In this document: positions 1 through 42,716 of the stretch, piece by piece
Layout: each line of letters starts with the position of its first letter
Position numbering within the stretch: position 1 is the first letter of the stretch
DNA from: a candidate division FCPU426 bacterium
GTDB taxonomy: Bacteria > Oederibacteriota > JAAXVQ01 > JAUVAV01
Assembly: GCA_030619365.1 (NCBI GenBank)
Contig: JAUXBQ010000001.1
Span: 1 to 42,716, forward strand
DNA length: 42,716 nucleotides
Reading direction: 5' to 3'
Position numbers and translations under genes: made by a program
The notes under the pieces: generated by a model
What the model was told of the DNA's origin: nothing
What the model saw: only the letters and a program-made list of their open reading frames with translations
Databases searched by the model: none

Positions 1-591
1 AACATTAGAATTATTTATGTTTACATTGTTAAGGATGTATTCAACCTCGCGCATTAAGATTTCTAATTCGACTAATATATCCTTTATAAATCTTTTATCA
101 GAATCGAGTTTGTTCCAAACTACATGCCATCTATCCTGTGATTCGTTAACAGATTCTTTGAAATATATTTTAAATTCATTCTGTGCCGAAAGTTTTTTAG
201 GCAAAATACTCGCGCAGCTGTTTTCACATGCAAATAACAATATTGATATTGTGTCCTCCTTAAAAAAGCGATATTGTTTCTGGAAATTATGCTTAATCAA
301 GTTTTTCCTTTGCCTCTTCGGAAACCATACTACCAATAAATAAAAAATAACGCTTACAAGGAACCCCATTGTAAGGTTGAAAATCAAAGAATTCCCTGTA
401 TGGAATTGTTGGAATAGTAAATCAATCCATGTGTTGCGGAATATTCGCAGGATAGGCTCGTTGCTCGTTTTGAGGGCTAAAAAAATGCTTGTGAAACTCA
501 ATATCAATAATACTATTAATAAAAGTTTGGTTTTTACTTTTTCTACAAATGATAGGAATTTATTTCTAAAACCAGTATATTTTTTATCCAT
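1..591 (-). CDS. hypothetical two-TM membrane protein; the gene runs off the left edge of the window (partial, 197 codons visible)
   Basis: Own reverse-complement translation. ATG at 591..589 is followed by 197 sense codons with no stop down to position 1, in very AT-rich DNA: MDKKYTGFRNKFLSFVEKVKTKLLLIVLLILSFTSIFLALK...NSLIFNLTMGFLVSVIFYLLVVWFPKRQRK...RWHVVWNKLDSDKRFIKDILVELEILMREVEYILNNVNINNSNV. Two hydrophobic helices precede a charged soluble part. It is missing from the ORF track because no stop lies inside the window. The + ORFs 17..343 and 377..763 are its antisense shadows. No family recognised. Confidence 0.6.
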   Translation of the reverse strand, partial: MDKKYTGFRNKFLSFVEKVKTKLLLIVLLILSFTSIFLALKTSNEPILRIFRNTWIDLLFQQFHTGNSLIFNLTMGFLVSVIFYLLVVWFPKRQRKNLIKHNFQKQYRFFKEDTISILLFACENSCASILPKKLSAQNEFKIYFKESVNESQDRWHVVWNKLDSDKRFIKDILVELEILMREVEYILNNVNINNSNV

Positions 592-616
592 AAACGCAAC
601 TTTTCAATCCTGTCTA

Positions 617-895
617 TTATTCGCGCCCGCAAAGCCGCTCAAATTCCGCGCGTACATCTTCAAAAGTCCGGGCATTGATTCTCTTAAGCCGTGTATAGGT
701 ATCAATACCGCCCTCAGTAGCCATTGCATGCTAAAAATATTCTTCAATTTTATCGGCGCTTGAAAAATTATTTATTCGCATACGGGTGCAACGTACCTTT
801 TTCTTGATAATACCATCTACATCGGGGTGATTTTCGGCAGTACTAAAAACTTCATTTTCTAAAAAATTAATCAGTTCTTCTTTCGAAGCATCCAT
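617..895 (-). pseudogene. small hypothetical ORF (92 codons) interrupted by one in-frame TAG at 731..733; could instead be two mini-ORFs, 731..895 (54 aa) and 617..724 (35 aa)
   Basis: Own translation: MDASKEELINFLENEVFSTAENHPDVDGIIKKKVRCTRMRINNFSSADKIEEYF*HAMATEGGIDTYTRLKRINARTFEDVRAEFERLCGRE*. The ATG at 895 is preceded by AGGAG with a 7-nt spacer, directly after the res stop codon (912..914). Both halves are in the same frame. Below the ORF-track size cut-off. Confidence 0.45.
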
Positions 896-911
896 TTAAT
901 GGCTCCTATTT

Positions 912-3437
912 TTAATGTAAATCGCAAGTAACCATATCGTTTAATTTTGCTTCCCATTCATCCTCAGCCAAGACTTCAAAGTGCATGCCTTTGTTTTTCA
1001 TCTTCAAACCAAGATCAGTCCAATTACTTGATTGTGCCTGCTTTGTGCAAATATCAAAAACTTTTCGTATATATTCAGTTTTTGAATTGTCTATTAAATG
1101 CAGCCCTTTTGTTTCAACCACATAAACGCGGTCATATTCGCGGCTCTGTTCTTTATCAAAGGAAGTAAAGATAAAATCCGGATAGATTTTATGTTGGGCC
1201 CAGCCCTGGATCGAATAATCCAGCCGGGCGCGATTGCGGTACCAGAAAAAAAGGCGTTCTTGTTTTTCTAGATACCAAGCCACGGCTTTTTCAGTTTCAT
1301 TGAAATCTTCCTCTGGGACAAACTCGAAAAGACTTAATTCAAGCTGGCTTCCGTCTTGTTTGGTCAAAGTCCTGGAAGTGGGTTTGATGCGGATTTGGGA
1401 AGGAAAATGAAAAGAAAGGTCTTTCCCGATTATTAAAAAGCGCAATTGATCTTCTTTTAACATGCCGTGGAAAACAGCTTCAGCTAGGCGGTTTTTCTCC
1501 TGTTCCAGAAATTTTCTAAGTTCCTGGATGATGAACACAAAATTATCCGCCAGCATTTTTTCGGATGTGTTCCCACGGAAATGGTCTAAAAGCGTTTTGG
1601 CAAATTCATGAGCTTGCCAGGGATTGGGAACAACATCACCCAACTGCCGGGTCATAAAGACAGGATCAATACGAATACCGCCGCTTTTTAACTGCCTAAC
1701 CGACCTTTGCCGGATAATTTCATGGTGGTCGTCAGCCAGGGTGGCAATATGCTCAATATCTTTTTCTTCAAACGCAGATAATGACAGTTTTTTCACAGGG
1801 GATAAATCGACCTTGCCCCAGGGAATTCTGGCTGCAATATCCATCGCGTAATTTACAGGACGCCAGCTTTTCCCGTTTTTTACCACAAAAACCGGCAAAA
1901 TGGTTCTGCCGGCAGCTTGCTTGAACCGGTCTCGAATACTAACAAAACGTTCTTCGCCGGATATATCACCGGCTGGCTGGTCAATGGCAATATGTCCACG
2001 CAAATCGCCCAAACCTTCGCGGGCGAATCCATCCCGAATGCTGTCAAGCAATTGATTTGCTTTCTGCTGGAAACAAAACACATAACTTTCATCAAGTTCT
2101 TGGATTCCTGTCTTTCTTGCCATTGGTTGGCGCAGAATACGGCCTACAAGCTGAGTAAGGGCGTTTTGGGAAGAAGGATTGGTTAAAATAACCAGAACAT
2201 ACGCGAACGCACAGTCCCAGCCCTCTTGCAGAGCTTGTTTGGTGATAATATAGCGGATTTGACAATCCCGCGTCATTAAACCGCCAATGTTATCTATTTC
2301 TTTCAATTCATCTTTTTCGCTGGTCTTGATTGCTATTTGATCGGCCGGGATACTCATGTTTTTAATGAGATGTTCCCGGACGTGTTCAGAGTGAATATAG
2401 CGGCTGCCCTGTTGGTCGCGTCCTGTGCGTTCGACTTGAATTAAGCATATTGGCCGAATGTTAATCCCGGTTTTAGCTTCGTGTTTTTTAGCCTTTTCTT
2501 CCAGTGAATTACGCCGGTTATAGCCATCAAGCAGGGTATCTTTCCAATCCAGACTGGCTTTGTTTATGACATGGAGATCAAGCTTAATCATTTCTTCACA
2601 GTGCAGTTCACGCCCTGTGATATCAATTAAAATATTGCTTTGAACCGGCGTGGCGGAAAATTCAGCAATTATACGGGGATTAAAACCACGCAGGGTTTCC
2701 TGGGCGCCTTCACTGTAAGCCTTATGTCCTTCATCCAGGATAATAACAGGCGAAAGCAGCCTTAGCGTATTGCCCAGAGAAGTTTTTATTTGCCGCCCCC
2801 AAAAGCCGCTTTCTTTTTCATAAGTATCAAGGTTGGGAAATTTCTTTAGCACGTTTTCCTGGCTTTTAATATCATCCTCGTTGGGGAAAAAATCCTGGAA
2901 ACCTCCGCTATCCTTGAAAACTTTTAAAGTCTCCTTGGTTTTTCGATTGGCCGAAGGCAGCATAAGCATAAGGACCACTAAATTTTCAGCAACATCCTGG
3001 GGAGCAAAGCGGTCGGTTTTTTCCAGAATAAGAGTATGCCCGCCGCTGGCGAGATCAAGATGCTGGCGGTAGGGATGATCCCGGTCTTTAAGGTGATTAA
3101 TCGTTTGGCGGTAAATCTGGGTGGTTGGAACAATCCAAAGCACAAGGCCAGTCTTTTGTTTTCGATAAGTCATATTAATTGAATCGATGGTTTTAACTGC
3201 CAAGAGCGTTTTGCCGCCGCCGGTTGGTATTTTAAAACAAAAGTCGGGAAGCGGCTGGTTGAGGCCGTTCTTGCGGTCGGCATAAGGGCATCTTATACCG
3301 GCTTTTTCCCAGGCTTTAACCGGGAAGTCTATTTCCAGCTCAGGATTATTTTCAGCCTTGGTTCTCCATTCGGCTAATAATTCCAAATAACGCCTGAGCT
3401 CGCTTAAGGCTCTTTGCTGATATTCTTTAAGCTGCAT
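912..3437 (-). CDS. res: Type III restriction enzyme, Res subunit (SF2 helicase plus PD-(D/E)xK nuclease)
   Basis: 841-aa ORF. Helicase motifs are I 'KIPTGGGKTLLA', II 'IILDEGHKA', III 'FSATP' and VI 'QLVGRILRQP'. The C-terminal nuclease signature is 'YPDFIFT...VYVVETKG'. The ATG lies 3 nt after the mod stop, giving the classic mod-res order. Confidence 0.9.
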   Translation of the reverse strand: MQLKEYQQRALSELRRYLELLAEWRTKAENNPELEIDFPVKAWEKAGIRCPYADRKNGLNQPLPDFCFKIPTGGGKTLLAVKTIDSINMTYRKQKTGLVLWIVPTTQIYRQTINHLKDRDHPYRQHLDLASGGHTLILEKTDRFAPQDVAENLVVLMLMLPSANRKTKETLKVFKDSGGFQDFFPNEDDIKSQENVLKKFPNLDTYEKESGFWGRQIKTSLGNTLRLLSPVIILDEGHKAYSEGAQETLRGFNPRIIAEFSATPVQSNILIDITGRELHCEEMIKLDLHVINKASLDWKDTLLDGYNRRNSLEEKAKKHEAKTGINIRPICLIQVERTGRDQQGSRYIHSEHVREHLIKNMSIPADQIAIKTSEKDELKEIDNIGGLMTRDCQIRYIITKQALQEGWDCAFAYVLVILTNPSSQNALTQLVGRILRQPMARKTGIQELDESYVFCFQQKANQLLDSIRDGFAREGLGDLRGHIAIDQPAGDISGEERFVSIRDRFKQAAGRTILPVFVVKNGKSWRPVNYAMDIAARIPWGKVDLSPVKKLSLSAFEEKDIEHIATLADDHHEIIRQRSVRQLKSGGIRIDPVFMTRQLGDVVPNPWQAHEFAKTLLDHFRGNTSEKMLADNFVFIIQELRKFLEQEKNRLAEAVFHGMLKEDQLRFLIIGKDLSFHFPSQIRIKPTSRTLTKQDGSQLELSLFEFVPEEDFNETEKAVAWYLEKQERLFFWYRNRARLDYSIQGWAQHKIYPDFIFTSFDKEQSREYDRVYVVETKGLHLIDNSKTEYIRKVFDICTKQAQSSNWTDLGLKMKNKGMHFEVLAEDEWEAKLNDMVTCDLH

Positions 3438-3440
3438 GTT

Positions 3441-5045
3441 TCACCTGGCAAGTTCGTAAATTTCAAAAGGCAATTGGCAAAAATCAATGCGGTATTGATC
3501 CAGATAAGCCTGGTCCAAGTATTTCGTGGGCGCAAACACCAATCGGCGTTTGTCTTTTTTAAGCGGCGGCAAGGAATCGGTAATATCTAAAGTAAGCGCC
3601 AGATTTTTAAGTTTAGATAAATCCGGTTTGTAGAATAGATAAACTTGATAGTTTTTACTTTCGCCGACGAAACCGGTCTTTATATCAATACCTTTTTCGT
3701 TAAATTCCTCTCCAGTGGCTGTGTAGAAAACATAGCGGGCAAGTTCTTTATAAGTGGGCAGATTATCGCCGTCAAGAATGCTTTCCAATTCAATGGCTTT
3801 GCCAAGCTCGAAGAAACTAAACGTGCCTTTCAAACCTTTTTTGAGAGTTTCATCTTTTGCCTTGGGAACGCCTTTTATTACCTGCCGTACTCTTTCGGCG
3901 GTAATTTTATCAGCGTAGTCTTCGCATTCAATCAAGATAAACTTACGATTGCCGCTGTCTTCTTTGTTGAGTGCGAGGACAGCATGAGCAGTTGTGCCGG
4001 AACCGGAAAACGAATCCAAAATAATGGCATCGTGATCAAACTGAGTATTTATCGAAATTAATTCCTTTATTAAACTTGAAGGTTTAGGATAATCCAGTTT
4101 TCGTTCAGTGAAAATTGATTTTAGTTCTATGCTTCCATGTGCTGTTGTTTTAACAATATCAGATTCTAAAATTGAAGAATACGCAGTGTTTGTCTCTGAC
4201 CCAGAAGGTATAATCCTATAAGCCTCAATATAACCATCGTCCTGCTTTTCAAAAACGACTAGTCCTTTTTTAATTAAACTATCGAGTTTGTCTTTGCTCA
4301 TCCGCCATCTTCCATCGGTTCCATCGGGTTTTTTAGGATAAACCTTTCCAAATTCTTCAGAGTTGATAGGATAATACATGGTAGGTCTATCTTCCCTACG
4401 GTCGCCTTGGCCCCATTGCCGTAAGCGTTCTTTACCTTCTTTCTCAGTAATGCGCTTGTCCGTTTTAAAATCGATTAATGAAATGTTTTTAGCATAGCAA
4501 ATAATGTATTCATGTAGTTTGGCTGTTTCCTGAGCTGTGGCTCCTTTTCCCAAACGCGACTTCCAAATAAAAGTTTCTATAAAATTTTGTTCACCAAATA
4601 CATTGTCCATCAACATTCGCAAGTGGTGATACTCATTGTCGTCAATGGATATAAATATTGCACCATTGTCCGCCAAAAGTTCCCGCAGCAGTTTCAATCT
4701 CGGAGTCATCATGCAGAGCCATTTGTCATGCCGGGTTAGGTCTTCACTATCAACAACTTTGCCCAGCCATTCCTGCATCATCGGTGAATTTACATTGTCA
4801 TTGTAAGCCCACTTTTCATTGCCGGTGTTGTAAGGCGGGTCAATATAGATGCATTTGATTTTTCCGGCATAAAGCGGCAGCAGGGCCTTGAGCGCTTTTA
4901 GATTATCGCCGTGTATAATCAGATTATCATTCAGACTGACTTTATCCGTTAAGCTTTTGCTTTTAATTGGAATTAATTCGTGGTATTTGACCAGCAAGTG
5001 GTGGTTTTGAACAAACGTTTTTCCTTTAAATTGGATTTGTGCCAT
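3441..5045 (-). CDS. mod: Type III DNA methyltransferase, Mod subunit (beta-class N6-A/N4-C methyltransferase)
   Basis: 534-aa ORF. Catalytic motif IV 'CIYIDPPYNTG' lies near the N-terminus. AdoMet motif I 'ILDSFSGSGTTAHA' lies in the C-terminal third. The order IV, variable region, I is typical of Type III Mod. It sits immediately upstream of res. Confidence 0.9.
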   Translation of the reverse strand: MAQIQFKGKTFVQNHHLLVKYHELIPIKSKSLTDKVSLNDNLIIHGDNLKALKALLPLYAGKIKCIYIDPPYNTGNEKWAYNDNVNSPMMQEWLGKVVDSEDLTRHDKWLCMMTPRLKLLRELLADNGAIFISIDDNEYHHLRMLMDNVFGEQNFIETFIWKSRLGKGATAQETAKLHEYIICYAKNISLIDFKTDKRITEKEGKERLRQWGQGDRREDRPTMYYPINSEEFGKVYPKKPDGTDGRWRMSKDKLDSLIKKGLVVFEKQDDGYIEAYRIIPSGSETNTAYSSILESDIVKTTAHGSIELKSIFTERKLDYPKPSSLIKELISINTQFDHDAIILDSFSGSGTTAHAVLALNKEDSGNRKFILIECEDYADKITAERVRQVIKGVPKAKDETLKKGLKGTFSFFELGKAIELESILDGDNLPTYKELARYVFYTATGEEFNEKGIDIKTGFVGESKNYQVYLFYKPDLSKLKNLALTLDITDSLPPLKKDKRRLVFAPTKYLDQAYLDQYRIDFCQLPFEIYELAR

Positions 5046-5150
5046 GGAGTTCGAAACCTTTTATCCGTTTTCAAATTTTAGTTTACATGAATAATTTGGT
5101 ATATATTAACACTTACGTACTCATTTTGCGAATCCATATTCTCAATCCGG

Positions 5151-5193
5151 GCACCCTCACCTCACTCCTCTCCCTCCCCGGAGGGAGAGGAGG
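5151..5193. repeat. REP-like GC hairpin (ACCCTCACC...TCCTCTCCCTCC/GGAGGGAGAGGA); probably also the terminator of the 15-gene array
   Basis: Complementary arms TCCTCTCCCTCC (5166..5177) and GGAGGGAGAGGA (5180..5191), 15 nt downstream of the stop of the minus-strand gene ending at 5208. A related copy is at 19121..19160. It sits exactly at the AT-rich to GC-rich composition boundary. Confidence 0.6.
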
Positions 5194-5207
5194 CACTAAT
5201 ATGATTC

Positions 5208-6560
5208 CTATTTAAAATTCTCCAGCTTGTAGGCCTTGATCTTGCGCCACAGGGTGGAGCGGCTGATGCCCAGGCTCTTGGCGGTCTCGGTCTGGTTGCC
5301 GTCGAACCGGGTCAGGGCCTGCTTGATCAGCTCTTCCTCAGCCTGGTCAATGCTGATGGGTTTTTCCTTGCGGGAGCCTTCCAGGGCCAATTGACCGCGC
5401 TGGAAGACCTGGGGCGGCAGCGAAGTCTTTTCGATGATATTATTGTTAGCCAAGAGCACGCTGTGCTGAATGATGTTCTCCAGTTCGCGGACGTTTCCCG
5501 GGTAATCGTAATTCATGAGGCTGAACAGGGCGTCCCGGGTTATGGAGATGATGCTCCGGTTGAAGCGCTTATTGTACTTCTGCAGGAAATACTTAATGAG
5601 CGGCGGGATGTCGTCCGGCCGCTCCCGCAGAGGCGGCACGTGGATGTTGATGACATTCAGCCGGTAGAACAGGTCCATGCGGAATTTCCGCTCCTGTACT
5701 TCCTCCAGGAGATCGCGGTTGGTGGCGGCCAGGATCCGTACGTTGACCTTGGTTTCCTCCGTGCCGCCCAGCTGCCGGAGCATGCCGTCCTCCAGCACGC
5801 GCAGCAGCTTGACCTGCATGGCCGGCGAGAGCTCGCCCACCTCGTCCAGGAGGAACGTACCGCCGTTAGCCTGCTCGAACAAGCCCGGCCGGTCCGCGAT
5901 GGCGCCGGTGAACGCGCCCTTGCGGAACCCGAACAATTCCGATTCCAGGAGGGCCTCAGGGATCGCTCCGCAGTTCACAGCCACAAAGGGCTTGTTTTCC
6001 CGGTCGGACAGGCGGTGGATGGCCCGGGCCACCAACTCCTTGCCCACCCCGGTTTCGCCGGTGATCAGAACCGGGGAATCCGTGGGCGCCACGCGCGCGG
6101 CCATGACAAAGACGCGCTTAATGGCTTCGCTCTGCCCCACCACGTCGGCTTCCCGGTATTCCAGGAGGCCCGGTGGCGGGGCCCAGCGTCCCGGGCCCTG
6201 GTGGTCTTCCCGCTCCCACTCGCCCAGCACCTGGCGGAACCAGTCCGGGTTCAGGGGCAGGGTGAGGTAAAAATCTGCGCCGCGCCGGATGGCTTCGGCC
6301 GCGGTGCCGAGACTGCCGTCCGGGGTAAGCCAGAGAATCTTATTGTGGCTCTGTTCCCGCAGCAGGGAGACCAGGTCCATGTCCCCGCCTACGCTGCGCG
6401 CGTCCAGCACGATCAGACGGTAATCGGCCGAGCCCGCCTGGTCGAGCAGCTGCTCCTTTTCCCGTATCTCGTCGCATTGGTACTTGGAAGCGCCCAGGTT
6501 TTTCTTGAGCTCGTCTTTTAAGGTCCGGTCTTCGGAAAAAATAATTACCTTGTTCATCAT
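5208..6560 (-). CDS. sigma-54-dependent Fis-family transcriptional activator with an N-terminal receiver-like domain (NtrC family)
   Basis: AAA+ Walker A 'GETGVGKELVARAIH'; sigma-54 contact loop 'ESELFGFRKGAFTGA'; 'RVLEDG' and 'RILAATNRDL' motifs; C-terminal Fis-type HTH 'TAKSLGISRSTLWRKIK'. The N-terminal receiver has 'RLIVLDA'. Its start overlaps the upstream stop by 4 nt. Confidence 0.9.
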   Translation of the reverse strand: MMNKVIIFSEDRTLKDELKKNLGASKYQCDEIREKEQLLDQAGSADYRLIVLDARSVGGDMDLVSLLREQSHNKILWLTPDGSLGTAAEAIRRGADFYLTLPLNPDWFRQVLGEWEREDHQGPGRWAPPPGLLEYREADVVGQSEAIKRVFVMAARVAPTDSPVLITGETGVGKELVARAIHRLSDRENKPFVAVNCGAIPEALLESELFGFRKGAFTGAIADRPGLFEQANGGTFLLDEVGELSPAMQVKLLRVLEDGMLRQLGGTEETKVNVRILAATNRDLLEEVQERKFRMDLFYRLNVINIHVPPLRERPDDIPPLIKYFLQKYNKRFNRSIISITRDALFSLMNYDYPGNVRELENIIQHSVLLANNNIIEKTSLPPQVFQRGQLALEGSRKEKPISIDQAEEELIKQALTRFDGNQTETAKSLGISRSTLWRKIKAYKLENFK

Positions 6561-7216
6561 TGCTCACTCTGCCTTCTTTCTTTCCGGGGCGTCCGGAGCA
6601 CTACCCAGATAAAGCGGGGCAAACGCAGGATGCGCCGCAGGCGCCAGGGTTCCTGCCGCCAACGCCACAGCCATTCCAGCCCGGCCCGCTGCATCCAGCG
6701 CGGAGCGCGCCGCAGACGCCCGGCTAAAACATCCAGGCTGCCGCCCACGCCCAGGGCCACCCGCGCGGCCAGACCCCGGCCAACCTTGTCGAGAAAAAAT
6801 TCCTGGGCCGGCTGCCCAATCCCCACCAGGAGCAATCCCGGCCGCGCGCGGTTGATTTCCGCAACCACCTCGGCCTCTTCTCCCGGGCGCCAAAAGCCGT
6901 GCCGCGCGCCCGCGATGCGCAGCCCGGGCAGCCGGTCCTGCAGCCGCGCCGCGGCTTCCGCGGCCACCCCGGGTTTCCCGCCCAGCAGAAACACGCTCTG
7001 TTCCTCGGCCGCGCAGACGCGGGCCAGGGTAACGGCCAGGTCCACGCCGGTTACCCGTTCCGGCCGCTGGCCGGTCAGGCGTTGGATGGCCCACACGGCG
7101 CCGATGCCGTCCGCGGTGATCAGATCCGCCCGCTCCAGCACTGCGGCATATTCCGGTTCTTCATGCGCCCGCAGCAGAGTCAGCGCGCTGACCGTGTAAA
7201 TAATCTGGCACGGCAT
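6557..7216 (-). CDS. WecB/TagA/CpsF-family glycosyltransferase
   Basis: 'ITADGIGAVWA', 'LLGGKPGVAAEAA', 'LLVGIGQPAQEFF' and 'GGSLDVLAGRLRRAPRWMQRAGLEWLWRWRQEPWRLRR' match the family hallmarks from memory. Confidence 0.75.
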   Translation of the reverse strand: MPCQIIYTVSALTLLRAHEEPEYAAVLERADLITADGIGAVWAIQRLTGQRPERVTGVDLAVTLARVCAAEEQSVFLLGGKPGVAAEAAARLQDRLPGLRIAGARHGFWRPGEEAEVVAEINRARPGLLLVGIGQPAQEFFLDKVGRGLAARVALGVGGSLDVLAGRLRRAPRWMQRAGLEWLWRWRQEPWRLRRILRLPRFIWVVLRTPRKERRQSEQ

Positions 7217-7235
7217 GGCTTAATCCCCGCTCACG

Positions 7236-8174
7236 CTAGGAACACAGGGTGTTCACGGTTTCGCGCAAATACTCCAAAAGCTCCGGCCGCGCCGCCTTGT
7301 CCTTCAGGGCGAAGGCCAGTGTCGCTTTTACGAATTCCAGCTTATTTCCGATATCATGCCGCACGCCCTCGAATTGCCAGGCATACATCGGCCGCCGCCG
7401 GTTGAGGCGCCGGAGCGCGTCCGTAAGCTGTATCTCGTGCCCGGCGCCGGGCTTGGTTTTTTCCAGGCAACCGAAAATATCGGGCGTCAGAATATACCGC
7501 CCCACGATGCCCAGGCGCGAGGGGGCTCGCTCGGGCCGCGGTTTTTCCACCAGGTCCTGCACCTGGAACAAGCGCGGGGACAGGGGCTTGGGCTTGACAA
7601 TGCCGTAGGCCTGGGTACGCTCCCGGGGAATTTCCTCCACGGCCAGCACGGGCGCCTGGTACCGCTGCCAAACCTGCATAAGCTGGCGGATCGCGGGCCG
7701 GGGGTGGTCAATGATATCGTCCCCCAGAAACACCGCGAACGGGTCGTGCCCCACGAAGCTCTTGGCGCACAGCACGGCGTGACCCAGGCCGCGGGCCTCC
7801 TTCTGCCGTACGTAAAACAGATTGACCATATTCGAGATTTTTTGCACAGCCTGCAGTTCCGCGCGCTTGCCTTGCTCCCGCAGGGTCTCCTCCAGCTCGA
7901 TGGAATGGTCGAAGTGGTTCTCGATCGCCTGTTTGCCCCGCCCGGTAATGACCAATATGTCCTGGATACCGGCGGCCACCGCCTCCTCGATCACATACTG
8001 GATGGCGGGCTTGTCGTAGATGGGCAGCATCTCCTTGGGCTGGGCTTTGCTGGCCGGTAAAAAACGCGTGCCCAGGCCGGCGGCCGGAATGACCGCCTTG
8101 GTGATGCGCTGGCCGCTTTTTATCCGGCGGTCGTACGCGTGATGGGTCTTAGCTTTCGTTATCCGGTAAGCCAT
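7236..8174 (-). CDS. galU: UTP--glucose-1-phosphate uridylyltransferase
   Basis: 'KAVIPAAGLGTRFLPASKAQPKEMLPIYDKPAIQYVIEEAVAAGI' and 'VEKP' motifs. The ATG at 8174 overlaps the ptsI 3' end by 26 nt. Confidence 0.9.
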   Translation of the reverse strand: MAYRITKAKTHHAYDRRIKSGQRITKAVIPAAGLGTRFLPASKAQPKEMLPIYDKPAIQYVIEEAVAAGIQDILVITGRGKQAIENHFDHSIELEETLREQGKRAELQAVQKISNMVNLFYVRQKEARGLGHAVLCAKSFVGHDPFAVFLGDDIIDHPRPAIRQLMQVWQRYQAPVLAVEEIPRERTQAYGIVKPKPLSPRLFQVQDLVEKPRPERAPSRLGIVGRYILTPDIFGCLEKTKPGAGHEIQLTDALRRLNRRRPMYAWQFEGVRHDIGNKLEFVKATLAFALKDKAARPELLEYLRETVNTLCS

Positions 8175-9918
8175 TCAGCACCTCTTTGGTTAAATGCGCT
8201 TTCAAAAACGCCTCGGTATCCTCGCTGGTGGTGTAGGTCAGCGCTTTCTCGGCCAGCTCCCGGCACTCGGCGAAATAGATTTCGCGGATGGTCTTTTTCA
8301 CCTGTGGCACGAAGGAGGGGCCGGTGGAAAACTCGTCCAGGCCCAGGCCCACCAGGAGCGGGGTCAGCAGGGGGTCGGCCGCCATCTCACCGCACATCCC
8401 CACCCAGATGCGCTCGTTGTGCGCGGCCTGGATGATCTGCTTGAGCAGGCGCAGAATGGAAGGATGCAGCGGGTTATACAAGTACGCCACCTTCTCGTTG
8501 ACGCGGTCGGCGGCGAGAGTGTACTGAATCAGGTCATTGGTCCCGATGGAGAAGAAGTTGGACTCTCGCGCGAGCAGGTCCGCCGTCAAGGCCGCGGACG
8601 GCAGCTCGATCATTATCCCCACTTCGAGGTTTTTGTCACAGGATATCCGGCGCCGGCCAAGCTCCCGCTGCGCCTCTTTCAGCAGCGTCTTGGCCTGGCG
8701 CAGTTCCTCCACCGTGGAGATCATGGGAAACATGACTTTCAGCTTCCCGAAGTGCGAGGCGCGCAGTATCGCGCGCAACTGGGTTTTAAAGAGCTCCGGG
8801 TTGGCCAGGCAGAGGCGAATCCCGCGCAGGCCCAGAAACGGATTCATCTCCGTGGTGGTGCCGAGCCGCGAAAGGAATTTGTCCCCGCCCAGGTCCAGGG
8901 TGCGGACAATGGTGGCATAAGGCAGGCTCTGCCGCGTGACGATCTGGTACGCCTCGAACTGTTCGTCCTCGCTGGGCAAGTCGCGGCGGTTTAAATACAA
9001 AAACTCGGTGCGGAACAGTCCCACGCCTTCGGCCCCGTATTTTCGCGCCTGGCGGATGTCTTCCGGCAGCTCGATGTTCGCGGCCACGGTCAGGCGATAG
9101 CCGTCCTTGGTCACTGCGGTGAGGCCCTTGAGTTTTTTCAGTTTGCGCGACCATTGCAGCATTTTCTGCTGGGCCTGGCGGTACCGGGCCAGCAGCTTGA
9201 TATCCGGATTGATAATCACCGTGCCCGCGGTGCCGTCCACGATGACAGTATCCCCGTTCTGTACGTTCTCGGTAATGTCTTTCAGCCCCACCACGGCCGG
9301 CAATTCCAAGGACCGGGCCATGATGGCCACGTGTGAGGTTTTTCCGCCCACGTCGGTGGTGAACCCGATGACCCGCTCGCGCCGCATGGTGGTGGTTTGG
9401 GAAGGCGTCAAATCCTTGGCCACCACGACCACGTCCACGTCCGCGTCGGATAAGAATCCCATGGGCTGGCCGGTCAGGTTGCGCATCAAGCGCGCGACCA
9501 CGTCGCTCACGTCCGTGGCCCGTTCCTTCAGGTATTCGTCCGAGGATTCCTGGAATTGCTTCACCAGTTGGCGCTTAATATCGGTGAGAATGAACTCGGC
9601 GTTGGTGCGGGTCTGGCGGACCTGTTCCATGGCGGCGTGGATCAGCATGGGATCCTGCAGAATGTGCAGGTAGGCGTTAAAGATTTCCGATTCCTTGAAC
9701 CCCACTTCCTGGGCCACCCGCTGCTTGATTGTCTCTATCTCCTTGCGCGTGGCGTCCACGGCCACCTGCAGCCGGGCCAGTTCCTTTTCGACCAGGGGCT
9801 CGGCGAGCCGGATCTTCTTGACTTGCACCTCGCTGGAGCCGACCAAATACACGGTGCCGATGGTAATGCCCGGCGAGGCGGCCACACCCTTGAATTCCAG
9901 ACTGGAACGGCTTACCAT
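8149..9918 (-). CDS. ptsI: phosphoenolpyruvate-protein phosphotransferase (PTS Enzyme I)
   Basis: Active-site His context 'GGKTSHVAIMARSLELPAVVG'; PEP-utilising signature 'FFSIGTNDLIQYTLA'. I prefer the ATG at 9918 (GGAGGT 7 nt upstream) over the ORF-track GTG at 9927. Confidence 0.9.
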   Translation of the reverse strand: MVSRSSLEFKGVAASPGITIGTVYLVGSSEVQVKKIRLAEPLVEKELARLQVAVDATRKEIETIKQRVAQEVGFKESEIFNAYLHILQDPMLIHAAMEQVRQTRTNAEFILTDIKRQLVKQFQESSDEYLKERATDVSDVVARLMRNLTGQPMGFLSDADVDVVVVAKDLTPSQTTTMRRERVIGFTTDVGGKTSHVAIMARSLELPAVVGLKDITENVQNGDTVIVDGTAGTVIINPDIKLLARYRQAQQKMLQWSRKLKKLKGLTAVTKDGYRLTVAANIELPEDIRQARKYGAEGVGLFRTEFLYLNRRDLPSEDEQFEAYQIVTRQSLPYATIVRTLDLGGDKFLSRLGTTTEMNPFLGLRGIRLCLANPELFKTQLRAILRASHFGKLKVMFPMISTVEELRQAKTLLKEAQRELGRRRISCDKNLEVGIMIELPSAALTADLLARESNFFSIGTNDLIQYTLAADRVNEKVAYLYNPLHPSILRLLKQIIQAAHNERIWVGMCGEMAADPLLTPLLVGLGLDEFSTGPSFVPQVKKTIREIYFAECRELAEKALTYTTSEDTEAFLKAHLTKEVLNGLPDNES

Positions 9919-9966
9919 GCCGCACACCTCCCGGGTCCGGATGGTCTTGCTGCCCGCGTGAACATA

Positions 9967-10236
9967 TTATTCCTTCTCACCGAATTTATTTTGAATAAGC
10001 GCCACCAAGGCCTCCAAGGCCTGGGCTTCGTCCTCGCCGCTGGTCAGCACCGTGACCACGGACCCTACGGCCGCGCCCAGGGTCATGATCCCCATAATGC
10101 TTTTGGCATTCACTTCGCGGTTGTCCTTTCGGAGTGATATCTGGCAGCGGTATTTGTTCCCGGTCTCGATAAAAACCGCCGCGGCCCGCAAATGCATGCC
10201 CAGTTTGTTTTCGATCACCACGTCGCGTTCAAGCAT
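9967..10236 (-). CDS. ptsH: phosphocarrier protein HPr
   Basis: 89 aa. His-15 context 'NKLGMHLRAA' and Ser-46 context 'NAKSIMGIMTLG', the HprK target site. Confidence 0.9.
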   Translation of the reverse strand: MLERDVVIENKLGMHLRAAAVFIETGNKYRCQISLRKDNREVNAKSIMGIMTLGAAVGSVVTVLTSGEDEAQALEALVALIQNKFGEKE

Positions 10237-10254
10237 GTCGGTTCGCGCTCTCTC

Positions 10255-11049
10255 CTATATCCATCCGAAATACGCTATGGCCACGGCCAGTCCGATCAGG
10301 CCGTAAAACAACTGGGTGGCGGAAAATCCCTTGCGCACGCCTAGAAACAACAAGCCGCTTAAGGCCAGCAAAATCCCGGTGCCCGGCCAGCGGCCGGCGA
10401 ACTCCGTGGCGCCGGATTGGAACGTGTAAATGGCCCCCAGGGCGCCCAGCATGACGGCCGTGAATATCCCGATCCGGCGCGACAAGAGCTGGGGATTAAA
10501 ACGCCGCAGGTCAGTGACAATGTCAATGCCCCGGTGAAAGCCGATCAGCACGCCGCCCACGCGCAGCCCCAGGTGCGCCACGGAAAACAAACCCAGAAAT
10601 ATGATCGGGCCCAGGAGCGCGGGCCATACCTGGCCGGCCGGCGCGGCCAGCACGAAACTCACACCCGCCAGGGCCAGCGCGGGCCTGAGCATGGCCCAAA
10701 AAACCATGTCTCCCAGCGCGGCCAGGGGGCCCATCATGCCGGACTTGACTTGGTTGGCCTGCAGGGTTTGCTGACCCGGGTTCTCGGCGGCTTCCGCTTC
10801 CAGGCGGGTTACCACGCCTAAAATGATGGAAGCGCAGTACGGATGCGTGTTAAAAAATTCCAAATGGCGCTTCAGCATGGCCTCCCGCGCCTCCCGCCCC
10901 GGCTGGAGCGCTTTCACCAGGGGGATCAGGGAAAACCCAAAACCAAGGTTCTGCATGCCCTGAAAATTCCAGCAGGACTGCAGGAAAAAGGAGCGCACAA
11001 TAATCGCCAGCAGGGTCCGGGTTTTTATCCGGGGCGCGGGGGCGCTCAT
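10255..11049 (-). CDS. PTS mannose/fructose/sorbose-family EIID component
   Basis: 264 aa from an internal ATG: 'MSAPAPRIKTRTLLAIIVRSFFLQSCWNFQGMQNLGFGFSLIPL' resembles the ManZ N-terminal signature. The ATG overlaps the IIC stop (ATGA at 11046..11049). The track ORF 10255..11793 is over-extended through the IIC gene in another frame. Confidence 0.8.
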   Translation of the reverse strand: MSAPAPRIKTRTLLAIIVRSFFLQSCWNFQGMQNLGFGFSLIPLVKALQPGREAREAMLKRHLEFFNTHPYCASIILGVVTRLEAEAAENPGQQTLQANQVKSGMMGPLAALGDMVFWAMLRPALALAGVSFVLAAPAGQVWPALLGPIIFLGLFSVAHLGLRVGGVLIGFHRGIDIVTDLRRFNPQLLSRRIGIFTAVMLGALGAIYTFQSGATEFAGRWPGTGILLALSGLLFLGVRKGFSATQLFYGLIGLAVAIAYFGWI

Positions 11050-11807
11050 CTCACCCGGCTCCTGGCTGCCAGCAACGCGCCGGCGACCATGGTCGCGGCG
11101 AGGAGCCACACTGCCTGGCCGGACCACAGCCCCAGCGCGACCCAGATCAACGCGAAGGCCGCAACCACCAGGCAGCGGATGCTGTTTTTTTCCAGCATGT
11201 CGAACAAAATCGCCAAGGGCAGCATGGGCAGCACCCAAAAAACCAACCCCAGGCCGCGCGTCACTGGCAAGGGCAACAGTCCGAATACGAGGCCGAACAG
11301 TATGGCCAGCGGCCCCAGCCAGAGCAGATAGATAACAAAATTTCGGATAAAAGCCGTAATCAGCCCGCTGAGATTGATGGCGTCGATGCTGCGCAGCCCG
11401 TATTGGTTCAGCCAGGGCTCGGCCTGCCGGGCCAGGCGGCTGTTGAAATGCCGCACCACCACGTCCAGTTTTCCGGACAGCCAGCCGGCCGGAATGGCCA
11501 CGGCCAGCGCGAAGATCAGGCACGCGCCCAGTGCTCCCCCCTGCTGGCGCATCAGCATGATGGTGAGGGCCGTGGCGATCCCGCTGGAGATGGTGTGATC
11601 CGAAGGGATGTAGGCGCCCACGGGCAATACGCCGATCCAAATGAGCTGCAGCATAGCCCCCACCAGCAGCCCGGCCGGCAGGTCTCCCAGCAAAGCGCCG
11701 ATGAGCGCACCCGCAATCAGGGGCTGGGAAATCATGAATTGCCCCACCATGGCCTGATCCAGCGCCAGCAGCGCGCCCAAAAACGATAACCACACCACGT
11801 ATTCCAA
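11046..11807 (-). CDS. PTS mannose/fructose/sorbose-family EIIC component
   Basis: 253-aa polytopic membrane protein. 'LDQAMVGQFMISQPLIAGALIGALLGD' resembles the ManY N-terminus (LD..q..rPLIA..l.G..LGD). Confidence 0.8.
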   Translation of the reverse strand: MEYVVWLSFLGALLALDQAMVGQFMISQPLIAGALIGALLGDLPAGLLVGAMLQLIWIGVLPVGAYIPSDHTISSGIATALTIMLMRQQGGALGACLIFALAVAIPAGWLSGKLDVVVRHFNSRLARQAEPWLNQYGLRSIDAINLSGLITAFIRNFVIYLLWLGPLAILFGLVFGLLPLPVTRGLGLVFWVLPMLPLAILFDMLEKNSIRCLVVAAFALIWVALGLWSGQAVWLLAATMVAGALLAARSRVR

Positions 11808-11890
11808 AACCGGTCTCCTACTTTTCTTCCCGGCCTGCCCGGCATACCCGGCATTCGCCGGGCGCAGCGCCGGGTTCCGCCGGGCAGGGC

Positions 11891-12370
11891 TTATAGGTAT
11901 TTCCGAATGTCCACAGGTTCGTCCGTGGGTACCATTTGAATGCTCACGCGAATGTTTTTCTCCAGCAGTTGCTTAAAATGGGCGACATCCTGCTGATCGA
12001 TGGCCACGGCCTTGAGAATCTGGCGCTTCCCCGGGCTGTAGCGCATGCCGCCGACGTTGACCTCGCGCACGGGCAGCCCGGCCGCCACGGCGCGGGTCAC
12101 GTCCCGCGCGGAAGAGAACAACAGCAAGACGCGCTTGCCTTTCCATTCGGCACGGTCGCAAACTTCCGCCGCTTCCTGTACGCCGCACACCTTGACTTCA
12201 AAGGCCGGGGTCGCGGTTATTTCCATGAGGCTCCGTTGCATGGGATTCTGGAGCACCTGGTCGTCCGCCACCAGCAATACGTCCGGCGTCGTGGCCTTGA
12301 CCCAGCCCACGGCCACCTGGCCGTGTATCAGGCGATCATCAATGCGTGTCAGGACGAAATGGACCGACAT
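11891..12370 (-). CDS. PTS mannose-family EIIB component
   Basis: 'LTRIDDRLIHGQVAVGW' is the EIIB-Man phospho-His signature. 159 aa. Confidence 0.85.
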   Translation of the reverse strand: MSVHFVLTRIDDRLIHGQVAVGWVKATTPDVLLVADDQVLQNPMQRSLMEITATPAFEVKVCGVQEAAEVCDRAEWKGKRVLLLFSSARDVTRAVAAGLPVREVNVGGMRYSPGKRQILKAVAIDQQDVAHFKQLLEKNIRVSIQMVPTDEPVDIRKYL

Positions 12371-12421
12371 AGGCGACTGCTCCTCCGCTTCCTGGTTTTC
12401 CGGACTTGCTTCCCGGCCGGG

Positions 12422-12850
12422 TTATTTATCCGGCTTGGGATTCAACAATTCGTTGGCGTACACGATGGCTTTCTTGCCCTTGTCCCGGACAAACTCCGTC
12501 AATTGTTCCAGGTTCATTAGCGCCCGATGCGTCACGGCCTCGATCAGCACGGGCAGGTTTACGCCCGTCACCACCTTTAGGTTGGGGAAATCATGGGTGA
12601 GCGCGAGCGCCACGTTGCTCGGCGTGCCGCCGAACATGTCCACCAGCACCAGGCAGCACTCCCGTCCCTTCTCATCGGGCTTGATGACCGCCGTCAGTTT
12701 GCGGGTCAGGTCTTCGATCCCTTCGTGCATCTCCAGACAGACCGAGTTTAAATCCTTTTGCTTGCCCACGATCAATTCGGTGGTATGTACGAATTCCCGC
12801 GCCAATTTGCCATGGGTGATAACAATGATCTGAATCACGCCGCTCGCCAC
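12422..12850 (-). CDS. PTS mannose-family EIIA component
   Basis: 'IQIIVITHGKLAREFVHTTELIVGKQ' resembles the ManX IIA N-terminus with its phospho-His. The real start may be the GTG at 12838 (AAAGGTGG 8 nt upstream). Confidence 0.8.
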   Translation of the reverse strand: MASGVIQIIVITHGKLAREFVHTTELIVGKQKDLNSVCLEMHEGIEDLTRKLTAVIKPDEKGRECCLVLVDMFGGTPSNVALALTHDFPNLKVVTGVNLPVLIEAVTHRALMNLEQLTEFVRDKGKKAIVYANELLNPKPDK

Positions 12851-12896
12851 CTTTGCGTTTAGTTGCCGGCCCCTGCGGCCGTTCCCGCCAAAAGCC

Positions 12897-14228
12897 TCAA
12901 ATTACGATTAGTTTCAGAATCACGCGGGCCAACTGATCGGGGCGGTGCCGGAAATAGTTCGTGCTGACGGCCAGACGGGCCTTGATCAGCGTAATGCCCC
13001 AGTCCTCCAGGGGGGTGGCCCCGGCCGGCACCATGACCGGTTCCGCGTCCATTTCCCGGTAACGCGCCTGCATCTCCTTGCCGGGCATTTCGGTGTTCAC
13101 CAGCATATACTGCATCAGGTCCGGGCGGGTGTGCTCCCGCACCACGCGTATGTGATCCACGGCGTTCATGCGGTCCGTTTCGCCCGGCTGGGTCATCACG
13201 TTGCACACGAAAATTTTCACGGCCCGCGAGGCCGCGATCTCCTCCGCAATGCCGGGCACCAGGAGGTTGGGCAGGATGCTGGTGTATAAACTGCCCGGCC
13301 CGAGGATGATGCCGTCCGCCTTGGCGATGGCTTCCCGGGTTTCGGGCGCGGGGCGCACGTCCTCCGGAACCAGGCGCAGTCGCTTGATCGCCTTCCGGCT
13401 CTGGCTGATGCGCGATTCGCCGGACAGGACGGTCCCGTCGGCCAATTCGGCTTCCAGCACCACGGGATCGATGGTCACGGGCAGCACTTGCCCGCTCACT
13501 GCCAGCACTTGGCTGGCCGCTTTCACGCCCGAGGCAAAATCGCCCGTAATTTCCCCCTGCGCGGTGATAAACAGGTTCCCAAAGGCGTGTCCTTCGATCC
13601 CGCCGCCTTCGCCCCGGAAACGATGTTGGAAAAGCTGGCTCATCAGCGGGCTGGTCTCGGCCATGGCGACCAGGCAGTTGCGCAAATCGCCCGGGGGCAG
13701 GGTCCGGTACTCCCGGCGCAGGCGGCCCGAACTGCCGCCGTCATCCGCCATGGTCACGATCGCCGAGATGTTTGCGCTGTACTCCTTCAAGCCCGAGAGT
13801 AAGGCCGGCAAGCCGGTGCCGCCGCCGATGGCCACCAGTCGGGGGCCGCGCTTCAGGCGTAGCCGCTTCAGGGCCACGGTGGCGTACTCTTTTTCGCGCG
13901 CCGGCATGAGCACGGTCAGGACCGAATACAACCCGCGCCGGAAAGCCAGGATCGCGCCGGCAATGCCCAAGGCCAGCAGCAGAAAATCTACGGAGCGGAG
14001 GCTCTGGATCTGCTTGGCCAAGGGCCGGATGTCAATGACCTTGACCTCAAAATTGCGAAACACGTCCCCCATCATGCCCGAGATCCCCACGCCGAGCACC
14101 ACGGCGGACAACAGCAGCAGAAGCAGCCAGCGCTTCAGCCGCACCCCGGGGTACATCCAGCGCCAGGTCAGCCGCTGCTCCCAGCGGGGATTAAGTTGCC
14201 GGCGGGTTCGGGCCGAGCGCTTAGCCAT
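12897..14228 (-). CDS. yvcK: YvcK/CofD-like (UPF0052, gluconeogenesis factor family) protein with an N-terminal two-TM extension
   Basis: 'RLVAIGGGTGLPALLSGLKEYSANISAIVTMADDGGSSGRLRREY...PPGDLRNCLVA' matches YvcK family signatures. About 125 N-terminal residues contain two hydrophobic helices (LLLLLLSAVVLGVGISGMMG and FLLLALGIAGAILAF). Confidence 0.85.
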   Translation of the reverse strand: MAKRSARTRRQLNPRWEQRLTWRWMYPGVRLKRWLLLLLLSAVVLGVGISGMMGDVFRNFEVKVIDIRPLAKQIQSLRSVDFLLLALGIAGAILAFRRGLYSVLTVLMPAREKEYATVALKRLRLKRGPRLVAIGGGTGLPALLSGLKEYSANISAIVTMADDGGSSGRLRREYRTLPPGDLRNCLVAMAETSPLMSQLFQHRFRGEGGGIEGHAFGNLFITAQGEITGDFASGVKAASQVLAVSGQVLPVTIDPVVLEAELADGTVLSGESRISQSRKAIKRLRLVPEDVRPAPETREAIAKADGIILGPGSLYTSILPNLLVPGIAEEIAASRAVKIFVCNVMTQPGETDRMNAVDHIRVVREHTRPDLMQYMLVNTEMPGKEMQARYREMDAEPVMVPAGATPLEDWGITLIKARLAVSTNYFRHRPDQLARVILKLIVI

Positions 14229-14640
14229 GCGCTTTTCTCCTCGCGGATGTTAATTCCCGGTGAAACAAGCGGACGTTTCCCGGCAGCCGCTTTTTCAGTT
14301 CCGCGGCCATTACCACGGACCGGTGCTGCCCGCCCGTGCAGCCCAGGGCGACGTGCAGCGTGGTTTTTCCCTTGCGGTGGAAGTGCGGCAGCAGAGCGCG
14401 CAGCCATTGGGCGAGCTGCTCCAGGGCGGCCAGGGCCACCGGGTGCCTGAGCAGGTAGGTCCGCACCGGACGCTGGGTGCCGTTCAAGGCGCGCAGCTCC
14501 GGCACGTAATAGGGGTTGGGCAAAAAGCGCATGTCCAGCACCATATCCGCCTCTGCGGGCAAACCATGCTTGTACCCGAAACTGCTGAGCACGACCCGCA
14601 AGGGGGCGTGCCGGGCGGATTTTCGGGCCTTGGCTCTCAC
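14221..14640 (-). CDS. rapZ: RapZ/YvcJ C-terminal-domain-only protein (no P-loop N-domain)
   Basis: 'LRVVLSSFGYKHGLPAEADMVLDMRFLPNPYYVPELRALNG...HVALGCTGGQHRSV' aligns by eye with the C-terminal half of E. coli RapZ (FESFGFKHGIP..AD.VFDVRFLPNP...GCTGGKHRSV). The maximum ORF is 146 aa (GTG at 14661). I favour the GTG at 14640, which forms a GTGA overlap with the hprK stop. Confidence 0.75.
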   Translation of the reverse strand: MRAKARKSARHAPLRVVLSSFGYKHGLPAEADMVLDMRFLPNPYYVPELRALNGTQRPVRTYLLRHPVALAALEQLAQWLRALLPHFHRKGKTTLHVALGCTGGQHRSVVMAAELKKRLPGNVRLFHRELTSARRKAHG

Positions 14641-15575
14641 CGCTCGTCCGATTGCATCCACGAAATGAGAGTCTGGTTGAACTCCCGCGCGGTGTGATGC
14701 CCGGTCTTTTTCAACCGTTGGTTCATGGCCGCCACCTCGATGATGATGGAGAGATTGCGCCCCGGCCGGACGGGAATGATAATCCGGGGCAGTTCGATCT
14801 CCAGCACTGAGTAGGTCAGTTCATCCAGGCCCAGCCGGTCGTATTCCTTTTGCTCGTCCCACTCTTCGATAGTGGTCACCAGCTCCACGCGTTTCCGGTC
14901 GCGGATGGCCCCAATGCCGAACAAGTTCTTGATGTTGATAATGCCCAGCCCGCGGATTTCCATGTGGTGGCGGATGAGTTCCGGGCCGGAGCCCATTAGG
15001 ATCCGCTCCGCGGTCCGTGTAATATCCACCAGGTCGTCGGCCACCAGACGGTGCCCCCGCTCCACCAGGTCCAGGGCGCACTCGCTTTTGCCGATGCCGC
15101 TCTTGCCCAAGATTAAAACGCCGATGCCGTACACGTCCAGCAGGGTTCCGTGCAGCGAAGTTTCCGGCGCCAGTTTGTCTTCCAGATAAATCGTGAGATC
15201 GGCAATGAGCTTGGTGGTGGGCATTTTGGAGGTGAACACCGGGGACGGCTTGCCTTCCGCGGCCTGCAGCAATTCCTCGGGTGGTTCCAGCCCCTGGGTG
15301 ATGATGAAGCAGCAGACTTCCCACTCCATCAGCTTGTTGAATATTTTTTTTGTCTGCTCCCGCCCCAGTCCCTGCAAGAACGAAAGCTCGGTGCGGCCCA
15401 GAATCTGAATGCGCTCAAAGGCGAAGTAATCGAAGTACCCGGCCAGGGCCAGTCCCGGCCGGTTAATGTCCGGCACGGTTATTCTGCGCGTCAAGCCCTC
15501 CTGGCCGGCGATCAACTCCAGGGAAAATTTTTCTTTTTGGTCCAGATAGAATTCTTCCAGCAATAAATTGATCAT
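14637..15575 (-). CDS. hprK: HPr kinase/phosphorylase
   Basis: P-loop 'LILGKSGIGKSECALDLVERGHRLVADD' and 'MEIRGLGIINI'. 312 aa, normal full length. Confidence 0.92.
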   Translation of the reverse strand: MINLLLEEFYLDQKEKFSLELIAGQEGLTRRITVPDINRPGLALAGYFDYFAFERIQILGRTELSFLQGLGREQTKKIFNKLMEWEVCCFIITQGLEPPEELLQAAEGKPSPVFTSKMPTTKLIADLTIYLEDKLAPETSLHGTLLDVYGIGVLILGKSGIGKSECALDLVERGHRLVADDLVDITRTAERILMGSGPELIRHHMEIRGLGIINIKNLFGIGAIRDRKRVELVTTIEEWDEQKEYDRLGLDELTYSVLEIELPRIIIPVRPGRNLSIIIEVAAMNQRLKKTGHHTAREFNQTLISWMQSDER

Positions 15576-15605
15576 AAGGGACTCCCGGCCGCCAGCGGGC
15601 CTGGT

Positions 15606-16070
15606 TTAGTGAGTGGCTTTTTCCTCCTCCTGGATAATCTTGACCACTTCCGTTGTGTTCTGGGCGGCGATCAATTTACGACGGATGTATTTGTCCTTGA
15701 GCAGGCCGGAGATGCGGGCCAGGGCCTTGAGATGCGCGCCGGCCGTGCCTTCCGGCGCCACCAGGAGGAAAAAGATGAACACTGGTTCGCCGTCCAGGGC
15801 CTCAAAGGGGACGCCGGACTTGGACAACCCAAAGGCCGCGGTGAGTTCCTTCACCGTGTCAGATTTGCCGTGCGGGATGGCGATACCCTGGCCGATGCCC
15901 GTGCTGCCGAGTTCCTCGCGTTCAAGTAAAATCCGCACCATTTTTTTCTTGTCGCTCACATTCCCGCCGTCCACCAGGAGTTCGGCCAGTTCCTCGATCA
16001 CTTCTTTCTTGTTCTTGGCCTTGAGTTCGACGGCAATGTTTTTTTCCGATAAAAAATCCATAATACGCAT
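15606..16070 (-). CDS. ptsN: PTS EIIA-Ntr (nitrogen-regulatory IIA)
   Basis: 'REELGSTGIGQGIAIPHGK' phospho-His signature. 154 aa. Canonical position after hpf. Confidence 0.85.
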   Translation of the reverse strand: MRIMDFLSEKNIAVELKAKNKKEVIEELAELLVDGGNVSDKKKMVRILLEREELGSTGIGQGIAIPHGKSDTVKELTAAFGLSKSGVPFEALDGEPVFIFFLLVAPEGTAGAHLKALARISGLLKDKYIRRKLIAAQNTTEVVKIIQEEEKATH

Positions 16071-16104
16071 TGTGGGGAGCCTCCTTTTTTCCTTCCGTCC
16101 GCAA

Positions 16105-16632
16105 TTAGTCTTTGGTGATCAGCTTGAAACCGCCTGCCCGGTCCTTCTGGATAACCGCCAGCTGGCCGGTCTCGATGTCTTCGAACACTAAAAAATCGGA
16201 GCGAAGTCCCTGCAATTGCAGGGCCGCCTCCTCCGCGGTCATGGGTTTTCCGCCCAGCGGCTCCATCTCGATCCGAAGCGGACGGCCGGGGGTGTCCTTG
16301 GTCTTGGCGAGCGGGGGCAGACTCCGGTCACGCGGGCGCTGGCCTTTTACCGTGGTCAGGCGCTCGTGCTGGCGCATGAGTTGATGCCCGATTTTTTCCG
16401 CCAGTAAATCGACCGATTGATACATGTCCTTGGTCACTTGTTTACCGTTCGCGAGGTACGGCCCGTCCTTGGCAATCACCTCGACCTGGTGCCGGTAGCC
16501 TTCCACGGACAGAATTACGTGCACCGAAGCCTGGGGCCCCAGAAAATTAGACCACTTCTTGAACCGTTTGCGCACGTACTGGTTAAAGGCCTTGGTTATT
16601 TCGATGTGACGTCCCGTGATGTTGAGTTTCAC
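16105..16632 (-). CDS. hpf: ribosome hibernation-promoting factor (long form)
   Basis: 'MKLNITGRHIEITKAFNQYVRKRF' S30AE/HPF N-domain plus a C-terminal extension. 175 aa. Lies immediately downstream of rpoN. Confidence 0.9.
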   Translation of the reverse strand: MKLNITGRHIEITKAFNQYVRKRFKKWSNFLGPQASVHVILSVEGYRHQVEVIAKDGPYLANGKQVTKDMYQSVDLLAEKIGHQLMRQHERLTTVKGQRPRDRSLPPLAKTKDTPGRPLRIEMEPLGGKPMTAEEAALQLQGLRSDFLVFEDIETGQLAVIQKDRAGGFKLITKD

Positions 16633-16679
16633 CGCTACTCCTCCTTGAACGCGTCCGGTCCGCGCCGGACCGCCTCTAC

Positions 16680-18125
16680 TTATTCAAAGCGTTTCCGGCG
16701 GCTGGCCGGAAGCAGGTTCAGTTCTTCGCGATACTTGGCCACCGTGCGGCGCGCGATTCGAAAGCCTTTGACCGCCAGCATCTCGGTGAGGCGCTGGTCG
16801 GAAAACGGCCGCCGGAGATTTTCCTGCGCCACGAATTCCTGGATCGCGGCTTTCACGCTGGTGGAGGAAATATCGCCTCCGTCCACGCGCTTGATCTGGC
16901 TGGAGAAAAAGTACTTCAACCGAAACAGCCCCCGCGGGGTCTGGATGTACTTATGACTGGTCACGCGGGAAACCGTCGACTCATGCAGCTCAACCCGATC
17001 GGCGATCTGCTTCAACGTCAAGGGCTTTAAGTGTTCAACGCCTTTTTCGAAAAAATCTTCCTGAAACTCCACAATGGTTTCCACCACCCGGTACAGCGTC
17101 TTGCGCCGTTCGTCGATGCTGCGGATCATCCACTTGGCCCGCTGCAGGCGGTCATCCAGGTACTTGCGGGTTTCCGGCGTAATCTTCGATCCCCGCCGCA
17201 GCAATTTGCGGTAGGTGCCGCTGATTTTCAGCTCTGGCAGGGAATCGTTATTAATGATAATAATGTACTGATCGTCGTGTTTTTCCAGTATCACGTCCGG
17301 GACCACGTATTCCACGTGACCGGAAATATGGTGACGGCCCGGATAGGGGTCCAGCCCTGCGATGACTTTGGCCGCGGCGGCCACCTGACTGCGAGGCACT
17401 TTTTCGGCCCGGGTGATCTGATCCAATTGGTGCCGCTCCAGGGCCAGAAAATGTTTCTCCACGATGGTTTCCGCCAGCGGATTACACTCGGGCAGCTGCC
17501 GCAATTGAATCAGCAGGCTCTCCTTAACGTCCCGGGCACCCACGCCCACGGGATCCAGGCCCTGGATAATGGCCAGCACGTCCGCCACCAGGTCCGGCAG
17601 GGCTCCGCTTTCCCGGGTGATCTCCTCGAGCGGCACGGACAAAAATCCGCGCTCATCCAGGTTGCCGATGATCAGCTCGCCGATACGGTATTCTTCCTCT
17701 TGGCTGATGACCAGCCGCAATTGCCACAGCAAATGTTCCTGCAGCGTGGGTTGCTGGGCGATTTGCGGTTCGCTGTAGTCCGGCCCGGTCTGGCGCTCGA
17801 ATTTGGGAAGTTCGTAATCGTCGCTCCAAAAATAATCGGCCCAGCGCTCCTGCTCGATGTCGGAATTTACCTGCTGCCCCTCGTCCAGGACCACTTCCTG
17901 GGTTCGATCGCGCTCCGCGGTTGCCGGGGCTTCTTCTTCTGTGGCCGGATGAAGAGCGGGTCCCTCGCCGTTGTTCTGCTCTTCCAGCATGGGATTTTCC
18001 GCCAATTCCTGAGTGACCGTATTTGCCAGCTCAACCGTGGTCAATTGGAGCACCTTGAGCGCCTGCTGCAGCATGGGCGTCAGGGTCTGCTTTAATTCAT
18101 GACGGATATCCAATCCCAGCTTCAA
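16680..18125 (-). CDS. rpoN: RNA polymerase sigma-54 factor
   Basis: N-terminal 'LKQTLTPMLQQALKVLQL'; C-terminal HTH and RpoN box 'ARRTVAKYRE'. 481 aa. TTG start at 18125 with AAGGGA upstream. Confidence 0.95.
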   Translation of the reverse strand: MKLGLDIRHELKQTLTPMLQQALKVLQLTTVELANTVTQELAENPMLEEQNNGEGPALHPATEEEAPATAERDRTQEVVLDEGQQVNSDIEQERWADYFWSDDYELPKFERQTGPDYSEPQIAQQPTLQEHLLWQLRLVISQEEEYRIGELIIGNLDERGFLSVPLEEITRESGALPDLVADVLAIIQGLDPVGVGARDVKESLLIQLRQLPECNPLAETIVEKHFLALERHQLDQITRAEKVPRSQVAAAAKVIAGLDPYPGRHHISGHVEYVVPDVILEKHDDQYIIIINNDSLPELKISGTYRKLLRRGSKITPETRKYLDDRLQRAKWMIRSIDERRKTLYRVVETIVEFQEDFFEKGVEHLKPLTLKQIADRVELHESTVSRVTSHKYIQTPRGLFRLKYFFSSQIKRVDGGDISSTSVKAAIQEFVAQENLRRPFSDQRLTEMLAVKGFRIARRTVAKYREELNLLPASRRKRFE

Positions 18126-18215
18126 GACAATTCCCTTCTCTCAATGCAAAACATCGACCAGGCCAAAAAGGCTTGTTTTTGAAGATTTCTTTGATTATAC
18201 CGCGACAATTGCTGA

Positions 18216-18244
18216 ATTATAGAATCGTTTTTTTCTTTTGTCAA
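18216..18244 (-). promoter_or_regulatory. consensus sigma-70 promoter upstream of rpoN
   Basis: Minus strand reads TTGACA (18244..18239), a 17-nt spacer, then TATAAT (18221..18216). This is about 90 nt upstream of the rpoN start. Confidence 0.6.
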
Positions 18245-18277
18245 GGACGCAGAGGTTGGAATTGTTTTATTTTGAGA

Positions 18278-19036
18278 CTATTGCCCGTATTCCAATCTGG
18301 AAGCGAGAAATTCCGGTAATCCGGCAGAAAGAATCTTTTTCTGTGAAACCGCGATATCATAGGAAAGCGCCCTAAATTCAAGCTCCGGCGGTTTTTCCCT
18401 GACCAATAGCCACTTGGCCCGGGGGTCGTTGTCGCGGGGTTGTCCCACGCTCCCGCCGTTCACGACATAGCGGTTGCCGGGTTCCAAGGCCAGGTGCCTG
18501 AGACCGACCCGGTCCGTGGAATAGGACGGCAGGCTGATGGACTGAACGACGCCTGGCACGATTTCTGCCGCCGCGGCCGGCACATGCGTGTGCCCGAAAA
18601 AGCAAATGGTTTCAGAAAAGGCCCGAAAAGCGTTTTCCAGGTTCCAGCGATGCTGGAGATAGTGAAAACGCAGCGGTTCGTCCGGTGAGCCATGGACCAG
18701 TCGGGCGTCAGCCCCGACTTTGACCAGCGGCCACTGGGCGATGCGCTCGCGCTGGGCGCCGGTCAGGCGGGTCTGCGTCCAGCGTTCGGCCACAGCCGCC
18801 ACGGGATTCATGGCCGCTATGTGAGCGGGCTGAAGCAGCGCGTCTTCGTGATTGCCCTGCAGCAGGATTTCGCAATGCTCGCAGACCAGGTCCAGGCAGG
18901 CCGCGGGGTCCGCGCCATAGCCGATCACGTCGCCCAGGCAGTAAACCGCGTCCACGCCCGTGTCCCGGATATCCGCCAGGACCGCCTCCAGGGCTTCCAG
19001 ATTGCCGTGCACATCCGCGATGACCGCGACCCTCAC
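18278..19036 (-). CDS. metallophosphoesterase (YfcE/MJ0936-like)
   Basis: 'RVAVIADVHGNLEALEAVL', 'VYCLGDVIGYGADP', 'LQGNHE' and 'FFGHTH' motifs. I prefer the GTG at 19036 (GGGGAGAG 8 nt upstream). The ORF-track start is 19081. Confidence 0.8.
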   Translation of the reverse strand: MRVAVIADVHGNLEALEAVLADIRDTGVDAVYCLGDVIGYGADPAACLDLVCEHCEILLQGNHEDALLQPAHIAAMNPVAAVAERWTQTRLTGAQRERIAQWPLVKVGADARLVHGSPDEPLRFHYLQHRWNLENAFRAFSETICFFGHTHVPAAAAEIVPGVVQSISLPSYSTDRVGLRHLALEPGNRYVVNGGSVGQPRDNDPRAKWLLVREKPPELEFRALSYDIAVSQKKILSAGLPEFLASRLEYGQ

Positions 19037-19093
19037 TTGAGTTGCTCTCCCCGCAAACACCAACGGCACTGCCGCGCTCACGGGGATAAATGT

Positions 19094-19190
19094 CCCCGCC
19101 CTGACGGGCGGGGTATTCAGGATACCCTCACCCCTACCCCTCTCCCTGCTAGGGAGAGGGCATGCGGTTACCCCGCACTTACGTGCGGGG
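19094..19190. repeat. cluster of three GC-rich stem-loops (REP-like)
   Basis: The three are CCCCGCCC-tgac-GGGCGGGG (19094..19113), CCCTCTCCCT-gct-AGGGAGAGGG (19138..19160) and CCCCGCAC-ttac-GTGCGGGG (19171..19190). The outer two resemble each other. The middle one, with its upstream ACCCTCACCCC, resembles 5151..5193. Confidence 0.7.
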
Positions 19191-19227
19191 ATTCTTTGGT
19201 ATGTTGAACAGTGCCGCCTAAGTTTGC

Positions 19228-19419
19228 TTACTCTTCTATCAGGATGGCAGCGGCCGGACAGACATCCGCCGTGTTCTTGGCCTTATCCGCCAAATCGCCT
19301 TCCGGGTTTGCCACGAGCACCTTGGCCAATCCATTGTCAGCCATCTCAAAGACTTCTGGCAGGTCCGTAGTACACAGGCTGCAGCCCGTGCACAAGCTTT
19401 CATCTATAGTGACTTTCAT
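19228..19419 (-). CDS. small single-cluster ferredoxin
   Basis: 63 aa. 'CTGCSLC' plus distal 'CP' (CxxCxxC...CP). Strong SD AAGGAGGA upstream of the ATG. Confidence 0.85.
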   Translation of the reverse strand: MKVTIDESLCTGCSLCTTDLPEVFEMADNGLAKVLVANPEGDLADKAKNTADVCPAAAILIEE

Positions 19420-19488
19420 TGCGAGCTTCCTCCTTCTGATTGATATTCTTACTCAACTTATGCAAATACCCATTCACCGTATGCTATT

Positions 19489-19606
19489 AACGACCAGGCG
19501 GGTGGTCTGCTTTTACCAAGTCTCGCGCCCTGGCTGGGCGCTTGCTGTCATGACCAGGTTTTTCTTCGCCACCTCTTGGGAAAAGCAGACCACCCGCTTG
19601 GTTGTT
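19489..19606. repeat. long imperfect inverted repeat: 32-nt arms with 29/32 complementary, 54-nt spacer
   Basis: The left arm is AACGACCAGGCGGGTGGTCTGCTTTTACCAAG (19489..19520). The right arm is CTTGGGAAAAGCAGACCACCCGCTTGGTTGTT (19575..19606). The spacer holds a nested CGCCC-N5-GGGCG hairpin (19526..19540). It lies between the DUF116 stop and the ferredoxin start. Confidence 0.8.
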
Positions 19607-19662
19607 CCAGCACCGGATTGCTCCCACCGAAGCTAAAGCTGTTTTTTGCAAAAATCGTGTTA

Positions 19663-20469
19663 TTATTTAACGGCAGGCTTCCCTGGTTGGCCCAGGAACA
19701 TGCGAATGGCCTCCTCAATTTGCGTGAGATCCACCACCGTGTTCTTACAGGGTCCGTCCGGTCTCCGAATGGAAAAAGCCAGCACCGGTATCCGGCCGTG
19801 CAGGTCCTTGATACCCACCAATAAATCCCGCTCACAGGCCACGGCCACAATGCCCTGGGGCCGGTGTTGGGCAATGCCCTTGCGGGCCTCTGTGCCGCCG
19901 AAGGCCACAACTTGGGAAAAACCATAAGCGTCCTTCAGGGCCCGCAGTCCCTGCATGCTCTCCCTGCCCAGGCAACGCGGCGCCAGAAGCAACAACCGGA
20001 CCGGGTCCTGAATCAAGGGCGGCAGTACTTCCAGGCGGTTGTAAATGCGCACAAAGGCGTGTCCCACGCGGTCGCGCGATAACCCGAACACCTTGCCCCA
20101 GGTCACGGCCGGACTGATGGCCCAGCGGATGCCCCCGAGAAAACGCACCATCTGCTTGCCAGCACCCAGGCCCTGCGTTCCCAGCAGTAGAGACAGGTAC
20201 CAAGCCAGTAGATAACCCGCTCCCGCGGCCGCGATTACCCAAACCAGCCAGCCCGTGCCAAAGGCCGAGAGCCGCGGAGCAACCAACCATAGCGCAAGTC
20301 CGCCGAGCGCCATGGCACTTGCCATTGTCAAGCCAGTCAAAACGACGAACACCCAGGCCGGCGTTTCGGTGTTGTCCTGTTGACGGGTTCCGTCCCAGTC
20401 AACCCATTCGTCTCCCAGCTTGCGGTCCGGATCGGTCGCTGGCGGCTGATCTGGCTTTTCAAACGGCAC
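19663..20469 (-). CDS. DUF116-like membrane protein
   Basis: N-terminal TM helices, then 'LLLAPRCL...VVAFGGTEARKGI...PQGIVAVACERDLLVGI...IPVLAF...GPCKNTVVDL'. From memory this matches the DUF116 pattern (..GGT.A....IiaVACERDL..G...iP...GpC.nT.Vd). Family call not verified. Confidence 0.55.
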   Translation of the reverse strand: MPFEKPDQPPATDPDRKLGDEWVDWDGTRQQDNTETPAWVFVVLTGLTMASAMALGGLALWLVAPRLSAFGTGWLVWVIAAAGAGYLLAWYLSLLLGTQGLGAGKQMVRFLGGIRWAISPAVTWGKVFGLSRDRVGHAFVRIYNRLEVLPPLIQDPVRLLLLAPRCLGRESMQGLRALKDAYGFSQVVAFGGTEARKGIAQHRPQGIVAVACERDLLVGIKDLHGRIPVLAFSIRRPDGPCKNTVVDLTQIEEAIRMFLGQPGKPAVK

Positions 20470-20509
20470 TGGCCCAGTCCTCGCTATGATCGGCGATAAT
20501 CAGCTCAGA

Positions 20510-20538
20510 AGTATAAACGCCGGCCGGGGAACAGTCAA
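20510..20538 (-). promoter_or_regulatory. near-consensus sigma-70 promoter upstream of the DUF116-like gene
   Basis: Minus strand reads TTGACT (20538..20533), a 17-nt spacer, then TATACT (20515..20510). This is about 40 nt upstream of the GTG at 20469. Confidence 0.55.
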
Positions 20539-20612
20539 GAATGAATCCTGGTCCGCCGGGGTCCGGACTACGCTGGCCTGGATTTCAGGGGAGGGATGAC
20601 CAATGATCTAAT

Positions 20613-21239
20613 TTATGAGGCCAATAGGATAATCCCCTTAAAAGCAAACCACAATCCAATTCCACCCGCAGCCCAGCGGCCGACGACTTGAATCCACTTT
20701 CCCCTGGCCAGTAGGCCCGCGGCCGGCAGGGGCAATAAAATCAGAGAGGTGCCGACAAAAAACGAGGACAGAACCAGGAAGCCGCCCCAGGGCCCGCCCG
20801 AGCGGGAGGCGCTCAGCAAAACGGCCAGAAAAGGCGGACAGATATTGATGCCGGTCAGGAGCCCCAGCATAAGGGGCGTGCGCTCTTGCCAGGCGCCTTT
20901 TTCCAGAAACCGGCAAAACGACCAGTGGGGAAAATTCTGCAATAGGGCAAACAGGACCAGTACCACGCCCAAGCCGGTAAAAACCACGCCTTCCAGCAGG
21001 CGGGCCGGCCGGTCCGGCAACATGATTTCCCGGCCCATCCAGCCGGCCAGGAGCCCCATGGCGGCGTAGCCGATAAAACGCCCACCTAGAAATTGCCCGA
21101 ACGCCTTGAGGTTGGCCAGCCCGCTCCGTTGCTCGGCCCCGAAATAGGGGAGCAGGAGGGGCACGCATACGCCCAGGCAGGAGGGAGAAAGAGCCAGGCC
21201 CAAAATGAATCCTTGTCCCAATAGGGTGGAAATATCCAT
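20613..21239 (-). CDS. CcdA/DsbD-like (DsbD_2/TauE-like) polytopic membrane protein
   Basis: 208 aa with about 6 hydrophobic helices. A TM1 Cys-Pro context 'GLALSPSCLGVCVPLLLPY' and a later 'GINICPPFL' recall the two TM cysteines of CcdA (SPCvLP / PCigP). The CDS call is solid. The functional call is tentative. Confidence 0.5.
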   Translation of the reverse strand: MDISTLLGQGFILGLALSPSCLGVCVPLLLPYFGAEQRSGLANLKAFGQFLGGRFIGYAAMGLLAGWMGREIMLPDRPARLLEGVVFTGLGVVLVLFALLQNFPHWSFCRFLEKGAWQERTPLMLGLLTGINICPPFLAVLLSASRSGGPWGGFLVLSSFFVGTSLILLPLPAAGLLARGKWIQVVGRWAAGGIGLWFAFKGIILLAS

Positions 21240-21305
21240 GAGGGTTACTCTACTTTTTATAAATGCGATGCACGAGAAGGTAGGGGGTCCTTCGTCCCCC
21301 GGGAT

Positions 21306-22571
21306 TCAGGCGGTTGGGGCGGGATACTTTTTGACCATGACCAGCTGATTGGCCCCCTTGCGCGAGACGTACTGCACGTTATCCATCAGGGAATTGATTA
21401 AAATACCGCCCACGCCCCGCTCCTCGCTCCGTTGGATAGCCGCCCGAATTGAGCGGACTTTGCGACGGGTGATGTCATAGGGGGCGCCCCGGTCCTGTAT
21501 CCTGATTGCCAGATATTTCTTGAAAAAGCGTATCTTTACGCTCATGACCTGGTGGGTGTCGAAATCGTAACCGTGCTCAATTATGTTGAGCAGGGCCTCT
21601 TCCACCGCCAGCACCACGTCATTTACGAAGGTTTCCGGGAATTTTTCCTGCTCGCAGATGCTGGTGATAAACTGACGGATCGCGCCGATATGATTGACGT
21701 CACTGTTGATTTTAATTTCCACGTCTCTAAACCGCGTGGGGGGCGGACTCTCCGGGCTCCCCTTTTTGAGCGTAATGACGTGCGCCCAGGCATCAACGAA
21801 AAATATTTCGCCGCAATGCTGGCAGCGATAGATATTCATCCCCTTCACGTGCGCCTGAGAGCGGCAGCTGTGGCAATTGACCAGGCAGGGAAATTTCGCG
21901 AGGCGCTCGTCTTCATAGACGTGCAGGGAGAAGCGTTTATCCACTTCCCCATCGCCGATGCTCAGGGTGCGATACCCTGAATCCGTAATGGCGATTTTGC
22001 CTTCCCACACACCGCTCTGAAAATCCTTGAGTACGTGGGGAAAAACCAACCCCTCGTCAACCGCGAAGTGCGGTTCTCCCTCGTAGTCCTGGACGGGCTG
22101 TTCATCCCGGTCGCGCGCCTCCACCCTGATTTCGTGTTCCCGCCCGGCGACGAATTTCTTTTCTTTTTTCAGGAAAATTTTAAAATGGCTGACAGCCGTC
22201 TGGGCCGCTTTTAACTCCAGCGGCCGCCATTCGGCCACTTCGGTTTCCGCGTCCAGGAAATCAACGATATCCGTCAAACCAATGCCCTTAAAAACATTCA
22301 GGACTTTGGGCGACACGTGCAGCAGCTTGATGTCTCCCCCGGGCTGATTGCGCACGCGCTTCAGGCAGCCGACAATCGCCCCCACGCCCACGGAACTGAT
22401 GTAGTCCATCTCCGTCAGGTCGATGAGAATCCGGGTTTGCTGGTTGTCGATTAATTTCTGCAGGCAAGACTTGAATTCGGGCGTGGAATAGACATCAATT
22501 GTGCCCTGGACTTTCAGGCGGGTAACCTCGGCATTTACTTCGCTGGGCGCTATTTCGAAGGTTGTTTCCAT
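21306..22571 (-). CDS. fusion protein: STAS (anti-sigma-factor antagonist) domain, unassigned domain, CxxC-x13-CxxC zinc ribbon, RsbW/SpoIIAB-type serine kinase domain
   Basis: STAS region: 'ILIDLTEMDYISSVGVGAIVGCLKRVRNQPGGDIKLLHVSPKVLNVFKGIGLTDI'. Zinc knuckles: 'NCHSCRSQAHVKGMNIYRCQHCGEIF'. Kinase N box 'VLAVEEALLNIIEHGY', G1 'IQDRGAPYD' and G2 'ERGVGGILINSLMDNV'. I prefer the ATG at 22571 (METTFEI). The ORF-track TTG start is 22589. Confidence 0.8.
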   Translation of the reverse strand: METTFEIAPSEVNAEVTRLKVQGTIDVYSTPEFKSCLQKLIDNQQTRILIDLTEMDYISSVGVGAIVGCLKRVRNQPGGDIKLLHVSPKVLNVFKGIGLTDIVDFLDAETEVAEWRPLELKAAQTAVSHFKIFLKKEKKFVAGREHEIRVEARDRDEQPVQDYEGEPHFAVDEGLVFPHVLKDFQSGVWEGKIAITDSGYRTLSIGDGEVDKRFSLHVYEDERLAKFPCLVNCHSCRSQAHVKGMNIYRCQHCGEIFFVDAWAHVITLKKGSPESPPPTRFRDVEIKINSDVNHIGAIRQFITSICEQEKFPETFVNDVVLAVEEALLNIIEHGYDFDTHQVMSVKIRFFKKYLAIRIQDRGAPYDITRRKVRSIRAAIQRSEERGVGGILINSLMDNVQYVSRKGANQLVMVKKYPAPTA

Positions 22572-22617
22572 ATCCAACCCTTTCTGCAAACCCTGGAAAA
22601 CAGGCTATAAATATTTA

Positions 22618-22726
22618 GCCACAGATACATACAGATGCACACAGAAAAATAAAGATTAAATAAAAATAAGTATTTAAAGATTTTTTACTCTAGCTCGATC
22701 TGTGTGAATCCGTGTGCATCTGTGGC
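22618..22726. repeat. imperfect inverted repeat of CACAGAT-type units: 27-nt arms with 23/27 complementary, around a 55-nt almost pure A/T spacer
   Basis: The left arm is GCCACAGATACATACAGATGCACACAG (22618..22644). The right arm is CTGTGTGAATCCGTGTGCATCTGTGGC (22700..22726). It lies in the divergent intergenic region between 22571 and 23015. Confidence 0.8.
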
Positions 22727-22886
22727 GATTCTTATCCTGCGCCGGGTCGTTCCCGGTGGCTGGCCATAAGCCCGCGCCGCACCCGCGCCCGTCCGGACGC
22801 ATCCGGAGAAACTAAATTGTACCCAGGTTAAAACAGGGGAGTCAATGATAATCATCGGCGCCCTGTCCCGGAGAGAAGGTTTGCCA

Positions 22887-22916
22887 TTGGTAAAAAGGCA
22901 TTCTATCCCTTATAAT
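22887..22916 (+). promoter_or_regulatory. candidate sigma-70 promoter for the STAS and PP2C operon
   Basis: TTGGTA (22887..22892), an 18-nt spacer, then TATAAT (22911..22916). This is about 100 nt upstream of the ATG at 23015. The -35 element is only a partial match. Confidence 0.35.
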
Positions 22917-23014
22917 AATCCAGTGGCGAGGCATTGGGCTCTGTTGGCTCGATACCCGCAGACTAACCGCGCCGGGAGTAACGGCCCCCGGCTTTCGGCC
23001 TTGAGCGAGGTACT

Positions 23015-23368
23015 ATGAGCGGCGTTAAACTATCCCAGGAGCTTCAGGACGGCATCGTAATCCTCCGGGTCAGCGGCTTTATGGACATGTTGGGAATGGA
23101 AAAATTCGTGCAAACGCTGGATAGATGTATTATGGATGGCACCAGTAAAATTATTTTGGATTTTAAGTTCCTGGAATATATTTCCTCAGCCGGGTTGGGG
23201 GCCATAATCGGCCGTATCCGCGACCTGCGGCGGGTCGGCGGCGACATCAAAATAGGCGGTTACTCTGACCGGGTTTTTGAGCTGTTTCAAACCTTTGGGT
23301 TCACCGAGACCTTTGACATCTGTGACGACATCGCCAAAGCGCTCGCAAACTTTAAAAATCCGTCTTAA
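23015..23368 (+). CDS. STAS-domain anti-sigma-factor antagonist (SpoIIAA/RsbV-like)
   Basis: 117 aa. 'IILDFKFLEYISSAGLGAIIGRIRDLRRVGGDIKIGGYSDRVFELFQTFGFTETF' includes the conserved phosphorylatable Ser context. GAGG SD upstream. Confidence 0.9.
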   Translation: MSGVKLSQELQDGIVILRVSGFMDMLGMEKFVQTLDRCIMDGTSKIILDFKFLEYISSAGLGAIIGRIRDLRRVGGDIKIGGYSDRVFELFQTFGFTETFDICDDIAKALANFKNPS

Positions 23369-23455
23369 GCCGTTCTGCCTCCGCCGACGCCCCGGTTTTA
23401 GGGTATCGGCCGCTCGTCAAGGGACCCGGCAATTTCCGAAAAGGAACCAAACCCT

Positions 23456-25018
23456 TTGCCCACCGCTAATCCGCGCGAAAAACCCGCTCACGTGACCCAG
23501 ACCCGGGCCTTCCGCCCGGGCCTGGGCCTCGGTTTCAAAATTTCCGCGGCCATTATCATTCTCATTTCCATCGTCATGGGCCTGGTCACCTGGGTGGTGC
23601 GCGAGCGAGTACAGGATACCCTGCTGGCCCAGATGCGGCTCAAAGGCCTGGCGCTAACCCGGGGCCTGGCCGCCAACGCCGCGGAAGCACTGATCACCGC
23701 TGATCGCCTCTTGCTATCCGAGCTGGTTGACAAGGCCGTCAAGCAGGAAGACGGCATCAACTTCGTAGCGTTGGTGGACGAAGAGGGCGTGATCCTGGCG
23801 CACAGTAATTACCAGCAGGAGGGGCAGAGGTATACCCTGCCGCCCGACTTCAGTCATGAACAGCTCCAAACCGGGCGCCTTTCCTATTATACGCTGGACG
23901 GCGAACCCTGCCTGGACTTTGCCCTGCCTATTCTGCTGGAGGAAATGGGCATCGGTTTGAAGAAAAAACTGGGAACCGCCCACGTCGTATACCTGCTCTC
24001 GCCCATCAGGCAGATTGTGAACACCACCCTCCGGGATATTTTTTACATCGCTGCCGGCGGTTTGGCGTTGGGCATCCTGTTCGCTCTGTTTCTGGTCAAG
24101 CGCATTACGCGGCCCATCGCCCGCCTGGCCGGGGCTGCCCATAAAATCGGCGCGGGCAATCTTGATCTCTCGTTGAAAATAACCAGTCGCGATGAATTAG
24201 GACAGCTGGCGTCGACCTTCAACCTGATGACCGCCAATCTAAAAAAGGCCCAAGCCGAATTAATCGTCAAGGAACGGCTGCAGCATGAAATGGAACTGGC
24301 CAGGCAAATACAGACTCTCCTGGTCCCTAAAAAAAGCCCCACGCTTCCAGGTTATTCGATCGGCATGCTGTACCGCGCCGCCCAGGAGGTCAGCGGGGAT
24401 TACTTTGATTTTATTGAGTTGGGCCATGGCCAGTGGGGCATTGTCATGGCCGACGTTTCAGGCAAAGGTATTCCGGGTGGGCTGGTCATGGCGCAGACCC
24501 GCGCCACGCTCAGGACCGTAGCGCCCGCGAGCACCTCCCCCCGGGAAACACTGTCCAAAACGCAGAGACAGCTGGATCAGGACATTCGCGAGGACATGTT
24601 CATCACGCTGTCCTATTTGGTTCTGGATGTCGCCAAAAAGCAACTCTGTTTGGCCCGGGCCGGGCACTTGGGCGCGCTGGTCTATCGTCAGGCCCTGGGC
24701 CGGTGTGAAATGGAAATGCCCGCCGGCATTGCGATCGGCATCGCGGACCCGGACACGTTTGAACGGAAACTTAGTGAAAAAACGATCAAGTTGCATCCCG
24801 GCGATTTCATTTTCCTCTACACGGACGGCATCGACGAGGCCAGCGACGAGGCCAACCACCTCTTTGGGCTGAACCGCCTGGTCAAGTGCCTGGTGGCTTC
24901 GGCCTCCTTACGGGCGGAAAAGATTATTACCCGGGTCGAACAGGCTGTCCGGGCTTTCGCCGGGAACGCCCCTCAAAATGACGACATGACCATGATCGTT
25001 ATTAAAATTGAAAAATAA
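23456..25018 (+). CDS. membrane sensor, HAMP domain and PP2C (SpoIIE/RsbU-type) serine phosphatase
   Basis: Two TM helices flank an extracytoplasmic region of about 150 aa. HAMP: 'RITRPIARLAGAAHKIGAGNLDLSLKITSRDELGQLASTFNLM'. PP2C motifs: 'EVSGDYFDF', 'VMADVSGKGIPG', 'LYTDGIDEA' and 'QNDDMTMIVIK'. The start codon is uncertain (TTG at 23456 or GTG at 23492). Confidence 0.88.
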   Translation: MPTANPREKPAHVTQTRAFRPGLGLGFKISAAIIILISIVMGLVTWVVRERVQDTLLAQMRLKGLALTRGLAANAAEALITADRLLLSELVDKAVKQEDGINFVALVDEEGVILAHSNYQQEGQRYTLPPDFSHEQLQTGRLSYYTLDGEPCLDFALPILLEEMGIGLKKKLGTAHVVYLLSPIRQIVNTTLRDIFYIAAGGLALGILFALFLVKRITRPIARLAGAAHKIGAGNLDLSLKITSRDELGQLASTFNLMTANLKKAQAELIVKERLQHEMELARQIQTLLVPKKSPTLPGYSIGMLYRAAQEVSGDYFDFIELGHGQWGIVMADVSGKGIPGGLVMAQTRATLRTVAPASTSPRETLSKTQRQLDQDIREDMFITLSYLVLDVAKKQLCLARAGHLGALVYRQALGRCEMEMPAGIAIGIADPDTFERKLSEKTIKLHPGDFIFLYTDGIDEASDEANHLFGLNRLVKCLVASASLRAEKIITRVEQAVRAFAGNAPQNDDMTMIVIKIEK

Positions 25019-25075
25019 ACGGATGAGAAGGTGAAAAGGGAGGGAGCGAGCGGAGGAATTTCCGGCTTCCGGCTG

Positions 25076-25417
25076 TCAGCGCATGCCGTGTTTTAACAAT
25101 TGGCTCCAAATAATCAGCTTGCCCTGCTTGTTGTTGTTGAAATCCATGAACTTCTCGACGTCTTTGGCCTGCTGAGCCGTGGGGTGATAGGCGTAGATTG
25201 GATCATCTGCTTCTCCCCACTGCCGCAGAAACCGCCTCTCTTTCAATAGTGAGAGCGGCTCTTTCAGGTCATTGGTTCGCCGCCCCAACCGGCTGGCAAT
25301 TCCTTCGGTGGTGTCGGTAATACCGGGATTATTCCATAAAAACACGAGTAATTCCCACATCACCAGGGAATCGACATTAGTGGCGATAAATTTGTCTAAT
25401 TCCTTGTCAAGCTTCAC
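25076..25417 (-). CDS. hypothetical protein, possibly a winged-helix fold
   Basis: 113 aa. GTG start with GGAGG 5 nt upstream and its own promoter. 'VMWELLVFLWNNPGITDTTEGIASRLGRRTNDLKEPLSLLKERRFL' looks like a MarR/ArsR-style wHTH by eye. No family recognised. Confidence 0.5.
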   Translation of the reverse strand: MKLDKELDKFIATNVDSLVMWELLVFLWNNPGITDTTEGIASRLGRRTNDLKEPLSLLKERRFLRQWGEADDPIYAYHPTAQQAKDVEKFMDFNNNKQGKLIIWSQLLKHGMR

Positions 25418-25450
25418 TGCTGCCTCCGCTGGGGGCCCGCAATATGGCAG

Positions 25451-25478
25451 AGTATAGCATAGCCCCTCTCTCTTTCAA
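25451..25478 (-). promoter_or_regulatory. sigma-70-type promoter for 25076..25417
   Basis: Minus strand reads TTGAAA (25478..25473), a 16-nt spacer, then TATACT (25456..25451). This is about 35 nt upstream of the GTG at 25417. Confidence 0.5.
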
Positions 25479-25527
25479 ACTATAAACCAAACTCCCTAAC
25501 CCGGACAAGCCGGAACCAAAAAAGTGT

Positions 25528-25681
25528 AAACTCGAAATCCGAAGCACGAAATTCGAAACAAATCCTAATTTTCAAAGGTTCAAATGTTCTAAACCGGAAC
25601 AGCACCGAATGAGTCGTTTCTTGGTTTTGAATTTTTGTCATTCGAGTTTGTTTCGGATTTCGATATTCGATATTCGGATTT
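25528..25681. repeat. palindromic low-complexity element of about 155 bp, built from TCGAAAT/ATTTCGA-type units
   Basis: TCGAAATCCGAA (25532..25543) is perfectly complementary to TTCGGATTTCGA (25652..25663). TTCGAAACAAA (25552..25562) is complementary to TTTGTTTCGGA (25648..25658) at 10/11 positions. There is a tandem CGATATT x2 at 25661..25674. The 76-aa track ORF 25480..25710 is just its translation. Confidence 0.7.
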
Positions 25682-25770
25682 AAACCCAGATTATCACATT
25701 TCCCTGCCATAAAAACACGAATTTAAGGACAAAGCTACTCACCCGCCAGGCCGCGGACGCGCGGCCGGGC

Positions 25771-28671
<2,901 letters not shown>

Positions 28672-28826
28672 GGCAACGATCCTTGTCTCATCGGCCGAAT
28701 ACCGGGCCGAAACAATTAGCTTAGCATAGGCTGGGGGAGGCTTGTCAAGGGGGGGCGGCTTCCGTCCCGGTTCAGCCGTTACCTGTTTAGACCGGCTGGG
28801 CCGTAAAAAGTTCGGTCACGCAAGCG

Positions 28827-29993
28827 TTATTCAGCCCGGTCCCTTCCACGGTGCTGAAAACGGCGGATATATTTCCTGTCCAGCCAATGCTTGAGCCCGG
28901 CCACCCAGCGCCCGGAGAGCGCCCAGCGGTCCTTGACGGCCAGGGCTTCCCGGGAGCCCAGGGAAATAATTTGCCAGGGCCGGAAACGGGGTTGCCACGG
29001 ACGCAAAGGGCGGCCGTGCAGGCTGGCCAGGAGATTGTGCGCCAGCACCGGGCCTTGCCGGGCGGCGGACTGTCGCGAGAGGCGTTCGGCGATTCCGAAT
29101 ACACGGGCGCAATCCCCGGTGGCGAACAGTTCCGGGTGGGTGCGGAGACGAAGCGTGCGCTCTACCGGAAGCGCGCCGCGCGCGTCGGTTTCAAAACCCG
29201 CCTGGTTGAAAATATCGTTGATCCGGCCGCCGGTCGCCACGATGGCCAGGTCGAATTCCAGGGTTTCCCCGTGGTCCAGGACCAGCCGGTTTGATTGCAC
29301 GTGTTGCACCTCGGACTGGGTGCGCAGCTCGACGTCATGCGCCTGCAGAGCCAGGCCGGCCTGGCGAATAGCCGTGGGCGGCAAGCCGCCGAGCAAGCGG
29401 GGTTTGGCCTCCAGCAGAATCAAGCGCCAGCCGGCCGGCGGCCGGCGTTCGGCCATGAATTGGGCGGTGTTGATCGCGTACTCCACCCCGGCTGGACCGC
29501 CGCCCAGGATGACGATCTCCATGCGCTTTTCCGGAAACAACTCCAAAAATGTCTCGATCTCGTTCCTGATTTCCAACACCTTGTGCACCGGGCACACCGG
29601 AAAGCTGCCCTCGGCCGGAACGTCCCCTTCGGTTTCCGTGGGGAGCGACCCCAGCGCAAATGAAGCCAGGGCGTAGGTCAGCACCCGGCCGGACTTGGTC
29701 ATCACTTTTTTTTGTTTGGGCAGGAGCGTAACCGCTTCGTCCAGAATGAAGTCCGCGCCGTGGCGCTTGCACAAGGCGCGCAGATCCACATGAAAGTCCT
29801 TTAGTCCGTAAAAACCACTCAGGACTTCCGTGGCCATATTCGGGAAATACCAGAAAGGATTCCTGTCCAGGACCGTCAGCCGGGCGCCCTGGGCGCGGAG
29901 GGCCCGGGCCTGCGTGATCAGATGCAGGTGAGCCGGTCCGGCGCCCAGGGCCAGAACCGGCTTCGGCTCGGTCGCGGTGCTCTGGCGTTTCAT
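28827..29993 (-). CDS. FAD/NAD(P)-dependent pyridine-nucleotide-disulfide-type oxidoreductase (NDH-2/SQR-like)
   Basis: 388 aa from the ATG at 29993 (MKRQSTATEPKPVLALGAGPAHL...). Second dinucleotide fold 'IVILGGGPAGVEYA'. Distal 'LFATGDCA'. The ATG overlaps the mnmA stop (ATGA). The track ORF extension to 30212 is rejected. Confidence 0.8.
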   Translation of the reverse strand: MKRQSTATEPKPVLALGAGPAHLHLITQARALRAQGARLTVLDRNPFWYFPNMATEVLSGFYGLKDFHVDLRALCKRHGADFILDEAVTLLPKQKKVMTKSGRVLTYALASFALGSLPTETEGDVPAEGSFPVCPVHKVLEIRNEIETFLELFPEKRMEIVILGGGPAGVEYAINTAQFMAERRPPAGWRLILLEAKPRLLGGLPPTAIRQAGLALQAHDVELRTQSEVQHVQSNRLVLDHGETLEFDLAIVATGGRINDIFNQAGFETDARGALPVERTLRLRTHPELFATGDCARVFGIAERLSRQSAARQGPVLAHNLLASLHGRPLRPWQPRFRPWQIISLGSREALAVKDRWALSGRWVAGLKHWLDRKYIRRFQHRGRDRAE

Positions 29994-31093
29994 GCGGCTG
30001 CTCCTTCCACGGCAATCTCGCCCCCACCCAGTAAACGGTCCCCGGCATACATGGACGCCACTTGCCCGGGCGTCACCGCGCGCACGGGCCGCTCGAAATC
30101 CAGGCGCGCCCGGGTTTCGGAAAGAAAGGTCAGGCGGGCCGGAGCCGGCGCCTGGCGATAGCGTATCATGGCCAGTACGTCCCGGGGCTCCGGCCCCGGC
30201 GGCTCCCACCAATTCACGTCCCTTACATAGACCGATTGCGACCAGAGCGCTTCATCCGGCCCCACGACCACGCGGTTTTGGCGTTGGTCCAACTGAATTA
30301 CGTAGAGCGGTCGCGGGGCCGCCACGCCCAGTCCCCGTCGCTGCCCGATCGTGTAGTTCGGCAACCCGGTATGTTCGCCCAGGGTCCGGCCCGCCAAGTC
30401 CACAATTTCGCCGGGCGTAAATGCCTGGGGGACGCGTTGGCGGAGAAAATCCGAGTAGGCCAATTCCCGCAGGAAACAGATTTCCATGCTGCTTTCCGTC
30501 CCTTCCGGTTGTTCCTGCGCCAAATCCGTCTTCAGCGTGTCACACAGGGGAAACAAAACGTCTGCGTAGTTTTTTTTCGGGACCAGGGACAAAAAGTAGG
30601 TTTGATCTTTATGCCGGTCGCGGGGGCGCCGCAGGGTCAGCGCGCCATTGCTGTTTTGCAGGCAGGCGTAATGGCCGGTGGCCAGGGCGTCCGCGCCCAG
30701 GGCCCGGGCCCGCTCCCGGAGCAGGCCGAACTTGATGTCCCGGTTGCAAATGGCGCAGGGGTTGGGCGTCCGGCCCGCGGCGAAACCTGCGACGAACGGC
30801 GTGATGACCCGCTGCTCAAACTCGTCCCGCAGGTCCAGGATCTCGTGCCTGAGCCCCAGGTCCCGGGCCGCCTGGCTGGCATCCAGGCAGGCGCAGGGCA
30901 TGACGCAGCGTGCGCAGCCGTGCTCGGCTAATCCGGCTTGCGCGCGCTGCTCGGTGCGCGCCGTGGTGGGCAGGCCCTCCAGCTCCGGACACAAGCGCAT
31001 GGTCAGCCCGAAAACCTCATGCCCGGCAGCCTGCAGGCCGCGGGCCACGGCTGTGGAATCCATTCCTCCGGATAGAGCTACGGCTATTTTCAT
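29990..31093 (-). CDS. mnmA: tRNA 2-thiouridine(34) synthase
   Basis: PP-loop 'KIAVALSGGMDSTAVA', 'GRTPNPCAICNRDIKFG', 'ATGHYA', 'KDQTYFL' and C-terminal 'AVTPGQVASMY'. Confidence 0.9.
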   Translation of the reverse strand: MKIAVALSGGMDSTAVARGLQAAGHEVFGLTMRLCPELEGLPTTARTEQRAQAGLAEHGCARCVMPCACLDASQAARDLGLRHEILDLRDEFEQRVITPFVAGFAAGRTPNPCAICNRDIKFGLLRERARALGADALATGHYACLQNSNGALTLRRPRDRHKDQTYFLSLVPKKNYADVLFPLCDTLKTDLAQEQPEGTESSMEICFLRELAYSDFLRQRVPQAFTPGEIVDLAGRTLGEHTGLPNYTIGQRRGLGVAAPRPLYVIQLDQRQNRVVVGPDEALWSQSVYVRDVNWWEPPGPEPRDVLAMIRYRQAPAPARLTFLSETRARLDFERPVRAVTPGQVASMYAGDRLLGGGEIAVEGAAA

Positions 31094-31122
31094 TTTTTCT
31101 TTTCCTTCTTATTGTTTCCGCC

Positions 31123-31244
31123 GATGAAGGAGAGGAAGTAGTTATTTTTTTCCCAAAGATTTGCTTGGCCTCGCTGGGTTTTACTTCCTTCGCCCATCCA
31201 GGGCGTGGGAACGGGAAAAAAATAACTACTTCCTCTCCTTCATC
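31123..31244. repeat. perfect 32-bp inverted repeat with a 58-nt spacer, inside the predicted mnmA leader
   Basis: The left arm is GATGAAGGAGAGGAAGTAGTTATTTTTTTCCC (31123..31154). The right arm is GGGAAAAAAATAACTACTTCCTCTCCTTCATC (31213..31244). They are 32/32 complementary, checked base by base. The spacer holds a nested CGCCC-N5-GGGCG hairpin (31191..31205). Confidence 0.9.
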
Positions 31245-31287
31245 AAAACACAGGAAACTGACATAACAACATAATGAAAGCGGCCAT

Positions 31288-31316
31288 ATTGTAATAACCG
31301 ATCACTGGGCTGTCAA
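31288..31316 (-). promoter_or_regulatory. near-consensus sigma-70 promoter upstream of mnmA
   Basis: Minus strand reads TTGACA (31316..31311), a 17-nt spacer, then TACAAT (31293..31288). The predicted transcript would begin near 31281 and include the whole 32-bp inverted repeat before the mnmA ATG at 31093. Confidence 0.55.
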
Positions 31317-31357
31317 TGGTTTTGGGTTTGTATACGGCCGTAAGCGCCCGGGCAACT

Positions 31358-33124
31358 TCAACGCGCGCCGCGCGCTGGTTCCAGCTCGCGCAGGCGGCGC
31401 TCTATTTCGAGCTTCTCCCCGCGCCAGGCGGGATGCAGGTCCCGGGCCCGGCGAAAATTGTATTTCGCTTCGTCCCGGCGAGCGAGGCTTTGCAACGCCT
31501 GGCCGGCGAGGAAATATGCCCGGTAATCCAGGGGATTGAAGTGCCCGACTTCCTGCAGCCAGGCCAGGGCTTCCCGGTATTCCCCGCTGGCCAGCAGTCC
31601 TTCCGCTTCCCCGCGTCCGTGCTCGTAAACCAGGTATTCGTTGTATTTTCCGCTTTTGAGCAAGGGATCGGCCGGCAGGTTTGCGGGATCCGGCGGCTCT
31701 GCAAAATTGTTCAGGTCAAAGGCCACGAACTTTCCCAGTTGATGCGGCGGATTGGAAACCCAGGCTACCTGGTTTTTCAGATCAAACACCACGGTCTGGA
31801 CGGCGGTAAGTGAATTAATGGCTGCGCGGTGGCCCAAGCCCAGGGGCACGCCGAATTCACCCCGGCGGTCCCGCATAATCTTCACCGCGGACCGGGGCGT
31901 CATGGCCCGCCCGTTTTGCATGATAAGTTCCTTGAGACGCCGGTACCTGGCTAGCGAGGGGCCTTGGGAACGAACCTCCTGGTTCTCCGGGTCTTCCCGC
32001 AAGGGGGACGCGATCAGATGGTTGCTGGCCAGAATCAGGCCATTCTGCATTTGCCGGACCACGGTGCGGTCCGGCGATTTTTCAACCACCACAAACCGGT
32101 CTTCCTGGCCCGATCCGATGAGCAGGGATTGGGAAACCCCGATAGGGAACGCGCGCACGATGGCCACGGCCTGCTGGAGGGTTTTGGCCTCGGTCAAGAT
32201 TTTCCGGGCCAGCACGGAAACGGGCAGGCCCCCGGCGGCGCGCGTCTGGGTTTGCGCCGGCAGGCAGCCAACGCCCAAGCCACTCTCGTTCAGGCCGGCC
32301 AGCACGCCCCACATCCCCGGCCAAGTCACGGAGAGAAACTTCTGTCCCTTAAGCGGTTGCACGACCATTACCACCTTGTGCTGGTCAATTTTTTCCGCGC
32401 CGGGAAATTCCAAACAATGCGCCAGCAAGGGCGTCCCGTCCCGGGTGCGCTTGGCGGTCACTCCCCAGGCCAGCCCGCTGACCCGGGACCGCGCGTCCAG
32501 TCCCTGGGCCCTATCGTATAATGACAGGGCTTGCAAGCCCCGCGCATAGGCCGAACCGCAGGCAGAAAATTTCGCCCCACGCACGCCGGTCATACCCGCC
32601 ACTTCCCGGCGAATGGCCTCCGGGAGCGCGGCGCCCAAATGACGCTGGCGAAAAATGAGGCGTCGATAAAACGCCCAGCGCAGCGCGGAGTTGGGAATCC
32701 GTTCGCGCAGCATCCCCTCCAGCGCGATCTCCACGGCCTCCAGCTCGGGCTGCAGAAAACGGGCCAGGGCCACGCCCCGGATTTCCGGTTGCCCGCGCAA
32801 CCAGCAGGCCTGGATTTGTTCCCGCCGGAAGGCGTAGCAATCATTCAGCCGTCTCAATCCGTCCGGGTTTTCGGCGGGCGTAAGGTCCCGTAAGGCGCGG
32901 TCTCGGGAACCGGCCGGCGGCCGGGGCGTCCACCACCACTCCAGGACCACGGGCGTACACAGGGCCAGGAGCACCAGTACGGCGCTCACCCCGCCCCAGA
33001 TACCGCGTTTGGGTTTGATCAGGCGCTGTAGGGAACGGTCCCCCGACCGGAGGGGAATATCGATCCGGGATTTCCTTCGGTCGCGACCGTTCCCTACGAT
33101 TTGCACCTTGCTGATTTTTTTCAT
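31358..33124 (-). CDS. membrane-anchored C45/Ntn-hydrolase-like protein with C-terminal TPR-like repeats
   Basis: N-terminal TM 'IWGGVSAVLVLLALCTPVVL'. The central region 'RDGTPLLAHCLEFPGAEKIDQHKVVMVVQP..GQKFLSVTWPGMWGVLAGLNESGLGVG...ILASNHL' resembles the peptidase C45/acyltransferase family by eye. The C-terminal part 'EYREALAWLQEVGHFNPLDYRAYFLAGQALQSLARRDEAKYNFRRARDLHPAW' is TPR-like. Family call unverified. Confidence 0.5.
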   Translation of the reverse strand: MKKISKVQIVGNGRDRRKSRIDIPLRSGDRSLQRLIKPKRGIWGGVSAVLVLLALCTPVVLEWWWTPRPPAGSRDRALRDLTPAENPDGLRRLNDCYAFRREQIQACWLRGQPEIRGVALARFLQPELEAVEIALEGMLRERIPNSALRWAFYRRLIFRQRHLGAALPEAIRREVAGMTGVRGAKFSACGSAYARGLQALSLYDRAQGLDARSRVSGLAWGVTAKRTRDGTPLLAHCLEFPGAEKIDQHKVVMVVQPLKGQKFLSVTWPGMWGVLAGLNESGLGVGCLPAQTQTRAAGGLPVSVLARKILTEAKTLQQAVAIVRAFPIGVSQSLLIGSGQEDRFVVVEKSPDRTVVRQMQNGLILASNHLIASPLREDPENQEVRSQGPSLARYRRLKELIMQNGRAMTPRSAVKIMRDRRGEFGVPLGLGHRAAINSLTAVQTVVFDLKNQVAWVSNPPHQLGKFVAFDLNNFAEPPDPANLPADPLLKSGKYNEYLVYEHGRGEAEGLLASGEYREALAWLQEVGHFNPLDYRAYFLAGQALQSLARRDEAKYNFRRARDLHPAWRGEKLEIERRLRELEPARGAR

Positions 33125-33984
33125 GCGGCCCCCTGCGGCCGGGCCAGGAGCCGAAGCCGGCGCATGTTGGTTCGGTCCGGTCCCTGTTCGTCAAAGCCCG
33201 GCGTTTCCAAAATGAACGGCATGTCTCGCCAGGCCGCATGGCGCAGCAGATTCCGCAGCCCGGGCCGGCCCACGTGTCCTTCGCCCAGGTTGGCATGATG
33301 GTCCCGGTGTGAGCCGCAAGCCGTTTTGGAATCATTCACATGAATACACCCGATGCTGCGGTATCCCGGCCCGTGCCGCACGTCGCGGAGCAATTGTTGG
33401 AATCCTTCTGGCCGGGACAAGTGGTATCCCGTGGCGCACAAATGCGCGGAATCCAGGCAAACTCCGAACCGGTCCCCCAGGGACCGGCACAGGCGCCCGA
33501 GCGTGGCCAGGTCTCCCAGGCTGTTCCTGGTCCCGGCCATGCCCTCCAAAAGCAAGCGGCAGTTCGGCGGAATGTCCGGCGCGAGCTGGTGCAGGGCCCG
33601 CAGCAACCTTTCTTCTCCGCGCCCGTCCCCCAGGTCAGACCCCGGATGTACGACCACGCACCGCGCCTGCAGCCGGCCGGCGGAAATCAGGTCAAGGCGC
33701 AGGGCGCGCAATGATTTCCGCACCACTTCGGGCTTGGGAGAGGCCAGGTTGACCAGATAGATGGCATGGATCACGAGCTCCCGGACCCCGTGCGCCGGGG
33801 CGGCCGCCAGGTAGTCGCGGGCTGCGCGGACCGTGACCGGGCTCCCCTGCCAGCCGCGGGGATTGGCGGCAAAGATCTGCACGCAAGTACATCCCAGGTC
33901 CCGGGCACGCGCCAGGGTTTTCAGCAATCCCCCGGCCGTGGACAAATGGGCGCCCAGCAATTGATCAGGTTTTGTTTTTTTCAT
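33121..33984 (-). CDS. nfo: deoxyribonuclease IV (endonuclease IV)
   Basis: 'LGAHLSTAGGL', 'CVQIFAANPRGW', 'VVHPGS' and 'CIHVNDSKTACGSHRDHHANLGEG' match AP endonuclease family 2 signatures. Confidence 0.9.
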   Translation of the reverse strand: MKKTKPDQLLGAHLSTAGGLLKTLARARDLGCTCVQIFAANPRGWQGSPVTVRAARDYLAAAPAHGVRELVIHAIYLVNLASPKPEVVRKSLRALRLDLISAGRLQARCVVVHPGSDLGDGRGEERLLRALHQLAPDIPPNCRLLLEGMAGTRNSLGDLATLGRLCRSLGDRFGVCLDSAHLCATGYHLSRPEGFQQLLRDVRHGPGYRSIGCIHVNDSKTACGSHRDHHANLGEGHVGRPGLRNLLRHAAWRDMPFILETPGFDEQGPDRTNMRRLRLLARPQGAA

Positions 33985-34063
33985 GGCGATTTTCCCGTAA
34001 AACTCATTATGACAGACAACGAATGAGGCAGGAACGGGCCCGGCCGCCGGACGCGTCCCGCAC

Positions 34064-34876
34064 TCAGATCCAGTCCTGCAACTTGCAAAACATCACCAGC
34101 GCCGCTTCCACGCGTTCACGCAGACGCTCAGGCCGGCGCGCGTGCAAGGCTCCCTCCGGGGCGTTCAGCAATTCGGGCGCCACGCCGAACCGGATCCAGG
34201 GAACCGGCTGCCGGGCATGCAGGCGCAGCAAATGCCCGTCCGGCGCGGGCGTGTTGAGTCCGACCCGGCCCGGCAGGTCGGAAAAGCGAGCGGCCAGAAT
34301 GTCGCGAAAATCGCGGACCCATTCCGCCGGACAGCTGATTGGCCCGGAATGCGGCAAAGCCTCTCCCCGTTCGTCTCCCTGGTTGCCAAGCGCGAGAATG
34401 ATTCGGTGCGGATCCGGCCGGCTGGGACGACCAACGGAAGTCCCGCTCGATGTTCCCCTCCGGTCGGGGCGGCCAACGGAGGCGGGCAGGACAAAACAAT
34501 CCAACACGGTCTTGACCCGGCCCGCGGCCAGAGCTTCGGAAACCCTGCGGTGCCAGGTCTGATAATAATCGGCCAACAGCCTATGTTTAATCTGTTTGGC
34601 GTTTTTCTTGGCCAGGGCAATGATCGGGGTGTGGTCCGGCCAGGTTTCCGCCAGCGCGTCATCCCGCGGGGCGTCCAGATTCAGCACGGCTGGGGAGAGT
34701 TCGCCCGCCAGCAGGCACTCCAGGCGATCCCCTATATCCATGCTTTCCCGCAGGAGTCGGTTGGCCGTTTCCGCGCCGCGCGGTCGAGGTTCCCTGGGTT
34801 CAGCGTGTAATGCAGGGGGAATCGTATCGCCGGCCTGCGGCAGCACGATCAGGAGCGGAAGTTTTTTCTGGAGCAT
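34064..34876 (-). CDS. possible N-formylglutamate amidohydrolase (FGase)-family protein, divergent
   Basis: Weak by-eye resemblance only. 'LLIVLPQAGDTIP' resembles the family pattern ..vPHaG..iP. 'VLNLDAPR' resembles DlNR. 'YYQTWHRRV...VLDCFVLP' resembles yH..i...iHSf. 'VGLNTPAPDG' resembles N.Pf.G. Several positions I would expect to be His are not. Low confidence in function. Confidence 0.35.
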   Translation of the reverse strand: MLQKKLPLLIVLPQAGDTIPPALHAEPREPRPRGAETANRLLRESMDIGDRLECLLAGELSPAVLNLDAPRDDALAETWPDHTPIIALAKKNAKQIKHRLLADYYQTWHRRVSEALAAGRVKTVLDCFVLPASVGRPDRRGTSSGTSVGRPSRPDPHRIILALGNQGDERGEALPHSGPISCPAEWVRDFRDILAARFSDLPGRVGLNTPAPDGHLLRLHARQPVPWIRFGVAPELLNAPEGALHARRPERLRERVEAALVMFCKLQDWI

Positions 34877-35727
34877 GCGTCCAGGTTATTCGGGGCGCAG
34901 GTCCCGGCCTGATCCGCGCCGGCCAGGGCGCGCAGGGTGGCGCTGGCCGAGGCCGCGGCCAGGGCGCTGGTTTTGGAATTTTCCGGGGAAGGAACGTTCT
35001 CGGTGATGGTCGTAAAACGCCCCAGCCGGCCACTGACTTCCAGGGTGTGGACATTACGCCGGCATTGGGGATCGGCAATAATCTCGACCTGGGTCCGGTC
35101 CGGACCAATGCCCGCCAGCGAGACCGCGGCCGCCACGTTCACGTTGGCGGGAAACCCGGCAATGGCCTGGCGGGCCGAACCGCGAAAAACGCGGCGGGCC
35201 GTTTTCAGCTGGGAGAGATTGAGAGGATGTTTTTCAAAATAAGGCGCGCCGGCCAGTCCGCGCGGCGGTTTCCGCGTCGTCAGTTTCACCCGGAAGACGC
35301 CACCCTGCGCGGCCGCGGCCCGCAAGCCGTCCAGGCCGATTACCGCGCCGGAGGGATAATACAGGCCGCGCCCTAAGCGCTGAAACCGGCGCCAAAGGCC
35401 CGGCTGCGTGATCAGGGCACCCACGGACAGCACCAATAAATCCTTTCGCTCGCGCAGCGCGGCGGCCGCGATACTCCGCACGGCCGGGAGCCCGGCCGCT
35501 TCCACCAGGAGATCGCAGGTTTGTGCCGCCTGGGCCAGGGAGACCACGCGGGGCCGCGGCCGTAAGCGGGCGGCCAGCTCCCGCGCCCGTTCCGGAACCG
35601 CGTCGTTCAGGGCTACCAGCCGTAGATGCGATTTCGGGGTCCGGACCAGGTCTTGCGACAACTGCGCGCCAATGGCGCCGCAGCCGATGATTCCCACGCA
35701 GAGCGTCTTTGGGTGCTGGTCCGGCAT
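34849..35727 (-). CDS. nadX: L-aspartate dehydrogenase
   Basis: N-terminal Rossmann 'LCVGIIGCGAIGAQL'. The C-terminal part 'NVNVAAAVSLAGIGPDRTQVEIIADPQCRRNVHTLEVSGRLGRFTTITENVPSPENSKTSALAAASASATL' matches the aspartate dehydrogenase signature. Adjacent to nadA. Confidence 0.85.
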   Translation of the reverse strand: MPDQHPKTLCVGIIGCGAIGAQLSQDLVRTPKSHLRLVALNDAVPERARELAARLRPRPRVVSLAQAAQTCDLLVEAAGLPAVRSIAAAALRERKDLLVLSVGALITQPGLWRRFQRLGRGLYYPSGAVIGLDGLRAAAAQGGVFRVKLTTRKPPRGLAGAPYFEKHPLNLSQLKTARRVFRGSARQAIAGFPANVNVAAAVSLAGIGPDRTQVEIIADPQCRRNVHTLEVSGRLGRFTTITENVPSPENSKTSALAAASASATLRALAGADQAGTCAPNNLDACSRKNFRS

Positions 35728-35987
35728 CAGCGCTCCCGCCCGCAGGGCCGTGATTTCACCACCCGGCGCACGATATCAAACCTGGTGCCTTTTATCCGGC
35801 TCACGATCTTTCTCCTTTCGCCCGGATCCGCGGACGACGTCTCTAGAAGCTTGAGCATTTTGTCGAAATTTGCGAGAGTCGATAGTCGAAAATCGACCGT
35901 CCCGACCGGATGGGTAATCGTATGGAACTTCCTTCGGTCGCATTTGAGCTTTTTATCTAATTTCTATTATCAACTCTCAAATGCTCG

Positions 35988-36017
35988 GGAGCCTGAGCAA
36001 CTAATTGCTCAGGCTCC
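35988..36017 (-). terminator. 13-bp perfect stem-loop at the nadA stop (terminator-like, no clear U-tract)
   Basis: GGAGCCTGAGCAA (35988..36000), loop ctaa, TTGCTCAGGCTCC (36005..36017). It overlaps the nadA stop codon (36017..36019). A second hairpin, GCATTTGAG/CTCAAATGC (35940..35948 and 35976..35984), follows. Confidence 0.4.
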
Positions 36018-36952
36018 TAGGTAACGGCCAGCATACGCTCCAGGGCGGCGACCGCCCGTATCCGGACGTCCTCCGGCACCTCTACCGGGTGGGGCAGCGT
36101 TTCCAGGGCTGTGGCCAAATGATGTAATTGCGTTAGTTTCATGTTCCGGCAAACCATGCGCGAAGAGAGGGGGTAGAATTGTTTGCCTGGATTTTCCCGG
36201 CGCAGCCGGTACAGCAAGCCGATTTCCGTTCCCACGATGAAAGTCCCGGCAGTTTCGGCCCGGGCATAACGTAGCATTTGGGACGTCGAGAGCACCGCGT
36301 CCGCCCGGTCACACACCTCCGGGCGGCATTCGGGATGCGCCATGAATTTCGCCTCCGGATAGAGACGGGCGGCGTCTGTCACCGCGCGCAGCGTGATGTT
36401 ATTGTGCACGCAGCAACTCCCGGGCCAGGGGATAATCCGCTTGGCGGTATGCCGGGCCACCCAGTGCGCCAGGTTCTTGTCCGGCGCGAAAATAACTTCG
36501 GATTGCGGCAGGCTGTTTACCACCGGCAGGGCGTTGGCCGAGGTGCAGCAGACGTCCGCCAGGGCTTTAACCTCGGCCGTGGAATTGACGTACACCACCA
36601 CGGCCGCGTCCGGGTGCTCGGCCCGGGCGCGGGCCAGGTCCTCGGCGGAGATGGTGTCCGCCAGCGGACAGCCGGCTTCGGGCACGGGCAGCAGCACGGT
36701 TTTTTGCGGCGACAGGATCTTGGCGCTCTCGGCCATGAAACGCACGCCGGCAAAGGCGATCACCTCCGCGTCGGTTCGCGCGGCCGTGCGGGCCAGTTCC
36801 AGGGAATCGCCGGTATGGTCCGCCAGGGCCTGGATTTCATCCGGCTGATAATTGTGCGCCAGAATGACCGCCCGGCGGGCGGTTTTCAGGCGCGCGATAC
36901 GCGATGCGAGCTGTTCGCCCGCAGGGGACTGAACAGGGGCAAAGGTCGTCAT
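36017..36952 (-). CDS. nadA: quinolinate synthase
   Basis: 'VILAHNYQPDEIQALADHTGDSLELAR', 'FAGVRFMAESAKIL' and 'CCTSANA' motifs. 311 aa. The ATG overlaps the panD stop (ATGA). Confidence 0.92.
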   Translation of the reverse strand: MTTFAPVQSPAGEQLASRIARLKTARRAVILAHNYQPDEIQALADHTGDSLELARTAARTDAEVIAFAGVRFMAESAKILSPQKTVLLPVPEAGCPLADTISAEDLARARAEHPDAAVVVYVNSTAEVKALADVCCTSANALPVVNSLPQSEVIFAPDKNLAHWVARHTAKRIIPWPGSCCVHNNITLRAVTDAARLYPEAKFMAHPECRPEVCDRADAVLSTSQMLRYARAETAGTFIVGTEIGLLYRLRRENPGKQFYPLSSRMVCRNMKLTQLHHLATALETLPHPVEVPEDVRIRAVAALERMLAVT

Positions 36953-37362
36953 GCGGGCTTTCCTTTTCTCGCCAACGGCAGTTTCCGGTGCGGTTTAATG
37001 GCGGTTACGCGTATTTCCGTGATCCGGTTCTTTTTATCCACGAAAGCCACGCGGGGACGGAAGTCCGGCAATTCGGCGTCTTCCACGTCGGCGTAGGCGA
37101 TGATGATCACACGGTCGTGCTTGGAAAATAAACGGGCCGCGGCGCCGTTGAGCTGGATCTGGCCCGAGTTCCGGCGGCCGGCGATCACGTAGGTCTCGAT
37201 CCGGGCGCCATTGTCCAGGTTCAGCACGTGCACGCGCTCAAAGGGCAGCAGATCAACCGCCTCACACAGGGCGGAATCTATGGTGATGCTGCCCATGTAA
37301 TGCAGCTGCGCCCCGGTCACCGTGGCGCGGTGTATTTTCGATTTCATCAAGCTGCGTTTCAT
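36949..37362 (-). CDS. panD: aspartate 1-decarboxylase
   Basis: 'MKRSLMKSKIHRATVTGAQLHYMGSITIDSAL' includes the Gly-Ser self-cleavage site. I prefer the ATG at 37362. The track TTG start is 37371. Confidence 0.9.
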   Translation of the reverse strand: MKRSLMKSKIHRATVTGAQLHYMGSITIDSALCEAVDLLPFERVHVLNLDNGARIETYVIAGRRNSGQIQLNGAAARLFSKHDRVIIIAYADVEDAELPDFRPRVAFVDKKNRITEIRVTAIKPHRKLPLARKGKPA

Positions 37363-37367
37363 GTTTT

Positions 37368-38294
37368 TCAACTCCCCGCCGGCACGCTGACCACGACATT
37401 GTCAATCAGCCGGACGCGGCCCAGCCGTACGGCCACGGCCACCAGCACGTTCCCGGTTAGAATATTCAAATCTTCCAGGGTCTCGGCGTTTTTCGCGGCA
37501 ATGTATTCGATCTCGATCGCCGTCTCATTCCGCAGGCGTTTGCGCACGGCCTCGATTAAATCCTGGGGATTTCGTTCGCCCACCTGCAGCATGCCCTCGG
37601 CCAGTTTCAGGGCCTGGTAAATGCCCGGAGCGGCCAGGCGCTCCTCCTGGGAGAGGTACACGTTGCGGGTACTCTTGGCCAGGCCGTCCGTTTCCCGGAC
37701 CGTGGGCAGCACCATCACCTCGCAGCCCAGATTAAGGTCCGCCACCAGGCGCCGCGCCACCAGGGTCTGCTGAAAGTCCTTTTGACCGAAATAGACTTGA
37801 TGCGGCCGCGTTAGGCTTATCAGCTTGGTCACTACTGTGGCCACGCCGATAAAGTGCGTGGGCCGGGACAGTCCGCACAGGGTCTGCGTTAACCGGTCGC
37901 CGACCACCACCCGCGTGTCAAATCCTTCGGGATACAGTTCCTCCGCCGCGGGCGCGAAGAGCGCGTCGGCTTTCTCCGCGGTGAGCAAGCGGTGATCGCG
38001 TTTAAAATCCCGGGGATACTCGCCAAAATCCTCGCCCGCCCCGAACTGCAAAGGGTTCACGAACAATGACACGATTACGCGGTCACAGGATTTGCGCGCT
38101 TCCCGGATCAGGGACAGGTGCCCTTCATGCAGGGCGCCCATGGTTGGAACCAGGGCGACGGTTTTGCCGTTACGTCGCCAGCGCTCGACCGTAAGTCGCA
38201 TTTCCTTCAGCGTGGTGATCACCTTGGCCCCACGGACGCGCCGGGCCTTGGAGGCCTCTGCCCCGCTCTGATGGGAGGTGGCTTCAACCGTCAT
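37368..38294 (-). CDS. panC: pantoate--beta-alanine ligase
   Basis: 'VALVPTMGALHEGHLSLIREA...VSLFVNPLQFG'. The start is uncertain: ATG at 38294 (used here), GTG at 38222 also plausible, track start 38345. Confidence 0.9.
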   Translation of the reverse strand: MTVEATSHQSGAEASKARRVRGAKVITTLKEMRLTVERWRRNGKTVALVPTMGALHEGHLSLIREARKSCDRVIVSLFVNPLQFGAGEDFGEYPRDFKRDHRLLTAEKADALFAPAAEELYPEGFDTRVVVGDRLTQTLCGLSRPTHFIGVATVVTKLISLTRPHQVYFGQKDFQQTLVARRLVADLNLGCEVMVLPTVRETDGLAKSTRNVYLSQEERLAAPGIYQALKLAEGMLQVGERNPQDLIEAVRKRLRNETAIEIEYIAAKNAETLEDLNILTGNVLVAVAVRLGRVRLIDNVVVSVPAGS

Positions 38295-39087
38295 GTTGCT
38301 TATCCTTTTTGGCTGGGAACCGGCCGCTCTGCACATCCTGATCAAAGGCCTTCATCGCTTCGGCCGCCGCCTGCCCAAGCTCCGCGTACCGTTTGGCAAA
38401 GGGCGGGGTGAAATCTCCGAAGAGTCCCAGAATATCGTGGGTCACCAGGACTTGCCCGTCGCAGTCCGGTCCGGCGCCGCACCCGATAGTGGGAATGGAC
38501 AAGGCGGCCGTCACTTGGGCCGCGGCCCGGGCCGGCACTTTTTCCAGGACCACGGCAAACACGCCGGCGGCTTCCAGCGCCCGCGCGTCGGCCAAAAGTT
38601 GCCGCTCGCCGGCTTCGTCTGTCGCCTGGGTCTGGTACCCGCCCAATTGGTGCACGGCCTGCGGGGTCAACCCCACATGGCCCATGACCGGGATATCCGC
38701 GCGGATAATCGCCGCCACGGTATCCGCCATGTCTTCCCCGCCTTCCAGTTTCACGCCCTGGGCGCCGCCGGTTTGCACCAGGCGTCCGGCGTTACGCACC
38801 GCTTCTTCCCGGGATATCTGGTAGGATAAAAACGGCAGGTCCGCGATTACCAGGCATTGGGGCGCGCCCCGGACCACGGCGGCCGTGTGCCGCAGCATGT
38901 CCTCCATGGTTACCGGCAGCGTACTGGAATGGCCGAGCATGACCTGCCCCAGCGAATCCCCCACCAGGATCACGGGAATCCCGGCCTTCGCCACCCATTG
39001 GGCCAGCGAATAATCGTAGGCCGTGAGCATGCTGAAACGTTCGCGCTTGGCCTTCCATTCCGCCAAATGACGCACAGTGATCGACAT
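38284..39087 (-). CDS. panB: 3-methyl-2-oxobutanoate hydroxymethyltransferase
   Basis: 'MLTAYDYSLAQWVAKAGIPVILVGDSLGQVMLGHSSTLPVTMEDMLRHTAAVVRG' and 'VKLEGG'. Confidence 0.92.
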   Translation of the reverse strand: MSITVRHLAEWKAKRERFSMLTAYDYSLAQWVAKAGIPVILVGDSLGQVMLGHSSTLPVTMEDMLRHTAAVVRGAPQCLVIADLPFLSYQISREEAVRNAGRLVQTGGAQGVKLEGGEDMADTVAAIIRADIPVMGHVGLTPQAVHQLGGYQTQATDEAGERQLLADARALEAAGVFAVVLEKVPARAAAQVTAALSIPTIGCGAGPDCDGQVLVTHDILGLFGDFTPPFAKRYAELGQAAAEAMKAFDQDVQSGRFPAKKDKQHDG

Positions 39088-39090
39088 GGC

Positions 39091-39738
39091 TTACCCCTGG
39101 AACCCCGCGGGATTGTAGTACTGGGTGCCCTTGCCCATGGTGCGGATTTGCTTCACCAGGTCATTCAGGTCCTGGCGGCTTTTGACGAAGTCAATGTCAT
39201 TGGTATTCACCACCAGGAGGGGCGTTTCCTGATAATGGAAAAAATAATGGTTGTACGCCTGGTTGAGCCGCTCCAGGTATTCCCGCTGCAGGTTTTTTTC
39301 GAACACGCGGCCGCGCTGGGCCAGCCGCTGCACAAGAACGTCGGTGGAGGCCTGCAGGTAGATCACCAGGTCGGGTTTTAAAAACTGGCCGTGCAGCAGG
39401 TTGCAGAGCCGCTCGTAGAGGTTCAGCTCGTTTTCCTCCAGGGTCAGGTAGGCAAAAATCCGGTCCTTGGTAAACAAATAGTCGCACACCACGTTGCGCT
39501 GGAACAGGTCGCCCTGGGCCAGTTCCTGCTGCTGGCGGTAGCGGCTCAGCAAAAAGAAAATCTGCGTCTGAAAGGCGTACCCGCGCTGGTCTTTGTAAAA
39601 TTTTTCCAGGAAGGGATTTTCTTCCGCGGCCTCCAGCACCAGCCGGGAATTCATCTCCTGGCCCAGGCTTTCGCACAGACTGGTCTTGCCCACGCCCAGG
39701 ACGCCTTCCACCACAATGTAACGATTTGCTTCCACCAC
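39091..39738 (-). CDS. deoxynucleoside kinase family protein
   Basis: P-loop 'IVVEGVLGVGKTSL', 'CDYLFTKDRIFA' (an ERS-like motif) and LID 'RLAQRGRVFEKNL'. 215 aa. Confidence 0.78.
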   Translation of the reverse strand: MVEANRYIVVEGVLGVGKTSLCESLGQEMNSRLVLEAAEENPFLEKFYKDQRGYAFQTQIFFLLSRYRQQQELAQGDLFQRNVVCDYLFTKDRIFAYLTLEENELNLYERLCNLLHGQFLKPDLVIYLQASTDVLVQRLAQRGRVFEKNLQREYLERLNQAYNHYFFHYQETPLLVVNTNDIDFVKSRQDLNDLVKQIRTMGKGTQYYNPAGFQG

Positions 39739-39741
39739 GCG

Positions 39742-40257
39742 TTACTCCTCGCTTCCCGTTGCCCAGTCCGGACCGGCCACACGCTTTACGTTCCGCGCGT
39801 CCACCCGGGCCGCCAATTCCGCCACGGTTGCTCCCAGGAGCGGATGCCGCAGGTCCGGTGCCAGTTCCGTCAGGGGCAGCAACACGAACGCCCGTTTTGC
39901 CAGGCGGGGATGGGGCACTTCCAGCCCCGGTTCCCTGATGATCTGATCGTCAAAAAAGAACAAGTCCACATCCAGCGGCCGGGGGGCGTTCTTCGCTTCT
40001 TCCCGCTTCCGGCCGGCCCGTTGTTCCCAGGCCTGTCCGGCCTCCAGCACTGCCCGGGCCGTGGCGCCCGTTTCCACCCAAACCGCGCTGTTGAAATAAT
40101 CCGGCTGGGGTTCGCCGCCGCAGGGAGGTGATATATATAATGAAGCTATCCCGCGTACGCGCCAGCCGGCCTGGCCGCGCAGGGCCTGGACCGCGTGGCG
40201 CAATTGCCCGCGGGGATCCTGCAAATTGCTCCCCAGTCCCAAATACACCTGGTGCAT
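39742..40257 (-). CDS. folK: 2-amino-4-hydroxy-6-hydroxymethyldihydropteridine diphosphokinase
   Basis: 'VYLGLGSNLQDPRGQLRHAVQAL', 'RPLDVDLFFFDD', 'LEVPHPRLAKRAFVLLPL'. Confidence 0.88.
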   Translation of the reverse strand: MHQVYLGLGSNLQDPRGQLRHAVQALRGQAGWRVRGIASLYISPPCGGEPQPDYFNSAVWVETGATARAVLEAGQAWEQRAGRKREEAKNAPRPLDVDLFFFDDQIIREPGLEVPHPRLAKRAFVLLPLTELAPDLRHPLLGATVAELAARVDARNVKRVAGPDWATGSEE

Positions 40258-40269
40258 ATCGGTTCTTCG

Positions 40270-41433
40270 CTAAATCACTTTTTGCAGGCGCTGTACTGCT
40301 TCCTGCAGGCGCGCTTCGGGCGAGGTCAGGGAAAAACGGATAAACCCTTCTCCCGAGGCGCCGAATCCCACGCCCGGCGTGGCCACCACCCCGGCCTCTT
40401 CCAAGAGCCGCGTGGCGAATCCCGCGGAATCATATCCTTTGGGCACCGGGCACCAAATATAAAACGTGGCGCGCGGCGCGGTCACATCGAACCCGGCCTT
40501 TTGGAGACCCGTCACAAATAAGTCCCGCCGCTTCCGGTACACCTCCACCAAGGCCGGAATAATCGCGTCCGCCTGTTCCAGCGCGGTCAGGCCGGCCACC
40601 TGCACGGCGGAAACGGTGCCGGAATCCAGGTTGCCCTTGATCTGGGCCAACGCGCTGATCAGCGCCTGGCCACCTGCGGCAAATCCCAACCGCCAGCCGG
40701 CCATGGAAAACGTCTTGGAAAAACTGTGAAACTCGATGGCCACGTCCTGGGCTCCGGGTATCTGGAGCACCGAAGGCGGCGGTGTCCCTTCATAGTATAT
40801 TTCCGAGTAAGCCATGTCATACACCAGCACCACCTCGTGCTGCCTGCACCACGCGACCGTGTCGCGCAGGAAATTAAGGTCCGCCCCGGCGGCCGTGGGA
40901 TTGTTCGGATAGTTTAAAAATAGCAGCTTGGCCCGCCGCACCACGTCTGTGGGCAAGGCCGCCAGGTCCGGCAGAAAGCCGTTCTGCTTCAGCAGCGGCA
41001 CGTAGACCGGCTCGGCCCCCGCAAACACCGTACCGGAATAATAGACCGGATAACCCGGTTCCGGCACCAGCACCACGTCGCCCGGATTAACAAAAGCCAG
41101 GGGCGCGTGGCCAATGCCCTCCTTGGTGCCGATGAGGGTCAGCACCTCCTGCTGGGGATCCAGCTTTACGCCAAAGCGTTGGTTGAACCAGCCGGCCACA
41201 GCCTCCCGGAAATCCCGTCGTCCCCGTCCCAGGGGATACTGATGGTTCTCCGGATCCTCGCAGGCCGCCAGCAGTGCATCCAGGATCGAACGGGGCGTGG
41301 GCAGATCCGGGTCACCGACCCCCAGGTCGATAACATCCACTCCGCGCTCCAGCGCGGCCCGCTTCTTTTTGTCGATCTCGACAAAGAGATAGGGCGGCAG
41401 CGCCTGAATTCGTTTAGACGGCGTAATGACCAT
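40270..41433 (-). CDS. dapL: class I/II aminotransferase, most like LL-diaminopimelate aminotransferase
   Basis: 'LPPYLFVEIDKKKRAALERGVDVIDLGVGDPDLPTP', 'LIGTKEG' and PLP-Lys context 'SFSKTFSMAGWRLGF'. It lies two genes from dapB. Substrate specificity is inferred, not proven. Confidence 0.7.
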   Translation of the reverse strand: MVITPSKRIQALPPYLFVEIDKKKRAALERGVDVIDLGVGDPDLPTPRSILDALLAACEDPENHQYPLGRGRRDFREAVAGWFNQRFGVKLDPQQEVLTLIGTKEGIGHAPLAFVNPGDVVLVPEPGYPVYYSGTVFAGAEPVYVPLLKQNGFLPDLAALPTDVVRRAKLLFLNYPNNPTAAGADLNFLRDTVAWCRQHEVVLVYDMAYSEIYYEGTPPPSVLQIPGAQDVAIEFHSFSKTFSMAGWRLGFAAGGQALISALAQIKGNLDSGTVSAVQVAGLTALEQADAIIPALVEVYRKRRDLFVTGLQKAGFDVTAPRATFYIWCPVPKGYDSAGFATRLLEEAGVVATPGVGFGASGEGFIRFSLTSPEARLQEAVQRLQKVI

Positions 41434-41834
41434 TAACGGTCTGCGTCAGTCCCGGGCGTTTCCCGCAGGTCGTCCTCGCCATGATCCGAGATTTCCCAGG
41501 ACGTGGGCCGGGCTGATTTCCAGGCCGGGTAATGCTTCTCCATCCACTCGGTCCCCGCCTCTTTCAGGGTCAGGGAGGACCCGGCCACTAATTTCCCGGT
41601 CTTGACCAGGTTTTCGGTTTGCAACCACTTGTGGTTAAGAATTTCCTGATAAATTTCCCGGGCCTCGGGTTCGGGGATGACTTTCCCCGTAATTTTTTTC
41701 AGCTTTTGCGTGTACTGCCCGTCCTTAATCGGTTCGATCACGGCCTGCCAGACGTTGTTGCGCGTCAATTCCACATCCACGATGCCATACCCCAGCATGG
41801 TGATGCCCTTGCGATCCAGTTTGATAGCGCTCAT
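41433..41834 (-). CDS. hypothetical protein (133 aa)
   Basis: ORF with SD GGGGAGTGAAGGA before the ATG at 41834. Its stop overlaps the dapL ATG by 1 nt (TAATG). No family recognised. Confidence 0.5.
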   Translation of the reverse strand: MSAIKLDRKGITMLGYGIVDVELTRNNVWQAVIEPIKDGQYTQKLKKITGKVIPEPEAREIYQEILNHKWLQTENLVKTGKLVAGSSLTLKEAGTEWMEKHYPAWKSARPTSWEISDHGEDDLRETPGTDADR

Positions 41835-41920
41835 TGTCCTTCACTCCCCTGTCTGCACCCGGCGGAGCAGGCGCAAATAAATCATAGAATACCAAAAATA
41901 CCGGCTGTTCTCTATTTTTT

Positions 41921-42716
41921 TTATGATTTTCGGCCAAGGTCGTTCAGCCCCAGCACGTCCGCCATGTGGTAGAACCCGGCCGGCCGGGCCTGGACCCAGG
42001 CCACGGCCCGGGCCGCGCCGCGGGCAAAGGTGTCCCGGGTGTGGGCCTGGTGCCGCAATTCCAACCGCTCGCCTTCGCCGGCGAACAGGACCAGATGATC
42101 CCCGGTAATGTCTCCGGCCCGGATGGCGTGCACGCCGACCTCCCCCGCGGGCCGGGCGCCAAGCATTCCCTGGCGTCCATGTTTGGCGCTGGTCTTGTCA
42201 TTCAGACCCTTGCCCTGGCAAATCGCCTCGAGCAGCGTGAGGGCCGTGCCCGAGGGCGCGTCCTTCTTCTGGTTGTGATGGCTCTCAATGATCTCGGCGT
42301 CATAGGCCTCACCCAGCACTGTTGCGGCCTGGCGCGCCAGGGCCCACAGCAGGTTGATGCCCGTGGAATAATTGGTCGCGTAAACAACACCGATCCGCTC
42401 CGCGGCTTGGCGCAATCCGGCCAGCTGCTGTTCGGAAAGACCCGTGGTGCCGATCACCAGCGCGCATCCGGCTTCAGCCGCCTGGGCAGCCAAAGCCGCG
42501 GTGGCTTCGGGCGTGGTAAAATCGATGACCACCTGGCAGGCCTTAAGGTCCGCCTGGCCCGCTTCACGGATCTGCACGCCCAGGGTCGCCTGCCCGGATA
42601 CCGTGCCCGCATCCTGCCCCACGGCCGGGTTGCCCTTTACGTCCCAGGCCGCGGCCAGGGTCAACTGGGGATGGCTGGCCACTGCCCGGACCAGTGCTTG
42701 TCCCATTGTTCCGGCC
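41921..42716 (-). CDS. dapB: 4-hydroxy-tetrahydrodipicolinate reductase (5' end outside the window)
   Basis: 'ESHHNQKKDAPSGTA' signature. The frame stays open upstream of the listed Met to the window edge (..AGTMGQALVRAV is the GxxGxMG Rossmann motif). The true start therefore lies beyond 42716. Confidence 0.9.
   Translation of the reverse strand, partial: AGTMGQALVRAVASHPQLTLAAAWDVKGNPAVGQDAGTVSGQATLGVQIREAGQADLKACQVVIDFTTPEATAALAAQAAEAGCALVIGTTGLSEQQLAGLRQAAERIGVVYATNYSTGINLLWALARQAATVLGEAYDAEIIESHHNQKKDAPSGTALTLLEAICQGKGLNDKTSAKHGRQGMLGARPAGEVGVHAIRAGDITGDHLVLFAGEGERLELRHQAHTRDTFARGAARAVAWVQARPAGFYHMADVLGLNDLGRKS

Follow-up and report, generated by a model that had tools for sequence, protein, structure and literature searches.

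The window, by which we mean the whole 42.7-kb stretch of DNA analyzed here, encodes on its minus strand a protein in which a STAS domain is joined to a kinase domain via an Ig-like domain followed by a four-cysteine zinc ribbon (Table 1). The strand had been left unstated in an earlier note on this DNA. The uninterrupted open reading frame of this fusion gene spans 21306..22589, with the stop codon at 21306-21308, and yields 427 aa if begun at the TTG at 22589. The true start is likely the ATG at 22571, giving 421 aa, because this product is identical to the database protein P0001 and the relatives begin at the same place. All of the peptide strings quoted in the earlier note were found in the translation, and the protein lacks a signal peptide.

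The fusion gene is divergent from, rather than co-oriented with, the genes for a free STAS protein and a sensor phosphatase, and a kinase, a STAS protein, and a PP2C phosphatase are encoded together at this locus. The 117-aa protein that had been described as a STAS protein is present and matches the Pfam STAS family. The phosphatase gene next after it, unmentioned in the earlier note, shows Pfam matches to SpoIIE (151 bits), HAMP (62.7), and sCache_3_2 (40.7). Between the divergent genes, sigma-70-like hexamers occur on both strands, as consensus matches only, together with an imperfect 46-nt inverted repeat (22618-22726).

The sole sigma factor gene in the window is rpoN, which belongs to the usual rpoN-hpf-ptsN-hprK cluster 3 kb away; the window contains no sigma-70-family gene, no GGDEF gene, no tRNA gene, and no identifiable output gene. 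When we compared the neighboring DsbD_2, DUF116, ferredoxin, metallophosphoesterase, and 113-aa proteins with the open reading frames of at least 60 aa in 75 related loci, no matches were obtained. We therefore rejected these proteins as candidates for the output, and none of them belongs to the module discussed below.

Table 1. Features of the fusion gene and its divergent neighbors in the window
Feature	Position	Strand	Description
Fusion gene	21306..22571	-	STAS - Ig-like - Cys4 zinc ribbon - RsbW-type kinase, 421 aa
STAS domain, residues 1-112	22236..22571	-	Pfam STAS, HMMER alignment, Foldseek
Linker 1, residues 113-127	22191..22235	-	Low conservation, low model confidence
Ig-like beta-sandwich, residues 128-220	21912..22190	-	Single copy of a repeat otherwise in giant secreted proteins
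Zinc-ribbon module (predicted), residues 221-272	21756..21911	-	FP-x4-CxxC-x13-CxxC, then conserved strand FFVDAWAHVITLKKGS
Linker 2, residues 273-284	21720..21755	-	Low conservation, low model confidence
RsbW/SpoIIAB-type GHKL Ser kinase domain, residues 285-417	21321..21719	-	Pfam HATPase_c_2, PDB match, Foldseek
Divergent intergenic region, fusion gene versus STAS-phosphatase pair	22572..23014		Sigma-70-like hexamers, both strands
Free single-domain STAS protein, 117 aa	23015..23368	+	Pfam STAS, 59.4 bits; motif YISSAGLG
Sensor phosphatase, 520 aa	23456..25018	+	N-terminal membrane segment, sCache, HAMP, SpoIIE/PP2C

Domains of the Fusion Protein

Profile searches against Pfam support STAS and HATPase_c_2 at the two ends of the protein, and the Pfam residue positions given here follow the 427-aa numbering. 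The STAS match (PF01740, residues 17-111) reaches 52.5 bits (cut-off, 22.6), and the protein also exceeds the cut-off of the NCBIfam anti-sigma-factor antagonist family TIGR00377 (64.5 versus 53.45 bits). An AF2 model of this domain (pLDDT ~75-93) matches RsbV (6m36, TM 0.90) and SpoIIAA (1th8_B, TM 0.84) in Foldseek. Pfam, NCBIfam, HMMER, and Foldseek agree with the proposal that the N-terminal ~105 residues form a SpoIIAA/RsbV-like STAS domain. HMMER pairs its YISSVG motif with YMDSTG of RsbV and FMDSSG of SpoIIAA. In the column of Ser60 (the second Ser of YISSVGVG, codon 22392-22394), RsbV and SpoIIAA have the first Ser of DST/DSS, and the SpoIIAA chain of 1tid/1til has Ala. The aligned position is presumably the phospho-serine of both proteins (RsbV Ser56 and SpoIIAA Ser58), and the alignment makes Ser60 the candidate phospho-acceptor of the fused STAS.

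The kinase domain matches HATPase_c_2 (PF13581, residues 295-420) with 86 bits against a cut-off of 27.4. Its ATP-binding motifs are intact, comprising the N-box (E325, N329, and H333), G1 (D360-x-G362), and G2 (G386-x-G388); they align with those of RsbW and SpoIIAB and are invariant in 40 of 40 relatives. The best solved sequence relative is Bacillus subtilis RsbW (6m36_A, E 6e-10), and Foldseek matches the domain to SpoIIAB, RsbW, and UsfX. In Foldseek, the RsbV-RsbW, SpoIIAA-SpoIIAB, and UsfX-RsfB complexes are matched with TM values of 0.8-0.9 per domain. Pfam, the motif alignment, and Foldseek are thus in accord with the RsbW/SpoIIAB kinase boxes that had been noted at the C terminus. 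The NCBIfam equivalogs for RsbW and SpoIIAB all score far below threshold (NF003144, 59.9 versus 145; TIGR01924, 52.3 versus 155; TIGR01925, 48.2 versus 135), and by these scores the domain belongs to the same superfamily as RsbW and SpoIIAB and is not an orthologue.

Pfam assigns no family to residues ~120-290. The earlier note had described some 100 residues of this region as beta-rich and unassignable; the first description holds, and the second does not, as profile searches and Foldseek identify an Ig-like domain. An exhaustive profile search returned 753 matches, in which profile positions ~13-98 are repeated up to 23 times per protein, and the Ig-like repeat sequences occur together with a signal peptide in P0082/P0033. 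The model of the domain is all-beta (pLDDT ~80-90), with Foldseek matches to SbsC, intimin, and filamin. For the middle region of the fusion protein, Pfam gave zero Ig-family matches even at E up to 1, and the matches of the repeat proteins themselves are all sub-threshold (Big_1, 18 bits versus 34.9; Invasin_D3, 19 versus 33; Filamin, 19.6 versus 26.9). Sequence profile and model together identify the middle domain as an Ig-like beta-sandwich homologous to the repeats of giant secreted proteins and covered by no Pfam model. The extracellular repeats share the conserved Ig residues (GxW-G), which seem to be structural and provide no clue to a binding site.

The CxxC-x13-CxxC knuckle that had been reported after this domain was located as CHSC-x13-CQHC at 21813..21875 (Cys233, Cys236, Cys250, and Cys253). 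The four cysteines and Pro228 are invariant in 40 of 40 unique sequences, with zero indels between the knuckles. This invariance, shared with the catalytic motifs, indicates that all of these residues are under purifying selection. The region is modeled as five short beta-strands (pLDDT ~84-86) when a 16-sequence alignment is used; in the first model of the fusion protein, built from 4 sequences, its pLDDT was below 50. A PDB sequence search with a middle-region profile gave marginal matches only, to eL43/L37ae zinc ribbons (E 0.065). From motif and model, the Cys4 unit is a predicted zinc ribbon, and its cysteines could possibly add redox or zinc sensitivity. The complete FP-x4-CxxC-x13-CxxC unit is repeated in tandem 5-10 times in the giant proteins P0121 and P0154. 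The fusion protein shares with giant secreted or surface proteins the Ig fold and its repeat signature (DHF..., TVTA-D..GN, Y-G, and GVW-G), whereas its Ig and Cys4 modules occur once each, lie between cytoplasmic signaling domains, and are not preceded by a signal peptide.

Both linkers are probably flexible, as judged from conservation and model confidence. Identity within the window's group is 22% in linker 1 versus 41-54% in the domains, and residues 119-125 of this linker have pLDDT below 50. Neither model of the fusion protein shows confident inter-domain packing (pTM 0.47-0.49), so docking of the STAS domain on the kinase in cis is structurally unsupported.

The Fusion Family and Its Neighboring Genes

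Word-indexed protein searches, whether with the single sequence or a 14-sequence profile, found no more than 4-5 full-length relatives (43-53% identity); the extent of the family was seen through the exhaustive profile search and a metagenome scan. Further members are two genome loci, one from Candidatus Firestonebacteria, seven further cluster representatives of ~411-417 aa from the exhaustive search that all show STAS...HATPase_c_2 in Pfam, and ~20 more metagenome loci. This small, uncharacterized family includes 40 distinct sequences at 95% identity in seven clades, and it is known only from uncultured bacteria (metagenomes and uncultured genomes). Across these sequences, the zinc ribbon on the kinase, usually with the Ig domain, is the constant hallmark.

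A gene for an sCache-HAMP-PP2C phosphatase adjoins the fusion gene in the window and in most relatives (L006-8, L010-12, L014-15, L018-28, L032, L034, L037-40, and L042-44). At 16 or more related loci, as in the window, it is adjoined by a free STAS gene; these proteins have ~118 aa in the relatives, and all carry YISSAGLG. The complete trio is found at L006, L010-12, L014-15, L018-24, L026, L032, and L034. Over its full length, the window phosphatase is 35-51% identical to the fusion-adjacent phosphatases of L010, L012, L014, and L015, and the fusion proteins of clades with the same gene set are 25-37% identical to one another. Comparative sequence data thus indicate that the three components are co-inherited across divergent lineages, with an incomplete association in the window's own clade. 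Most members of that clade (L001, L002/3, L004, L005, L016, and L017) have no nearby phosphatase or free STAS, which makes the three-gene module weakest where it is applied here.

The phospho-site serine is distributed unevenly between the two STAS copies. At every locus with upstream sequence where the fused STAS has lost it, to P, N, A, or E, a neighboring free STAS bears the serine (L006, L010/L011, L012, and L014). Where a phosphatase adjoins and a free STAS does not, the fused copy keeps its serine (L007/8, L025, L027, L028, L037-40, and L042-44); clades 1, 2, and 7 have this combination of phosphatase without free STAS. Retention of the serine in the fused or the free copy across loci suggests that STAS is a substrate of the kinase. 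Conservation of the free STAS is 70-86% in clades 5 and 6, where the fused copy drifts or vanishes; identity between clade-5 members is 20% for the fused STAS and 60% for the kinase. The L034 product is confined to the Ig domain, zinc ribbon, and kinase, with an overlap between the start of its gene and the stop of the free STAS gene, while L032 has stop codons at the place expected for the fused STAS. By these comparisons, the fused STAS is optional, being degenerate in one clade, absent in L034, and decayed in L032. As the Ig, zinc-ribbon, and kinase domains are kept where the fused STAS loses its serine or goes missing, the fusion itself is not the essential feature of the family.

The genes downstream differ among clades. 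A GAF-GGDEF gene follows the fusion gene at L006, L010, L011, L030, and L032, and at L014 the contig holds only the N-terminal part of a homologous GAF-GGDEF protein. At L018-21 and L034, the downstream gene encodes a soluble MCP-signaling protein, with overlapping stop and start. No recurring candidate output gene lies beside the window's fusion gene, and there is no sigma factor among the annotated operon-adjacent genes of the related loci.

Comparison with Known Partner Switches

The locus resembles the RsbV-RsbW-RsbU (SigB) and SpoIIAA-SpoIIAB-SpoIIE (SigF) modules of B. subtilis in combining a STAS domain that bears a phospho-site serine with a GHKL Ser kinase and a PP2C/SpoIIE phosphatase; RsbW and RsbV are the best solved sequence matches for its kinase and STAS domains, respectively. 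In contrast to those modules, one STAS is covalently joined to the kinase here while a second is free, the kinase carries the Ig-like domain and Cys4 zinc ribbon on its N-terminal side, the phosphatase is a membrane sCache-HAMP sensor, and no sigma factor is nearby, with GGDEF or MCP genes in the sister clades.

The earlier note described antagonist and kinase as separate polypeptides in the Rsb and SpoIIA systems; taken as a general premise, this is too strong. Mycobacterium tuberculosis Rv1364c fuses sensor, PP2C phosphatase, GHKL kinase, and STAS in one chain, and its kinase domain matches that of the fusion protein structurally (3ke6, Foldseek). According to a secondary account (PMC7693655, with reference to Greenstein 2009 and Sachdeva 2008), it reportedly both adds phosphate to its own STAS domain and removes it. 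Unlike the protein studied here, Rv1364c has the order kinase then STAS, includes its phosphatase in the same chain rather than in a separate gene, and has neither Ig-like domain nor zinc ribbon. We found further fusions in both orders: STAS then kinase in L062 (direct, 266 aa) and in L053/L070/L072/L073 (with an acidic linker), and kinase then STAS in P0005, P0006, L061, L071, and L074. The Ig-like domain and the Cys4 ribbon are missing from all of these, and the acidic-linker forms lack the phospho-serine motif. Mycobacterium smegmatis RsbW3, also considered as a precedent, was rejected, as it is a 194-aa kinase homologue and not a fusion.

In Pseudomonas aeruginosa, the SiaABCD partner switch consists of the membrane HAMP-PP2C phosphatase SiaA, the RsbW-like kinase SiaB, the switch protein SiaC, and the diguanylate cyclase SiaD as its output; SiaC is a small phosphorylated switch protein with an anti-sigma-antagonist fold (PMC7647112). 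SiaA is the top NCBIfam name for the window phosphatase, far below threshold at 67.5 bits versus 700, and clade-5 relatives have a GGDEF gene directly downstream. The systems differ in that SiaC, which is phosphorylated on Thr, comes from a family other than Pfam STAS, that SiaB lacks any STAS, Ig, or zinc-ribbon extension, and that the window itself has no GGDEF gene.

The earlier note had known of no characterized protein with this exact architecture. None was found in Pfam, the PDB, or the literature searched, where no paper unites STAS, RsbW, zinc ribbon, and Ig-like. The kinase-STAS fusion has a studied precedent in Rv1364c; the Ig and zinc-ribbon module is without one.

Proposed Mechanism and Rival Readings

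The reading we favor, and hold to be moderately probable, is that the fusion protein serves as both kinase and switch in a partner-switching module of three genes, with tethered and free STAS substrates, a phosphatase reset, and a probably non-sigma output. The kinase domain would bind and phosphorylate unphosphorylated STAS, acting on the free protein and also on its own tethered domain, the latter either in cis or in trans across a dimer. A signal at the extracytoplasmic Cache domain would lead the phosphatase to strip the phosphate and reset both STAS domains, and the output would be set by which partner occupies the kinase. Tethering would raise the local concentration of one STAS, which may then compete with, or buffer against, the free STAS from within the kinase chain, and the switch would not be purely intramolecular. 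The zinc ribbon, usually with the Ig domain, is the one accessory part kept throughout, and we take it as a putative docking or oligomerization surface for a further partner. This partner is probably not a sigma factor, because the gene directly downstream in sister clades encodes a GAF-GGDEF cyclase or a soluble MCP-signaling protein.

It had been suggested previously that the fusion makes the switch intramolecular, an idea weakened because, at this locus as well as in three clades, the gene is accompanied by a PP2C phosphatase and a phosphorylatable free STAS. In its strict form, the tethered STAS would be the sole relevant antagonist, docking in cis and freed by autophosphorylation, and the neighbors would serve a separate pathway or act in reset only. 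The members of the window's clade that have no adjacent free STAS or phosphatase all keep the serine, as would suit such a switch, and the occurrence of the phosphatase without free STAS in clades 1, 2, and 7, the flexible appearance of both linkers, and the account of fused-STAS autophosphorylation in Rv1364c point the same way. Against this, the window and L015 have an adjacent free phosphorylatable STAS and an orthologous phosphatase, it is the free STAS that is conserved in clades 5 and 6, and the models contain no confident cis complex (pTM below 0.5). We consider this self-contained switch unlikely.

A classical anti-sigma factor is a less probable alternative still, and one that we doubt strongly. 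Here the kinase would sequester a sigma-70-family factor encoded elsewhere, the STAS domains would relieve the sequestration as they do in the SigB and SigF systems, and the Ig domain and zinc ribbon would act only as a spacer. The closest solved relatives by sequence and fold, RsbW, SpoIIAB, and UsfX, are all anti-sigma factors, and the RsbW and SpoIIAB families are the best named NCBIfam matches of the kinase, though below their cut-offs. This reading is countered by the lack of any sigma-70-family gene in the window, where rpoN is the only sigma factor gene, and by the annotated operon neighbors of related loci, whose co-transcribed partners are GGDEF or MCP genes; the absolute conservation of the zinc ribbon (40 of 40) also speaks against a passive spacer. 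From the neighboring genes, the output of the fusion kinase is probably non-sigma.

The presence of two STAS domains per kinase in the window and clade 6 could also recall a stressosome-like scaffold, in which fused and free STAS would co-assemble like RsbR and RsbS into an oligomer that holds the kinase, with the Ig domain and zinc ribbon as a sensory or spacer arm. RsbS is among the weaker matches of the fused STAS (6qcm, E 0.004 by sequence; 6jhk by fold), but RsbV and SpoIIAA match far better. Moreover, RsbR has its STAS C-terminal to a sensor domain, with the kinase RsbT on a chain of its own; a feedback phosphatase of the RsbX type is missing here, and many family members have a single STAS. 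Such a scaffold is highly improbable.

Finally, although distant relatives (L045-52, L059, L064, and L066-67) have adjacent STAS-then-kinase gene pairs in the same order, the chance that a frameshift, mis-assembly, or read-through joined ordinary rsbV and rsbW genes is practically nil, as the window's open reading frame is free of internal stops and frame changes, the Ig domain and zinc ribbon set the two domains apart by ~170 conserved and well-folded residues, and the same continuous frame recurs in ~40 independent sequences from many samples and assemblers; the comparative data refute an artefact and indicate that the architecture is real and conserved.

Partner switching is a widespread bacterial signaling mechanism of which few architectures have been studied. 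We also entertain a more specific and clearly tentative possibility, in which the zinc-ribbon/Ig module would make a general-purpose switch hub of an RsbW-type kinase and form the surface that captures non-sigma effectors (a GGDEF cyclase in one clade, a soluble MCP-like protein in another, and some other partner here), with the tethered STAS competing in cis and the free STAS and Cache-PP2C phosphatase setting the balance. If true, the system would be a partner switch that has two antagonists and an exchangeable output and is built of domains borrowed from giant surface proteins. We found no description of a strictly conserved Cys4 ribbon, usually with an Ig domain, on an RsbW-type kinase, and such a ribbon could be what has been missing as a link between these kinases and non-sigma outputs; the output genes themselves vary by clade among GGDEF, MCP, and none. 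The antagonist, which is tethered, free, both, degenerate, or absent on a constant kinase, provides a natural series for testing the effect of tethering. As the family is known only from uncultured bacteria, its significance is mechanistic and evolutionary rather than applied, and it includes the recruitment of extracellular-type Ig repeats into a cytoplasmic signaling protein.

Domain composition of the fusion protein

Both ends of the fusion protein scored above Pfam cut-offs, as the earlier note had proposed: the N-terminus is a STAS domain (52.5 bits, cut-off 22.6) and the C-terminus an RsbW/SpoIIAB-type kinase domain, HATPase_c_2 (86 bits, cut-off 27.4). NCBIfam agreed at the superfamily level; the protein scored far under the equivalog cut-offs for RsbW and SpoIIAB and is not an orthologue of either. 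The best solved matches found with HMMER were B. subtilis RsbV for the STAS domain (E 1e-11) and RsbW for the kinase domain (E 6e-10). An AlphaFold2 model built from a 16-sequence alignment had a mean pLDDT of 81.6. In a Foldseek search with this model, the STAS domain hit RsbV and SpoIIAA at TM 0.84-0.90, and the kinase domain hit SpoIIAB, RsbW, and UsfX at TM ~0.8. With pTM below 0.5, the models support no particular arrangement of the domains.

HMMER aligned YISSVG of the fused STAS with YMDSTG of RsbV and FMDSSG of SpoIIAA. Ser60, the second serine of this motif (codon 22392-22394), aligned to an Ala of the 1tid/1til SpoIIAA chain, at the position of the phospho-acceptor serine. The kinase retains its N-box (E325, N329, H333), G1 (D360-x-G362), and G2 (G386-x-G388) motifs, and every peptide quoted in the earlier note is present in the ORF. 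Translated from the ATG at 22571, the protein is 421 aa long, the basis of the residue numbering used here; it is identical to predicted protein P0001 in public collections, and its N-terminus aligns with that of all homologues.

No Pfam domain was placed between STAS and HATPase_c_2. A profile of this middle region (residues ~109-283, four family members), searched against 1.84 billion representative proteins, returned 753 matches. In giant proteins of 2,000-6,700 aa, the segment at profile positions ~13-98 is repeated in tandem as many as 23 times. Two smaller repeat proteins, P0082 and P0033, begin with a signal peptide followed by repeats, which have in common with the window domain the signature DHF..., TVTA-D..GN, Y-G, GVW-G. 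The window domain was modelled as an all-beta sandwich with fold matches to the SbsC S-layer protein, intimin, and filamin (Foldseek), and no Pfam Ig family was above threshold on either it or the homologous repeats. Given its repeat homology, its fold matches, and this lack of a Pfam family at threshold, the domain is an Ig-like module belonging to a repeat family that is uncurated; the repeat, under every Pfam threshold, appears to constitute such a family. A region previously described as beta-rich and unassignable is thus beta-rich but assignable. The module is present in single copy, and the fusion protein has no signal peptide. Some of the Ig-like repeat proteins (P0010-P0158; P0041, P0082, P0033) carry an archaeal pilin-type N-terminus or InlB B-repeats.

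After the Ig-like domain comes FP-x4-CxxC-x13-CxxC, which includes the cysteine knuckle reported earlier, and then a conserved strand (FFVDAWAHVITLKKGS). With a deeper alignment, the FP-x4-CxxC-x13-CxxC region was modelled as short beta-hairpins (pLDDT ~84-86), and its similarity to eL43/L37ae zinc ribbons is marginal. The linkers at residues 113-127 and 273-284 show poor conservation and low model confidence. The same cysteine unit occurs in 5-10 tandem copies in the giant proteins P0121 (residues ~1750-2650) and P0154 (~2030-2330). These proteins of 2,300-2,700 aa have a hydrophobic N-terminus, possibly a signal or membrane segment; it is unusual for a Cys4 ribbon to be repeated within a giant protein that may be extracytoplasmic.

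Gene neighborhood and family variation

The remainder of the window is ordinary chromosome, with an rpoN-hpf-ptsN-hprK cluster, PTS genes, uvrA, and NAD/pantothenate/folate biosynthesis genes. Neither a sigma-70-family factor nor a GGDEF gene is encoded there, and none of the other neighbors of the fusion gene recurs among the related loci; the 113-aa ORF has no counterpart in any of them. The DsbD_2 gene begins 67 bp past the fusion gene stop. The redox theme of this downstream group beside a Cys4-bearing kinase is suggestive, yet none of its genes recurs in related loci. At the contig edge, the helicase and methylase genes may make up a type III-like restriction-modification pair. Immediately upstream of the fusion gene start, an imperfect inverted repeat (22618-22726) has 46-nt arms that are 74% complementary, 17 nt spacing, an AT-rich center, and a unit with ACAGAT recurring every 10 bp. 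The motif CCACAGATNCANAC occurs just twice in the window, both times in this repeat (chance expectation 0.15). The repeat may serve as an operator or form a structure in the 5' UTR.

An indexed protein search found three full-length relatives (43-53% identity). Two genome loci also encode relatives; one belongs to a Candidatus Firestonebacteria MAG, and the other has two tandem paralogues. Exhaustive profile searching added cluster representatives of ~411-417 aa, all seven of those checked with Pfam being STAS...HATPase_c_2, and a metagenome scan added ~20 loci. Per-domain HMMs were scanned over every ORF of at least 60 aa in 75 related loci. The distinct zinc-ribbon and kinase sequences (n = 40 at 95% identity) fall into seven clades, and in 40 of 40 the four cysteines, Pro228, and all catalytic motif residues are invariant, with fixed knuckle spacing. 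A frameshift or mis-assembly joining separate genes is excluded by this comparison; the ORF is uninterrupted, and the same architecture is found across the family. The family is conserved but rare, and so far confined to uncultured bacteria.

Features of the window and of related loci (L numbers, loci from genomes or metagenomes; P numbers, public proteins)
Feature	Locus	Coordinates	Strand or orientation	Remarks
Fusion gene, 427 aa from TTG	window	21306..22589	minus	single uninterrupted ORF
Single-domain (free) STAS, 117 aa	window	23015..23368	divergent from fusion gene	Pfam
sCache-HAMP-SpoIIE/PP2C phosphatase, 520 aa	window	23456..25018	divergent from fusion gene	Pfam
DsbD_2 thiol-disulfide membrane protein, DUF116 protein, small 4Fe-4S ferredoxin, metallophosphoesterase	window	18278-21239	minus	directly downstream of fusion gene, same strand
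ORF, 113 aa	window	25076-25417	minus	no Pfam match; just downstream of phosphatase gene, opposite strand
ORF, 270 aa	window	34064-34876	minus	no Pfam match
ResIII/DEAD helicase-like protein (841 aa) adjoining N6/N4 DNA methylase (534 aa)	window	912-5045	minus	
Window clade (3)	window, L001, L002/3, L004 (two genes), L005, L016, L017 (two genes), P0003, P0028, P0145			STAS-Ig-ribbon-kinase
Tandem STAS-Ig-ribbon-kinase paralogues	L004; L017	5983-7305 and 7427-8701; 1-783 and 836-2179		window clade
STAS-Ig-ribbon-kinase	L015 (P0031)		phosphatase and free STAS convergent	fused-STAS serine retained
Clade 5	L006, L009-14, L030, L032			TPR, phosphatase, free STAS, fusion, membrane GAF-GGDEF
Membrane GAF-GGDEF diguanylate cyclase after kinase gene	L006; L010; L011; L014; L030; L032	2299-3711; 7456-8874; 5930-7339; 3112-3570; 982-2394; 3180-4601		clade 5
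Clade 6	L018-24, L026, L029, L033, L034			phosphatase, free STAS, fusion, soluble MCP-signal protein
MCP-signal protein directly after kinase gene	L018; L019; L020; L021; L034	5891-6883; 6669-7757; 7518-8618; 7583-8638; 7238-8293		clade 6
Clade 7	L007/8/31, L025, L027, L028, L035, L036			different PP2C protein, then fusion; no free STAS
Clades 1 and 2	L037-40, L042-44			phosphatase, then STAS-ribbon-kinase without Ig; serine retained
Other STAS-then-kinase fusions	L053; L070; L072; L073; L062	1821-2846; 840-1829; 5407-6380; 718-1583; 283-1083		no ribbon

Within the window clade, only the window has an adjacent phosphatase and free STAS; neither is near the tandem pairs of L004 and L017. The phospho-site serine of the fused STAS is present wherever a contig of this clade includes the N-terminus (in both copies of L004; the contig end cuts the first copy of L017), and likewise in clade 7. 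Of the five full-length clade 5 members, four have P, N, A, or E at this position and one, L009/P0058, retains the serine. Between clade 5 members, identity is 20% for the fused STAS, 60% for the kinase, and 70-86% for the adjacent free STAS; in L032 the fused STAS has decayed, with stop codons in its region. A TPR gene precedes the phosphatase gene in L010, L011, and L012, and the L014 contig covers just the N-terminal portion of the cyclase homologue. Clade 6 retains the serine except in L034, whose 299-aa Ig-ribbon-kinase protein has no fused STAS and has a start codon overlapping the free STAS stop. The MCP-signal protein of this clade is soluble (330-366 aa), and its start overlaps the kinase stop in five of five tested, which suggests a link of partner switching with a chemotaxis-like pathway.

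Wherever the fused-STAS serine is lost and upstream sequence is available, a serine-bearing free STAS is adjacent; wherever a phosphatase is adjacent without a free STAS, the fused STAS retains its serine. From these two regularities, it appears that no module is without a phosphorylatable STAS, as expected if STAS is the kinase substrate. Across the family a free STAS can substitute for the fused one, and the Ig domain can be missing; the kinase always retains its zinc ribbon. Phosphatases adjoining the fusion genes share an sCache-HAMP-PP2C layout and 35-51% identity across clades.

Proposed switch and comparison with known systems

Judged by homology and logic, the system is partner switching of the RsbV-RsbW-RsbU and SpoIIAA-SpoIIAB-SpoIIE kind. 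To the observed domain identities, motif integrity, gene associations, and conservation patterns we add a proposed mechanism. The kinase would bind and phosphorylate unphosphorylated STAS, tethered and free copies alike, and the Cache-HAMP-PP2C phosphatase would undo this phosphorylation upon an extracytoplasmic signal. STAS occupancy of the kinase would set whether another partner is bound or released. The tethered STAS, held at high local concentration, would act as an internal competitor or buffer and not as the complete switch. The best candidate for an extra interaction surface would be the invariant ribbon together with the Ig domain. A sigma factor is unlikely to be the output, since sister clades have co-transcribed GGDEF or MCP genes in that place and no sigma-70-family gene is nearby.

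The earlier note had reasoned that covalent fusion would make the switch intramolecular; its observation is correct and its interpretation partly right. A purely intramolecular switch is a live rival in the window's own clade, because adjacent phosphatase and free STAS genes are absent from most members. The premise that antagonist and kinase are separate polypeptides holds for RsbV-RsbW and SpoIIAA-SpoIIAB but has an exception in M. tuberculosis Rv1364c. PMC7693655 describes it as a single chain composed of sensor, PP2C, GHKL kinase, and STAS that phosphorylates and dephosphorylates its own STAS domain. Rv1364c resembles the fusion protein in its covalent kinase-STAS fusion and in a structural match (3ke6, Foldseek), whereas its domain order is opposite, its phosphatase is part of the fusion, and both the Ig and the ribbon domain are absent from it. 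In P. aeruginosa SiaABCD, a HAMP-PP2C protein, a kinase, and a small switch protein can drive a diguanylate cyclase (PMC7647112); the clade 5 gene set and layout are similar.

Other uncharacterised STAS/kinase fusions without a ribbon occur in both domain orders. Those of L053, L070, L072, and L073 have a ~100-residue acidic low-complexity linker and no phospho-serine motif, and that of L062 is joined directly. Pfam, the PDB, and the literature searched yielded no description of an RsbW-type kinase with a zinc ribbon or Ig-like domain, in keeping with the earlier note, which knew of no characterised example of this exact architecture. The underlying switch logic is already familiar, and the novelty lies in the ribbon and Ig-like parts on the kinase. 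Antagonists that are tethered, free, degenerate, or absent form a natural series, and this series, with the invariant ribbon on the kinase, poses concrete, testable questions.

Follow-up and report, generated by a model that had tools for sequence, protein, structure and literature searches.

What does a partner-switching locus control when no sigma factor gene lies beside it? Canonical modules adjoin the gene of the sigma factor that they control (sigB, sigF), and sigma-less modules regulate other targets in some lineages. The question is raised by a locus of an uncultured FCPU426 bacterium: positions 21306-25018 of the 42,716-nucleotide stretch of DNA analysed here (the window) encode three proteins, namely a fusion of a STAS domain with a kinase, a free STAS protein and a sensor phosphatase. 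The original prediction had placed these genes and a fourth one, orf113, at coordinates that the ORF list reproduces (Table 1). We consider it probable that these three genes make up a true partner-switching cassette that was inserted here as a block, that its neighbours are unrelated in function and that its target is encoded elsewhere.

Domains and motifs of the three proteins

Both the ORFs and their Pfam domains bear out the prediction of a fused kinase divergent from a STAS gene and a HAMP-PP2C phosphatase gene, and all three partner-switch roles, that is PP2C phosphatase, STAS protein and RsbW-type kinase, are confirmed by Pfam. The locus thus combines a STAS protein whose conserved loop before helix 3 has a phosphorylatable serine, a HATPase_c_2 kinase in which the N, G1 and G2 boxes are recognisable, and a PP2C input; the catalytic motifs are present, and both STAS domains carry the serine. 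Ser58 of the free STAS protein ('YISSAG') and Ser66 of the fused STAS domain ('YISSVG') align, with Bacillus guide sequences as reference, with the phosphoserine of SpoIIAA and RsbV. In the fused domain, S59/S60 (421-aa numbering) form an SS pair that is invariant across 12 aligned homologues.

Table 1. Features of the locus and its surroundings (window positions)
Feature	Position	Strand	Basis and remarks
rpoN	16680-18125		3.2 kb from fusion gene
DsbD_2, DUF116 and ferredoxin genes	19228..21239	-	Pfam; outside module, conserved block residents
Fusion gene	21306..22589	-	427-aa ORF from TTG 22589; ORF list, Pfam, AF2, Foldseek, 12-sequence alignment
HATPase_c_2 kinase domain (aa 295-420)	21330..21707	-	Pfam PF13581, E 2.8e-24, full-length match
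Cys4 zinc ribbon (C239, C242, C256, C259, 427-aa ORF)	21765..21887	-	CxxC...CxxC, alignment and model
Ig-like seven-strand beta-sandwich (aa ~135-225, 427-aa ORF)	21915..22187	-	AF2 strands 129-219 (421-aa numbering), Foldseek
Fused STAS domain (aa 17-111)	22257..22541	-	Pfam, E 4.7e-14; alignment with register guides
Divergent control region	22590..23014	.	Promoter scan, repeat search; between fusion and STAS genes
Stand-alone STAS protein, 117 aa	23015..23368	+	Pfam STAS, E 3.4e-16; divergent to fusion gene
Sensor phosphatase, 520 aa	23456..25018	+	Pfam sCache_3_2 (55-162), HAMP (212-263), SpoIIE/PP2C (324-518)
orf113, MarR/ArsR-like winged-helix	25076..25417	-	AF2 pLDDT 90.6, pTM 0.83; outside module

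For the phosphatase, two transmembrane helices, an extracytoplasmic region, HAMP and PP2C had been proposed. Pfam agrees and identifies the region as a single-Cache domain, with hydrophobic segments on either side of it (TM1 ~29-48, TM2 ~192-211), and the PP2C domain matches positions 2-191 of the 192 in profile PF07228 (E 4.7e-44). Orthologues of 50-61% identity occur in 10 related genomes.

For the fusion gene, ATG 22571 is the more likely start, giving 421 aa, because an AAAGGG Shine-Dalgarno-like motif is found there and the gene call for the contig (P0001, 421 aa) begins at the same codon. Roughly 180 residues between its STAS and HATPase_c_2 domains have no Pfam assignment. The AF2 model (pLDDT 81), whose pTM of 0.54 leaves the relative domain orientation uncertain, matched SpoIIAB, RsbW, UsfX, SpoIIAA and RsbV in Foldseek, and the predicted folds superpose on chains of 1TIL, 1L0O, 6M36 and 6M37. 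What had been described as the middle domain consists of an Ig-like beta-sandwich and a Cys4 zinc ribbon. The former resembles Ig domains of SbsC, intimin and filamin in Foldseek and is homologous to tandem repeats in giant proteins of 1000-5100 aa; the latter forms a beta-ribbon in the model, has all four cysteines invariant in the 12-sequence alignment and yields only below-threshold matches to Pfam zinc ribbons. Within the kinase domain (TM 0.78-0.91 to SpoIIAB and RsbW in Foldseek), the N-box EExLLNIIEH, the G1 box DxGxP and the G2 box GxGG are invariant in the same alignment; in G1, P replaces the second G of the usual DxGxG. Judging from motifs and model, the domain is a predicted GHKL serine kinase of the RsbW/SpoIIAB type.

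A promoter scan of the control region predicts sigma-70-like promoters back to back, ~40 bp apart, one on the plus strand (22887-22916) for the STAS-PP2C pair and one on the minus strand (22845-22816) for the fusion gene; no match to a sigma-54 promoter was obtained in this region. An AT-rich inverted repeat (22618-22663 / 22681-22726) lies in the control region as well; it is a member of a dispersed genomic repeat family with arm copies on at least 20 other contigs.

The kinase family and known partner switches

An Ig-like sandwich and a CxxC...CxxC ribbon directly N-terminal to HATPase_c_2 are a family trait, which alignment, model and tree reveal in the fusion protein as well. Among 1.84 billion representatives, the architecture accounts for roughly a dozen 50%-identity clusters, with the length of the protein and the place of the match in it as criteria. 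The kinases occur in three states: with a fused STAS domain only, with a free STAS gene and no fused domain, or with both. These states suggest that fused and free STAS domains are interchangeable antagonists of one kinase surface.

Across several families of the phylum, at least 17 genomes keep an operon TPR-PP2C-STAS-[STAS]-Ig-Zn-kinase, in which the gene after that of the kinase encodes either a HAMP-GAF-GGDEF cyclase or a protein of the MCP-signal type. This operon matches the window both in kinase family and in its three components, and the kinase family is also shared by a two-gene FCPU426 unit of a membrane-tethered low-complexity protein and a fusion. However, in the trees the window kinase belongs to a non-operon clade and its phosphatase to the A/B clade, whereas the phosphatase of the operon belongs to another. 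As compared to the paralogous FCPU426 modules, the window genes are divergent rather than co-directional and lack a GGDEF, MCP or membrane-tethered partner gene.

The cassette is a variant of partner-switching systems already known in kind. With RsbU-RsbV-RsbW (sigma-B) and SpoIIE-SpoIIAA-SpoIIAB (sigma-F) of Bacillus it shares a PP2C phosphatase, a phosphoserine STAS protein and a HATPase_c_2 GHKL kinase. Unlike in these switches, a sigma gene is absent from the operon and from the surroundings of family members, the kinase bears an N-terminal STAS domain together with Ig-like and Cys4 zinc-ribbon domains, a Cache-HAMP sensor in the membrane provides the phosphatase, and there are two STAS domains per kinase. 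As far as PMC7693655 relates it (citing Greenstein et al. 2009; structure 3KE6), Rv1364c of Mycobacterium tuberculosis combines sensor, PP2C, GHKL kinase and STAS in one chain, and its antagonist domain is phosphorylated and dephosphorylated within its own polypeptide. On that account, Rv1364c resembles the window fusion in joining STAS and kinase in one polypeptide and offers a precedent for action in cis. In Rv1364c the STAS domain is C-terminal, whereas the window fusion is STAS-first and has the Ig/zinc-ribbon insert. The window moreover retains a free STAS gene and encodes its membrane phosphatase separately; the fusion unites just STAS and kinase, not the full sensor-PP2C-kinase-STAS chain. 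Likewise unlinked to a sigma gene are SypE/SypA (Vibrio fischeri), BtrU/V/W (Bordetella), HsbR/HsbA (Pseudomonas), RbaV/W/Y (Rhodobacter) and the HenR module (Anabaena), whose output consists of protein-protein contacts with other targets (PMC10120452, PMC8256260, PMC6482189, PMC3999984, PMC13555669). These modules lie inside or beside the regulated cluster or have an identified target, whereas the window module has no conserved neighbour and a different kinase architecture. Indeed, a conserved linkage to a regulated cluster, as in the Syp, Btr, Hsb and HenR systems, is lacking among the fusion relatives, whose neighbours differ in nearly every genus (nusB/infC, DUF1007-NicO or the membrane-tethered low-complexity protein).

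Proposed mechanism and output of the switch

The window contains no sigma-70-family ORF, in agreement with the prediction that no sigma gene is adjacent. Its only sigma gene is indeed rpoN, which had been placed about 3 kb away in a different operon; the distance is 3.2 kb, and the gene belongs to the pre-existing block. The further expectation that the output is not a neighbouring sigma factor was examined at homologous loci, and no sigma-70-family ORF was found near Ig/zinc-ribbon kinase homologues in ~33 loci (flanks of roughly 6-8 kb). The genome harbours 10 sigma-70-family genes in addition to rpoN, five RsbW-type kinase domains and four PP2C phosphatase proteins, and a sigma-70-family gene lies beside none of the five kinase domains.

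The steps of the following mechanism derive from knowledge of the protein family, the observations made here being domains, motifs, fold, insertion history and the lack of a cis-encoded sigma factor or conserved partner. By analogy, the single-Cache domain would read an extracytoplasmic signal and relay it through HAMP to the PP2C domain. The phosphatase would then dephosphorylate the free STAS protein, predicted to be co-transcribed with it, at Ser58, and perhaps the fused domain at Ser66. Unphosphorylated STAS, either free (in trans) or tethered (in cis), would dock on the RsbW-type kinase domain and displace a cargo held by this domain or by the attached Ig/zinc-ribbon platform, and re-phosphorylation of the STAS serine by the kinase would reset the switch. 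A tentative further reading is that the Ig/zinc-ribbon kinase family represents a sigma-independent switch, in which the tethered STAS domain may act as cis antagonist and the Ig/Cys4 platform as the surface that binds the output (or senses metal or redox state). The free and the fused STAS domain would be rivals for one kinase, and the window would present the 'both' state as a mobile three-gene unit. The original prediction had named the fused middle domain among the candidate outputs, which is possible. If the reading is true, the fused-only, free-only and both-present versions of the family allow tests of cis versus trans antagonism.

It is doubtful that the kinase domain of the fusion instead sequesters a sigma factor encoded elsewhere, which STAS binding releases. 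In fold, the domain comes nearest to genuine anti-sigma factors, namely SpoIIAB, RsbW and UsfX, and the best candidate would be the single group-3 (SigB/SigF/FliA-like) sigma factor of the genome (contig C49, 264 aa), which comprises regions 2, 3 and 4. Orthologues of this protein, 57-76% identical, are present in 15 of the 15 genomes of the order that have fusion-clade and A/B-type modules, but co-occurrence at the level of the order is uninformative. Moreover, the Ig/Zn-kinase genes are unlinked to sigma genes in the ~33 loci, and the Ig/zinc-ribbon module is specific to the family, without counterpart in anti-sigma factors. RsbW homologues can also be STAS kinases without binding a sigma factor, as is RsbW2 of M. 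smegmatis, a pure STAS kinase (PMC7693655).

The free 117-aa STAS protein might itself be the effector, binding a non-sigma target in its unphosphorylated form, with the fusion serving only as its kinase and the fused STAS domain competing, as a tethered partner, so as to tune how much kinase is available. Switches that act independently of sigma factors via the STAS protein are documented for SypA, BtrV, HsbA and the Anabaena HenR module (PMC8256260, PMC10120452, PMC13555669, PMC6482189). In every relative seen, the free STAS gene is paired and co-transcribed with the PP2C gene, whichever kinase is nearby, and the GGDEF cyclase or MCP-signal gene behind the kinase in the phylum operon recalls HsbA-HsbD. 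However, the locus encodes no candidate target, and the fused STAS domain, serine included, is conserved as well as the free one, which suggests a role beyond that of a decoy; we hold this possibility, too, to be a rather doubtful one.

Probable arrival of the cassette in the uvrA-rpoN block by insertion

In the window, the order of the older genes is uvrA-orf113 followed by DsbD_2-DUF116-fdx-metallophosphatase-rpoN, and the cassette sits between orf113 and DsbD_2. Nine relatives from two families carry uvrA-orf113-(DsbD_2)-DUF116-...-rpoN on one contig; none of their 10 loci has switch genes in this interval, and in four of them orf113 and DsbD_2 are 14-128 bp apart. Thus, among the loci examined, the window alone has the three switch genes within the interval, and the switch genes of the block-keeping relatives lie elsewhere in their genomes. 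The interval holds other cargo in almost every genus, which makes it a variable insertion hot spot. From this comparison, the switch genes are probably lineage-specific cargo, inserted as a ~3.8 kb block between older residents. The PP2C-orf113 junction recurs on an independent Logan contig (78-90% amino acid identity), which stems from another sample; the junction is therefore real. Since the cassette is an insert in a variable spot of a housekeeping block, the genes around it are bystanders and what it controls is probably encoded at another place in the genome; most likely, its output acts in trans.

Whether the three genes are conserved together has a divided answer: the exact arrangement is not kept, the neighbours differing between relatives, whereas the three-part composition is, in the operon described above. 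A gene of the fusion type adjoins a STAS-PP2C pair only in this genome, in a close relative, for which one junction was seen, and in one other genus, where the orientation differs. In the latter case (G005), a fusion-clade gene is convergent to an A/B-clade PP2C-STAS pair, and the same site lacks the fusion gene in the sister species G008. A sister relationship of the G005 and window fusion genes is marginally rejected (AU test, p 0.047), and this borderline result suggests that the juxtaposition in G005 probably arose a second time, independently of the window. Joint arrival, the G005 juxtaposition and the phylum operon of the same composition speak for a functional link of the three genes, which we regard as reasonably probable.

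We consider it unlikely that the fusion switches in cis by itself and has nothing to do with the STAS-PP2C pair, the two merely sharing an insertion hot spot. The varying cargo of the interval would fit this, and two separate insertions are possible at such a site; a dispersed repeat element also lies between the two transcription units. Furthermore, most fusion-gene relatives have no STAS or PP2C neighbour, so the fusion protein may act alone or use a different phosphatase. In relatives, the genes that more often come after the A/B-clade STAS-PP2C pair encode HU, a PcrA/UvrD helicase, another STAS protein and a 143-aa RsbW, and this small RsbW may be the usual partner of the pair; a STAS-PP2C copy of the small-RsbW type is kept elsewhere in G000 (contigs C122/C61). 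However, coincidence needs two insertions at one site, and it has to accommodate the probably independent pairing of the same two gene classes in G005, the same three-part operon across the phylum and the closely spaced back-to-back promoters.

Control by the switch of orf113 or of the DsbD_2/DUF116/ferredoxin membrane-redox genes, as the original prediction had also proposed for the winged-helix protein and the redox membrane proteins, is highly improbable: these genes are physically adjacent in the window and orf113 has the predicted fold of a DNA-binding winged helix, but the reading is contradicted by synteny, since orf113 remains next to uvrA and DsbD_2, and the redox genes keep their order beside orf113 and rpoN, in relatives that have their switch genes elsewhere. 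Adjoining each other there without the switch genes, orf113 and the redox genes are therefore bystanders of the cassette, and by its synteny orf113 lies outside the module and belongs to the conserved genes of the uvrA-rpoN block. A Pfam search with orf113 gave no match; its confident model supports the winged-helix-like fold that had been predicted, and Foldseek relates it to MepR, AbfR, HlyU and CzrA (E about 1e-4, TM 0.5-0.68) and also to SqrR.

Genomic site of the switch cassette

The open reading frames listed in the original prediction are present in the window, among them the three genes of the cassette, which encode a free STAS protein, a PP2C sensor phosphatase and a STAS-kinase fusion protein (see table). 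An alternative start of the fusion gene, the ATG at position 22571, is preceded at a distance of 7–8 nt by an AAAGGG motif and yields a protein of 421 aa, as in gene call P0001 of the collection. The Cache domain of the phosphatase is bordered on both sides by hydrophobic segments.

Features of the locus and of its divergent control region (positions in the window; domain borders in residues)
Feature	Position	Strand	Description
rpoN	16680-18125		
Genes from rpoN to fusion gene		-	metallophosphoesterase, 63-aa ferredoxin, DUF116 protein, DsbD_2 protein
Fusion gene	21306-22589	-	427 aa; Pfam STAS 17-111, HATPase_c_2 295-420
Ig-like domain of fusion protein	21915-22187		residues about 135-225, cytoplasmic
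AT-rich inverted repeat	22618-22726		upstream of fusion gene; arms 22616-22645 and 22698-22726, 'CCACAGATACATACAGATGCACACAGAAAA'
Predicted promoter	22845-22816	-	back-to-back with the following
Predicted promoter	22887-22916	+	
Free STAS	23015-23368	+	117 aa
Sensor phosphatase	23456-25018	+	520 aa; Pfam sCache_3_2 55-162, HAMP 212-263, SpoIIE/PP2C 324-518
orf113	25076-25417	-	no Pfam match
Variable spot	21240-25075		orf113 to DsbD_2/DUF116 interval, defined against L065-L074

To compare the site, orthologues of the window genes were located in related genomes and the respective regions were then fetched, with simple ORF calls serving as gene calls in the relatives. A single contig spans the interval in G001, G003, G005, G006, G009, G011, G012 and G014, eight genomes that represent two families of the order, and in G002 both ends of the interval are at contig edges. 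Gene order in the relatives reads mnmA-p461-uvrA-orf113-DsbD_2-DUF116-...-metallophosphatase-rpoN-hpf-ptsN, with a gap of 14–128 bp between orf113 and DsbD_2 in G011, G012, G014 and G003. As compared to the ten relative loci, the window is the only one in which the three switch genes separate DsbD_2 from orf113; STAS, Ig/zinc-ribbon, kinase or PP2C sequence was found in 0 of these 10. A single gain in the window's lineage is far more parsimonious than many losses. Other genomes carry different genes at the same spot, namely 7 kb of unrelated genes including a PIN/antitoxin-like pair (G001), a GGDEF protein (G006, from the same family as the window's genome) or a GIY-YIG protein plus another ORF (G009). 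The clean synteny thus identifies the cassette as cargo of a variable spot.

The junction uvrA-orf113-convergent PP2C recurs with 78–90% amino acid identity in a different sample, on an independent Logan contig, and therefore the PP2C/orf113 junction is not an assembly artefact; the insertion is common to the window and a close relative. The junction of the fusion gene with DsbD_2 is known from one assembly only.

Since the cassette is cargo, the winged-helix protein orf113, the redox membrane proteins and rpoN were dropped as candidate outputs. The first two had been put forward in the original prediction, but relatives keep orf113 and the redox membrane genes without any switch genes, and both must therefore predate the latter at this site. 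They are not partners of the module. The orf113 model (pLDDT 90.6) shows a MarR/ArsR-like winged helix outside any Pfam family, and the protein is conserved at 49–86% identity across the order, between uvrA and the DsbD_2-DUF116-ferredoxin genes. More plausibly, it regulates this adjacent trio. The cassette came to lie near rpoN through the insertion, and this proximity was therefore treated as chance. In one relative (G015), an operon-type module is located two genes upstream of rpoN-hpf, a linkage that the other module-bearing genomes of its family (G022, G028, G033) do not share. What this follow-up contributes is accordingly mainly negative: the neighbours are bystanders.

The divergent region between the fusion and STAS genes contains no sigma-54 promoter, and the window-wide count of such promoters is below the shuffled expectation. 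The inverted repeat was considered as a dedicated operator of the module and ruled out, since its arms have copies with 90–97% identity on at least 20 further contigs, often as inverted pairs 50–220 nt apart. The repeat is a dispersed, REP/MITE-like element and not an operator private to the module. Elsewhere in the window, G+C content is 34–44% at positions 1–5000 as compared to about 57–66% in the remainder, so that the former could be foreign or atypical in some other way.

Architecture of the fusion protein

Alignment of 12 full-length homologues sharing 40–53% identity revealed that the STAS loop Y-x-S-S-x-G-x-G, the Cys4 motif CxxC...CxxC (C233, C236, C250 and C253 in 421-aa numbering) and the N-box EExLLNIIEH, G1 box DxGxP and G2 box GxGG of the kinase are all invariant. 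In the AlphaFold2 model (mean pLDDT 81), a STAS fold (residues 1–112) is followed by a seven-strand beta-sandwich (129–219), a beta zinc ribbon (229–269) and a GHKL domain (283–415); the pTM of 0.54 is too low for the docking of the fused STAS domain on the kinase to be read from the model. Foldseek searches against the PDB matched the kinase part to SpoIIAB, RsbW and UsfX (TM 0.78–0.91 on target), the fused STAS part to SpoIIAA, RsbV and TM1442, and the beta-sandwich to Ig domains of SbsC, intimin and filamin. The identity of the middle region was obtained from the predicted structure together with an exhaustive sequence search; Pfam yielded sub-threshold zinc-ribbon matches only. In the STAS alignment, the phosphoserine column is occupied by serine in the free (S58) and the fused domain (S66) as well as in 10/10 other included STAS domains of the phylum. 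The SpoIIAA and RsbV guide sequences of this alignment served for register only.

The exhaustive search of 1.84 billion representatives with the middle region returned 111 proteins. In roughly a dozen of these, corresponding to clusters at 50% identity and 289–430 aa long, the Ig-like domain and the ribbon directly precede a kinase-sized C-terminus, as assigned from protein length and match position. Owing to this small number, the STAS-Ig-Cys4-kinase architecture is rare. The other matches are giant proteins of 1000–5100 aa with as many as 17 repeats of the Ig part, and homology of the Ig-like domain to this repeat is supported by summed E-values down to 7e-53. The Ig module of the kinase was probably recruited from repeat proteins. 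Among the literature matches listed, no paper reports a zinc ribbon or Ig-like domain in connection with RsbW or with an anti-sigma factor antagonist.

Association of the three switch genes

Do the three genes belong together? Their exact arrangement is not conserved, whereas the same three-part composition is found as an operon, TPR-[Cache-HAMP-PP2C]-STAS(120 aa)-[STAS]-Ig-Zn-kinase, in at least 17 genomes from several families (L045-L059; e.g. L045 6204-11585). In some lineages, the operon kinase (289–299 aa) has lost the fused STAS domain, while paralogous clades have the fused STAS domain only. The family hence shows free-only, fused-only and both STAS states, which makes a role of the fused domain as tethered antagonist directly testable. 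Two families have a gene for a HAMP-GAF-GGDEF cyclase 3' of the operon, a third has one for an MCP-signal-domain protein, and there are thus hints of a c-di-GMP or chemotaxis-like output of this operon paralogue.

The window's own proteins group elsewhere in the trees: the kinase falls outside the operon clade and is weakly sister to a homologue on a JGI metagenome contig (67/93), and the phosphatase belongs to the non-operon A/B clade (100/100). The JGI homologue is the closest one to the fusion protein (53%), and its gene resides between nusB and infC. Another idea was that DsbD_2 and DUF116 form a conserved operon with the fusion gene. This was rejected: the pair of genes following the fusion orthologues in genus g2 encodes DUF1007 and NicO proteins, which resemble DsbD_2/DUF116 in length only and have no sequence similarity to them. 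A well-supported paralogous kinase clade, which includes a second copy in the window's genome (contig C76), always has an upstream gene whose membrane-anchored product contains a long spacer rich in Ala, Glu and Pro.

The STAS and PP2C genes are tightly conserved as a pair, followed in several relatives by genes for HU, a PcrA/UvrD-type helicase, a second STAS protein and a small RsbW of 143 aa; in the window's genome, this module is divided between contigs C122 and C61. This second module type (L025 6129-11371; L027; contigs C122 and C61) thereby mixes switch genes with housekeeping-looking ones, the HU gene product being HU/IHF-like, and lies downstream of an ABC-type gene set.

Three lines of evidence still tie the window's genes together, one being the operon of the same composition. 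They also entered the site as a single block with back-to-back promoters. Finally, a fusion-clade gene and a phosphatase-STAS pair of the window's phosphatase clade converge in G005; at the identical site, its sister species G008 lacks the fusion-clade gene. An AU test marginally rejected the fusion genes of G005 and the window as sisters (p 0.047), a borderline result because G005 sits on a long branch. The G005 arrangement looks like a second juxtaposition of a fusion gene with a phosphatase-STAS pair. The same genome encodes a 206-aa ORF (L028 15995-16615, contig C7) in which the 15 residues 'GCPDR(L/R)GHYYERDAF' are repeated in perfect tandem over nearly the whole length.

Sigma factors and candidate outputs

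The cassette comprises the three hardware elements of a partner-switching system and has no linked sigma gene. The absence of the latter, as originally noted, extends to its homologues: sigma-70-family ORFs were found in 0 of about 33 fetched loci that carry an Ig/Zn-kinase gene, so that the contrary case considered at the outset, a sigma gene carried consistently by homologous loci, did not materialize. The sole sigma ORFs detected lie 2.7 and 5 kb from two kinase-less STAS-PP2C pairs (G004, G006). By itself, a switch without sigma gene is unsurprising, since sigma-unlinked partner switches are already known, and non-sigma targets have been documented for several of them (PMC8256260, PMC10120452, PMC13555669, PMC6482189, PMC3999984). 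What is new here is the architecture combining STAS, Ig-like domain, Cys4 ribbon and RsbW kinase, with its three STAS states, together with the synteny that sets the neighbours aside as outputs.

Known systems provide precedents for the mechanism predicted below. Rv1364c acts as both kinase and phosphatase on its own fused antagonist domain (Greenstein et al. 2009, as summarised in PMC7693655). The window's fusion is not of this type, because its domain order differs, it contains an insert and the phosphatase is a protein of its own. M. smegmatis RsbW2 binds no sigma factor and serves purely as a STAS kinase (PMC7693655). Unlike the Syp, Btr and Hsb modules, the window's cassette is not embedded in its target locus; the target is most likely encoded outside.

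From its domain content, the cassette is predicted to be a functional partner switch. By analogy to the families involved, a signal at the Cache domain would modulate PP2C activity, and the phosphatase would remove the phosphate from S58 of the free STAS protein and perhaps from S66 of the fused domain. Unphosphorylated STAS would then bind the kinase domain, be it in trans or in cis, and alter what is held by the kinase/Ig-Zn platform, until the kinase would phosphorylate the serine anew. Candidate outputs are a trans-encoded sigma factor, a route via the free STAS protein or one via the Ig/zinc-ribbon module.

With 2.57 Mb on 349 contigs, the window's genome possesses ten sigma-70-family genes, encoding RpoD, a 484-aa RpoD-like protein, one group-3 sigma factor and seven ECFs, in addition to RpoN. 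None of its kinase genes adjoins a sigma gene, the closest pair being 11 kb apart on contig C321. The group-3 sigma factor is a candidate trans target of the switch; its orthologues, 57–76% identical, occur across the whole order, and its phylogenetic profile is uninformative for this reason. The genome further encodes 4 PP2C phosphatase proteins, 5 RsbW-type kinase domains and 8 STAS domains, and at least five types of partner-switch module are present in these 2.6 Mb. FCPU426, an uncultured phylum, is thereby shown to have heavily diversified partner-switch logic. Kinase and phosphatase also occur in single chains of about 730–855 aa, composed of an N-terminal RsbW-type kinase, a membrane sensor, HAMP and PP2C and encoded next to a STAS gene; such proteins are found on contig C321 of the window's genome (2-2188) and in relatives, e.g. 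at G001:C5 51582-53549.
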